From Adineta vaga (Eukaryota > Animalia > Rotifera), in assembly GCA_021613535.1 (NCBI GenBank), contig CP075492.1, positions 9,610,001-9,674,000 on the forward strand: a DNA stretch of 64,000 nucleotides. Reading direction: 5' to 3'. The translations under genes were made by a program, and so were the position numbers. Numbering within the stretch: position 1 is the stretch's first letter; each line of letters opens with the position of its first letter. The notes below the pieces were generated by a model. It was not told the origin of the DNA. It saw only the letters and a program-made list of their open reading frames with translations, and did not search any database. Below are positions 1 through 64,000 of the stretch, in pieces.

Positions 1-3000
1 ATATGTCACGAAATCTCACCTTTTGGTATTCAAATTTCATACCGAAATTTCAAACCATCAAATCCGATGCACCATCGGTCTCTGTTATTCGCATTGGTGC
101 AAGGTAAAATATCTTCCTCTAGAAGGAAATATCTATTCTCTTTCGATCTTTAGTCGCGATAATCCACCAATGATTAGACTTGAATCACGATTATTTGGAA
201 CATTAGAAAAAGTTGAATTTGAATTTTTTCGATTATCACTACCAATCTCATGTCATGATAAATTTGTGCCAAGGTAACGTTCATAATTGTTTTGTTTCTG
301 TTCATTGAAAAGTTTCATTTTGAAAAGATATGTCACACTTGAACGACGTCAAATTGCTTTGAATCATTATCTTGATTCTCAAGTGGAAAAAAATAATTTT
401 TTATTTCCACAAAAAACGTTTTCATCTCCTCCAAGAGTTTCGATTGAACATGCAGATCTTCCATTAGCTAATAAAATTGCTCGTGATCCGAATAATTTAC
501 TAGTTAAATTTCGTGATCAATCTTCACTTAGAAATAATACAGTAGCTTCACGAAAAAGTTCATCACCTGTTACTCCACGACGTAAACCACAACGAAGATC
601 ATCGATCAGTAAAATCAATAATCTTTTCCATTATTTTCTCAAAGAACAACAACCAGATAAACGAATAATAAAATCAAGTACAAATGGTTCAGAAACACCA
701 AATAGCAATCGACATTTACAACCACCGCCTGTATTAAAACCTCAATTAAAATCCATGGGAAGTAGTGAAGGACGAAGATCAATTGGAGAATCTGATGGAG
801 AACTTCTTGATCAACAAGCGAATAATTCAGAATATGATGATATACGAATTATTAATGAACATGTTCATGAATATTATTATGCAGTAAGAATTTTACCTGG
901 TCAAAATGCACGTTCTGTCTTTGTCGGTTGGGTAACATCACGATTTCGACCCATCTATCGACGAGATGATACATCAACTAATAAATTAACAAAACTAATT
1001 CGACGTTGTACATTGATTCAAACAGCAGATGATGGTTTAATTGTTGACAGTATTCAACGACAAGATGCTTACATGTTTTGTGCTCAAGATCTATTAGATA
1101 ACATGGCAGATAAAGAAAATATTGCAAGACGTGTTACTAATGGTTTATTAATTGGATGTTTATGTGATGTATCAACTGGACAATTAACATTCTATATTAA
1201 TGGAAAAGAATCTCCACAAAAACTTCAGGTTGAACCTAGTACAAAACTATATCCAGCTGTATTTGTTGAACCAACTGTAAAAGAAGTTTTACAATTTGAA
1301 TTAGGACGTATTAAAGTAAAAAATAATAAATAGTACATAGAATGAGAAATCATTTTTATTGTATTCTTCTCTTGTAGAGTTGTTTACCATTAACAGCAGC
1401 TTTATTTCCAAGTTTAAGTCGTGAAGAACGTTATATTCCACGATTACCATCTCGCTTACAATTACAATCATTAGTTCATTGTCATTGGTCACGTGTACCG
1501 AATACAAATATTCGTTGTCAACAATTGAAATTATCAGAAATTCGTGGATGGAGTGTCTTTGTTGAAGATCCTGGTAGACTAGGCTTGTCTATCTTCATGA
1601 TTCTTTGTTGTTAATTCTTTTCTTTTTTGCATAATTACATAGTTTATATGGAAGCAGTGTACATTCCTGAAGATGATCGTTGCACAGATATGTTAAGTTT
1701 AGTTGAAGATGAAGATACTCTAAGCTTTTGTTCGAATACATTGAGACTCTATAGTGCTATATGTGCTCAAGGTAATAATCGTGTTTCACATGAAATCTGT
1801 AAACTTGTCGACGAGAAACAATTGATGTATTGTGTAAAAAATGCTTGTAAGTTCAATGTAAAAAAACTTTATATCGTTAGAAGAATTTTCATCTTTTCCA
1901 ATTAGATATTTGTGGACCTATTCGAATTGGTATATATGAATTACTTATTGCATTACATTTTGAACCGTACATTAAAACAAGGTAATAACTATGAATTAAA
2001 TTACGTCGTTTCGATACATTTGTTTTCTTTGTTGTAGAAATTTAACATCAACAGAATTTATTATTCCTTTATCAAATTCACTTCGAAATAATACTGTATT
2101 AAGTTCATACAATTCACTTCAACAAAGACAAAAGTTTGCATCATCAACATATATACCAGCCATGGAACAATTCGTCACTATAAGACCTAAATTAGTCAAA
2201 GAAGAAGAGTATGTCGATAAGATTCAACACAGTTGTACTAAATCTTCTTCAATCATTTCAGTTTTAAAGTTGATCAAGAACGAAAATTACTTGTTCCACC
2301 ACCTTTCAATGTTTCACAGCTAAAAGAATATATTATGCATTCATTGACAGATGCGATTGAAAAAAGTTCTCGTCATCTTCGCGATCCTGCTGGTGGATCG
2401 TATGCGAATTGGCTCGTGTAAATAATTCAATTGAATACTTCTTATCTATTTAAAATGTCTCTCATTTAGACCAATACTTCAATTAGTTGATGCTCTCTTA
2501 GTTATGGGATCTCTTGGTATAATAGACTAGCAATTAGTATTTCAACAATATATTGATTTTTGTTTCATTGTAGAAGAAAATGATATTCAACAATTATTAC
2601 GTTTGATTGATCCGACATCATTTGGTTCTAAAACAGATCGGTTTAATGAAGGTTTACTTCAAATGAAACTTGATGAACCAGTTAAACTTCAATTATGTTA
2701 CGTTTTACAACATCTATGTCGATACCAATTACAATATCGTATTGAAGGTATCATGGCATTTTCTGAAGATTTCGTCGCAAGATTACAAGCGGTAAGTCAA
2801 TCGTCTCGGCTCTACGAATATAAGAGAGAAACATATTTTTGATTCAGGATCAAAAACGACGTTATCATACTTTACAAGAAGCAAATCTTTCACCTGCACT
2901 AATGGCAAAGAAAACTCGAGAATTTCGTTGTCCACCAAAAGATCAAGTAAATGACAAAGATGATTTATGTTTTTCTTCTTAAAATAAACACGAAACATTC

Positions 3001-6000
3001 TTGACTTCGATTAGATGCAAGCATTAATGAATTTTAAAGATCATTCAAATAACATGACTAATGAAGGAATACATGAAGAACTTAAATTTATGATGAAAAA
3101 TTTTCACTTCAATCTTCTTACTTTACAACATGTTATAGAGGTTCGTAAGAGAAAGTACATTTTCATTCAAAGATGTTTGAATCATTCTTAAAATAGGCAG
3201 AAGAAATATTCGATGAAAAACCAAATATAAATAAAATTGATTCAAATGAACAAATCGCATTATTTCCACGTCTATTAGAAACAGCAATACGATATTCATT
3301 GAAAAAGAAAGATGAAGAAAAGGAAGTTCGTAGTAAACAAATAACATACAAATCTGAAAGTAAGTTAATCAAGAGAAAAAAATGAAGAATTTGCATGTTT
3401 CATTTTTAGAAACATTATCTGAAGTAATTAAATCAACAGTTATTAAATGGGGTCGTGCAACACATATCAATGATCCAAATCTAATTCGAGAAATGTTCAA
3501 ATTAATTTATAATCAATATGATGGCATTGGAGAAGTATGATTATTTATTTAAAATATTAGTTTATTATTTGTTTCTTCTTGTATAGATTGCTCGAAGTCT
3601 TGAACGAACTTATGTTGTCAATGAATCGTCAACATCTGATATCTTATTATTAGTACGTAAATTGAGTATTATTCGTGCGCTTTTAACTGTTCAAATGGAT
3701 TCGGATGAAGAAGGTATTATGATCGCTTGTTTAAAGTAAGTTTTTTTTTATTCTCTTAACAGATGATTAATCAAAGAATGAATTTAGTGATATTATGGAT
3801 AATCGAGTATTTTATCAACATCCAGATCTCATGCGTTCACTTTGTGTACATGAAACAGTGATGGCTATCATGGTCAATCGTTTGAATAAAAGTAAACAGG
3901 AACAAACATCAATGAATGAACTTGATGGTTTGATACAAGCAAATGACAATGGTGAAAGTCAAGAGACGCATTCATCGAAAGTACAATGAAGGAATTCTTC
4001 TTTCTTTTGTTTCCCAAGAAAAATGTTGTTCATTGTTTAGGATGATAAAGTTGAACTTGTAACAACTTGTTGCAAATTTTTATCGTATTTTTCTCGAACA
4101 TCACGTCATAATCAACGAGCAATGTTTGAACATTTAAGTTATCTATTAGAAAATAGTTCAATGTTACTTTGTATAAGACTTAATGTATTAAAAGAGACTA
4201 GTGAATCAGTATTGTTCTTGTATTATAGCTCGTCCATCGCTTCGTGGTTCGGCACCATTGGATGTCGCTAGTGCTAGTGTTATGGATAATAATGAACTAG
4301 CATTAGCATTACGAGAATCACATTTAGAAAAGATTGCATCATATCTATCTCGGTGTGGTACAACAAGAAATGAAGAATTATTTCTACAAGGTTATCATGA
4401 TATTGGTTGGGATCCAGTTGATGGCGAACGGTCAGTTGATTTTGTAGAGAAATTTCACTTGATGTACTCTATTTCATTTGTTATTAATTAGATTTCTTGA
4501 TTTTTTGAAATTTTGTGTATGGGTTAATGGTAAGTTATATGAGAAGAAATTTTTTGTTTTTGAAATTGCATCGTTGATATTTATTCTAGGTGATACAGTC
4601 GAAGAAAATGCAGATTTAGTTGTACGTCTACTAATACGTCGTCCGGATTGTTTAGGTCCAGCATTGAGAGGTGAAGGTGGTGGCTTATTGAAAGCAATAC
4701 GAGAAGGTATTGCACAATCACTCTATATTGCACGACGACAAGATCCTGATGATCCAGTAGTTGAAGCTGCTTATCAAGAAATCATTGATGATGAAAGCAT
4801 GCATAATTTAAATGAAGAGTTGTAAGTGATTTACATTTAAATTGTAGATATTATCTAAATAGATAACTAAATATTTAATTTTAGTGATCGTCTTCAAGTT
4901 CGTTTACCCTATGTCGATGATGAAGAATATATTGATTTAGGTGCAGCAGAATTATCATTCTATGCTATTTTAGTGGAATTATTAGGTCGATGTGCACCAT
5001 CAGAAGAACTAATTCGATTAGGCAAACCAAATGCAGTTCGAGCCAAATCGATTCTTAAAAGTCTTGTTTCGATGCATGATCTTGAAGGAGTTCTTGGTCT
5101 ACGATTTCTTCTACCATGTAAATAAATATAAATTTATTCTATTCAAATTCGAATGCATTTTTTTCTTTTTATTCAAGTTGAAAATTCAATGCCACCTGGT
5201 CTTTTACCTTCGCATAAAATGTCTACAATACTCTTTCTAGAACGTGTTTATGGTATTCCAGATCAAGAAACATTCTTTAGTCTTATTGAAGATGCCTTTA
5301 TTCCTGATATTCGTGCAGCAACAATACTAGAAATGGTAATACAAACTTTCATTAGATTTTATTACTTTGATAAATTTTATTTTTTTTCAGGCTGTCGTAG
5401 CTGATAGTGACATGGCATTAGCATTAAATCGTTATCTATGTACGAATGTAATTCCATTAATGAAATCACATGCACACTATTTTGATGATTGTGATCACCA
5501 TTCAACACTTCTTCAATTGATATTACATCTTGTTTATCGTCTATCAAAAAGTCATTCATTAACCAAAAGTCAATTGGATATAATCTGTGATTTCTTACTC
5601 ATCTTCGCCAGGTATTACTTTTCGAACAAAGAATTGATAAGAAAAAACATTTTTCTTATTTAGTCAACTAAAACCATCAATGATGACACCATTATTAAAA
5701 CAATTAGTTCATGATGTACCGGCCTTAACTGAACAAACAATTGTACCATTGAGAGTATATTAATTAAGATTATTATTATTATTATTATTTTAAAAAATGA
5801 AATAAATAATTCGTTTAGATGTTAACACAATGGTATGAACGATGCTGTCGTTATTATACAATTGCAGCGACAGAAGAAGAAAAACGATTAACTATGTTGC
5901 TATTTCAAAAGATTTTTGATGCACTCGCATCACGAGTATGTATTTTAATCGAATGATTATTAGACGATTTTTTCTTCTGAATTCAATTTGTAATTCTGTA

Positions 6001-9000
6001 AAATGTTTGTTAGGATTATGATCCTGAATTGTTTGGCAAAGCACTTCCATGTCTAACTGGTAAGTTCATCACAGAAAATAGTACAATCTATTTACTCGTT
6101 TTTCTAATAGCTATTGGTAGTGCTCTATCACCGGACTATTCATATTCATCTAGTCAAGATGATCGTCTGGATGACGAACAAGAGAAATTGGAAATGAATC
6201 GTCCATATGAACCAAAACCAACTGATACATCAACGTAAGTTAAACAAATAAATTTAGATCGAAAAATAAATATCTCAATATGTATTTTGCTAGTATTTTA
6301 TTAATTCCGACGTTAGAAGAACTTGTTAGAGCTTATGCAGAAAGTGTTCATGATCAATGGTCATACACAAAAGTAATAGTGAAATAATAATTCTAATTTT
6401 AATATAAATAACTGTATGTAGATTGAACAAGGTTGGGTATATGGTGACAAAATCAATGCTAAATATCGTCAACATCCGAATTTAAAACCATATAAACTTC
6501 TTGATCGAAAGGTTTCGTCTATTGATATCTTGTCAATTTTTTATCTTGAATATTTTTTATCTAGGATATTGCAAAGTTAGAAGAATCTATTCGAGAAGCA
6601 TTAAAAGCAATTGAAAAACTACATTATCAATTAGAAAAGACAAGTACGGGTCTAACGCGTGTTCCGACAAAACCACTTCAACGAAAAAAAGGAAAAGTAA
6701 GATCTTACGCAGTTTATTGCTAATAATTTACTTTTCTCCGTAGGATAAAAACACGATGGATTACATTCCGAAAGCTATGGATTTTAGTAGTGTAACAATG
6801 AATCGAGAAATGCAGGTAAGAAACATTCAACAACAAATATTTACTCAGAATTGTTTCTAATTTTCATATAAGAAATGTATTTATCTATTTTCAGGATTTA
6901 TCCGAAGCATTAGCTCAAAATGCTCATGAAATTTGGGCTAAAGAATTGAAAACTCGTCTTGTTGCAATTGGTGATTAACTATATTTATTGTCTTCAAAAC
7001 AAATGATTTCTCTTTCTTCTTACTATTCTTCAGGTGGTGGTCTTCATTCTCGATTGGTACCATATGAATTATTAACAGATACAGAAAAACAAAAAGATCT
7101 GAAATTCTATCAAGATCTTGTCAAATATCTAAACATATCTGGGTATCGTGTTGTCAAGTAAAAGAAAATTTCATTTTTATATTTCTAAATCTGTCGATCC
7201 CTTCTCGTTTGTTTAGAACATCTGAAGACGAACATATTGATATAACACTAAATGCACATCATACGACATCAGCACCACCAATTCCTAATGAGAAACGTTT
7301 TGCTTATAGTTTATTAGAAAAACTACTTGAATATGTTGAACGAACATCATTCACAATGCAAAGTTATAAAGAAAGTTCAAAGTTTTCATTGCATGAAACA
7401 TATGCTTTAATAACCAAAGATGTGAAATTTTTCGGCAAAGTAAAAACAAATTCGATGAAATTATTCTAAAATGTGAAATCAATATTTTTAGGTTGTTTTA
7501 CCATTGATTGAAAAATATTTTCGAGCACATCGAGATTATTTCATTACACCGTCATCATTGAAAAGTGGTACTGGATATGCAACAGTTAAAGAAAAAGAAA
7601 TGTGCTGTAGTTTATTTTGTAAATTGGCTTATTTATTACGTGAAAAATTTATTGCATTTGGAAATTATGTTGGTATATCAGTTCGTTGTTTAAAAGTTCT
7701 TGTTCGAGCTATTGATGTTAGGTGTGTATACAAGCAGAAGAAAAAAGTCAAATTGATACATTGATATGTTTATTTTGTTTTCATAGTTCAGTGATGAAAA
7801 ATAGTCAAGAAATGGTTCGTGCTTCATTGTTACCACTATTCAATAATATTGCCGAAGATTTGAATCAAACTGTACGTAATTTAGAACAAAATCGATTCAG
7901 TAATATGAAAGGAACATTACATCGTGGTACAACTAGTTTGATATATTTACACATGGTTCTCTTACCTGTACTCTTTTCAATGTTGGATCATTTGGGAAAG
8001 AATAATTATGGTGTTGATGTATTTGGTAAGATATAAATACAGTTCATTTCGATGTATTATCATCAATGATATCTTTTTTTTTCATTTAGATAATGAACTT
8101 CAATTAGCTGGTTATAAAATTCTACATTCTCTATGGGTTATTGGTACACAGGGTGCATCTTTTGTTGATCGGTAAGTATTCAATGATTGATTTAGTATGA
8201 AATCTGTTCGCTTTCATTTCAAGACAATGGATTATTGATGAATTGAATCGTTATCGTCCATTACTTGGTGATTGTTTAAGTGCATTTGCTGCATGTTTTC
8301 CAGTAGCATTCTTTGAACCTGAATTCAATGCGAATAATAAAAATGCCACAGACGTTTCACTACTATCACCAGAAGCGAGCGGTAGACAAAATAATATCTT
8401 AATAACATAATTTAATTTTCGTTTTTGAATAGAGGTGATGATAAATATCTCACAGACAATTCCGCATCTACCGAAAATCATAACAGATATCGAAGAACAT
8501 GCGGTATCAAAAGTGAAATATGGATATGCACCTGATGTTGTCGAAGTTATTCTTCCATGTGTTTGTTCTTACCTATCATATTGGTGGTCAAATGGGCCAC
8601 AGAAAACAAAACAACCAATTGAGTATGTTAAGAGTTTCTCATTGCTCTTATTTTCATATTTATCATTTTGATTAGACCAAAAGTAACAAATGTAACAGCA
8701 AATCATATGAACTCCGTATTGGGTAGTGTATTGAAATTAATTAACAGTAATATCGATGCAGTTGAAGCTCCATGGATGAAACGTATTGCAGGTAATTGTT
8801 TATTTTAATAAACATATTTATTGCTACTTCTTTCTATTGTCATTTATTTTCCGAATAATTGAATAACTGAAATTTAATTAAAATCGTTTTTATCTATAGT
8901 CTATACTCAAGCAATTATTTTCAATTCATCAACGAAACTTCTTGAACCATATTTTGTACCATTATCCAGATGTTTAAAGGCAAAATGTGATGATATTTAT

Positions 9001-12000
9001 ATACAAGAACAAGCTTTAAAACATGCTACGCGTATTGAATCAATTGAACGTGAAGATCTTGAATCTAATTTAATGAAAGTAAGTTTATTTTTTGAATTAC
9101 AATTCTTACCATTATACATTATGTTCGATTAGAATTATGAAATTCTTGTTCGTGATGTGTATGCTTTTGGACCATTACTAATTAAATATGTGGATATTCA
9201 TCGATCCTATTGGCTTAAACACGGTGACATTCATGCTGATGAATTGTATAATAATATGGCTGAAGTCTTTTCTGTATGGTGTAAATCTAAAGTAAGTTAA
9301 AAAAGATAATAATCAATGTTGATATCAATCTTGTTTCTTAGTTTTTCAAACGTGAAGAAATCAATTTTGCAAGTCAAAACAATATTGATAATACCAGTAT
9401 GTTAATGCCTAGTGGAACTAAACAAAAAACAGTCAATGTATTACCAATTCGAAAACAAAACGATATGGTAGGAAAACAGAAACGAAAAAAACGTCGAGTT
9501 GATAAAGAGAAATTTACATCGTTAACTGTGGCTTGTATAAAACGTTTATTACCGATTGGTATTAATACATTCGGAGGACGAGAACAAGAACTCGTACAAT
9601 TAGCAAAACAAAAAATGATTGAAGTAAGAAACAATGATCAACCGTTAAAGAATTCTTATTTTACACATCTATATATTTCTTAGATGAAACTTGAACAAAT
9701 CGAAAAAGTCGAAAGTCCATCTGATGAACAAACCCTATTAGATTTAACGGTTTGTTAATACTTTATTGCAACTTTCTTTGATTGAAATTATCATTTTCAT
9801 AGACTGATGAAGAAGAAACCATCGAAGAATTTCTTCGAGATATATGTCATGCTCAAGAACAAGTATTCTATTCATTTCTATTGATCTTTCATCTATCTAT
9901 TGATGTATTTATAGGGTGAAGTAGTGAATAAAAATACTTGGCAAAGTGCATTATATCGTAAGATTGGATCGAAATCACATCATACTGAAATCATTCATTC
10001 TCATGAAGCATCAATAAAAAAGATGTTAAAAATGTCGAAAGTTTTATTTGGATTAAATTTTGTCGATCATCCTCCATTACATCGTCGTAGTACACGACGA
10101 AAACTTGTTTCGTCTCAACGTAAAAAAGCCATCATGGCTTGTTTTCGTATGGCACCATTACATTCAGTGATACGGCATGGAGCAATGAATATGTTCTTAC
10201 GTACTTATCGAGAACTTTGGTTAGAAACGGAGGAAGATATTCGTGCACGTTTAATTGAAAACCTTTGTGTAATTAGATTTTTTATAAAGTATTTCTTGCT
10301 ATCTCTGATGTTCTTATAGGAAGAAGACAATGAAAATATAGCTGAACAAGAAGTAACAGTCATTAAAGAAGAAACAAAAACAGAAACTGAAAGTTTAATA
10401 TTAACAATGACAATTAAACCTGATCCATTAAGACAATTATTACAATGTTTAAATCGATCAGCAACTACAGCACAAGTTTTTTCTGTTAATGATGATCCTC
10501 TACATATAGCATATTCGACTATTATGAGTGAAGTAAGATTGATTCTATTGGATGTAAAGAAAAATGTTGAATTCTATTTGAAATATTCATTTTGAAGAGT
10601 TGTGTTATTGAAGAAGATGATGATGATGCTGGAGGAGAAGATGTGAAATCATTTCAAGTAAATGAAATTTTGTAAATGATTCAATATTCATTGGAAGATT
10701 TTAGGAACAAGAAATGGAAAAACAAAAATTACTCTATGAACAAAATCGTTTAGCTAATCGAGGTGCTGCTGAAACTGTTTTGTTATATATAAGTGCAAGC
10801 AAAGGTATGTTAATGATTGTTGAATTCATTCATTCATTCATTCATTCATTCATGCAATATAAATTAACCAATTTAGGTGAAAATAATGAAATGCTTCGAC
10901 GAACATTACAACTTGGTATATCATTATTACATGGTGGAAACCGAGAAGTTCAAAAAGTAAATGAACTGAACTTGATTCGTTTGTTATCAAAGGTTTTTGA
11001 ATTCCTTCTTTTTTTAGCGAATGTTGGATTATTTAAAAGAAACGAAAGATGTAGGATGTTTTACTTCCTTAGCAGCATTAATGGCAAATTGTAGTGTACT
11101 TGATCTCGATACATTTGAACGTTGCATTAAAGCAGAAGTTCTTGGTATTGTTCGACAATCATGCTTTTAGTTGTATATGGATATTTTCTTTTCAGGTGTT
11201 GGTTCTGAAGGCATGGCTGGTGAAAAGAATTTACATGATGCTGATTTTACTATTTCACTTTTTCGTTTTTGTCAACTTTTATGTGAAGGACATAATCTTG
11301 AATTTCAAAATTATCTTCGTTCACAACCTGGAAGTAATACCAGTGTGAATATTATCATTTGTACAGTGGATTATTTACTAACATTACAAGTAATTTTAAA
11401 GAAAGTTTAATCTATTTCGATATTTTAGTTTTTCATTTAGGAATCTCTTATGGATTTCTATTGGCATTATTCAGGCAAAGAAACAGTTGATGCACATGGA
11501 AGAGAAAATTTTTGTCGAGCTATCAATGTAGCTAAACAAGTTTTTAATACATTAACTGAATATATTCAAGTAGATTTTTAAAACATTTGATGGCATATTT
11601 CCGCACATACATTCTTATCTAGGGTCCATGTCCACAGAATCAACTAGCATTGGCTAACAGTCGATTATGGGATGCAATTTCGGGTTTTCTTTATCTTTTT
11701 GCACATATGCAACGAAAATTATCTCAAGTAAAATTTTGCGTTTTTTTTGCATCTTTCGATCATTTTTGTTTTGATTTCTTAGGATCCGATTCAAATTGAA
11801 TTATTGCGTGAACTAATTAAATTACAAAAAGATATGATTATCATGTTATTATCAATGCTTGAAGGTAAATGAAATAATCAATCTTTTTCATCATTGAACA
11901 TCATGATTTCTTCGTTTTAGGAAATGTACTCAATGGTCCAAGTAAGTTGTCTCTTTTCTTCTAATCAAAAGATATGTCATAAAATCTATGTTAACTAGTT

Positions 12001-15000
12001 GGTAAACAAATGGTTGATACATTATTTGAATCTCAAGCTAATGTGGAATTATTATTACAATTTTTCGATATATTTCTTAAAATGAAAGGTTTAACTGCTT
12101 CCGAAGCTTTTCAAGAATTTGATACGAATAAAGATGGATTTATATCTCCAAAAGAATTTCGTCGAGCGATGGAAGCACAAAAGATGTATTCAAAGTAAAA
12201 TCAGTTTGAATTTAAATTCAATTTATTTCAATAAATTCGTTGTTTTTAGTCAAGATATTGATTATATTCTCATGTGTGTGGACACGAATCAAGATGGAAA
12301 AATTGATTTTATGGAATTTACTGATCGATTTCATACACCAGCAAAAGATATTGGTTTTAATATGGCTGTTTTATTAACAAATCTATCTGAACATATGCCA
12401 CATGATACACGTTTACAACGATTATTAGATAAAAGCAAAAGTTTTCTATCACATTTTCAAGCTTATCTTGGAAGAATTGAAATAAAAGGTGGAGCTGGTT
12501 ATATTGAACGTGTTTATTTCGAAATAACTGAATCAAATATTGACCAATGGAATAAACCACATATTAAAGTTCGATTTTTTTCGAATAATAATATTTAAAG
12601 TTTCTTTCGTTTTCATTTAGGAATCCAAGAAAGCATTTTTACATTTAGTTGTGAATGAAACAGATGATAAAGAAAAACTCGAACAATTTATTAATTTTTG
12701 TGAAGATACTATCTTTGAAGTAGGATTGTCTGAAATCAAACTCGTTTTTGATTGATTTCTTTTTCCTAGATGCAACATGCAGTTGCTCTCAGCGGTGAAG
12801 ATGATGAACAAGCCTCACCTACATCCTCACCTAGCAGTGAATTCAGTTTAACTCAAACAACTACATCAAGTTCTTTGAAAGGTGCCGTTTCAAATATGTG
12901 GTCAAGTATCAAATATCTTTTTTATTTACTTCATCCAACAACAATTCAACATGGATATAAACAATTTCGACAATTGACATTTAAAGATGTAATTAAAGGA
13001 TTTTATTCCACAGTCATTGGATGTATTCGATTACTATTTACCGTCGTTATGTGTAGTGCAAGGTATGTGAAAATATATCTTTATAAAAAAAGGCCTACTT
13101 TTAAAATGAAACAGTAAAAGTAGTGTAATGTTTTATTTTAAAGAATATTTTGTAAATATGTTTGATGTATATTTAGAACGGTAACTTATTGTGTATATTC
13201 AATGATGAATGAAGATGGACATCGAGAACGAAAACATTCTGAAAGAATCGCTTTACCTCCACCAATCAAACGTCGTGATCATCAGCTGCGTATGTTTTTG
13301 TATTTTATACTAATGATTTTGCATCAAGTTCTACTTTTAGCATCGGTCAGTGTCATGCAAAATGGTTTTAGTACTGCTACAAATTCGATACCGGCTAATA
13401 CGTTAGGAGCAGATCATCGTTTAGAACCGACATTAAATCCAAAGTAAACCTTTCAAATGATTTTTTTTCTTGATTTTAAAGAGATATATTTCATTTTTTT
13501 AGAATGCCTTTAACTACTGAAGAAATGAATTTGCTTAACTTTGATCATACTCGATCTTTTGATGCTCATCAAAAACCTTTATTTATTCATAGTATTGATT
13601 CATCAAAATCTCAACATGCACCATCTACAATTACAACAACAACGCATCTAACGCCTATGACATATAATCATCAACATCAACATACAATTACAGCGTCTGT
13701 ACCTCATCAACCACATCTAACAACAACAATCAATATGTCACAAAATGTAATTGAACAATCAAAACATGCACTTACCGTAAGTATCTATGACTTTATTTTG
13801 TTAGTATTTCTCTTTTCTCTTCAGATTGATATTAAAGCAGAATATCATCATAAACGACCATCGAATAGTATCAATGTGGGATTGATTGAAGATGATGAAG
13901 TCATTCATCCTGAACCACATGGACATGCAGATTTTGGAAAAAAAGCTCTGGTAAATAACAAAAATATTGATTTAAACTGCATTACTTAGAGTTTGTCCTT
14001 CAATCACTTCAAGGAATTTTTTAATTAAGCTAAATTTATTAATTGAATTGACATCTCTTAAATCATAAATGGTAAACAGGATTTGGAAATCTTAGAGAAA
14101 TAGAACATCCTTTGTCTTCTATTTCGAAGACAGAAGTATTCTGATGAAATATATATTTTAAATTAGGCATTGGTAGCAAGAAATTATCATCAATTGAAAT
14201 TTATGGCTCTGTGTCTTGCTTTCGTTATCAATTTTCTTATGTTATTCTATAAGGCACGTTTTTATTTCTATATGTATCTTCCAGATATTTCATCGATGAA
14301 TATTTCTAGGCGATGCCAACAACTTTACCAACACTGGTTCCTTCCGATGCAATTGAACGCATTGATGATGATGAAAATGAAGTAATCATGATGGATCCAG
14401 AAAATTACTTTCTGATTTATCTATTGAAACTCAGTGCATTTCTACATTCATCCATTGCGTTCTTAATGATGATTAGTTATTATAAATTAAAAGTAATGAA
14501 CACATCAAATCTTTTCTCTCTTTTACCATCGACGTTTCATCTTCTAGGTTCCATTAGTCATATTCAAACGAGAGAAAGAAATCGCTCGAAAATTAGAATT
14601 CGAAGGAGCTTGGTTAATCGATCAGCCAAGTGAAAATAATTCTTGGCTATTATCTTATTTATCACGTGAATGGCATAAACTTGTTATAAGTTCAAAGTCA
14701 TTTCCCGATTCTTACTGGGATAAATTTGTTAAGAAGAAAGTTCGAAATAAATATTCCGATCAATTTGATTACGATGAATTAAATCGATTTTTGGGCATGG
14801 AAAAAACTGATACACCAGGAAAATTTGAAATTGTTAAAACAGTCGAAAGCGGTTTATGGGGAAAGTATGAGAATTAACGATATGCAGTAATAGATGAAAA
14901 TTGCTTGTTGATTTGATGTTTTAGAATAAAATCAATCGATATACGTTATCAAATTTGGAAATGGGGCGTTATTTTTACGGATAATGTATGTATGAAAGAG

Positions 15001-16152
15001 AGATAAGAATGTATCTTCAAAGTTTTTCGTTTGTTTTTTAGTCATTTCTATACGTCTTCTTTTATTTTCTATTCTCTGTCATTGGTAATTATGCATTTTT
15101 CGTATTTGCAATACATTTACTTGATGTGGCAATAAGTGTAAAAGCTTTAAGTACAATTTTAAAATCAATTACTCACAACGGTCGTCAGGTATGTATTATT
15201 GATAAATAATACACAAAAAAAAACGTTTTTTTCTCGATGGAAAATATCATTCTAGTTACTTTTAACAATTATGTTAATGACTGTTGTTGTTTATCTTTAT
15301 ACCGTAATTGCATTTAATTTCTTTCGTAAATTTTATACCAAAGAAGAGGATGAACAACGAGAAGAAAATTGTAAAGATATGTTTACTGTAAGTGAAAGAC
15401 AAGAAGTGTATATCGAAATTAAAATAACATCTATTTTAGTGCTTTAAATTTCATTTATATTCTGGTATTCGAGCTGGTGGTGGTATTGGTGATGAATTGG
15501 AATCACCCAATGGCGATCCACTTGAATTATATCGAATTGTTTTTGATATTACATTCTTCTTCTTTATTATTGTTATACTTTTAGCTATTATTCAAGGTAG
15601 AATAGAATCAAAGAAAAAGTTCAATTGATAAATTTAAGAAAAATATTTAGGTTTAATTATTGATGCATTTGGTGATCTTCGTGAACAACTTGATTCAGTT
15701 AAAGAAACACTTGAAGTATGGTTTGATTTGATTTTGATTTTGTCTAATTGGATTGTGTTTTTTCTTAGTCAAAATGTTTTATTTGTGGAATTGGTCAAGA
15801 TTATTTCGATAAAGAACCGCATGGTTTCGAAGTAAGATACAATAGTAAATGGAAAATGAAGTTTGCTTATATTTCTCTTTTTTTTAGACTCATACAACAG
15901 CAGAACATAATTTTGCCAATTATTTATTCTTTTTAACACATCTTTTAAATAAACCTGATACAGAACATACAGGACAGGTTCGTTAGACTTTTGATTTGAA
16001 ATAAAATTCATTATTGAATTTTGTTATTGCATAAATAGGAAAGTTATGTTTGGGAAATGTATCAAAGTCGTAAGTGGGACTTTTTTCCTGTTGGAGATTG
16101 TTTTCGACGACAATATGAATCGGGAAGTGGTGGAACAACAACGGAAAGTTAA
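1..16152 (+). CDS. RyR: Ryanodine receptor (multi-exon, 5'-partial; from SPRY2 region to C-terminus)
   Basis: Exon translations match RyR hallmarks: SPRY3 ([18 protein letters not shown]), [38 protein letters not shown], RyR repeats ([17 protein letters not shown]), [23 protein letters not shown]-hands ([27 protein letters not shown]), [14 protein letters not shown], pore [12 protein letters not shown]-terminal CFICGIG..HGFETHT..EHN and [15 protein letters not shown]. Stop TAA at 16150-16152; AATAAA at 16260-16265. Dozens of short GT-AG introns. Confidence 0.98.
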
Positions 16153-16300
16153 AAATCAATTCAATTAAATCGGTGATTTGTTTGAATGACTTTTTTTCGA
16201 GTTAATTTAGATATTTATTTTTGTTGTTCTGTTTTCATTTACACTAATATTTTCTTTTTAATAAATAGTTCAATAAGTTTGACAAGAATAATAGATAGGG

Positions 16301-16745
16301 TGTGGATACGAGCGTAATGAATAATAACACCTACGTACTCAATGAATTTTATTTAATAGAATAAAATAAAATAAAAAACAAAAACAGATTATGGTCCAAC
16401 TATATTGGACGGGCTGCCTGCCGCTGTCTATTCACAAGCGCTATCCCACGGCTGCTTAACATGAGGTCTTTGACTTGCTCGCATATTCGCGCCTCAGCCG
16501 GTTCAACCTTCCTTAGACGCCCTGGAAGGAGAGATTCCTCAGCTCCCACCATGTCGCTGCCAAGCTTCGTGCGGACGCTCGATCAACATAGAACAACGAC
16601 AAGCAGGACTCCCGCCCGCAAGTCATTCACACAACCCGACCCCAGAAGTAGCTCCAGTTACAGAAAGACGCCGCGCTTTCCAGTCGATGATTAACTATAT
16701 TGACTGACTATTTCTATTGATATATATTGAAATGGTGCAATTACA
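16301..16745 (-). mobile_element. Solo-LTR-like insertion (GC-rich, TG...CA bounded)
   Basis: Minus strand starts TGTAATTG and ends GTATCCACA. The internal ~16400-16690 is about 55% GC against a very AT-rich background. A TATATA tract lies near the 5' end and a T-rich tract plus AATAAA near the 3' end. No target-site duplication could be identified. Confidence 0.5.
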
Positions 16746-17288
16746 TCCATATGTGATAAAACATGGAAAAATCTTCGTCGCCATCTAAGGACATCTAGTG
16801 AACGAATGCATCGTGATAACGTGAAACAGGACGCTATCTTTTTTTTCTTCTATAATTCTATTTGAATCGTCGATGCATAACGATATACATATCAAGAACA
16901 CATGGGCACATCGTTTTGTACATATTAAAGGTGATGTATCATATTTTTCAATCGATTTTATACGAATAATCATCACATCACTACAATACACATACTTTAC
17001 TTTGATTGCCTATTTTCTTGTTTATGTACGATTTTTCTCAACTATACACCATATACATGTATAGAACTATCGAAGAAAAGATTCTACACTTATATACATC
17101 TATCTATAGACTATTATCTTTGACATATTGTTTGGTTTTGAGTAAAGTTATTGATTTTTCTTGTCATGTATACATTGCACCTACGCTTGAATAACAAATA
17201 ATTGCATTTCACATGTACAGACATAAAAGTTTTCTTATATGTATATTTTGATCATTTTTAGTATCATGCAATAAACAATCGATTGCCA

Positions 17289-18209
17289 ATGCCATCGACG
17301 ACAAAAATGAAAATGCGTCGATTAACTGCGATGATTAGTACATTGAATGATTATTCAATCTTGAAATGGCCATTAACAATTACAAGTGTGCTTATAACAG
17401 TTCTTGCACTTCTGCTTTTACTAGGTTTCCAATCCGAAAATTGGTTTAAATTCGAAGTAGTTGAAATACACACTAAGATGATAACATCAAATACATCACA
17501 AAACATCTCCGATGTACTCAGACATGGTTCATTTGGATTATGGAAATATTGTAGTAATAATCTTTTTGATCGAATTGTTCAATGTGATACCTATACGAGA
17601 GAAAGTCGACCGGAATATTTCAGTCTTATTTTAATATTAGTTTCCTGTGCATTATTTATTGTAAATTTAGCAATTTTTCCATCATGGGTCGCAACAATTT
17701 TAGTACTTTACAATACAAATAATCGTTATATAGCATATCTTGTTGCTTCACTTTGGATTATGTTTCTTTTTACATTGGTAATTGCAATACTTCTTATATG
17801 TGCAATGATGTTTGTTGGAGCATCATCATTTTATTCACCAGGAAAAATTTCTTCTTCTGGAAAACAGACTATTTATCATAGTGGTTCAGGAATATTTCTA
17901 ATATTCTCCTGTAAGTGTTCAATAGTTTGACGGATAAAAATATCAAATTATTCATTTATTTTAGCAACAATCTTATCACTTGTTTGTCTATTAGCAATAA
18001 TAATAACATTAATATGGAAGAAATTTATTGATGTAAAACTAGATGAAGCAGAAAAAGAATTATATCGACAATTAGTAGATGATAATTTTCAACCAGGTTG
18101 GCATAAAGTTATCAAAATACCACGTATGGATACGAAATTGGATAATTATAATGATGATTCATACTCACCACCACCCTATCATAATGATAGCAAAGCAACA
18201 AATAAATAA
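17289..18209 (+). CDS. Claudin/PMP22/EMP superfamily four-TM protein (2 exons: 17289-17910, ~17966-18209)
   Basis: TM1, then W..., GSFGLWKYC...C (claudin-family GLW-C-C signature) and three more hydrophobic helices. The spliced exon 2 supplies TM4 and a tail with SPPPY; stop TAA at 18207-18209. Confidence 0.75.
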
Positions 18210-18565
18210 AAGAAAACAACTTTTTTGTTCTATACTAATCAAAATCAAATCTAACGACTAATCCATTTTGTTTTTCAATTCAATTAATTATTTTTATATT
18301 TAACCGAAATAATAATAATAATAATGAACTAATCGACAGAAATATATTTCTAATTGTTAGCGCGTAAACAAATTTCGATCGGTCATAGAACATAGATAAC
18401 GAAGACTAATATGATATGAAATTGAAGAGTCAAAAATATTTGTATATAACAATTCTTCTTTTGGTTTTTATTTCATTCAACATCAACAAAAATTTATCAG
18501 TCTTATAAATACAAAATGGTGGGTGAAGCGAGTACAGATAAGATTTGTTCATAGAAAAAAAAATA

Positions 18566-19634
18566 TCAATCAAATTCTGATCCTATTGTAATACTAATTT
18601 CATCCTCACTAATAACAAATGTTTTATGATACCATACATTAGTATTGAGTACAATAATTTCGCCAGGTTCAACAATAAAACTAAATTCTTTACAAACAAA
18701 ATGACATTCAGGTACTGGCCGAAGTGTCCATTGTTTTCGTCCACGTACTTGTGCTTGCCAGGATGGTAGATCAACGTTATCAATATGCATATGTGCACCA
18801 AATCCTGGTGTTCCCTATGATATAAAAAAAACTATTGAAAAAAAAAAGTTTTTTCTATGGAATCAATCATACCATAAAAATCCAATCGAGTTTACTTGAT
18901 TCCGATCGTTCAGGTAAAAAATATGGTCTCGAATAATATTGTCGAAGAAGATAAGCTGTTGAATAATCACAATTACTCCATCCAACATACCATGGTTGAT
19001 AATTTTCATCAATCATATAAGCTCTTTCTAAATCCATATCAAAAACATCACCTAAAGTTTCAAATTCATCTTTGTTTTTATACGGAAAAAATTGACATTT
19101 CTCTTCGACAGCTCGAAGTGCACTAGAATTTGTTCGATAGAGACGTTTGAAGAATTTAAAATCAAATTGTTCTAAAGCTAACCAATCTTTCATGGCATCA
19201 GTAATAATAACAGGATGATTGGTATATGCATATTTCTCTTCAAATTCTTCTCGTGTTATATTTGATATACGTTCGATGTCAGTGATATTTTGACAAATAT
19301 CACAAGATGTAACAGGACGAAATAAATCGATTAAAAATTCAAGTTTCGGTGCTAAACATTCTTCACGATAGATGTCAATTGTAAAGGCTTTATCATAGAA
19401 ATAATGAAGGAAACGTGCAGTACCAAAATAAGGAATACTAGCTGTAAATATACCAAGAAGACCGAAGATAATAGCTAAGATAAGATAAATATCACATAGT
19501 CCTTTGGATTGTGTTTGTGTTGGAGAGATTAATTCTAATTTTTTAAAGTTAGAAAGCTTTTCAATAGTACCTTTTGGTAATGATTTGCATTGATCAACGA
19601 TAGACTGAACTTTTTCGTCGATACTTTTCGACAT
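18566..19634 (-). CDS. Membrane-anchored JmjC/cupin-like protein (JMJD8-like architecture; 2 exons)
   Basis: N-terminal TM helix, then cupin-8-like EEFEEKYAYTNHPVIITDAMKDW, DWIFMG-TPGFGAHMHID (HxD), WQAQVRGRKQW and WYHKT (distal His). One GT-AG intron at ~18815-18872. Confidence 0.75.
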
Positions 19635-20417
19635 GAATGTTATGATTATTCGAAAAAGAACTAAATAGATTTCTGTCTGTTATGCGTATTAGGTTGTTTA
19701 TTATTGACATATGACTTTTCTGTACACCAATGATCAAATATGTCTCAGCCATCTGTCCATTCGCTCGATTGGCTGTATACATATTATTATGCTGATGCTG
19801 CTGAAATAAAATAATGCATAAGAAAAGAATATTTTAATAATTATTTACGGGAATTAAAGTGTATTGACTATAGAGTAATTATACTATCGTTTTTTTAGAA
19901 GAGACGAAAATCTCTTATAAATTGAGTTCCATTACATAGAATGAAAAGATGCGAATATGATTAGCAAAGAGTTTATCATAAAATATCAAATAGTAGTAAC
20001 TATTATACAAGATCAGTTGAAATGAATAGAATATGATGATATAGTTTCGTGTTAAATACGATATTATTTTTTAGTACAATTATAGTCATTCTATTATTTG
20101 TGTGATGCTCGTTGATTTCTAACAAAAATAGTTATAAATAAATTCTTCCTCCTACTCATATGAATATAGTTCTCTTTCTTTTATCGGTATTTACTATTTT
20201 CTACGACGGTACTTCAATACTAACTCCTACACAGTAATTTCAGAGGAACAAATTTGTAACCGATGGATGACTTGTTCGTAATTATTGAGACATCTATGTT
20301 TAATGATGATTGGCTCTTTTCTAACTCCGAATGAAATATATGCATCGTGGATGGATATATAGAACAGAATAGAATAGAAGATTAATAATAGTCGATTCGG
20401 TATTTAAAACGAAAAAC

Positions 20418-21768
20418 ATGGCGGCATCAATAGAAAATGCAACATTATCACCCTTGCTTGACACAGTGGATATTCTTAATGAAACTAATTCCACACAAAA
20501 ACAACCTTTTGTAGCACGTACAGATGGAATGTTATTATCCTATTCATTTCTTGTTCTTGCTGCACTTTTATGTGTTTATTTTGGTTCATATCGATCAATA
20601 ATACGTAAAATTAAACAGCAAACCTCGGGAGAAAAACCCGATGTACTTACAGCCAAAGATGGTAACAAAAAATAATTTTGCAAAAAAAGATATTTTAAAA
20701 GAAAAAACAAATTTCTTTTCTAGCGGCTATGTTTCCTTTTATTGCAAGTGGATTTTTATTTGGCATCTATCTTGTTATATTACTTGTCTCAAAGGAATAC
20801 ATAACATTCGTTTTAAACATCTACTTTTTTCTTATTGGTATTATTGCACTTTTTCGTGCAATCCAACCTGCTTTGAGTAAAATACGTTTTCCTGCATTGG
20901 ATAAACTTCGTGAACGACAATTCCATGTGAAACTCTCCGAAAATCAAGCCTCAAATAGTGATGATATCATGCATGTTGATTTTAAATTTGATCTCGTAGA
21001 TGTTGTTGCCTTATTTGGTTGTATCTTGGTTGGTGTTTGGTATCTACTTAAACGTCATTGGATTGCCAATAACATATTTGGTATTGCATTTTCCATTAAT
21101 GCAATTGAAATTCTCCACTTTAACAAGTAATTCTCAAAAGTTAAATGATAGGTTGAATTTTTTTTTGTTCATGTTCATTTTAGAGTTTTCAATGGATGTA
21201 TTTTACTCGGTGGATTATTTATTTACGATATCTTTTGGGTTTTTGGTACAAACGGTAAATGATACATATACTTCAACTAACAGATTTATTTATTGTTGTT
21301 CTCATTGTAGTTATGATTACCGTAGCAAAATCATTTGATGCACCAATCAAATTAATATTTCCTCAAGATTTAATTGAAAACGGAATATTTGCAGCAAATA
21401 AATTTGCTATGCTTGGCCTCGGTAGATCTACCTTTTCACAATATTTTATTTCATAGTCGTTTGATTATTTAGGTGACATCGTTGTTCCAGGAGCATTCAT
21501 CGCTTTGATGCTTCGCTATGATATGACTCGTAAACCATCATCAACACGTTATTTCAGTGTTTCATTTGTGGCTTATATCATTGCTTTATTTATTACAATT
21601 CTTATTCTTCAAATATTCAAACATGGTCAACCGGCTTTACTCTATATCGTTCCACTTTGCCTTGGATTTCCATTGTTAACCGCATTGATCTGCAAGGATT
21701 GGACAACAATGTTTGCCTATGAAGATCATCCATCAGCTACTGAAGTTGTGGAAAAGAAAAAAGAATAA
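20418..21768 (+). CDS. HM13: Signal peptide peptidase (HM13/SPP, GxGD aspartic intramembrane protease)
   Basis: HWIANNIFG, GLFIYDIFWVFGT (YD), VAKSFDAPIKL, MLGLGDIVVPG (GxGD across an intron), HGQPALLY, and C-terminal KKKE ER-retrieval-type motif. Confidence 0.95.
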
Positions 21769-22154
21769 ATCTATGTTGTTTAGTACTCATTTATTGCTAT
21801 TATATTTCATTTATATTTTAACGTTGTTTGACATATGATATTGTGGATTTGTTTGATGTTGTTCGTTTTGTTTCTATCGAAATATAGTACAATATATCTA
21901 ACCAAACTAAGAGCATAATATCAAACATAAACTGTCTTGTTGATAGAAGATCGTACATGAACGAAGCTATTTTTCATATAACTTTAATCCAATGAATTCA
22001 AAATAATAATCTTGACCAATTGATTTCATTCTTATCAAATAACGCAGAGAAATATTTCTTTCTTTCTTTCTTTTCAGATGATATTGATTCAAAACTAAGT
22101 TTCATTTATTCTAAATTTCAAAATCATCAAATTAAAAGCAAAATAGATAATACT

Positions 22155-23440
22155 TCATCGTCGATATCGACCACGATCTCGTCTTAATTTCGGTTGAATA
22201 GCCATCTGAACATGTTGATATGAATAATGTCGATCAGCTTTCCAACCTATCCATAGAATACCTGTATTAAATGGAACAAGTCCATCGGTATGTGTTGGTA
22301 GAAAACCATTGAGTTGTACATGTGCACAATCACCACCGGAATGATACCACCACCCACCACCACCATGTAAGTGAGGACAATTTACACTATTTGTAGTATA
22401 ATGATCATAAGTAGAAAATGGAGCATTATTATGCCAACGAGAAAAACCTGTTTAAAATATGATAGGATCAATTTTTTTTAACTCCAGATATTCCTCAGAG
22501 AGCTAATGTGTCATAATCATAGATTTAATATCAATGTCTGAACGAGATCTTTTTTGAATAATTAGTGATCTATCTTTCAGAGAATATAATGAATTAACTT
22601 ACTATCAAATTTATTAAATACTTCCATACTGCCAGTATATCCATCGATTTGTAGACGATAATCATCATTTTGATTTGAAATATGAAAAAATTCATATACA
22701 CCTTTACGAGTTTCATTATGCCAATCAGTTAATTCAATTTTCAGACGACATTGAAAATTATTCGTTAACCAGTAGAGATTTTCATTTCCAATCCAAAAAT
22801 CGATTTTATCTTGAATATTACCAAAACCTCGTTGATATTCAATCCATGTTCGATTAAAACTAATATGATTTGTTTGTCGATCTTGAATGATAAGCCAATG
22901 TTTATCTTCATTATCATTGGAAGCTAGTGGACAAAAAACATTCGATATTATTTCCGTTAATCCTACATAAAGTTCTAGACAACGCGTCGTACGATTCCGT
23001 TTTGGATATGAAAATGAATGACAAGAACAATCTGAATTATGCCTTCGAAATATAAAATTTTCAATGAAACAAAAGAGAAGAAGTTTAAGTACACTTACTG
23101 ATTCTGATTACTTAGTCGATTTTGAGATTCTTGATTGAATGTAACATTATGGGTTGAATTAAGAATAGAAAGAATTTTAGTTTGTTTATCTTTAACTTGT
23201 TCAAATTGAATATAGATAATCATCATAATAATACTATATAAAACTAATTGAATAAAAAGAAAATAACATCGTTCACGTGTGATATTCGACGATCCCTGGA
23301 AGAGTCTGCCGATTTGTTACTGAAAATGTTGAATTATTTGGCGTAGCCGTTAACGTAGATGGTAGCATATGATTTATTCGAAGTCGTGAGCTCGGCTTTA
23401 ATGAAGTAGAATTAAATCTTTTGAATTGTTCTTTAAACAT
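22155..23440 (-). CDS. Type II membrane fibrinogen-related domain protein (FIBCD1-like architecture); frame disruption in exon 1; absent from ORF track
   Basis: Read manually: TM CYFLFIQLVLYSIIMMIIYI, then FBG domain WLIIQDR..SFNRTWIEYQRGFG..DFWIGNENLYWLT..RLKIELTDW..YRLQIDGYTG, FSTYDH..NCPHLHGGGGWWY..CAHVQLNG..GILW..W. Stop TGA at 22157-22155; ATG at 23440. Exons ~23440-23099, ~23043-22603, ~22448-22155. Confidence 0.85.
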
Positions 23441-23725
23441 AATGCGTGTCAATAAAACACTTCGACCATTTTCTACTGATTAAGAGGTACATATATTCAA
23501 CTTCTTGTTCAAAGTAAATATTCTTCTTGTAGGAAAAAAAAACTGAAGTATCACGCAACTAGATTACCTCAGTTTCCAGTCATATAGTCGTTAAAAGAAG
23601 AAAAAACCGAGAACGAAGCGGACTAAAAATAACGTTCAATCATCAATTTATTTCAACAATCGTCAAATGAATATAACAGAGAAATATCAATTAAAAATAC
23701 ATAAAATAATTCTCGAAGTCGATTT

Positions 23726-23739
23726 TTGACAGCTGTCAA
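23726..23739. promoter_or_regulatory. Perfect 14-bp palindrome TTGACAGCTGTCAA in a divergent promoter
   Basis: Seen directly between the ATGs at 23440 (-) and 23904 (+). The core TGACAGCTGTCA is the known dimeric site of TALE homeodomain factors (MEIS/TGIF/PKNOX). Confidence 0.4.
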
Positions 23740-23903
23740 TGTTGAATAAATTTTTGAAAATGATTGAATAGTAACTTAGACAAAGAATAAATTGATCCGT
23801 TTCATTAAATGTTGTTTAATCCTGTATCATTTCGATATTTTCAATAAATTTATGAAAGAAATTCAGATTTTTTCAAGATATTAATAAAGAAAAAACAAGA
23901 TCT

Positions 23904-25284
23904 ATGGCACAAATTGCTGATTTAGCTCATGTATGTTGTTTGTTATTTTAAGATATTCATCATAATGATTTCTTCGTAGATCGATGAAGTATCAGATATC
24001 AATTCTGAATTTGATAATACAGAAAAAGAAGAAAAGAAGTGAGTTCTATATTCATAAATATTATATCAAAATATCTGGGTTCTTTTTCTTTATTCTAGAC
24101 GAAAACGTAATGATCTTTCGGAAAAAATTACTTTTCAACAAGCTGCAAGTAGTGGTCTGGCTCGAAAAGAGGAACGAGTTGCAGGTGCAAATCGGTTCGT
24201 ATTTGTTGACTCACAATGAGCAAATATCAAATTGATGTTTTTAGAGAAAGATTTCGTTCACAATTTATGGCTATGAATGCTTATGATCGTCATAAACGCT
24301 TAGTAAATGATTATGTTCGTTATTATTCAAAAGAAAAATCTTTCAATGAAATATTTAAACGTGACAAGTAAGTGAATTTTCACGTATTTATTTTCAATAC
24401 ATTTCTTCTCTAGTTCAAAAGATAAAAATGATCTGGACGTTATTCGAAGTGAACATCGATTTTTGTGGGATGATCAAGACGATGATCCTGAAGAAACATG
24501 GTAGATTCATTGGAATTTCGATTCCAGATTTCAAGGATTTATTTCTTGTAGGGAAAAACGTTTGGCGAAAAAATATTATGATAAATTATTCAAAGAATAT
24601 TGTATATGTGATCTTAGTCATTGGGAAGAGAAAAAAATTGCGATGCGATGGCGAATTGATCGCGAAGTTGTAAATGGAAAAGGTAAATTGATGAGTAGAG
24701 ATTATTGATTGCATTCCTGTTGGCATTGTCATTGTGAAATTTGTTTTTAAGGACAATTTATATGTAGTGAAAAGCGATGCGATGAAAAGGATCATTTACG
24801 AAGTTGGGAAGTTTTATTTGGTTACGTTGAACATGGAAAGAAACGAGATGCGCTAGTAAAATTAAGTAAGTTTGTTTTATTGAAATGCATATTCATTTCT
24901 TTATTTTAAGGATTATGTCCACCATGTACAAAAAAACTTCATTTTGGTCATAAGTAATAGAATTTCTTTTTGGTCTGTGTTCGTATAACTGGTTTTTCTT
25001 TTCTAGAGCAAAAGAAGTAGTACCAAAAGAGAAAGAATCTGAAAGTGAAGTGACAGAAATGACTGAACCTTCATCGTCTGTACAAAAGAAAAGTCGTCTT
25101 GACAACGATGATGATGATGATACAATTATACTTCAAGATGATGGACAAATTTGGTCAAAACCATTACCAGAAACACGTGAAGCAACAAGGTTTATATTCT
25201 ATGATTATTCAATATTTTTATTCATATTTCATTCTATTTAGAGAAGACGAATTCGACGAATATTTACAAACATTATTCTTCTAA
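23904..25284 (+). CDS. FRA10AC1: FRA10AC1 homolog (spliceosome-associated protein), multi-exon
   Basis: Spliced translation: MNAYDRHKRLVNDY, DLDVIRSEHRFLW, TWEKRLAKKYYDKLFKEYCICDLS, AMRWR..EVVNGKGQFICS..C, LRSWEVLFGYVEHG..ALVKLRLCPPC, ending REDEFDEYLQTLFF*. Confidence 0.92.
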
Positions 25285-25320
25285 ATTGTAAATTAACTGT
25301 CAAACATGTTTTAATTATTA

Positions 25321-26617
25321 TTAAACATCAGAAGCTTGATGAATTTTTCGTTGAAATAATTCTTGAAGAATTTCTGCAACGATCATTGAACTTGAATTTG
25401 ATGAAAGAATTCTTAACGTAAATAAATTATCTATCGGAAAATATCGAATAAAATTGCCAATATATCTGCTATCATTTACACGATAATCAAGGAGTAATTC
25501 TAAATTTTCTCGAATAAAAACTTCACGTGAATGTTGAATAAACATTCGATAGATAAATCGAATAAAATCAATTATTGTTATCATTAATAATAGTCCAAAC
25601 CATATCCATAGAAGAAAATACATTTTTTCCAAGAAAATATTAATTACTAATAAACATTCAACTGTATACATATGTTGTTCACCTAATTCACGTATATGAA
25701 AATCACATAATGTTATTCGTGGAAATAATCGACTTTCCGGTAAAGTATATCCTGATATTAATCGATGAAATACAGAAAAACCATATTGAAAATAGCTCAC
25801 ATCGGAATAACTAAGAAAATGTTGAAGAAAATAGATTTGTATGATTAAATTAAATATATAAAGTAATTTGATAAACATATAAAAACAGGTCAAGGATGCA
25901 CCTGTACGTGCTTGACAAAATAAACGACATTGATCAAATAAATGTTTGAAATAGGATGATTTAGCGTACTTAGAGGGATTAATATATTCTTCATAACGCT
26001 GCAAACAATCAGAAATGTATTGTATAACTACATAAGAATGTAAAAAGAAGTTGATTATATATAAATGAATGAAACAAACCTGCATAGCGATCAGTTTTAC
26101 TCTCAAATGTTTCGGATTGAATGGATGCATCAACAAGATTGCCAATAGATAAACCAATTCGATTATTAAATGCTTGCCAAAAAAATCGTGGTAAACTAAA
26201 AAATAAAGCTTGTAATAAAAGAATAAAATGCATCCATTGATAATATTTTAATGTTTGTTGACGACGTTTATTCACATCGTTTGGAACTGATTCATTTCGT
26301 GATATATGATACGTATTTTGTATATAACACAAAAGATTTGTATAATCTTCATAATTATCAGTAAATTGAGCTGGTACCCAGCATCGCAGTGGATCACCTA
26401 GAATAATATATATGTATATCATATTATTGTTTTAGTCAAATTTGATTTTAAATTTACCAATATAATCGTATGTTGATATTGCAATACAAAAACAAATTAA
26501 TATTGCAACTGTATATCGATTATGAAGTCGATCAACAAGTAAATCATCATAATTACTTTTCTTTGTTTGTTCACCAGCAAATCGTTTTGCATTATCGATA
26601 ACTTCGGTGAAATCCAT
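25321..26617 (-). CDS. Innexin (gap junction protein), 3 exons
   Basis: DDLLVDRLHNRYT, GDPLRCWVPAQF, CYIQNTY, YYQW..FILLLQALFFSLP..FW, FPRITLCDF, ECLLVINIFLEKMYFLLWIWF. Intron phases are consistent. Confidence 0.95.
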
Positions 26618-29443
26618 CAGAACTATCGTTTACTGAAATCGATGCTACAAGAAAAAAAAAGCAAGAGAATGTTATGCTACACTTACGAATCTAAATCAGA
26701 CAAAAATCTGATTTCATTTCTAAGTGAGAATGTGAGATACGATCTAAGTAGGAATAAAACAAAAAATGGTCGTCCGATTTGTTTGCCTTTGAAAGGATCG
26801 AAAAAAAATCCTTTGTTAATACATGATGAAAGTAGAAGAAAAAGGACCTTGTTAGATAAATATTGTTTTGATGAATATAAAGATATCAATGAAGTATATA
26901 TTTTACACGTTTCTATTGAATTTAATTAATAAAATGAAGGATGTCTTTCAACTTACATGGTATCTTCATAAAATATGAACAAAAACGAATGTTTATTCAT
27001 TATGAAAAAAACTTCAATCTACTCTTCTCTCTCTCTCTCTGTAATAAATGATGACATTCTGTTCTTATTCAGAAGAGATTTAACTCTAAAAGCACGAAAG
27101 GTACATATGACATTTTACTTATTCATTATCATATAGAATATAGAATTATTAAATAAACTATATTATCTTTTGACATTCTGATAAAAAAATTTATGAGGTA
27201 TATGATCAATTGAGTTTTATCATGCATTTGACTAATAAAATGTCATCTCACATGCTACGATCTTTTCTTTCATATCAATTAAGAATTCTTTAGCTAGAAA
27301 ATTAATTTAGGGTTAATTAAATAAGGAATATATTTGCATAATAATCAAATTATTCTTCATTCTAGAAAGATGAAATTATTTTGTTTAATACAATACGAAT
27401 AATCTATCGAATATCTGATAAATCAAGTCTGAATAGTGCTAGTTTGTACTTTTTGAATTGTACAAGTTTGATTGTCATCATTGATTATATAACTGTCTGA
27501 TATGTCGATTTATAAAACTCAATATGAACTGAATTGTCAAATCTTACTGTTATCTATAATAGTTCGCTAATGATCAGAACATTTTCTTCATTTGACAGAT
27601 CCTGCTTCTACTTATACATTAGGTGATCTTCTTCTTCTTTTTTAATGATATGTAACTATTTATATTATTGAATTATAGCGAATGTATTATGGATATCTTT
27701 TCTCAAGATCCACTATGAGACATCATAATGCCCTTTTTATTTATACATTCGTTACTCATTATACGATTTACAATGTGTTGATCATCAGTTGCAAATGACA
27801 GAAAATATTTGTATTAGTATTATAAACATATGTCTTCAAATATCTATTGAACTAAAATTTGAAAAGAAATGCTTGCAAACAGTATTGGCAATAGTAATGA
27901 GTAGAAGATTGAAGCAGCAGCAGCTCAAGAATAACTACAAGAGACTCGTTAAAATATGTTCATTTTAGGAAAATAAGTATCATTCACTTGAAAGATATTC
28001 ATCTTATACATAAAACAGAGATAGTGATCTAAATTTCACAATACATTGTACGATAAAGTCATAGCTTCAAAAACGAATCAGAATGGTAGTGATTCATGAG
28101 TGATATAAATTCAGAAATACATTGAAGAGTCAATCTTTTTCTAACATTCTGCATTTCGATATATCTCATAATTTATTCTACAAAAAATGACGTATATTTA
28201 TAATGTTTCTTCTGGAATCGTAATTTTCCATTATACTATCGAAAAAAAGTTATTATTGATAAAATCTATTAGAATATTTTATGGTCGACAGTGTATTAAT
28301 GGATATGTTGAAAGACATGCTGTGTAGCACTGAACTTAGTTATGGTGATGACTGTGAAAAGTAGTCTTTTCCTTCTATCGAAGAAGAATATTCCAAAGCG
28401 ATTAGACACAATAAAATCATCCGAAAAATAAAACGATCTTTGAATAATGTAATACCGCTCTTTGCTATTGGCATCTGTTTTTTTTCCGCTAACGAATAGT
28501 TAGGCACACAAGCGAAATAACGAGGATGTTCGTATGCATATATGATTGTATTCAATTTTATCATATTATACCTCTTCATTGAATATACAGCTGCCTTTTC
28601 AATCAATGGCTCTTAATTTGTTTTGTTCATTGACTTTCAATAGTTTCTTCAGTGATAAAAGTGTTGATGCTTGAGCCGTGAGTGACAATTTCAATGTTGA
28701 TGATACTCAACTCGATGAACATTCTACTTTATGAAAGTAAACGTAATCGTGAAGATGGAAGTAGCGAACATAAACAAAATAGAAACTATGATATAGAGAA
28801 AATGAATTTTCAAGTCATTATACTTCTTTGGAAGACTTTTTCTTTCTTCTATAAAATCACATCTATCTTCAATCAATTAGTTAAGATAAAATCGTTCTGT
28901 AATTTATTTCAAAGAATTATGTCATGACTATTGTTTGTTCTTAAACATTAGACATGCGAAATTAGAAGAAAAAAAAAGAACACACACATTAAAGAATAGA
29001 TAAAGGCACAATGATACACACACAAACATAAATAGGAGTCAAATCACTTTTAGATTATAATTCTTCATAAAAACACAAAGAAAGAGAAAGAAAGTGATGG
29101 TAAATAATAAATGAGAACTATGAGAAGAAAGAAACAATAATTCAATCCTGAGTTCACTTTTACACCTAAAAAGTTTTTATTTTTGTTTTCAAGTGTTCTC
29201 TCATCTGTTTACTAAAATTATTTCATACTAAAATAAGGAAAAAGAGACGAACAGATGAAAGGCTTGTTTCTCCTAAATAATACTTTATCGTTTTTTTTGT
29301 TTTGATCGAACATATAGAAAAATCTCAATAATGCTTTCCTTTCCTTGTGTGTACAGAATCACAGATGCGCCATGTAATGAAGATAAAAATAAAAAGAATA
29401 AAAGTCATCTACGAATGTTTTTCACTAATTGAAATTTCTTGTC

Positions 29444-32400
29444 TTAAATTTGCCATTTTATATGTCCATAAGCTTGAAGACCAGATAATGTCAAATAACC
29501 AATCCATAGAAGAACAAAAAAGATCGAACAAAGATATTTGGGTATTGTTGGACCACCTGAAAAGAAAATATCAGGAGAAATATAATTTGACTATCATCTA
29601 TATTCTTCATACCTAATTCAGCTTTGCCAAAAACACCTAAATAACGACGAAGAATAAGGACAGTCATACCAAGTATACAACAAACAGAAAAGACAAGTAC
29701 GCTAAACGATAAATCGCCTGCTTTGACCGTAAATGGAAGATTCTAAAAAGCAAAAACAAATATATATATATACATAGAAGATTCTGCATGTTTTCATACC
29801 TTCGATTCCCAATAGATAGCAGCTACAAGCCAAGGAAGTCCTAAACCAAGAAATACATTGACACTATTCGATCCTGTAACATTTCCAATAGCATCATCAG
29901 CTGTTTTTGAATTTTTAGCTGCAATCATCGATGCAAATGTATCAGGTAATGATGTACCAAGAGCAACGAATGAAATAGCTGTTATACTATCTTTCAATCC
30001 AACAAGACAACCAAAAATAGCTGCAACATCTCCAACAATTGCCGTTAAGATAGCAATGAATAAAAGTGAAACAAAAAATGTTAACCAACCACCTGCAATT
30101 GATGTTGGAGGTACAAAAGCAAAAAGAATTTTCCAAAAAAATGCAAGTGTATGACCAACATAGTGACCAAATTTAGCTGTTTCTAAATCACCACCATTCA
30201 CATTCATAGCATCATGAAATTGTTGTCCCCAAGATGTTTTTGTCACACTTAATTTATCAATATCAACTTGAACAAGTGAAGCCATTTTATTTGCCATTGT
30301 TTTATAATCTATTTGAATATAAGAATTCAAATCAAATTTTAAATATTCAATATTTATGATATACCATCATCATTAATAATTGTAACAACTGTTTTAGGAT
30401 GTTTGCCTATTTGAGCACCACCAGTTGGATCATACAATTCTACTGCAAAACTTTCGTCTTTTTCTGCTTCAAGATCATCCATTATTGGTATAGCTATTAT
30501 TTTAGATATTTCACCATGCTCAAATACTAATTCATTATCAGCAGCTAGAATAAAATAAACAAATAGATAACGATGTAAAATTATCAATAGTAATCTATAT
30601 CTTCATCAATTCATCATGCCCGTCACGTGGAAAATAAACGAATTCGTCTATTTTATATTCACTCCACTGCTATCAACTGTCTACAATCTATGTTATGAAT
30701 ATCACATGAAACTTATGCTTAATCTTATTTGTTCTTCTATCAAAAAATAATTCACTTACGTTCATAATCTCTTGTTCCCACTGCATCAATATCTTTAGTT
30801 CGATATCGTACAGAAACTTTACCATCGGCACCATTAATACGTACAACCTTAATTTCAGCTTTACCGACACTTTCTTTCACGAGATTAATTGTTTCTTCGA
30901 ATTCAATAAAGCCCGGTTCTGAAAATAACGGAAGGATGAATAATTTCTTTTGATAAAATCATTTCCTACCATCATCATTAATAATTGTTACCAATGCAAC
31001 TGTTTTCGAACCTAATTTAGCATGCGCTTCTTCGCCTTCCGGTAAAGATAATTTCACAAAAAATGTTTCATCCGGCTCCCATTGATTATCATCGATAACG
31101 TGAATAGTTATTTTTTTCTCTTGTTGTCCACGTTCCATTTTAAATTCTTCCGCTAATTTCACATAATCTTCACCAGCTGTTGCTGTACCATCAATTGTGT
31201 CAAGTCTGTATAGAAGTGGAAAATACTTTTATACAAAAAGAAAAATTTCAATCAAATTCTATTAAACATGCAGTTTGATAATTTTGATGAAGTGAAATAG
31301 TGAAATAATTCATTCAAATACTGTGCAAAGAAAGATCTATGATTAAGCAAGTGTCAAAACATGCAATATGTGTTTTACTAAATGCATATGTTTTTAATCC
31401 TGTTGATTTTTTTTCACATTCAACACAGAGGGTTTCAAATTCGATAAAAGAAAACATTCAAAGACAAAACGGGAAAAGACACGAAACATCGATGGGACGT
31501 ACCGAAATGATATAGTAGAATTAGTAGAACCGTATCTGACGACTTCGACAGTTACTCGCTGCTCACGTTCCAGTACAGCATAACTCGATGAAGCAAACTC
31601 AAGAACTGCCACCTGTGGATCATCACCGAAATCTAGTTTCGATAGTGTTCCTTTTCGACCACCTAATTGTTCAATTGGTAGATTTCCATCCGATGGCTGA
31701 GGTTTGACAGCTCGTTGATAAATCTAAATGAATTAAGCTAAGCTTCTTTGTCTCTAACTAGCAGATAAACTATGATCAAATCTGTGATGATCAGGAAGAA
31801 GAAGAAGAAGTAGTAGTAGTAGTAATTGTAGAGAAAAATTTGCAGTGAAAGAAGTAATCTACGTATCTATGTATAAATATATATATATATATATATATGC
31901 AGTTTAATATATGTTGTGTCGTATTGTATCATAGCATAGACATGCATGAATGTATGTATCTATGAGCAAGCTACTTCAAAACACCTGAATCGAACATCAA
32001 CATTAACAGGACCATATCTTTTGACAATAATCACACACATTTGTTCACGTTCAAGCACAGCATATTGAGCAGCATTTAGTTCAATACGTGGTAAATGACT
32101 TGTTTCTGATAATGTTTCATCTATATCATCTTGCCAATCTGTTGGATTATGTTTGAGTAATCGTTCATGTATCTGTATTGTATTAATATAGATTTATGAA
32201 GAAGAAGAATTTCAATGAAATAAAGTAAACATTCGAAGGAAGAAAAAAAAAGGAAGAAGAGAAGGTTTTCCTTTACTATTTCTATTTACAAACCTCTTGA
32301 AGTTTGTCGGGAAGATTGACAAACAAAGATTTGCCACCGGTAAGCATACGTGCTCCTTGAATTCGATATTGCATACGTGATCGATGCATACTTTCACTTA

Positions 32401-33981
32401 ATTTTGCTGCAAATAATTGTGCTTTATCTTCTAATGATAAATTCGATGATTGACCAAGATCCTAATTAAATCCAAACGAAGAAGGAAAAAACTCTATTTG
32501 ATTTCATAAAAGATTAATGAGCATACACGTAAAAATTGCAGCAATTCATCTTTGCGAAAAGTTCGTACAGCACCAGTGGAATCGAGTTCAGGCGGAGCTG
32601 AAATATATGAATAGAATAAAACATATAATCAGTCTTAATTAAATATTGACGGAAAAAGACTTACTTAATATGAGTGTTTGTTCCTCTTCTTCCATGTCGA
32701 TTTTGCTTGAAGCATAAAAATTCTTTTCGGCCTGATAGTACATAAAAAAGAAAAAGAAAACTTGCTCATGTCTTCATTCTTTTTTTTTTCATTTTTTTTA
32801 TATGTATTCATTTACAAGAAATGCTAAGATGACAACCAATGGAAACATAAGAAATGTAATAACAGCTTCCCAAAGATCGACAACGTCTTTTGATACAACT
32901 GATAGAACGATGAACATCCATATATAAGCGAAGAAACCAAAAAATGATGTGATCTAAGAAAAGAAGATTTTCATCATTTGATATCTTAGAAGAAGAGAAA
33001 TATTTACCATAAAAACACTATATAATTTGATTCTTCTTGTTTCAGGCGCTTTTATTGCTGAAATGCATAGAGCACAAATCATAAGGAGATTGTAAGCAGC
33101 AGAACCAACAACTGAAATAGAATAATAACAATATTATTATTTATCTGTCAAATAAAAAAACAATTTAATAGATTCTTTTCAATACCCATATGATTGTTTA
33201 TAACAAAAAAAAAGCTTTGATAATCAGAAATAATTAATTATTACAATACAACAATTTCATTTAACCTTTTCATAAGATGTTTCAATAATAACAACAACAA
33301 AGCAAATAATTTCTATATAAAGGTTTTCTATCTCAATACGTAATCAAGAATAAACGAATTTCAAAAGGCTGAATTATAATATCATGACCTTAAGGACTAT
33401 TTCTCTATCCAAATAGTCTATCTATATATACGTATTTTAATGACATTTTTTCATTTGTAACAGAATTGATCCTATTAGTTGATAGTAAAAGAGGGGAAGA
33501 AAACAAGCGATATTATTTCTTACTTGTTCCAGGTCCAAGTTCTCCAGCTTCAAAACGATTGCCGACAATTTCAATAATTGATAGGAGAATTTCTGGTGAA
33601 CTCGAACCAAGTGCCATTAAAGTTAGATTAGCAACAGTATCGTTCCATAAACGAACTTCGACAGTTAAATATTTATCTTTTTGTGTTGGATCAGGATATT
33701 GAATTTTTCTTCTTCTTGATGTTATTGTTTCAATAGATGACATAAATATATCAGCAATAATCGCAATACCAAGAAAAAGATAGAGGAGAAATATGAAATA
33801 AAGTACTGCTCGTAATTGTATTGACATACATGCTTCAATACCTATGAAATTACAAGACGACAAGTTTTAATTAATATAGCATTTAAACTAATTATTTACC
33901 AAATGGTAAAATAAGACCACGAGCAGAGCATTTGAATTTTTGACAACTCCAGGTAGTATAATTAGCCAATTCAGTGGACAT
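29444..33981 (-). CDS. NCX: Sodium/calcium exchanger (SLC8/NCX/Calx), multi-exon
   Basis: Alpha-1 repeat WNDTVANLTLMALGSSSPEILLS; two Calx-beta domains (IDDNQWEPDETF, IINDDEPG; IMDDLEAEKDESF, IINDD); alpha-2 repeat FVALGTSLPDTFAS and NVTGSNSVNVFLGLG. ATG at 33981; stop TAA at 29446-29444. Confidence 0.96.
31503..31723 (-). other. NCX alternative exon B (221 nt; N-terminal half of CBD1)
   Basis: AG/GT bounded, phase 0 in and phase 2 out. Encodes IYQRAVKPQPSDGNLPIEQLGGRKGTLSKLDFGDDPQVAVLEFASSSYAVLEREQRVTVEVVRYGSTNSTISFR. Confidence 0.85.
31877..31898. repeat. (TA)n microsatellite between the NCX alternative exons
   Basis: Direct reading; preceded by (GAA)n(GTA)n tracts at ~31796-31823. Confidence 0.85.
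31985..32172 (-). other. NCX alternative exon A (188 nt; N-terminal half of CBD1)
   Basis: AG/GT bounded, phase 0 in and phase 2 out. Encodes IHERLLKHNPTDWQDDIDETLSETSHLPRIELNAAQYAVLEREQMCVIIVKRYGPVNVDVRFR. Confidence 0.85.
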
Positions 33982-34566
33982 TTTTCTTTTTGTTTGCGTG
34001 CAATGTTCACATGTCAGTTAAATGAAGAAAACGCACTAAAACCACGCCAAGCTCGTGCCAGGTCGTTTTTTCTCTTCTTTTTTTTCCTTCTATAATCTTT
34101 TCTTTTGTCAAAATCTATAGACACTCTCAAATAGAAAAAAAAACGGAATAAAATCAACATATTCTTTTTCTCTCATGTTCTACTCTTTCCTTCAAATCAA
34201 AGATGATTACAGAAAACAAATTCCTAGCTAATTAAAATAACTTTCATGTTGAAAATCTATTAACCACTAACAACATCCTTCTCTTTTTTTCTCTATATTT
34301 TTCTTCTAATTTATCCTTCGTTTTTCTTTACAAAATTAATGAAAGGTAGACGACTACTCTTACAAAAGCGATCGTATAGAACGTCTAATGATTCAAAGAG
34401 ACAAGCTGACAGACATTAAAGAAGAGAAAAAAAACAAGTCTGTTTCGTTGACGTTAGCTGTTAAATTTCACATCTTTTTTGCTCTTCATCACTATATGTC
34501 GCTGTCGATAACAACAGCTCTTCATTTTTTTCTTTTTTTTTCTTCCTTTTTTTTCCCTAGGAATAT

Positions 34567-34586
34567 TGTGTGTGTGTGTGTGTGTG
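34567..34586. repeat. (TG)10 microsatellite
   Basis: Direct reading. Confidence 0.9.
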
Positions 34587-36667
34587 CATTTCTATGCCTT
34601 ATAGAGGTGTGCGTGTGCTAATCTTGAAAGCGATATTAGAAAACGAGATTCACCGGCAAACGGAAGATTCATTAAATGAGATTTCATTGTATTAGCTGCA
34701 ATGATTGAAAATGAAATATATATATAGTAGAAGATTATCATCAAATTTTGTTGAATAAAGAAAAAAAAAGATTTGTTTTATCTATATTAAAAATCAATTA
34801 TCCAGAGTAAATATCACGTTGTGAAAATACATACGTGATTGATTCCAGAATCGTGACGTCAAGGTATTCTATATTTTCTCATGAGAAATATCTGGCAATT
34901 TTTTAGTTGTTTCCTATTGTGTAAATATACAGATAGTAACAAATGACGAATATGTAACTAGTGTTATTTTACATTTCAACATAAATAAAGTAGCAAGATA
35001 AGAATAAGTTTGCTACTAGTAATATCTGAATAATGATAATAACACTAATAATACTCTACCGGAAGACTAAGAATGTATAATACGAAGTCAGATCAGATAA
35101 TTAACTAATTGGAAAACCTGTGAAATGGAAAAAGAACGAAAGAATCATCGAACGATCTAACATGTTCCAATTTGGAATAAAGCAAGTTAACTATTAAACA
35201 GCAAAAGACTGCTAGTGGCTGCATGCGCGAGGAGTGAATAATCAGGCATGAATTATAGATGAAACGAGCATATAGGCTAAAATAGCTTTCTCTCTCCCTT
35301 CTCTTTCTCGATAGCGAAGACACTTCGACAATGTCGAATAACACATGTGCAATGCGTCTCTTTCACCCTCTGTCTCTCTGTCTCTCCCTCTCTCTGTCGT
35401 CTATTTGCTTTCTGTACGCAATGAAAACATGAAGTACCGCAAAACCATGATGAAACAATGGGGAACAGAAGACGAGAACGTAGAAGAAGAGAAATGTGTA
35501 CTTCTCTGCCTGTCATCATACAGCAACAGCGGGAGAATTGGCATTAGTAGAGAAGCAACTGCTCTCCTACTAGTGATGTGTATTTCTATGCGTATAAATC
35601 GTTTTTTTAAATACTCTTCGTATATATTACAGGCAAGAAAAGGCGAGAAGAAAAGAAAAACATAAGTGATGTTTTTTCGTTAGCATACTCAAATTCGATC
35701 CGCATCGCTGAGTGGCCTTAGTAACTACTAAAAAAACATTTGAATACAATAGGCAACGATATTTTTTCTTTTTTTTCCTTCTTTAGCTATATACATTTAC
35801 TTAGATGAAAATCTCAATAGACTAAATCCTGATAGGCATCGGCATTCTAATTTTTATGTAGTCAATGAAGCAAAATACTCGAAAAGAAAAATTTTGCATG
35901 TGCAAAGTAATCGATTCGGTGATGATACTTGCATTTTGAGTCGCGATGCGTTTGTCCTATAAAAGAGGAAAGTATCGAAGAAGAAAAAGAAGAAGAAGAA
36001 GAAAAAAAAAGAAAGAAAGCAATTGCTCTTTTTTTTCTCGTTGTTAAAACATAAATATGTAACTGAATTTTTTCATATTTAATATGGTCTTAGAATAGAA
36101 GTCCCATCGATTGTATATTCCATTAACATCCAATGTGTCTTCTTTCAGTATGTGTTAATATAAAAAAAACACTCGAGAAGTATACCGCTGAAGACGTTCT
36201 TCGCCCGAATAAGCAAAACACCACAGTAGCAACGGTGCAGAACAACCGGCCAATAAAGGGGAAAAAAAGAGTAAATGAATAAAAATGTTTTTCTTCTCCT
36301 TCTTCTTCTTCTTCTCCCTGTCTTTTTTTCTTTCTATTGATGAAAAAAAGTCGCTTGCTGAATGTCCTGCATACGACATGATTTTAAATAAAAGGTGGGT
36401 GTATGCATTACACGAATGTGAAAGAAGGAGAGGGGGACGAAGCGAAAATCGAGAATGCGACAGAACTGTACCTGATGTGTCAAAATAGGTGGACGAAATT
36501 GCCTCTACTCCTACATTACGTTTATTGATTTGAGCATATTCATTCGTTCTTTTGCTTGACTCTATGTACAGAAAGAGACGACACGAACAAGAAAAATTCT
36601 ACCCTTTAGCCTCTATTGCATACAACTATATACGGTCGAGAACATCTTGTACATGTTTTCGTTGCAT

Positions 36668-37186
36668 ATGATAACATTCGTGACATTTTGTCTTATTTAT
36701 TTACATATTAGTAAATGTGAGAATAAAAAACTTGTACCATGTTTTTCGAAAAATGTTCGGATTGAAATACATCAATTTGATCAACGTATTTTATTAAAAT
36801 ATCTTAATTGTACTCGATTATTGAAAAAACATGTTTTTACAATCATGTTTGAATTACAACGACAATTTACAAGGAGTGAACAAATGTTAGAATCAAATAT
36901 GGTTGTTACTCTTTTTGCTAGTCCTTGTTCATCAAGTGCAGCAACACTAAGTAATGGTCGAACATTTCCATCAACTCATGGATCATTAGATGGCAGTGAT
37001 CCATCTCCAATTGCTTCAAGTCATTTACCTTGGAATGGACAATCACAATATGGAACAATATCGTATGAATATGGCGGTGGAGGAGGTGATCATGCTCAAT
37101 TGATATCAACATTGATTCATGTCGTTATTCGTCACGGTAGAGAAGATATGATAAAAGGCATATATGTTATAAAATTTCATAGTTAG
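36668..37186 (+). CDS. Intronless hypothetical protein with probable signal peptide (~172 aa)
   Basis: An uninterrupted ORF of this length is unlikely by chance in AT-rich DNA. Hydrophobic N-terminus MITFVTFCLIYLHISKC; AATAAA downstream at ~37421. No family recognised. An alternative in-frame ATG is at 36653. Confidence 0.55.
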   Translation: MITFVTFCLIYLHISKCENKKLVPCFSKNVRIEIHQFDQRILLKYLNCTRLLKKHVFTIMFELQRQFTRSEQMLESNMVVTLFASPCSSSAATLSNGRTFPSTHGSLDGSDPSPIASSHLPWNGQSQYGTISYEYGGGGGDHAQLISTLIHVVIRHGREDMIKGIYVIKFHS

Positions 37187-37695
37187 CTGAGAAGAGAATG
37201 CATATACTACTATTTCGAATGAGTACTTGACGTATCAAGTGACGCTTGATAAAAAAAAACTGCATTTCCTGAAGGACATCATTTCCGTTTCGATGATTTA
37301 TTGAATGTATGAATGAATGTGACTGATTTCTATTAGATTGTTCATTTTCTGTTATTGAATGAGTATCATTAGTTATTTACAAAAATGTATATGTGTTTTG
37401 TTTTTGTATACATATATTTGAATAAAGAAAAAACTTAAAGTTAATTTTTTTTTCTATTTGAAATCTATAATTCGTCGTTAATTGAAATACACAGTACAGG
37501 TAAAATGATTTATTCGAGCAAATATTTACCTGTAAAATGATATAACGTGATTCTATTCAGTAGTTTCGTGGCGTGAAAGAATGAGAATAACGAAAAACTA
37601 ATACATGTCTTAAAAGATTAGTAAAATTGAAATATAGTATAAGAAATAAATAGGAATATTTTCACAGTAATTTTCATTCAGCATTCATTTTAATC

Positions 37696-38751
37696 ATGGG
37701 ACGGGTTATATTTCTATTCCTTACTGTTGTTTTTACTTCATCAACTTTTAATGCCTTTCTTTTTGACAAAGAAGGCCTATTTCTTGTTCCATCAGTTGCC
37801 TTTCGAGATCGCTCTTCCTCATCTCAATGGACTTTATATAATCAAGGATGGTATTACGAAGAAAATCCTGTTAAAGCTTTATTGATGGAAAAATCTCTTG
37901 AAATCATTGTTCGAAAAGATTTAGATAGAAATCGAGTGAAAATGTTTACTGCTGAAGGTAAGGAAAAGAAAAATCTTTGTATTGATGGTCTTACACGATC
38001 AATGTGTACGACAACTGATAATGAAGGTCGTATTAAAAATCCATTTACAATGACAAATCAAGAAATCGATCTACTTCGTCAACCAGGTGGTAATGGTGGT
38101 AAAATTGTTTTTCAAGCATCAGTTCCAAAGAAAAGTATCAAAACAACCGGTGAAGTTTATCTCTGTGATGATAATGGTATAACTTTTATCAGTGATATTG
38201 ATGATACAATTAAAATCACTGAAGTAACATCATCAACTCAAACATTGATAAATACATTTAGTGGTAGTTTTAAAGCTGTTCCCGGAATGGCAGAAATCTA
38301 TCGACATTGGGCAAATCAATACAATGCAACATTCGCATATTTAACAGCATCACCCGATCAATTATATCCATTTTTACGTGAATTTTTTGATCGAGAACAA
38401 TTTCCATCAGGTTCAGCTCATATGAGACATTTTACATGGTTTGATGTGAATTTTATCTCATTTTTCATGTCAGCAAATTATATTAAGAAGAAAACTGAAA
38501 CATTAGAAATGTTTTTACAAAATACAAACAATCGTCAATTTGTTTTACTTGGTGATATCTTTCAAAAAGATTCCGATATTTATGCAAGTATCTATGCACA
38601 ATATCCAAATCGAATTGCAAAAATTTTCATTCGAAAATATGCTCATGATACTGATGGACAACAAAGATTAGAAACAGTATTCAAAGATATTCCACGTGAG
38701 AAATGGGCAACATTCGAAACAGGTGCTGATCTTCCACGAAGTATATTTTAA
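37696..38751 (+). CDS. App1-family (DUF2183) phosphatidate phosphatase-like HAD protein, intronless CDS, signal peptide
   Basis: FISDIDDTIKIT (DxDxT), AVPGMAEIY..W, FAYLTASPDQLYPFL..F..FPSG..HMR, FVLLGD..QKDSDIY..YPNRIAKIFIR: the App1 catalytic-domain motif order. AATAAA lies immediately after the stop. Confidence 0.85.
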   Translation: MGRVIFLFLTVVFTSSTFNAFLFDKEGLFLVPSVAFRDRSSSSQWTLYNQGWYYEENPVKALLMEKSLEIIVRKDLDRNRVKMFTAEGKEKKNLCIDGLTRSMCTTTDNEGRIKNPFTMTNQEIDLLRQPGGNGGKIVFQASVPKKSIKTTGEVYLCDDNGITFISDIDDTIKITEVTSSTQTLINTFSGSFKAVPGMAEIYRHWANQYNATFAYLTASPDQLYPFLREFFDREQFPSGSAHMRHFTWFDVNFISFFMSANYIKKKTETLEMFLQNTNNRQFVLLGDIFQKDSDIYASIYAQYPNRIAKIFIRKYAHDTDGQQRLETVFKDIPREKWATFETGADLPRSIF

Positions 38752-39774
38752 TTGAAATAAAATATTTTATCTTATGACATATCTCACTTCTTTTTTGACC
38801 TTGATAAACAAAATATCGATCTAGTATCCAGATAATGACGATCAAAAGATGTTCAGAAATATTTCATAGTTATGCGGTGAGGCAGCCATTCTAATCGTCG
38901 ATGTATATATCGCCGCGAAAATATTTTGCTAAAAACAAGATTTGCTTCATTAACTGACTGACGAGATGGCAACGTCATTTGATTCGCAAGTTATTATGTT
39001 GTCTATGCTACAGTAATGATCAAACCAGTACCCTTGACGTCATACCACTAATCAATTTGTGCCTTGTCAAATGATTATTGATCGAACTCGTTGCCTATCG
39101 AATCTATTTTTTTCTAATGTGGCATATAATAGGCGAAAGATTGATAATCGAACTTCGCAATATGAGTTTCCAATCATGCGAATAAACAAATGTAAATACA
39201 CCCACTCACTATGAAAATTGATATTCGAGATTAAAAATTGCACTACTATTCTCAAAGCAAGCCTTTCAAAATCGCTTAGGAATTGGTTATTTTTCTTTCT
39301 GCTTCCACATCGATTGATGTAATGAAATTGAATAAGATCAATAGAAAAAAATCCTTCCTTCTTTTTTATCCAAGTGTCGGTTCTATACAATGCAAGAAAA
39401 AAAAATGCCCTAACAAAGAAAAAAGAAAGAAGAAGACAAAGAAAAAGACGACAACGAACATCATATATGTATATATGTATATATAGATATGTACAATAGT
39501 CATTCGAAAACTGGTAGATATAATTCTGTATATGTATATATGTATGTATGTATAAAGAAAATTACAAAAAGAGAATGAGTAGTTTTTGGTGAGAGCGAAA
39601 GAAACGAAAAAACGCTGAAAATAATATTGACGAATGACCAGACATCTATTTCTTGATAAAAGTTTTCTTATTTTTTAGTAAATATATATATATATATATA
39701 TATGTATGGAGACAAAAGAGAATAAATATAAAACACACAGGCATCCTGTACAATACACTAGATGAATGACTAAA

Positions 39775-41713
39775 CTAATCATAAACACCTTGTGGAGGAG
39801 ATGGTAATCGAGGAAAATTCTGTTCATCAATGGAAATATTTGATGATTGATGAACAAGATTTTTGCCTGATGTTGGACTTGTTGGTGGTGGTGTTGATGA
39901 TAATGGAATAGAAGCATTATCAGCTGGGATTAAATTACCTGAATAAAGTCTTGTAGAACCACCATCTAAATATCAAATTCAATGGATTATAGAGAAACAG
40001 AAATTGATTTCATTTGTTATTACCAATCGAATTTCGTCCTTCATTTGTTGTTACCATTGTTTGTTGAGTAGTTGAATTTGGAGACATACTAAATAAAAGA
40101 TATTGACTGATTTGTTTACATTCACCACCGTCGATTGTGTTCACTTCATAAACACAAACGACACCATCGTAACCGGCAACAAATAATTTCAATGTTTTAT
40201 TTAATCTTCAAAAAAAAATCAAATTATTTATCATGAAATAGAAATAGAACAACTTTTACATACACATTCATAGCGATCGTTGTTTTCATGCCGGGTGATT
40301 GTAGATGTACACATGCAAACGATCGATCTTGTGTTAGAACTTCAGATGTTTGTTTAGGTAAATAATGTGCTACATCACTTAATTTACGACCGAAATAACC
40401 CATCCATGTAGCTTCTTCAGGTGCTCTGACGGAGAAATCAATGATTAACTAAGCTATGTAATAGAACAAAGGATCAATTACTTTTCTTTTGGATTAGCTA
40501 AACGAAATATATGGATAGTTTCCGTGTTGCTTGATGCTGCTAAAAACATTGCATCGGGACTAAATGCTAACGAATATATAGTTGCAACCCTAAAAATAGA
40601 AAACAGAAAAAAATCAGTTAAATATTGAATCTCCATTCAACTAACTAAAGAGTTTGTTGATTGAAATAAATATATACATACCGTCGAACTCCTCGACGAA
40701 ATTCAAAAAGTCGTGTACCATCAATAGCGCTATGAACACGAATTACGGTTCCCTTAATAAAATATATGAATATAAATACAAGTATTCTTAAAATTAATAA
40801 ACATACTTTATTTGATGCTGTCGCTAATTTTGTTCCACTCATATCAAAAGCCATTGCAGCAAGTGGACTTTCATGTGCACTTATCATAATACCTGGTCTC
40901 TAAATAATCGAAAACAAAATCGATATTTGAAAAGATCTACTTTCACATACTAGATTTAATGTATCAAAAACTTGTATTTCACCAGTGATCGAACTTCCCG
41001 GATATGCTAAATAGGAATTGTCACTATTTGATGACAAGGCACAGAGACCGTCACGATTCGATGGTACATCTCGAATCGTATGTAAAACTTTCATATCGCG
41101 CATATTATGAATATAAATGCTTTCTTCCAAACAGACAATAAGTCGCTAGAATACAAATGTAGACATTTATTTTCGAATTCATGAAAAGAAAATTGATTTT
41201 AGCTTACCAATCGATTGAGTTTAACAGCAAGAATTGTATTGGCAAATGAATAGGAACATATTTCAGTTCCTTTCTTAAAATGACAAACTTTTAGTTTACG
41301 TGGTGCTTGATTACTGACAAGTGCTGTTAATGAACTTGAAAATAAACGTTCAATTATACAGACATCATCATAAGCTAGAAAAATAAAAGCAGTTAATTAA
41401 ATCAATAATATCCCGTTATCTACTATCTACTTACCACAATCGTAAATTTCATCGATTTTATTATCTTGACTTATCGTGAATAATGCATAGGTCTTGCGTG
41501 TACCCATTGCTAATGATCTAATAGAATATCGAGGAAATGATTTGATGATGCTAATTTTTAAAGACAACAAAGAACTTACGTGCAATCTTGATTAAATGTT
41601 AAAGTAAGCACCTTATATTGCGAAAGCACATTGTTATCTGTTGAGCCATCAGTGCTGCTTCCAGCAACTCCACCAATCGCTCCACTACTAGGTCGATTAG
41701 TAAGTGCACTCAT
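39775..41713 (-). CDS. WIPI2: ATG18/WIPI1-2 PROPPIN autophagy protein, multi-exon
   Basis: [86 protein letters not shown] lipid-binding motif, [12 protein letters not shown]. Stop TAG at 39777-39775. Confidence 0.95.
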
Positions 41714-41871
41714 AGTTTTTCTCAATATTATCGTTCAATTAGAAATCAAATTTCAGTAAAACATAACAAAATCTGGAATAAAAAACAACAACAAATTAGA
41801 ATTCAAATTTCTGGGTTTTTTTCGTTTTTATCTAGATTGACATTTTTTATTCTGCTGGCTTCAATATGTAT

Positions 41872-41879
41872 GAGAGAGT

Positions 41880-41920
<41 letters not shown>
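41872..41920. repeat. (GA)n/(TC)n microsatellite in the NPL4 3' UTR
   Basis: Direct reading. Confidence 0.9.
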
Positions 41921-41925
<5 letters not shown>

Positions 41926-41971
41926 AATAAACATGAAAGGAAATTTCTATAAGGGAATAACGATTATTAGA

Positions 41972-44636
41972 CTAAGAACCCTTTTCACATGAACATATAT
42001 CACATGTTCGAGAAGAACCAGGATTAATATAAGTACATCGTGGACAATTCCATTCGGATAATGATGAAACTAAATCAGTTTGATCTTCATATTCCATAAA
42101 AGATGGTCGACTCCCTAATGATGGTGAACCTGGAGCTGAAGAACAAAAAAAGCATAATTGAAAATTCCATTCACTCTATATATATATATATACTTTGTGT
42201 TTGAAGAACTTGAACTATTGTTTGCCAGTCAGAACCTTCCATCCATGTTTCAACACCATTAAGATCATTCGTACGTAAAGAGTCAAGTAGGGGATCCAAT
42301 TGATCCTATACATTTATTATTAAAATATTATTTTAAGAATTTTTTTCATCATACCATTGAAAATGAAATGATGTCATTAACAGCTAAATATCTTAATAGA
42401 TGAATATCAGCTAAAATATCTGTTGCTTTATATTGACTTGCACTCGATGTTGTTACACCTGCAGCACCAGTTTTTGAGAATTGTTTTAAATATGATGCTA
42501 ATGCATTCATATCCTATTCAAAACAAAAAGATATTCTTTATCATTCGAAACAAAGAACAAGAAGTTTTTTTTGATCGATTTACTTGTAATTCTCCAATTT
42601 GCATTCGATTTTCTACACAAAATGGTGTTTTTACTGATGTACAATCATCATTAAATGTTGATTGTATTTGAGCATCAGCTGAAGGAAAACCTGTTGGAAC
42701 ATCAATGATCAAATATTCAAGTGGTAATGGACGGGCCGTTTTCATTATTTCATTATTATACGAATCTTTTTCCTTTAACGAAAGAAGCAAAATGAATGAA
42801 AATAATTCGAAGAAATTTTATTTCATTCTCACTTTATAAAATACGTCAGGAACATATTGTTCAGAACTTGTTTCTTTAATAAAACCCAATTCGGGAGCGT
42901 CATAAGTCGGTAATAAAATTTTTGATTTCACTAAAGCCATGCATTGATTTGAAACTTGATAACCTTCGAAATGAATTTGACCTGATGCATCACCGGTAAC
43001 AACAACAGTAACAAATTTGGAACCAAAGTAACCATCAGGTGAATATTTGCATACATTTGGATGATTGTTTTGAAGCCATGCTGCCATTATACATTCTTGG
43101 GCACTTAAAAAGTATGAATTCTATGATAAAATAACAGAAATGAACAAGAGTTTAATAGAAATTTTAAAATTCTGTTGTTTTTGTTACTACATACAACATT
43201 CCCACGATGATGAAGAACAGGACCACCACCAGATTTTGTTTCATCTGGAACAAGATCGGTGAAAATCCATCCAATTCGACGAATATTTAAACGACGAGCA
43301 ATATCATCGATCAATGCTTCATGTGGATCGGGAAGATTTAATTTCACACTATCTCTCGATGTTTCCTAGAAAAAGTAAAACAAATCATTCAAATAGATTT
43401 AATCAAATATTTTCTAAGGATTACAAACTTGTGGTGGTTCATAAATAGCGGAAACAACAGCACGAACACCGAGTGGTACACCATCATAGACTTCATAACG
43501 ACCATATAGAAAACCAATACGTTGATGACCTGATGATCGCCAATAATTTAAAAATCGATTGACCATATTTCCATTCTCAAACATAATATTGTCTACATGA
43601 CGATATGGCTAGAAATAATAATAAATTATTATAAAAACGATAGTTTGGTCTTTTTCTCTTACTTGTCGCATTAATGTAAGTGGATTTGGTTGACATTTTG
43701 TACAAACACCTTTTGGCCAAGGTGCATGACCAGTTGAACATTTCTCTTTTATCGAACAACTGATATTTTCTAAACTGGCAAATGTGTTTCTACAAAAATA
43801 CAATAGATAAAATACAGAGAAAAACAAACAATGTAATTTACCTATCACCATGTGATGAACTTTGTAATTTTCTAATATATGCTCGGAATGACATATGTTT
43901 GATAGGTGGATTTCGATTTTTTAAAAATTCTTCATCATACGGTTCAATTGGTATACAATGAATACATTTTCCATGAATATTATGATGACATCTAGATGAA
44001 ACAAACAAAGTTTTTTTTTTTCTTTAAATATTATCTTGAATGTTTTCATACAATTGTGGATCTCGCTGTCTTGGTACTCTTCCATCTATTTTATCTAATT
44101 GTACATCAACATCATCTTCTTTTATATCGGTATTGATATTTAATTTTCTCATATTATTCGATTGAAATGATCCAATTTTTGGTGAAGCAAAACTAGTTCC
44201 ATTTACTGGTGTATCCGATTTGAAATCTAGTTGTACATGCGGTGATGAATTCGTTTCAGTTGGAAATAAATTTTCTTGTTCAGCAACTAAATAGATCATA
44301 TCACCATGTTTAAAAGTGATCTTCGTTGGTGTTCGAGGTATTGGTGATTGTTTATTTTTTTCCTTATATAATGTAAATCCATCGACGGATGGTAATGAAA
44401 ATGAATTCGCAACCTTAGGAAAAAAAATATATAAAATAATCCCTTTCTGTTTTTCTGTCGAATAATTTTGTTTTACTTTTTCATAAATTTGTTTGTGTGT
44501 ATCTCGAGCAGAGCAATCAACTCGTTTAGTACCTTCAGATGATTGAATACGAATAACCTGTTAAGAAAAGAAATTAATTAGGAAAAACAACAATCAATTT
44601 CTGAAGAAATTTCTATCTTACAAATGGGTTTGACAT
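41972..44636 (-). CDS. NPLOC4: NPL4 (p97/Cdc48 cofactor), multi-exon, with C-terminal RanBP2-type (NZF) zinc finger
   Basis: [123 protein letters not shown]. Stop TAG at 41974-41972. Confidence 0.96.
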
Positions 44637-45420
44637 TTGAATTAAACTAAAAAAGAACTTATCTAAAGTTACAAGTATTACGTCTGAAATGATCTAGAAG
44701 GTAAAGAATAAACGACAGAATGAATCTATATATTATTGTTGTTGAGAGAGAGAGAGAGAGAAAAGCGTGTGACAGAAACACATACACATTGGCTAAGTCA
44801 GCTGATTGAATTGAAATAAAACATTTTATCGAATTTTTTTTCTCTTTTAATTCAATCAAATAAACAGATAAAAATATTTTTGAATTTTTCTTGAAAAATT
44901 TCCTTTTCGATTCATTCACCGGAGAGGTCATAAACATGAATCTGATTGGTCAAAAAACAAATAGCATATATTTATCATACACAAAGAACCACGTATCATT
45001 GTTAATATTACGTTTTTCATATGAAATATTAAATATTATTCATGTATACTCGTGATCGTGACTAAAGTAAAATTGTCGAGAGTATTCTTCAATGAAATGA
45101 TGTTATTCGGGAGTATTATGATGGAAATTTTTTATTCTCAATAAGCAAATAGTTGCACAATAGTTTGAAAAGAAAAACGTAACGTAGGTCAAACAGTTGA
45201 AAAATATTGATTTGACATTATAGTTAATGACTATTTTTTCTTCGTAAAACTGCTGATTGTGTATTATTGTAACTTTCCCATATATACATTTTCATCTTAA
45301 TTCGTCGTTGTATTATTTATTGAATATCTATTACCATAGATAGTGCAAGCACGTGATCAAATATTCATTTGTACTACTTGTAATTGAAAAACGTTCCGAA
45401 GAAATTATTTGATCTGTTTC

Positions 45421-46320
45421 TTAAATAAACTCGTTTGAAGGGCTTTTGATCAAATCGTTGATACTTAACTGTATATCATGATAAACGAATGTATAGTAAA
45501 AGATTGAACTAGACAGAATCATCAAAGAAGCAGCAAGGAAATTAATACTTGGTTCTGAAATAACAGAAGCCATTACCAAATAGATTGAAATCAGAACAAC
45601 GAATTCACCAGAATAAAAAACCAAACCAAGATTCAATGGCTTCTCAGTAATACAATACAGTTTCTTTTTTATATTCACAAATGATCTTCACCAACAAGCA
45701 TATCCTAAAGTCGAGACCTGTATTATCTGATTCATTTTTTTTTCGCAAAAAAAGGAAAAAGAACCTTGTACGAGTCGTACAAATCCAATTAAGGCGACAG
45801 TTATTATCGTTACTACCTTACAAATGACAAATATAATATGTATTCGACTAGTCAGAAATGCACTGATGGGATTAATATTGATAAGTATCACTTGAAAAGA
45901 CCCATATATATCTACTCAAAAGAGTTACAATAAACAGACAAATTGCAAAAATAGCAGTTATTTAGACAAGTTCTTGGGACAAGTCACAATCTGAATAAGT
46001 CGAATATGAAAAAAAAACCGACTACATTCAAAGAGATTTTCAATTGATCCATTCTAGTATTGCAGAGTAAATATTGCGATATTTTCTGATTATAAAGTCA
46101 GTGCACTTACACACAGTTATGACAATATTAAAAAGAGTTTCAAACATATGACAATTTTGACGCCATTTCTTGATGTAGCTTCTCCAATTTCTATACATTA
46201 TATAGTGCTCCTAGAAATGTCAGATCAATATATTTATGAGTTTATCAAGGATAATACCAAAGATGAAGGAAACACTGGAAAACAAATCTAAATGACAGTG
46301 AAGCGCTATTTCTTCAGTCG
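45421..46320 (-). pseudogene. Decayed SLC7/LAT-type amino-acid transporter
   Basis: Remnants: ASL-VI*IC (TM2, W->stop with frameshift), GAL..EIGEATSRNG, ISAFLTSRIHIIFVICKVVTIITVALIGFVRLVQG, KPLNLGLVFYSG fused directly to C-terminal helices (VLISIYLV..EPS..FYYTFVY). Stops, frameshifts and a large internal deletion. Confidence 0.7.
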
Positions 46321-46550
46321 ATAGTGCTTTGTTTATTCAATCGAATTTATTTATCATTTCACTTGTAAAAAAACCTTTCAGCGTAATTCCTAACGGAATT
46401 AAAAGTATGAAACAGGCTTATGCTGAACACCTTATAAATCCGATATCTGTTACGATTTCTGATAAAAGACTACCGAAGCCTTCGACACACGATTCAACGT
46501 TGTTTTCCTTCGGCACAGTTGACTTGTGATCTTCTGCTAATATGTATCTC

Positions 46551-46655
46551 TTACTGTCTGTGATGCTACTTTGACCATTCTGTCACGGTCTCTTCTGTCA
46601 CCGTCTGTGATACTATTTTTTACCTTTCTCTGTCACGATCTGTGGGGAGGGAGGA
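46551..46655. repeat. Cluster of short imperfect repeats (TCTGTCACNNTCTGTG) ending in a G-rich tract
   Basis: tctgtcacggtctc, tctgtcaccgtctgtgat, tctgtcacgatctgtgg, plus partial ttactgtctgtgat, followed by ggggagggagg. Confidence 0.5.
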
Positions 46656-46991
46656 TGGATGCAAATTTCTGCCTTTAAACACTTCAACGCTCTCTTTCAG
46701 ATCGTGTTTCACAATTCCATTGAGGTTGCAGGTAAATTACTTTTTTCGACAATGAATCACATCAGTATCGACTAAATTGAAAAATACTGTTCAACAAAAG
46801 AGAATTGGATCAGCTTTGTTCATGATCAGTACAAGATGATATTTGAAAAAAACGTTTATTGTATTCATCTCATACAAAACAAAAAGCACTGGGAATCTTT
46901 TGGTGTTCTGAAGAAGACAAAAGATGAAGCTGATCTATCTAAGTAACTTAGAACTATTCGTTATGGAAATTGTAGAATCGATGGATGATTT

Positions 46992-48951
46992 TTAGAAAAC
47001 ACGTATCATAGCCATACGATCTTTACCAACACCAATCCATTTTACTATAAAAAGAAACATGTATAAGAAGAAAAGCACGATAATGAAGTACGAACCTGGA
47101 ACACCGAGAAATTGTTCGATAAACTGAACATAGAGACGTGCATTATGCGGAAGAGAATTGAATGTACGACATTCCGATGTTGAACGTCCACGCCAACCGG
47201 GAAATGTTACATATTCAACCTCGATCATGCATTGTATCAACGGATGCTAAAGAAATGAAATTGAATGGAAAAAATATTTGAAATAACATTTATTATCCAA
47301 CCTGGAAAACTTGGTAATTCAACACCATTTCGTTTATATGTTGTAGCAATTTTAATTTCCGCTAATTCATCGAGTGTATCAAGTTTGGTCAAACATAATG
47401 CAGTAAAACCATTTATCATAGTTGTATATTGTAATAAAACAAGATCAAGCCAACCACAACGACGTTTTCGACCAGTAGTTACACCCCATTCACGACCACG
47501 TGTTTGTAAATGTTCACCGATTTCCTAAACACATACGAACTTATCGATAAAATTTCAATCATTAACTTTCGACATACATTTTTCAGTTCAGTAGGAAAAA
47601 CGCCATCACCAACACGCGTTGTGTATGCTTTGACAACACCATATATGTCACCTATATACTTAGGTGCAAGACCAAGGCCAGTACATACGCCACCGACACT
47701 ACAATTCGATGATGTAACATATGGATAAGTACCTAAAGCAAGATATTTCAGTCTTAAATCTTTCTTTTTCTATATTTAGTTGATAATCGTACCGAAATCA
47801 ATATCAAGCATTGTTGCATTCGCACCTTCCACAAGAATCTTTTTCGAACCATCAAGAATAGCTTGATTTAAAAAAGCAACTGTATCAATTATCATTGGAC
47901 GAAAATATTCTGCCAAGCCTTTAAATTGTTCAATAGTTTTTTCAATATCGATGTCCAAATCGGGAAATGTTAATTTATAATAATTATAAAGCTTTCGCAA
48001 TCTATTATATACAAATCAATGAATATACATCTATTTTTCAAATGAATGATTACTAACTTGTCAGTAAAAATTGAGAAATCACCTACTAAATCAACTGCAC
48101 GAATTCCATTTCGTGTTGCCTAAAAAGACTCTTTTATTCGATGAATTGAATTAGAGGATCAACTTTTACTTTGGATGAATATGTTGGACCAATACCCTTT
48201 TTCGTGGTACCAAGACTATAATCAGTGATGAAAATATGAATTGCACCTAATCAAAGAATTGATTATGCAAACGTACCTACTACTTCCACGTCCACGTTCA
48301 ATTAAACCGTCACTTTGTTTGTGAAAATCAAACACTAAAATTCGTAAAGTTATCTTCATTTTTCAATAAAAATATTTCTTTCTCTACCAAGGTGTGCTCG
48401 ATCAGAGATCAATAGACGTTCTGACCAATTGGTGACACCACGTTTTTCATTTTTTTCTATTTCTTCAACTAATTCTGGCAAATTAACGACACAACCATTA
48501 CCTAAAAATCAATTAATTCCTCATTCATTGAATACCGTTACAATCTTCTCATATCGAATTAGTTACCAATGATATTCACACAATTCTGAAGATGAAAACC
48601 TGATGGAAGCATATGAAAATCATATTCAACACCTTCAACAACTACACTATGTCCGGCATTATTTCCTCCCTAGAAACATAATCATTGAAAATGAATTCTT
48701 CGAATAAACTGCAGATAACAATTTACTTGACAACGACAAACAACATCAGCTTCAGATGCTAATAGATCAACTAATTTGCCTTTTCCCTAGAATAATAAAA
48801 TTTCATACTATAAATTATAGATATTCTTTCGTCATCGACTTACTTCATCACCCCACTGTGCACCAAGAACGATAGACACCATTGATGGACTAGGAAACGG
48901 ATGGATAGTTGCACTACTCCGGCGAGTACATGTTGTAGGACGAGATGCCAT
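46992..48951 (-). CDS. ADSS: Adenylosuccinate synthetase, multi-exon
   Basis: [93 protein letters not shown]. Confidence 0.97.
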
Positions 48952-49998
48952 GCTGCTACTTTTTAAATCTATAGTATCGAAAAACGAATAAATACTTAGA
49001 TAAATGTAATGCAGTAAAACTGATTTGTATAATAAGAAGAGAAAATTTTATAGAAAGAAAAAGAAAAATGATGATAAATACCTCGATGATGAAGAAAAAA
49101 GTCTCTATTACATATTTTTATGATTGTTATAACCAGGGTTTTTGCTGACAGGAATATGCAAAACTATACTGGATATAGAAGAGAAAAATCAGCGTCATAA
49201 TATAATCATCCATACTGTTCCATGCAAACGTGATAAAACATTTTATAACCTAGAAATGCTGTATATATATATATATGTATGTATTCGATTCGAATAGACC
49301 CTTGTACGAAGATATGTAGCTGTACATGAAAATATGTAATATGAGTCACATCCTGTTGATAAAATGACGATATACTAAAAATATACTGACGTAGTAATGA
49401 TTTTTATTTATTTTGAACACGAATGAATAATTATGACATATATATTAATGTATACTATTGATAGAGTCGACCTCTGTGAACTTTCTATTGAAGAAATTGA
49501 AGTCGAATAGAAAAACAAATGACTCATATGAATAGTGCTTATCTTCACTTTTACCTACTGCTCTGCTCTTCTTCTGCTTTTTCCATGGTCCTATTCTCAT
49601 CTAAAGAAGATGATATTATGATATAAACTAAAGATTATCTATAAGAATCGAAAGGGAAAATAGGGTTTAATCAAGTCACAAATTAATAATAGAAGCATAC
49701 TACTTCTATAACCTTTTAATTATTGGTTTGAAACTACGGACACTAACTCAACATGTTTATCATATGTGATATGAGTTCGTGTTGCTTCGAATATGTTGAC
49801 AAAAATGGTGAACAAATAAGATTATTTGAAAACTTGTACTGAAACAATCTGTACATTCCATCAGGATTTAATTCAAGAACTTGATAAAATTTAGACATTT
49901 ACAAAGTTATTGAGAATATTGATACGAAGATTATCGATTTTGGATAGATTCTGTAGAGTAAATATGAAATGACGAATTTATATTTAGTTTTAGATAAT

Positions 49999-50787
49999 AT
50001 GACTGATCAAACATCAACACCAGGTAACATTCGATCAGAAATGGTATGAATAAAATCGAGTTAGAACAAAACTTTATTACTATATTTCTCAATGCTTAGA
50101 ATCTTGCTTATAATTTTAGATTGATGTAGCCACTGGATTTTTACAAAATTCAAAAATTGCCAGTGAACAAATGGAAAGAAAACGTGCATTTTTACAAAAG
50201 AAAGGTCTATTCAACTCTTTCCTATTCATTTGTTTTTCTTAATAACATCACTCGTGCTTTTAGGTCTTACAGATACTGAAATTAATCATGCTTTTCAACT
50301 AGTACCGCAACAAAGTAAAATCTTCCATTCCTTTACATATAAGATATCATTTCTGTTTATAGACGTAACGCAACAAATCGTTTCCAATCAATCAACTTCT
50401 TTTTTCTATCGATTTCTAAAAGATCTAGCTATTGCTGGACTTCTCGTTTTTTTTATTAAACTAATCAAACGATCCTTTCATTCAGTAGGGAAATTACTTT
50501 CTCATCCATTAAGTTTTCTATTTCAATTATAGAATCAATCAACTGAATTGCATGAGACAGTAAAAAATCTTCAAAAATCCATCGAAGATATGCAAACTAG
50601 TATTGTTAAACTTGAACAAACAACTGATCAATTAAATATCAAAATTCGAACATCAAATATGAATCCATCTTCATCAGCAATCGATGAAATCAAACAAGAA
50701 GTTCAATCATTGAAAGAATCTTTTCTAAATCGTTCACAATTTCCATCAATTCCATCTTTACGATCTACTACTTTTCATGTAAACTAA
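49999..50787 (+). CDS. PEX14: Peroxisomal membrane protein PEX14-like (short form), 5 exons
   Basis: Pex14_N domain IRSEMIDVATGFLQNSKI..ERKRAFLQKKGLTDTEINHAF, a TM segment, a coiled coil, and EIKQEVQSLKESFLNRSQFP. Confidence 0.85.
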
Positions 50788-50920
50788 ACTAAATTCATTC
50801 ATTTATTCATTCATTAAAAAATAATAATTCTTTCGTTTTTTAGAAAAATACTACAAATCAAAATACTATCGATAGTGATAATGATGGTATTATAATTATA
50901 TCGGAACAAGACAAAAAAAG

Positions 50921-50948
50921 TGATGATGATGATGATGATGATGATGAT
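50921..50948. repeat. (GAT)n microsatellite
   Basis: Direct reading. Confidence 0.85.
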
Positions 50949-51341
50949 CATTGATACGATTTTCTTCTTAATGTATTTCATATCTTCAGTAAATAACGTT
51001 TCTACAAACGAAACAATATGAGATCTGTATGATGTCATCGAAATGATTTTCTCAAGAACATAAATTATCCTTAGTTTAATATGAATTTTTATTATAAATT
51101 AAACGAAAAGAAGAGAAAATATTTGGTGAGAAATAAGAATTTCATCTTCTTTTGAAACAAAACAAAACAAAACTTCTATTTGTATTGCATTGCAACTGTG
51201 AATGAAGTGAAAAAATTTCAGTCTCTACGTCATGTATCTGGCAATCGTGTAGTGAACTAAATGATCATGAATAGCTGCTGTACAATAGAAAAAAAAAAAA
51301 GACGAAGACGAAGAAGTTTCAAACGTAACCATTGTTTTCTT

Positions 51342-54300
51342 CTATACTTCAAATTCATCAGTCCATTCGACACTATTTCCAAGTATTTTCGTCACTTTAT
51401 TCCATTCACGTTCACGTTCATACTGTGGATCAAGATTAAAGCGTACTTTTGGTTTCAATGTATTCGATGTTTGTTGTTGTTGTTGTTGCTGCTGTTGAGA
51501 TGTTTGATCATCGGAATTATCTGATGTTTTATTATTTGTCATTTTCATAATTGAAGTTGGTTGAGTACGAATTCCTTCGGTGGGTGTTGTAATCAATGCG
51601 GAAAGTAAATCATCTTCTTGCATGACAAATATATCACGGTCATCGGTTGTCCAAAGATGACTTGTTTTATTTTCTTCTTCTTCTTTTTGTGATAATTCAA
51701 ATTCTTGTACCAGATCAATTTCTCCATTATCAGCACTATCATCTCCTTCGGAAGCATCATTAGCGGAACTTTCTTGTGTATCATCTTCTTCAGATATGAT
51801 TTGAGATTGTGAATTGATTGTATCACAATAAAAATCTGAACGTTTCTTTATGGGACTTTTCAATGATAAGGATTCATCTGTAGTTTGATCAACAGCTAAA
51901 ATGAAACGATAGATTTATTTTAGAAAGCAAACTTTGTTTTTAACATACATGTGGAATTTGAATTACTGTTATTGCCCGACTGTTCTGCAAATATCATGGA
52001 CGGAGTTGAAGACGATTTATCATAAAGATTCTCTTCGGAAATTTTTTGTGCTGATGATATTGGTTTGAGAGTGACTAATGGTTTTTGTAATTCTTTAACT
52101 TTAAATTCGTAGATAGAAAATTTTTCTGGCTGATTCATTGAAGATACACTATCATCTTCATCATCTTCATCACATGATGTTTCTGATAATGTATTCAATT
52201 GTTGTAAATCAAAATGTTTAACTTCAATATCAGGTGATGAGCCAACATTTGGAAAACATTCCGTATTGGTATAACAAGAAGATGATTTACTTGTCACATC
52301 CCAGAAATGTTCATCAATTGGTGATGACATTGGAAGAAAATCATCATCAACAAGAACACCGGATGGTTTGCTATTATCATCAAATTCTAAACTAGTTAAG
52401 CTACGTATAGATGTAAGAGTTGTTGTTGATGATGATGATGATGTTTCATGAATTGTTGAAATCAATGCAACTGGTCGAATAAGATCACGCTTTGTTGCTA
52501 ATGAATGAAAGTCCATGGAACGTGAATGTCCATTTACATCGACTTGATTTCGTTGTTTTGATAAAGGTAAAGTTGTATTTGAATGTGGAATATTAATTGG
52601 TGTCGAACGTTGATAATCATTTGTTTGATTAGTCGATAAATTCTATAAATAAATAAAAGATCTGTTTGTGAGAGAAAAAAAAATTCATTTTTTTTCTTTG
52701 TCGACATATTTACTAACATAATAATAACGTCTAGATAAATATACAAATAGTCAATGAATGGAATTGAGTTTGTTTACGAGAACAAGAAAAACAATGTTTT
52801 TATTTTGTGTCACAATGTCATTGAGATTATAGCAAAAATAGAACAATAACTTACAGTTATTGGTTGTAAAGATTTGCCATTCACCGGCTTGAACGTCTGT
52901 GAACGAAGAATTGGTTTGGGAGAAATTGTTTGATTAAATATATTCATATCGGAATAAGAACCATTCGTTAAAATATCTGCATTTAGTCGATCAATTAGTG
53001 AATTAGTTTCATCATCATCTTCATCAGTTGTATGAAGGTATTTAATCTGATTATAATCATCACGATGATTCGATGAATTTGTTATTAAATGACTGCATAC
53101 TTGATGATTACTTACACGCTCAATACTTTCGACAGGTGACGTCACTGTAGTTGTGCTTGAAGCACTATCATCAATGAAGCGAAAACGTTCAATTTTTTGC
53201 ATGAAAGCTTTTTGATAAGATGATAATATTGTTGATCCAATTGGTGTTATACTTGACGATTTTTTACGATAATGATGATTTTTCGATGAACTTGATTGAT
53301 ATGGTAGAAATGATGATCGATCACTACTATCTGAATCAACAGCACATGTTGGTGGAGAAATTGTTTTTATTGTCGTTGTGGTAGAATCAATTGTTGAACA
53401 AAATGCACGTGGTTGTTTAGCAAATGAATTTCGACGTAAGACCGATGTAAGTGTCGCTCGACGTCGAGATTTTAAATCGATACTATTGCCGTTACTATTC
53501 TCGCCGTCGGCATTCGTAGACGTCAATGAAGAACAAAGCGGATGTGAGTTCGAAGGACGTACGAGTGGTAACAGTGCATTGAGAGAATATTTACGAGTCG
53601 TATGATTTGATGAATTTTTAATAGTTGATATAAGTTCTGTTTTTAATAATGGTGTTTGATCGTCACACTAAATAAAGAGGAAAAAGAAAAAGAAAAGAAG
53701 TTAATCTGTTGTTTTTATGTCGTAGCTTTAAATTAATGAAAATATGATTAGGTTTTCCTTTTCTATTCTATAGATGAATACCTACCGCATCGTCTTCATT
53801 TGATCTCGTTATTTCATTTGGAGAGACTGATAATGGAAGTATTATGGATTCTCCTATTTCTGATGGAGTCAGTTTAGTTTCTATTTTAATTTCTGATATC
53901 TTCTCTTCTTTCTCTTCTTCAAGGAGAATTTCATTTTGAAATGAATTTTGCAAATGATCATGTTGCTCGAAGGAATGATTAGCATTGTTTCCTCTTGAAT
54001 AGTTGTTACTGCTGTGTACCACCACCGGTATTGACAATATTGGATCAGATGTCCTTGGAGCCACTTCAGATCGATGTAATGATTCTAGATCATTAATTTC
54101 ACTAGTAACTTTACGATTTTCAATAAGTTTCGTATGTTTATTTCGATTGGAATGATGACGCGAATGATTTCGTGCTGTAATACACGGTAAACAAAGTCTA
54201 CGAAGAGTTGGAGACGACAGTTTGATATGATTTCTTAGTGATAATCATGTACATAAAGAATAAGTTTCGAGCGAACTAAAGATTTGTGATGATACAATAT

Positions 54301-56352
54301 AAGCGGGAGTATCACGCAATGGAAAATCAGTCAATGTGATTGATTGTGAATAGAAAGAATTATTTGCGTATGTGTTTATAAAAGAGCGAAGGAGAAGCGA
54401 GAGTGGAAAAGAAAATAATAAACAATAACAGGTAGTTTATCTTAAATACAAGAAGAACAATGATGATGACGATGCTGATGCTGATGTTGCTGATGTGCGC
54501 GCAGACCAAACATGCCAATTGAGTCGACTACGCTTTGCTATTCTCTATTCGGCACGACGAACGGCGTTTTTTCATTAACATGACAGCAAGAGCCTTTTCT
54601 CGTCCTGCATGTTCTCTGTTCCATTTATGATATTTGTTTCTTGCGGCTAACAGAGTGAGCGAGCATAGTAACATACAACATCGTAGAGAAAGAAAGAGGA
54701 AGAATCTATGCAGGAAAACGACATGTTCTTTCTTTTTCCTCCGAGTTTGCTGAGTGACTACTCGCCGAGACGTCGTTCATATGCATTATCATCATCATCA
54801 TCAAAAATGGCTCTTCGGTTTTCTTTTCTTTCTAGTTCTAGGCGAAGCAGATAGATTCAATTTACATCAACGAAATCATAAGCCAACAGACTAAGTCTAT
54901 ATAGTGTGCATGCAACTGTGTTAATGTTATCTAAGATAAGAACACTAAAGCTTTTCCTTCGACTTTATGATTATGTTGCTGATGTCTATTTTTTGCAAAT
55001 GATATTTGATTCTTCAAAAAGAAATCGGATCTAAATCTGTCAAAAAGCCTTGAAAAATCATTCGTTTTTATTAGTAAAACAAAACTAATTTCGAAGAGTA
55101 TCAATGATATATCTATCTATCTGTCTATCTATATATATATATATATAAGATATTATAGAAGATTATAATACTGGTCCATAAATTGAATTTTGATAACTGA
55201 TAGGATAGAAATGAAAAGAATCGAAATGACGTTCTTTCAATGAATATGCGTAAATGAGTTTGCACACATAAAGGGTTACTTGCATGCATGCACAGGAAAT
55301 TGATTTTTTTGTCCCTAGACGAATTGGCAATGCTGTTGTATACGCACACACACACACACACACATTTCTATATAGATTCTTTTAAGCATCGATAGACAGA
55401 ACGATGAACAAAGTTCTCCATGGCATTTATCGATCATCACAGGAGATGTTTATATACAAAGCATATAGGTCGATAAATAGAGAACAAATTGTCCCTATTT
55501 ATGTTCATCTGTATATTCGATAAAAGACTGACAGTCTCGACATTTGTCTAATCGATCCAAACAATGTTTTGAACATGCTGATAATGAAATATTGATGATT
55601 TTGTTTTAAGGCAAGTAATAGTGAAATAAAATATTCACTGTCCTTGCCAACACAAAAAAAGCCGATTCTTACAGCCTCCAACGACATTCCACCTGTCATT
55701 TAATCAATGACATATAATAATTTCTAATGCTTCAAGTAAAATTTCATTTTCTATACAAATAATCTTATCTTATTCGCTTTAATTTTCTTATATTCGATAC
55801 GTATATATAGATATAGATAAATAAATAATTAGGATGCTAGAACTAGCAAGATAAACAAGTGTAAATGAGTATTTCAACAATTGATTGATTTTGTAATTAC
55901 AAATGACATATGTATGAAAAGGAATGCTTGTTTTTCTTGAAATGACGTTTTTTTTCGCTTTTTATCGTAATTATTTTTTTTTCACCAAAAATCGACAAAG
56001 AAGAAAAAAAATTATAAAGAAACTTACTCCACTAATGCCGATATTACAATCGGATTGTTGCTGAGAAACAGATTTTAAATCGTTGGATAAAATTGAAGCA
56101 GTAAATCTTTCTTGATTAGGACTAGTCGACGTGTCACAGGAGGAAGTGACATGCTGCTGCTGATGATGATGCTGATGGAAATCGTCTGTTCTGACTGTTG
56201 GATCAATAGATGAAGACGATGAAATAACGACAGCTGTTAATTTTGATGAATGATCACAAGCAGGAATACTTAGTCGTTTGCTTGGTAACGGTATATTCAA
56301 CTGTTCGTCCAAACGATTGCCTGGTGCACGAGTATATTTTTGAGTATAATAC
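51342..56352 (-). CDS. Large Ser/Thr/acidic low-complexity protein with C-terminal PP1-docking-like motifs; alternative 5' exons; 5' end uncertain
   Basis: In-phase exons ~53667-52855, ~52643-51949, ~51896-51342. Phase-0 donors at ~53785 and ~56026 both fit the 53667 acceptor. A further candidate exon lies at ~58242-58346. The C-terminus has SIMK...KPKVRFNL...EFEV*. No family recognised. Confidence 0.7.
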
Positions 56353-58833
56353 TGAAATAAAAAAATCACTATCATTAGAGAACTCATCGTTTTCTTTTTA
56401 TAATTGCACATAGACATATACTATCTTTAACTATCGTATTATAATAGTGTATTGTTTCGACGGAAGATGATGAAGAAAAGTAGGTGTATAGAAAAAAAAT
56501 ATCTATTCTTTTCCGTTTTTTTTCCCTTTCTTTTCTGTCATCAACTATGAAGTAAACATACCGATCCTAATTAACTAGTTATGTAATCATTCGATTTATC
56601 TTCTGAACGTATAGTAATGGAAAAAAAATTTGATTTCACTCCTATTGAACACTATATTGATTAAATAGAAAACTTGTCACTTAGTAGATTATTAGCTAGT
56701 GTATCAATACGCAGACATACGCACGTATGTATATGTGAGAAACGCCTTAAGGGTGTGAGAATGAAACATTTCTTTTGTCTCATTGTGATTGAATAATGGT
56801 AACATAGACGAGAGAAAGAAGAAAAAAAAAAGTATTTTAATATCATACCGTATTCTATAGACAATACTCTGTATACTAATTCTGACCAACACTGTTGTTT
56901 ACTATCGTGACAATTGTTCGCAATAGTATTGTAATTAGGGAATAGAAGTTTTTCTTCGTTTCGTTTCATACTTGATTATTTTCATGTAGGTAATAATTTA
57001 ACTTAGAGAAATATGCATGTTATAGTCAAGCTTACTTGTTCTTTTAAATATATATGTGTCTATAGAAGACACCCGAATGATAATATTAGGAGAGACATCA
57101 AGTCACGCAAATCCAGAATGGAACATGCTAAGTTCCTCACATATTTCTCTCAAAAATCTAGTGTATTGAATATCATAACTTCTACATATAAGAATTCGAA
57201 ACTATGAGAACTGATCAACTTTAACAGTTATATAAAGCAAATAAATCTAAATGATCTAACAGTACACATCATTTTTTTCTCTCTCTCTCTCTCTCACTCC
57301 TCTTTACTAGCCTACATCTTCACTCTTTCAGCTGATAATTACTACGAATATTTGTTTTTTTCTCTCTTATTCTCCGAAATAAAACAATTAGACTTCTATT
57401 CTTCGATAATAAAACTAAATATCAATGTGATTATTAATAGCCTCAAGTAAAATGATTTCACTGGACACTTGCTGATCTTCTATACTTACGAATCAATAGT
57501 CAATTTCTTTCTTTCTCTCTCCTTGAAATTGTCTGATCCTCCTAACGTTAGTGTTTTTGTTGAAACTAACTCCAGATACATTTGAGATAGGAAATCTATT
57601 CTTTTTCGGAAAATCATGTTGATAATAAGTAGTAAAAAGGAAATGGTAAAAAACGAAGAAAATCCATCATCTAACATAGACAACGAAGATGGATAGACAT
57701 ACGCTCATATTTATAGATAGTAATAAGCTTTGACGGAAGAAATAATTCATTCGTAAGATACGTTCTGACTCGTCAGCAAGCGCAAAAACTAATAAACAAT
57801 AATCACTTTTGATAAATGTCCATGTTAGAGAAAGAACTAATCGAATGCAAACGAGACTAACAAGATGACGAATGATTGAACAATATTCAATGCGATTTTC
57901 TACATTTCTTCTTCTATTGCCTACGTTCGGAAGTCTATGAATTGTCGCTTTCTAATGTCTGTCGTTCTCAATTTTTTCTTCTAATAATTTATTATGTGTT
58001 TTCTATGTTTGTTCTGTTTCTTTTTTTTAACGGCAATGTCGAATATAGATCGATGTCTCATTGCATTCTTTCTTAACTAAAAGCAATAGTTCTTGCTATT
58101 ATAAACGATTCTTAACACATCAAACAACGAAGTCATTCAATATGTTTGATTCACTGTTACTTTCTTTTTTTCTCTCCTTCTCTATTGGATCATTTATTAT
58201 GTCACAGTTATTTGCACACGAAATCATCTTTTGAATACATACTCCGACACTGCCACGTCTCGAACTTGGTTCATTATATTGTGCCGCACGAGAACGAATG
58301 ATATCCGTTTGTAAATTATCTTCTTCTTGATGTCGACATGCATTTCTAGAACAGAAAAGAAAACAAACACTTTTATTTAATAGAAAATTATTCTAATAAT
58401 TTAACTGATTTTGAATAATCATCTTTATGAACTTAGATACGATATGATTAAACAAATTTGACTTACATGTAATTACAAATGATTGATGCTATCTCCATTT
58501 CTTTCTTTCTTTTTTTATCAAATTCTCATCAATCTATTCGAAATTAGATGTTTATGCAATAAAAATACATGTATCTCATCGTGTTCATATGTCTCGACAT
58601 TAATCACAATTCATTTTCTTTCGTTGTCTCGTTGATAACAAAATATGAATAGACACATCTCGTTCAATTATGCGAATCTATATACTTACTTAAATCGAAA
58701 AATAGCAATGATTATCATTATAAAACTAATAATAAGAACAACGGTTAAAATAACTTTAATTTGAGTTTTTGTTAAATCTAAAAGAACAAAAGAAAATAAA
58801 CGAAATCAATCGTATAAAATGAAATGAATTTAC

Positions 58834-59095
58834 GCATTCCATTAGAAATGAGTGTTCGATGCATCTGATTCGTTGTCGAAATTATACGATCATCAGTAAG
58901 ATTAACATTCTTTGCGACAACACGTTTTGATAGTCGACGTTTGAAATAATCATTCACATACGATGTTGGTAAAATCAGCATTGCCTTTGTATCATTATTA
59001 TTATTATTATCGGATAGAGAACAAATTATTGGATTGATTAATGATAAGTTTTCGATAAGAAATAGAATGATTGTAAAGAAATGATTGATATTCAT
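58834..59095 (-). CDS. Possible first exon of a small secreted protein
   Basis: MNINHFFTIILFLIENLSLINPIICS resembles a signal peptide; basic sites KRR and KR follow; GT donor at ~58833. Downstream exon not established. Confidence 0.35.
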
Positions 59096-61715
59096 TTTCT
59101 TTAGAGAATACAATCATTTCTATTCAGGTAATTTCTGTTTTTATTCGATTATATCTGAATAAAAAAAGAAACTATGAAAATATTTGATTGTTTAACTTAT
59201 TTATAACAAGAAATAATGACAGCATTAAGATTAATCTTTCACAAGTTAGAAATAGAAAAGAATGTATCATCTATTCCGTTTTTGCTTGTGTGAAGAATAG
59301 AAGAAGGAGAAAAAAAAGGGATCATCTCATTGTCAAATTTATTCAGGCAATGCTCGTCGTCAACACAAATGATCCAATACATCACACATAGAAGAAAACA
59401 GTTATTTGAACTGTCAAATTTCATTACTATCATATCTCATACTATAGATTATCCAACTAGATAGAATATATTATCTTCTCTTTCTAACTTTATTCTATTA
59501 GTGTCGTCTTAAGTTATTAATTTTATACACATACATAATACTAACATGGACATTTTTGGCATTGATCAATGAGTACAAGACATTTGTCTTTCATTTTATA
59601 ATAAACTCTTTTACTAATATTTTAAATAGAGATTAATTACAGAACACACATGGTGGTAATTATAGTCGGCAACATTTCTTTTGTTCGTACTTCTATCTTG
59701 TCTCTTTTTTTTTCTATATAATAATTCATAAAAGAAAAGAGATTAATCTAACTATGCATGATTTTCTTAAAATTAATCGTCAAATTTAACTTGTACTTAC
59801 TTACATGAAAACGATGAATTTTATTTATGAGATTTGTTTGTCTAATTATTTTAAGATCATTTTTACAAGACAAACAAATACCACATATTCTCTTATGAGT
59901 ATTTCAATAATGCACGTTCTCGCATTTCTCTTTTCATTCACGTTAGAATGCATGGATGCATGAAGAGAAAAAGAGAAATGTATACGATGCTTAGAGAAAG
60001 AAAGTTAAGTTAATGCGCACGTTACTGCAACAAATGTTTTGTGGAAAAGATGTGAGAAAAAGAAAATAAAAGCCAACTCGTTAGAAAACATGAAGATACG
60101 ACTAACTAACTGACTATTCGACAGTTCACCGGCATACATGCCTTGAAGAGATATAAATAGAGAATGTCAATGGAACCAATATTGTGTAGGGTTTCTTTTC
60201 TTTTCTCTCTTTTGAATATAGTATTTAGCAACAAAATATGTATTGACATTAATCAATACGAATGAAGAGAGCGAAAAAAGAAGAAAGAGGAAATGCGGTG
60301 TACTGACTTATATCTTGGAAAAACTAAATCAATTAGAAACTTAATAAATTTTCAAAGGATTTCAGCAGATGTTACCGACCTTGATATGTTAGCAGATGGA
60401 ATTGATATCTTTGAATAAACATCCGTTTAATTCCAATATATACTGACAATTTTTGATGGATTATCTTTAAAAAGTCATGCTACTATTTATGTGTTAAAAT
60501 TTAGACTTAATAAAACATATGTATCAAAATATATTCAGTGTTATTTTATGTCATGAATTATTAAATGTACTTTTCAATTGTAAGAATCTTGTCTACATTT
60601 AGATAATTGATTGTCAGAATAGAAATTAGGAATGTTTCCTCGGTTTCTCTAGTCTAGTCATCATTAATTCAATATTTCACTATAGAGGTCGTGAATGACT
60701 ACCGCTCAAATCATTTCTTGTTAATTCCTTTTTGATTAATAAATACTCACCGTTTTCTACATGAGAAAAAGAGAGATAGAACTTTGTAGTAAACTATAAT
60801 CAAATGATGATCGTGTCATAATGTCTATACTTATGTGAGAAGGCAATGATTATGTCGAGAGGAAATAAAGAAAAAGAATATAGTTCTTTTCTTAAAACCA
60901 AAATAGATAGTAAGGGTACAGTGTAGATTTTTCTATTGAAGAAAACTTGTTAATCAAAGATAAGAAAAAGTTTGCTTTGATTGGAAGAGAATTCATTCTT
61001 GTCTTTGTCCTTCTAATGAAACTACTCAGATAGTCGTTTCTTTCCACTCATATTCTTAATTTACCAAATTTATATAATTTAATCAAACTTGTAGACATCT
61101 TTGTTTCGTATTGTTCTATACAAGTTAGAAGAAGAAAACAAAACGTGTGTTTTAACAATGGATTATTGTTGAATACAGTGAGTTAAGTTCTTTTAATATG
61201 TTATAGGGATCGTTTTTTCGTAAAGATAGAAAATAAAACTTATTTTCTGACAATATAATATTAAGAATCTATAAATGACTTTGATAATTACATATTCACG
61301 ATCAATCAAACCTGTTTATCTGAAATGTTAAGATTGTCCTTGTAAAGTTTATACATGAATAATTCTAGTCAAATTATTGTTGTCCCTTCAGCATTATTTT
61401 GAAGATCATCAACCACGAAGGTGAGGACAAACTTACACGATGTTTCAAGTTTAATGTCGATTGAATACATTCCAATTAGTTTATCCTGTTTTCATGTCAT
61501 CCTTACTCAAAATAGAATTGATTCATAATTGTTGTTTTATATGTGAAAATCAACTATTATAGTAAATAAAATCTTGAAATTTATTTGAAGAAAAGAAAGA
61601 TCAAGTATCGCTGATATCCGATAACATAATTTTCTGTTATTTCATATAAAAAAGAAGTTACATAGTAGAAAATTGACTTAAAAAAATATCGTTTATGAAG
61701 TTTATAATGTCTCTT

Positions 61716-63248
61716 TCAACACGATGTTTCTTTGCCTAAAGAAATGTATATAAAAACACTGAGATAGAAATCAACCATTCATTTTTTACTACCATTAATT
61801 CCACCATGACTATATTTCGTACTGCCTGATCTTCCTTGTGTGGATGATGAATTCACTAAAAAATCTAAATATAAAATATGATATATTATAAATGAAAAAG
61901 AGAAATATTTAGAAATACTTGATGGCGATGAGTTTGAAGAATAAGCATTTGAATTAGTTACATAATCGTCCTTTTTAATTATTGTCTTTCCACTTTGACA
62001 GGAATGAGAATCATATGGCGTGTTTGATGATCGCGAACTAGCAAAAGTCTATAACATATAAATACGAATGAATACTTTAAAAGAGACAACAAGGTGACAT
62101 ACAGAACTTGCTTGATTTCTTGGAAGACGCCGTAGATAAGAATACGCATCATCAAAAGTTCGATGTTGTTGAATTAAATCTCGAAGTTCTTGATCATTAT
62201 CTGATTGATAATGTGTTAAACGAATAGCTTGCACTTGGTCGTGTGCATTATCAAACGTATAGCCTGTCAAATTCTTAACCAAACGGTGAGCCTCACTATA
62301 AAACATTCGATCGGCACGCTGTAGGAAAAAAGCAAATGGAATTTATCATTCACATGTAAGGAGATTTGGTCGCATAGGCGACATTTATTTGAAAAAATTC
62401 TGATAGTTTTTCTCGATACAAAAGGATTGTATCTAACTTACATTGATTTCTTTATCATCGAAGTTGAGGACGGCATGAAATAGATTCGGTGATTGTTTCC
62501 GTTTCAAATCTCTTTTGAGATTTTCTAAAGATGATGGATTTATGAATAATGATTTACCAGATGAATTATCTTTGTTGAATTTTTCTGTTAAAATCGTTTT
62601 AAATTTGCAAGAATCATCACCATAAGCCAAAGCTTGTTTCAAAACTTCATCGGAACAGTTTTTTAAATCGTCTGAAAGAGACCTTCTACATTCGTTTAAA
62701 TCATTGTTTGTTAGGCGTTGATTCGCTCGAATTTCGAAAACTTTCTTTTCAATGAAAGATTCGTCTATCTTTTGTGAGTTCGTTGGCTTCCCTATTATAT
62801 ACTATTTACATAAAATCCATTGAAATAGCATAAATCGTATATGAAAAAGTTGTGTTACTTTGAGTTCATTGATCACAGTTCTGGTATTCCTATCAGGACT
62901 TCGCGATGATTGCGGATCAGATGAAAATTGAGTTGGATTCTGTACACAAAGATATAAATATATATGTGTCAAATGTAAAACTTAATTATCATAGAAAAAT
63001 AATAGTATTTACTGTATGCATTTGTATTTTGTGTTGATAATTTGAAGTTGTTGATGAAGACCAATATTGTTGAGTACTGTAATTCTATAAAATCATTCAA
63101 AGTAAATAAAGCGCTGGAAAATCTTTATGAAACAAATATAGAATATAAGGATTGAAAAATGACTATTATTTCGACAGAAGCTGAATAGAGAACTACTATA
63201 AATGGTTGATCGTTGTTGTAAAGTCGACGTCCTAGAGTTTGTACTCAT
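61716..63248 (-). CDS. Hypothetical multi-exon protein (Ser-rich termini, helical core)
   Basis: About eight exons joined by GT-AG introns in consistent phase from ~63085 to stop TGA at 61718-61716 (includes ORFs 62433-62642 and 62049-62306). The join to the first exon (ATG 63248) is unresolved. No family recognised. Confidence 0.6.
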
Positions 63249-64000
63249 GATTTTTTGTTATCGATAGCTACAGTCAAAAGTAGATTGGTTTAGTCTTTCT
63301 ACAAATGAAGGATTTTATTTTATATAGAACAGTATCTATGTGTTAAATTTTAGCAAAAGAAAAGAAGCACATACTCCTGCAGGTGATGTTTATGATGGTT
63401 AATACCAATAAATTATTTCTTCAGAATATAGCTCACACGTTAGTAATATTGCTGTAAGTGACTTGTTTCTATTCTATAAGAAAACAAATAAAACAGAGCG
63501 TATAATGATGTATGGTGTATTAGGAAAGTTGATGAAAAAAGAATGACGATATATGAACATCTACAAGTAAGAAACACAGTTATCACAAATGTGCTTATGT
63601 TAAATATTTGAAATAAAAAAACAAAACAAATAAAAAGGCAAATTCTCGGTTAAATAAATTGCTCGTTTTTCTTCGAAAATAAATCATCTTGTAAGAAACG
63701 TGAGTTCTCATTTGTTATTGTCGTATTCTCGGTATTTGTTTTGGTTTTCCCAAATACTGTTTTAAATTTTGTTCAGCGAGCTAGAAACAAAAACAAACAT
63801 TCAATTTGATAATAGACAAAATAACTCAATATTTTTTTTCACATACGACAATTAACGCGTCATGTGTTGCTTTAGCTGGAACAGGAACCGATGCATTGAC
63901 AAGTCGTTGACGTAGACTATTGTCATCATACAATTCCCTATTGAGTTTTCATAAATAGAAACTTTATATATCTTAAATTCGTTTTACCATGGTTCGATTT

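Follow-up and report, generated by a model that had tools for sequence, protein, structure and literature searches.

In the present view of the regulation of Na+/Ca2+ exchangers (NCX), an essentially invariant first Calx-beta domain, CBD1, senses Ca2+ and a spliced CBD2 tunes the response. An earlier note on the DNA studied here had placed the known splice variation of NCX1, NCX3 and CALX in CBD2, and the review literature agrees (PMC9820601). The exons A and B of vertebrate NCX1 (SLC8A1) and NCX3 are homologous tandem exons, used exclusively of one another, that encode part of a Calx-beta domain in the large cytoplasmic loop, and their exchange alters Ca2+-coordinating positions and the number of Ca2+ sites in CBD2 (PMC9820601). 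The CALX1.1 and CALX1.2 forms of Drosophila, which differ in Ca2+ regulation, are distinguished by five residues in the FG loop of CBD2 (PMC9820601) and involve no swap of half of CBD1. In arthropods, RefSeq isoforms of Panulirus, Lepeophtheirus and Centruroides carry short optional linker inserts at a KL[KR]E / VY junction just upstream of CBD1, and the CBD1 core itself is invariant. Mutually exclusive exons whose lengths are not multiples of three commonly depend on nonsense-mediated decay in C. elegans, where homologous tandem 3n+2 exons are used singly and the inclusion of two or none leads to premature stops (PMC4165533).

An NCX gene of the bdelloid rotifer Adineta vaga has a pair of exons, here also called A and B, that resembles the vertebrate pair in being homologous, tandem and probably exclusive and in lying in a Calx-beta domain of the large cytoplasmic loop. 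In contrast to the vertebrate pair, however, the rotifer exons encode part of CBD1 and the linker upstream of it and leave the Ca2+-ligand glutamate unchanged; the pair is not one of the vertebrate CBD2 type. Like CALX, the gene is an invertebrate NCX with apparent splice forms. With the arthropod cassettes it shares the junction at which its alternative exons start, although the exchange here extends into the CBD1 core. The frame logic of the pair is that of the C. elegans clusters.

Results

A pair of paralogous exons in an NCX gene

The window, by which we mean the whole stretch of 64,000 nucleotides that was analysed, carries an NCX (SLC8-type) gene on the minus strand, with 14 coding exons per isoform in a gene model with open frames (Table 1). 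Exon by exon, Pfam finds Na_Ca_ex (E 2e-8 and 6e-20), Na_Ca_ex_C and two Calx-beta domains, and it is the arrangement of two Na_Ca_ex membrane repeats around a large loop with two Calx-beta domains that identifies the gene as NCX / SLC8. Full-length relatives in the database carry the name sodium/calcium exchanger. The exon-A isoform is identical to the database protein I4U23_013809 of A. vaga (P0001), and the NCBI gene model for A. vaga uses exon A and lacks exon B.

Table 1. Coordinates of the NCX gene and of the features around its alternative exons (positions in the window)
Feature	Position	Strand	Description
NCX (SLC8-type Na+/Ca2+ exchanger) coding region	29444..33981	(-)	15 exon positions if A and B are both counted
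Constitutive upstream exon	32294..32461	(-)	Ends in LPDKLQE; pN/pS ~0.05
Exon A	31985..32172	(-)	188 nt, phase 0 in, phase 2 out; acidic variable linker and CBD1 strands A-C
Conserved intron block, 5' end of the intron between A and B	31925..31984	(-)	TGCATG at 31946-31941; aligns between C3 and C6
Exon B	31503..31723	(-)	221 nt, phase 0 in, phase 2 out; linker with GGRK-x-T/S and CBD1 strands A-C
Intron from exon B to downstream exon	31206..31502	(-)	297 nt; TGCATG at 31365-31360 and 31272-31267
Constitutive downstream exon	30970..31205	(-)	Rest of CBD1, Calx-beta 44-119, LDTIDGTATAGEDY to IINDD; Pfam E 2e-16
CBD2 exons	30918-30760 and 30544-30365	(-)	Without duplicates (gene model and Pfam)

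The earlier note had described two paralogous exons of these lengths and phases, of which exactly one must be used. Their coordinates proved exact, with AG acceptors, GT donors and agreeing translations, and the two peptides share 30% identity (BLASTP E 2e-11). The neighbouring exons, ending in LPDKLQE and starting with (R)LDTIDGTATAGEDY, were rightly named, but their boundaries had been placed one nucleotide off, at 32295 instead of 32294 and at 31206 instead of 31205. In the full 14-exon model the frame is open over 820 aa with A only and over 831 aa with B only, whereas the first stop falls at codon 399 when both exons are included and at codon 318 when both are skipped, in keeping with the need for exactly one. 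The flanking introns are indeed long, as had been observed, with 121, 261 and 297 nt compared with mostly 51-84 nt elsewhere in the gene, where 215 and 412 nt also occur. A search of the animal's own genome returned just these two copies at the locus and a matching pair in the C6 ohnolog. Adjacent homologous exons of equal phase with canonical splice sites, the marks of tandem-duplicated mutually exclusive exons, are present at eight bdelloid loci.

Transcript contigs of other bdelloids carry either A or B

Three transcript contigs bear on exon use. An intronless 832-aa coding sequence joins the upstream exon, exon B and the downstream exon (L008), another intronless coding sequence joins the upstream exon, exon A and the downstream exon (L009), and in a third contig exon B is spliced onto all downstream exons (L010). 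None of the three contains both A and B. The A-type and B-type transcripts derive from different bdelloids, none of them A. vaga, and that a single animal chooses between A and B in the same gene is therefore inferred from the co-occurrence of both exons in the genomes. In a word search, exon B on its own matched genomic exon ORFs of other bdelloids only, and no junction-spanning fragment from A. vaga came up. Gene models in the database are divided, many choosing A, choosing B or wrongly fusing both.

The alternative segment lies in CBD1 and its entry linker

It had been proposed that the two exons swap the N-terminal half of CBD1, and the domain analysis bears this out: the alternative segment consists of a linker followed by strands A-C of the first Calx-beta domain, its N-terminal part, corresponding to Pfam Calx-beta 1-43. 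Positions 1-38 of the Pfam profile match exon B and positions 44-119 match the next exon, which aligns end to end with residues 47-120 of CALX CBD1 in 3RB5 and closes in IINDD. CBD1 is recognised as the Calx-beta domain that follows the YRI helix first, with the best match to solved CBD1 in structure and in sequence and an acidic DDD end, and the domain studied here fits this description. By sequence its closest solved homologue is CALX CBD1 (3RB5 and 3RB7, E 9e-21), and a Foldseek comparison of the A-segment CBD1 model with solved structures ranks NCX1 CBD1 (2DPK) first, with a TM of 0.85, and CALX CBD1 next. These PDB searches worked when the query was the downstream exon or a whole-domain piece; sequence searches with the bare exon peptides returned LAC1 and a designed repeat protein, which we regard as chance matches only. 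AlphaFold models of CBD1 have a pLDDT of 93.0 with the A segment (A. vaga P0001) and 93.3 with the B segment (A. ricciae P0151), with equal strand patterns.

Both exon A and exon B encode the Ca2+-ligand glutamate equivalent to E385 of NCX1, which is nearly invariant across 50 sequences, so a direct change of Ca2+ coordination is not indicated. The isoforms would differ in the linker between CBD1 and the helix that follows the XIP region, as well as in beta-strands A, A' and B and most of strand C of CBD1, and would keep the glutamate of the A-B loop together with the remaining Ca2+ ligands, which are encoded in the shared next exon. A nearly invariant Phe of the EF motif is replaced by Leu in exon A of A. 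vaga. The contrast between an acidic and a basic linker, pointed out from this single locus, is kept at all eight loci, where the A linker has a net charge of -1 to -7 and the B linker is about neutral with a conserved GGRK-x-T/S. The swap would likely affect the coupling of CBD1 to its neighbours, or its modification, rather than Ca2+ ligation itself, and the B-specific GGRK-x-T/S is a candidate site for a basophilic kinase.

Splice signals around the pair

The donors of the upstream exon, exon A and exon B are non-consensus and conserved in 8/8 loci. That of the upstream exon is an unusual GTTTGT, which takes the form GTT[TAC]GTA in all eight, and the conserved GTGTTT of exon A is the weakest. 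On the gene's strand, three of three TGCATG lie within the two introns flanking exon B, where about 0.23 are expected (Poisson p = 0.002). The motif occurs at +30 to +39 past exon A in 6/8 loci, and in three loci, namely A. steineri and the two without the motif downstream of exon A, GCATG precedes the acceptor of exon B at -14; the intron from B to the downstream exon has GCATG or TGCATG in every one of the eight. Across these loci, which are not independent, the position of TGCATG is kept in most (16 observed against 2.4 expected). Conserved (U)GCAUG in flanking introns, of the Rbfox type, is a feature expected of an Rbfox-regulated alternative exon. Searching the genome with the Pfam model Fox-1_C yielded nothing, which is uninformative as this tail is poorly conserved.

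Conserved non-consensus donors, the intron block after exon A and the recurrent (U)GCAUG together suggest that the choice of exon is probably regulated, and an Rbfox-type factor may read the GCAUG motifs. Exclusivity would be enforced at least through the reading frame: since both exons are 3n+2, taking up both or neither leads to an early stop, and such messages would presumably be removed by nonsense-mediated decay. Steric hindrance was set aside as a mechanism, the intervening intron having 214-262 nt and AG dinucleotides near the exon B acceptor. With regard to a possible docking/selector RNA structure, the CATGCATG elements are complementary to themselves and would be able to pair.

Conservation, selection and origin of the two exons

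We compared eight bdelloid loci from five species: A. vaga (C3 and C6), A. ricciae (two), A. steineri, R. socialis and R. sordida (two). The order of upstream exon, A, B and downstream exon is kept with AG/GT sites in all of them, and every alternative exon is 3n+2 in length except exon B of A. vaga C6. Selection was measured from three independent pairs for the alternative exons and from seven pooled pairs for the flanking exons, the latter giving a pN/pS of about 0.04-0.05. A per-exon test of this kind had been proposed, and it indicates purifying selection on both copies, with values significantly below 1 for exon B as a whole (0.34, p = 2e-8) and for the core of exon A (0.43, p = 3e-4).

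These data bear on the possibility that A. vaga does not use exon B, a relic in that case, and makes only the annotated exon-A protein while B is conserved for another reason or slowly decays. The sole A. vaga protein model in the database does use exon A, and exon B of the C6 ohnolog, at around 6385351-6385573 of C6, is frameshifted by a 1-nt deletion, which could be a real loss or an assembly error. However, B is better conserved than A, it is intact with AG/GT sites in 7/8 loci (221 or 224 nt) and in 14 more exon ORFs from environmental bdelloids, in A. ricciae the C6-type exon B is unbroken, and transcripts of other bdelloids have B spliced in. We therefore regard a relic exon B as unlikely.

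Neither does it seem probable that exon A is the marginal copy, a fast-evolving duplicate whose inclusion is rare or non-productive, with B providing the main functional isoform. Such a reading would fit the pN/pS of 1.05 in the exon A linker, which is neutral at the amino-acid level, the higher value of the A core compared with the B core (0.24), the weak donor of exon A and the Phe to Leu replacement in A. vaga. Against it, A-type exons are open in 8/8 loci, where their lengths of 179-227 nt fall into six classes that differ by multiples of three and are all 3n+2; the constraint on the A core is significant; one of the intronless transcripts uses A; the models of CBD1 are equally confident for the A and the B segment; and the conserved intron element lies directly downstream of exon A.

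That both exons are included together through a frame-restoring cryptic donor, yielding one and a half N-terminal segments of CBD1, is highly improbable: several gene predictions (A. steineri, A. ricciae and Rotaria) are in-frame A/B fusions of 879-894 aa, and A. vaga C3 has a GT 10 nt past the exon A donor that would render exon A 3n, but the ad hoc junctions of the fused models vary by species, a typical outcome of ab initio prediction, none of the transcript contigs holds both exons, the product would duplicate strands A-C of the beta-sandwich, and the canonical exon ends are conserved at all loci while the cryptic sites are not.

As to the origin of the pair, the suggestion that it arose within this lineage is supported by the tree, in which an A clade (91/88) and a B clade (96/87) are sisters (96/84) to the exclusion of the nearest outgroup. 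Exon A of A. vaga forms a long branch in this tree. The nearest non-bdelloid relatives have a single such exon; on the outgroup scaffold (L020) each gene has one, and the next exon follows after about 55 nt. That scaffold contains two similar exon ORFs, which were rejected as an exclusive pair because they belong to two tandem whole genes. No swap of the CBD1 core was found among the RefSeq isoforms of ten other invertebrate groups. The exons would have arisen by a tandem duplication in the bdelloid lineage, before Adineta and Rotaria diverged and before the ohnolog lineages separated.

Discussion

Our analysis leads us to conclude, with a probability of about 0.78, that exons A and B are a genuine mutually exclusive pair formed by tandem duplication in bdelloids, with A or B in each mRNA and two NCX isoforms as the result; transcript support for this comes from other bdelloids. 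We advance more tentatively, at somewhat less than even odds, that the pair is a regulated isoform switch in bdelloid CBD1, independent of the vertebrate one in CBD2 and present in both ohnologs since before the Adineta-Rotaria split, that a Rbfox-type GCAUG code may be involved, and that the exchange of strands A-C and the linker gives the isoforms distinct Ca2+-dependent regulation or kinase control. The rotifer duplication being specific to bdelloids, the rotifer and the vertebrate pairs are of independent origin.

The current annotation of A. vaga misses one conserved coding exon, exon B. For the exchanger family, the pair would represent a second independent tandem exon duplication that yields a regulatory switch in an NCX gene. 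It also offers natural CBD1 N-terminal halves that have been kept by selection, in which all Ca2+ ligands are retained and three strands and the entry linker are changed, and with them a ready-made test of how CBD1 outside its ligands, and the tether of the domain, shape activation, inactivation and coupling to the membrane domain.

Results

Tandem, frame-incompatible exons in the NCX gene

The window spans positions 9610001-9674000 of contig C3 in the A. vaga assembly (100.8 Mb, six contigs). A minus-strand gene in it was modelled with exons bounded by splice sites and reading frame, and its exon-by-exon Pfam order is Na_Ca_ex, Na_Ca_ex_C, Calx-beta, Calx-beta and Na_Ca_ex, the arrangement typical of NCX (SLC8) exchangers. 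The exon-A gene model (820 aa) is identical throughout to P0001 in the protein database ('hypothetical protein I4U23_013809 [Adineta vaga]'). The full gene model bears out the two alternative exons as described in the earlier note, in coordinates, lengths, splice sites and phases; the coordinates of the two flanking exons had each been given one base off and are corrected here.

Window coordinates of the NCX gene and of the exons around the alternative pair
Feature	Position	Strand	Details
NCX gene	33981..29444	minus	exons bounded by splice sites and reading frame
Exon upstream of pair	ends 32294	minus	
Exon A	32172-31985	minus	188 nt; AG before, GT after; phase 0 in, phase 2 out
Exon B	31723-31503	minus	221 nt; AG before, GT after; phase 0 in, phase 2 out
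Exon downstream of pair	begins 31205	minus	

The proposed paralogy of the two exons is upheld by their peptides, which a BLASTP alignment (E 2e-11) shows to be identical at 22 of 73 positions, with identity clustering in YAVLEREQ and RYG...F. The frame argument also stands: either exon alone leaves an open frame (820 codons with A, 831 with B), while inclusion of both brings the first stop at codon 399 and omission of both at codon 318. The introns flanking and separating the pair are, as noted before, longer than usual (121, 261 and 297 nt), the majority of the gene's other introns measuring 51-84 nt. The intron between A and B also carries a TA dinucleotide repeat (~12 units) with adjacent ACT and TCT trinucleotide runs (window 31800-31905, minus strand), and these runs are not conserved in the ohnologous copy on contig C6. 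Thus, the presence of two frame-incompatible paralogous exons is a confirmed observation.

The exon pair across bdelloids

A search with P0001 retrieved numerous NCX proteins of bdelloids (A. ricciae, A. steineri, Rotaria sordida, R. socialis, R. magnacalcarata and two more Rotaria), whose gene models include either one segment type, A or B, or an implausible A+B fusion. The fused public models (855-894 aa, some partial) join A and B in one frame via ad hoc splice sites (P0152, P0160, P0164, P0172, P0176, P0177, P0186, P0188, P0206 and P0207), and they look like annotation errors arising from an unrecognised mutually exclusive pair. We compared the two A. vaga copies, of which that on C6 holds the pair in the same A-B order, with six fetched genomic loci behind database proteins. 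The order upstream exon, A, B, downstream exon is found in all eight loci, with AG/GT sites at every alternative exon. A-type exons measure 188, 212, 185, 212, 194, 179, 227 and 185 nt and B-type exons 221 or 224 nt. The exception is A. vaga C6, whose exon B (L002:1501-1723; G000:C6, about 6385351-6385573) lacks one base after ...EREQR and so measures 223 nt; past this gap, reading in the shifted frame still gives TIEVIRYGFTNSVIHF. As A. ricciae retains an intact counterpart, the choice lies between an assembly error and a B isoform that one ohnolog lost recently. Environmental bdelloid DNA yielded 14 additional intact B-type exon ORFs.

Both exon types are represented among transcript contigs of other bdelloids, one type per contig. 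The Logan contig L008 (SRR14765263) holds an unbroken 832-aa CDS running from LPDKLQE through a B-type segment to RLDTIDG, and the JGI contig L009 an unbroken CDS with an A-type segment in the same place; L010 (SRR27710271) starts in the intron before a B-type exon, which is then spliced to all downstream exons. These contigs must come from spliced RNA because every genomic locus has more than 12 introns. They derive from different bdelloids, so that alternative use of A and B within one gene is inferred from their co-occurrence in the genomic loci.

Selection on the exons and their linkers

For the alternative exons, pN/pS was computed from Nei-Gojobori counts over three independent pairs (one-sided Fisher tests), and for the flanking exons it was pooled over seven within-lineage pairs (about 0.04-0.05). 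The ratio lies below 1 for exon B (0.34, p 2e-8; linker 0.39, p 5e-5; core 0.24, p 5e-5) and for the A core (0.43, p 3e-4), and not for the A linker (1.05). The A linker sequence is free to change, yet its acidic character persists (net charges from -1 to -7), and its length changes are always in whole codons. The B linker, in contrast, has a net charge near zero and a conserved GGRK-x-T/S motif, so that the proposed difference in linker charge is retained.

The swapped part of CBD1

Several comparisons place the alternative exons in the N-terminal part of CBD1, where the earlier note had put them. Exon B covers positions 1-38 of the Pfam Calx-beta profile and the downstream exon 44-119 (E 2e-16), the latter aligning over its full length to Drosophila CALX CBD1 (3RB5 residues 47-120) and NCX1 CBD1; whole-domain pieces of P0001 (A) and of A. 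ricciae P0151 (B) align to CALX and NCX1 CBD12 at E ~1e-20. AlphaFold models of the A and B versions of CBD1 (P0001 and P0151; mean pLDDT 93.0 and 93.3) have an identical strand pattern, and a structure search run with the A-segment model only returned NCX1 CBD1 (2DPK, TM 0.85) first and CALX CBD1 next. The alternative segment corresponds to model residues 1-43 and thereby covers strands A, A' and B, the greater part of strand C and, ahead of them, the end of the linker. Both exons encode the Glu aligning with NCX1 E385, nearly invariant across 50 sequences, which in NCX1 ligates Ca2, Ca3 and Ca4 in CBD12 (PMC9820601). All remaining Ca2+ ligands are encoded by the shared downstream exon.

Origin of the pair

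In a midpoint-rooted tree of the 37-residue alternative part, whose 37 columns are few, the A-type (91/88) and B-type (96/87) clades are sisters (96/84), the next branch is a sequence group at 53-56% identity, and other phyla fall outside. L020, a metagenome scaffold of this nearest non-bdelloid group, carries two tandem NCX genes with one such exon each, and the gap of ~55 nt to the following exon is too short to hold a second copy. Both genes are complete, with very short introns, and lie about 5 kb apart (L020:1-8700); a PI3/PI4-kinase/FATC gene is found downstream on the opposite strand. These results agree with the lineage-specific origin suggested earlier. The duplication predates the split of the A. 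vaga ohnolog lineages and that of Adineta and Rotaria, since A-type and B-type exons are shared by all of them.

Discussion

Comparative genomics and transcripts of related species make a lineage-specific, conserved, mutually exclusive CBD1 exon pair a well-supported interpretation. Such a location differs from that of the mammalian mutually exclusive exons A/B and of the CALX1.1/1.2 difference, both of which are in CBD2, with CBD1 stressed as highly conserved (PMC9820601), whereas the rotifer pair lies in CBD1 and its linker. This agrees with the background and the novelty assumed in the earlier note, as no report of a CBD1 exon pair, or of mutually exclusive exons in bdelloids, turned up in full-text literature searches. 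Among RefSeq NCX isoforms compared within clusters (oyster, scallops, abalone, Lingula, spiny lobster, salmon louse, scorpions, sea urchin and acorn worm; ten clusters taken, nine comparable as Macrobrachium had one sequence), no CBD1-core swap was seen. Their variation sits either in a loop that precedes the YRI helix or, in arthropods, in short cassettes at the junction of KL[KR]E and VY, with inserts exactly there in spiny lobster (P0247/P0284), salmon louse (P0266/P0292-P0297) and scorpion (P0218/P0319). Because these cassettes use the same exon boundary as the start of the rotifer exons, splice variation seems to recur at this junction.

With both exons at 3n+2, no special device is required for exclusivity. 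Likewise, mutually exclusive clusters with non-3n exons are known in C. elegans, where 14 of 19 rely wholly or partly on nonsense-mediated decay (PMC4165533). Across the eight loci the donors are unusual and conserved, being GTT[TAC]GTA at the upstream exon, GTG[TC][TC]T at exon A and GTA[CGT]GTC at exon B. Directly after exon A, a block of ~50 nt can be aligned between C3 and C6, unlike the remaining intron sequence, and six of the eight loci have TGCATG within it, at +30 to +39. In R. socialis and R. sordida c, which lack this motif, and likewise in A. steineri, a GCATG stands 14 nt ahead of the exon B acceptor. The intron after exon B contains GCATG or TGCATG in all eight loci, and the intron before exon A in none. 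On the gene's strand of the window, all three TGCATG copies fall in the two introns flanking exon B (~0.23 expected, p = 0.002). In other animals Rbfox proteins recognise (U)GCAUG, and an Rbfox-type factor might steer the choice between A and B through these motifs. A Pfam Fox-1_C profile search of the genome gave no match; this tail is poorly conserved, so the result is uninformative on an Rbfox gene.

It is plausible that the A/B switch would retune Ca2+ sensing, as the earlier note proposed. Since the ligand residue is unchanged between A and B, the comparison points to a difference that may act on coupling, dynamics or modification more than on Ca2+ coordination.
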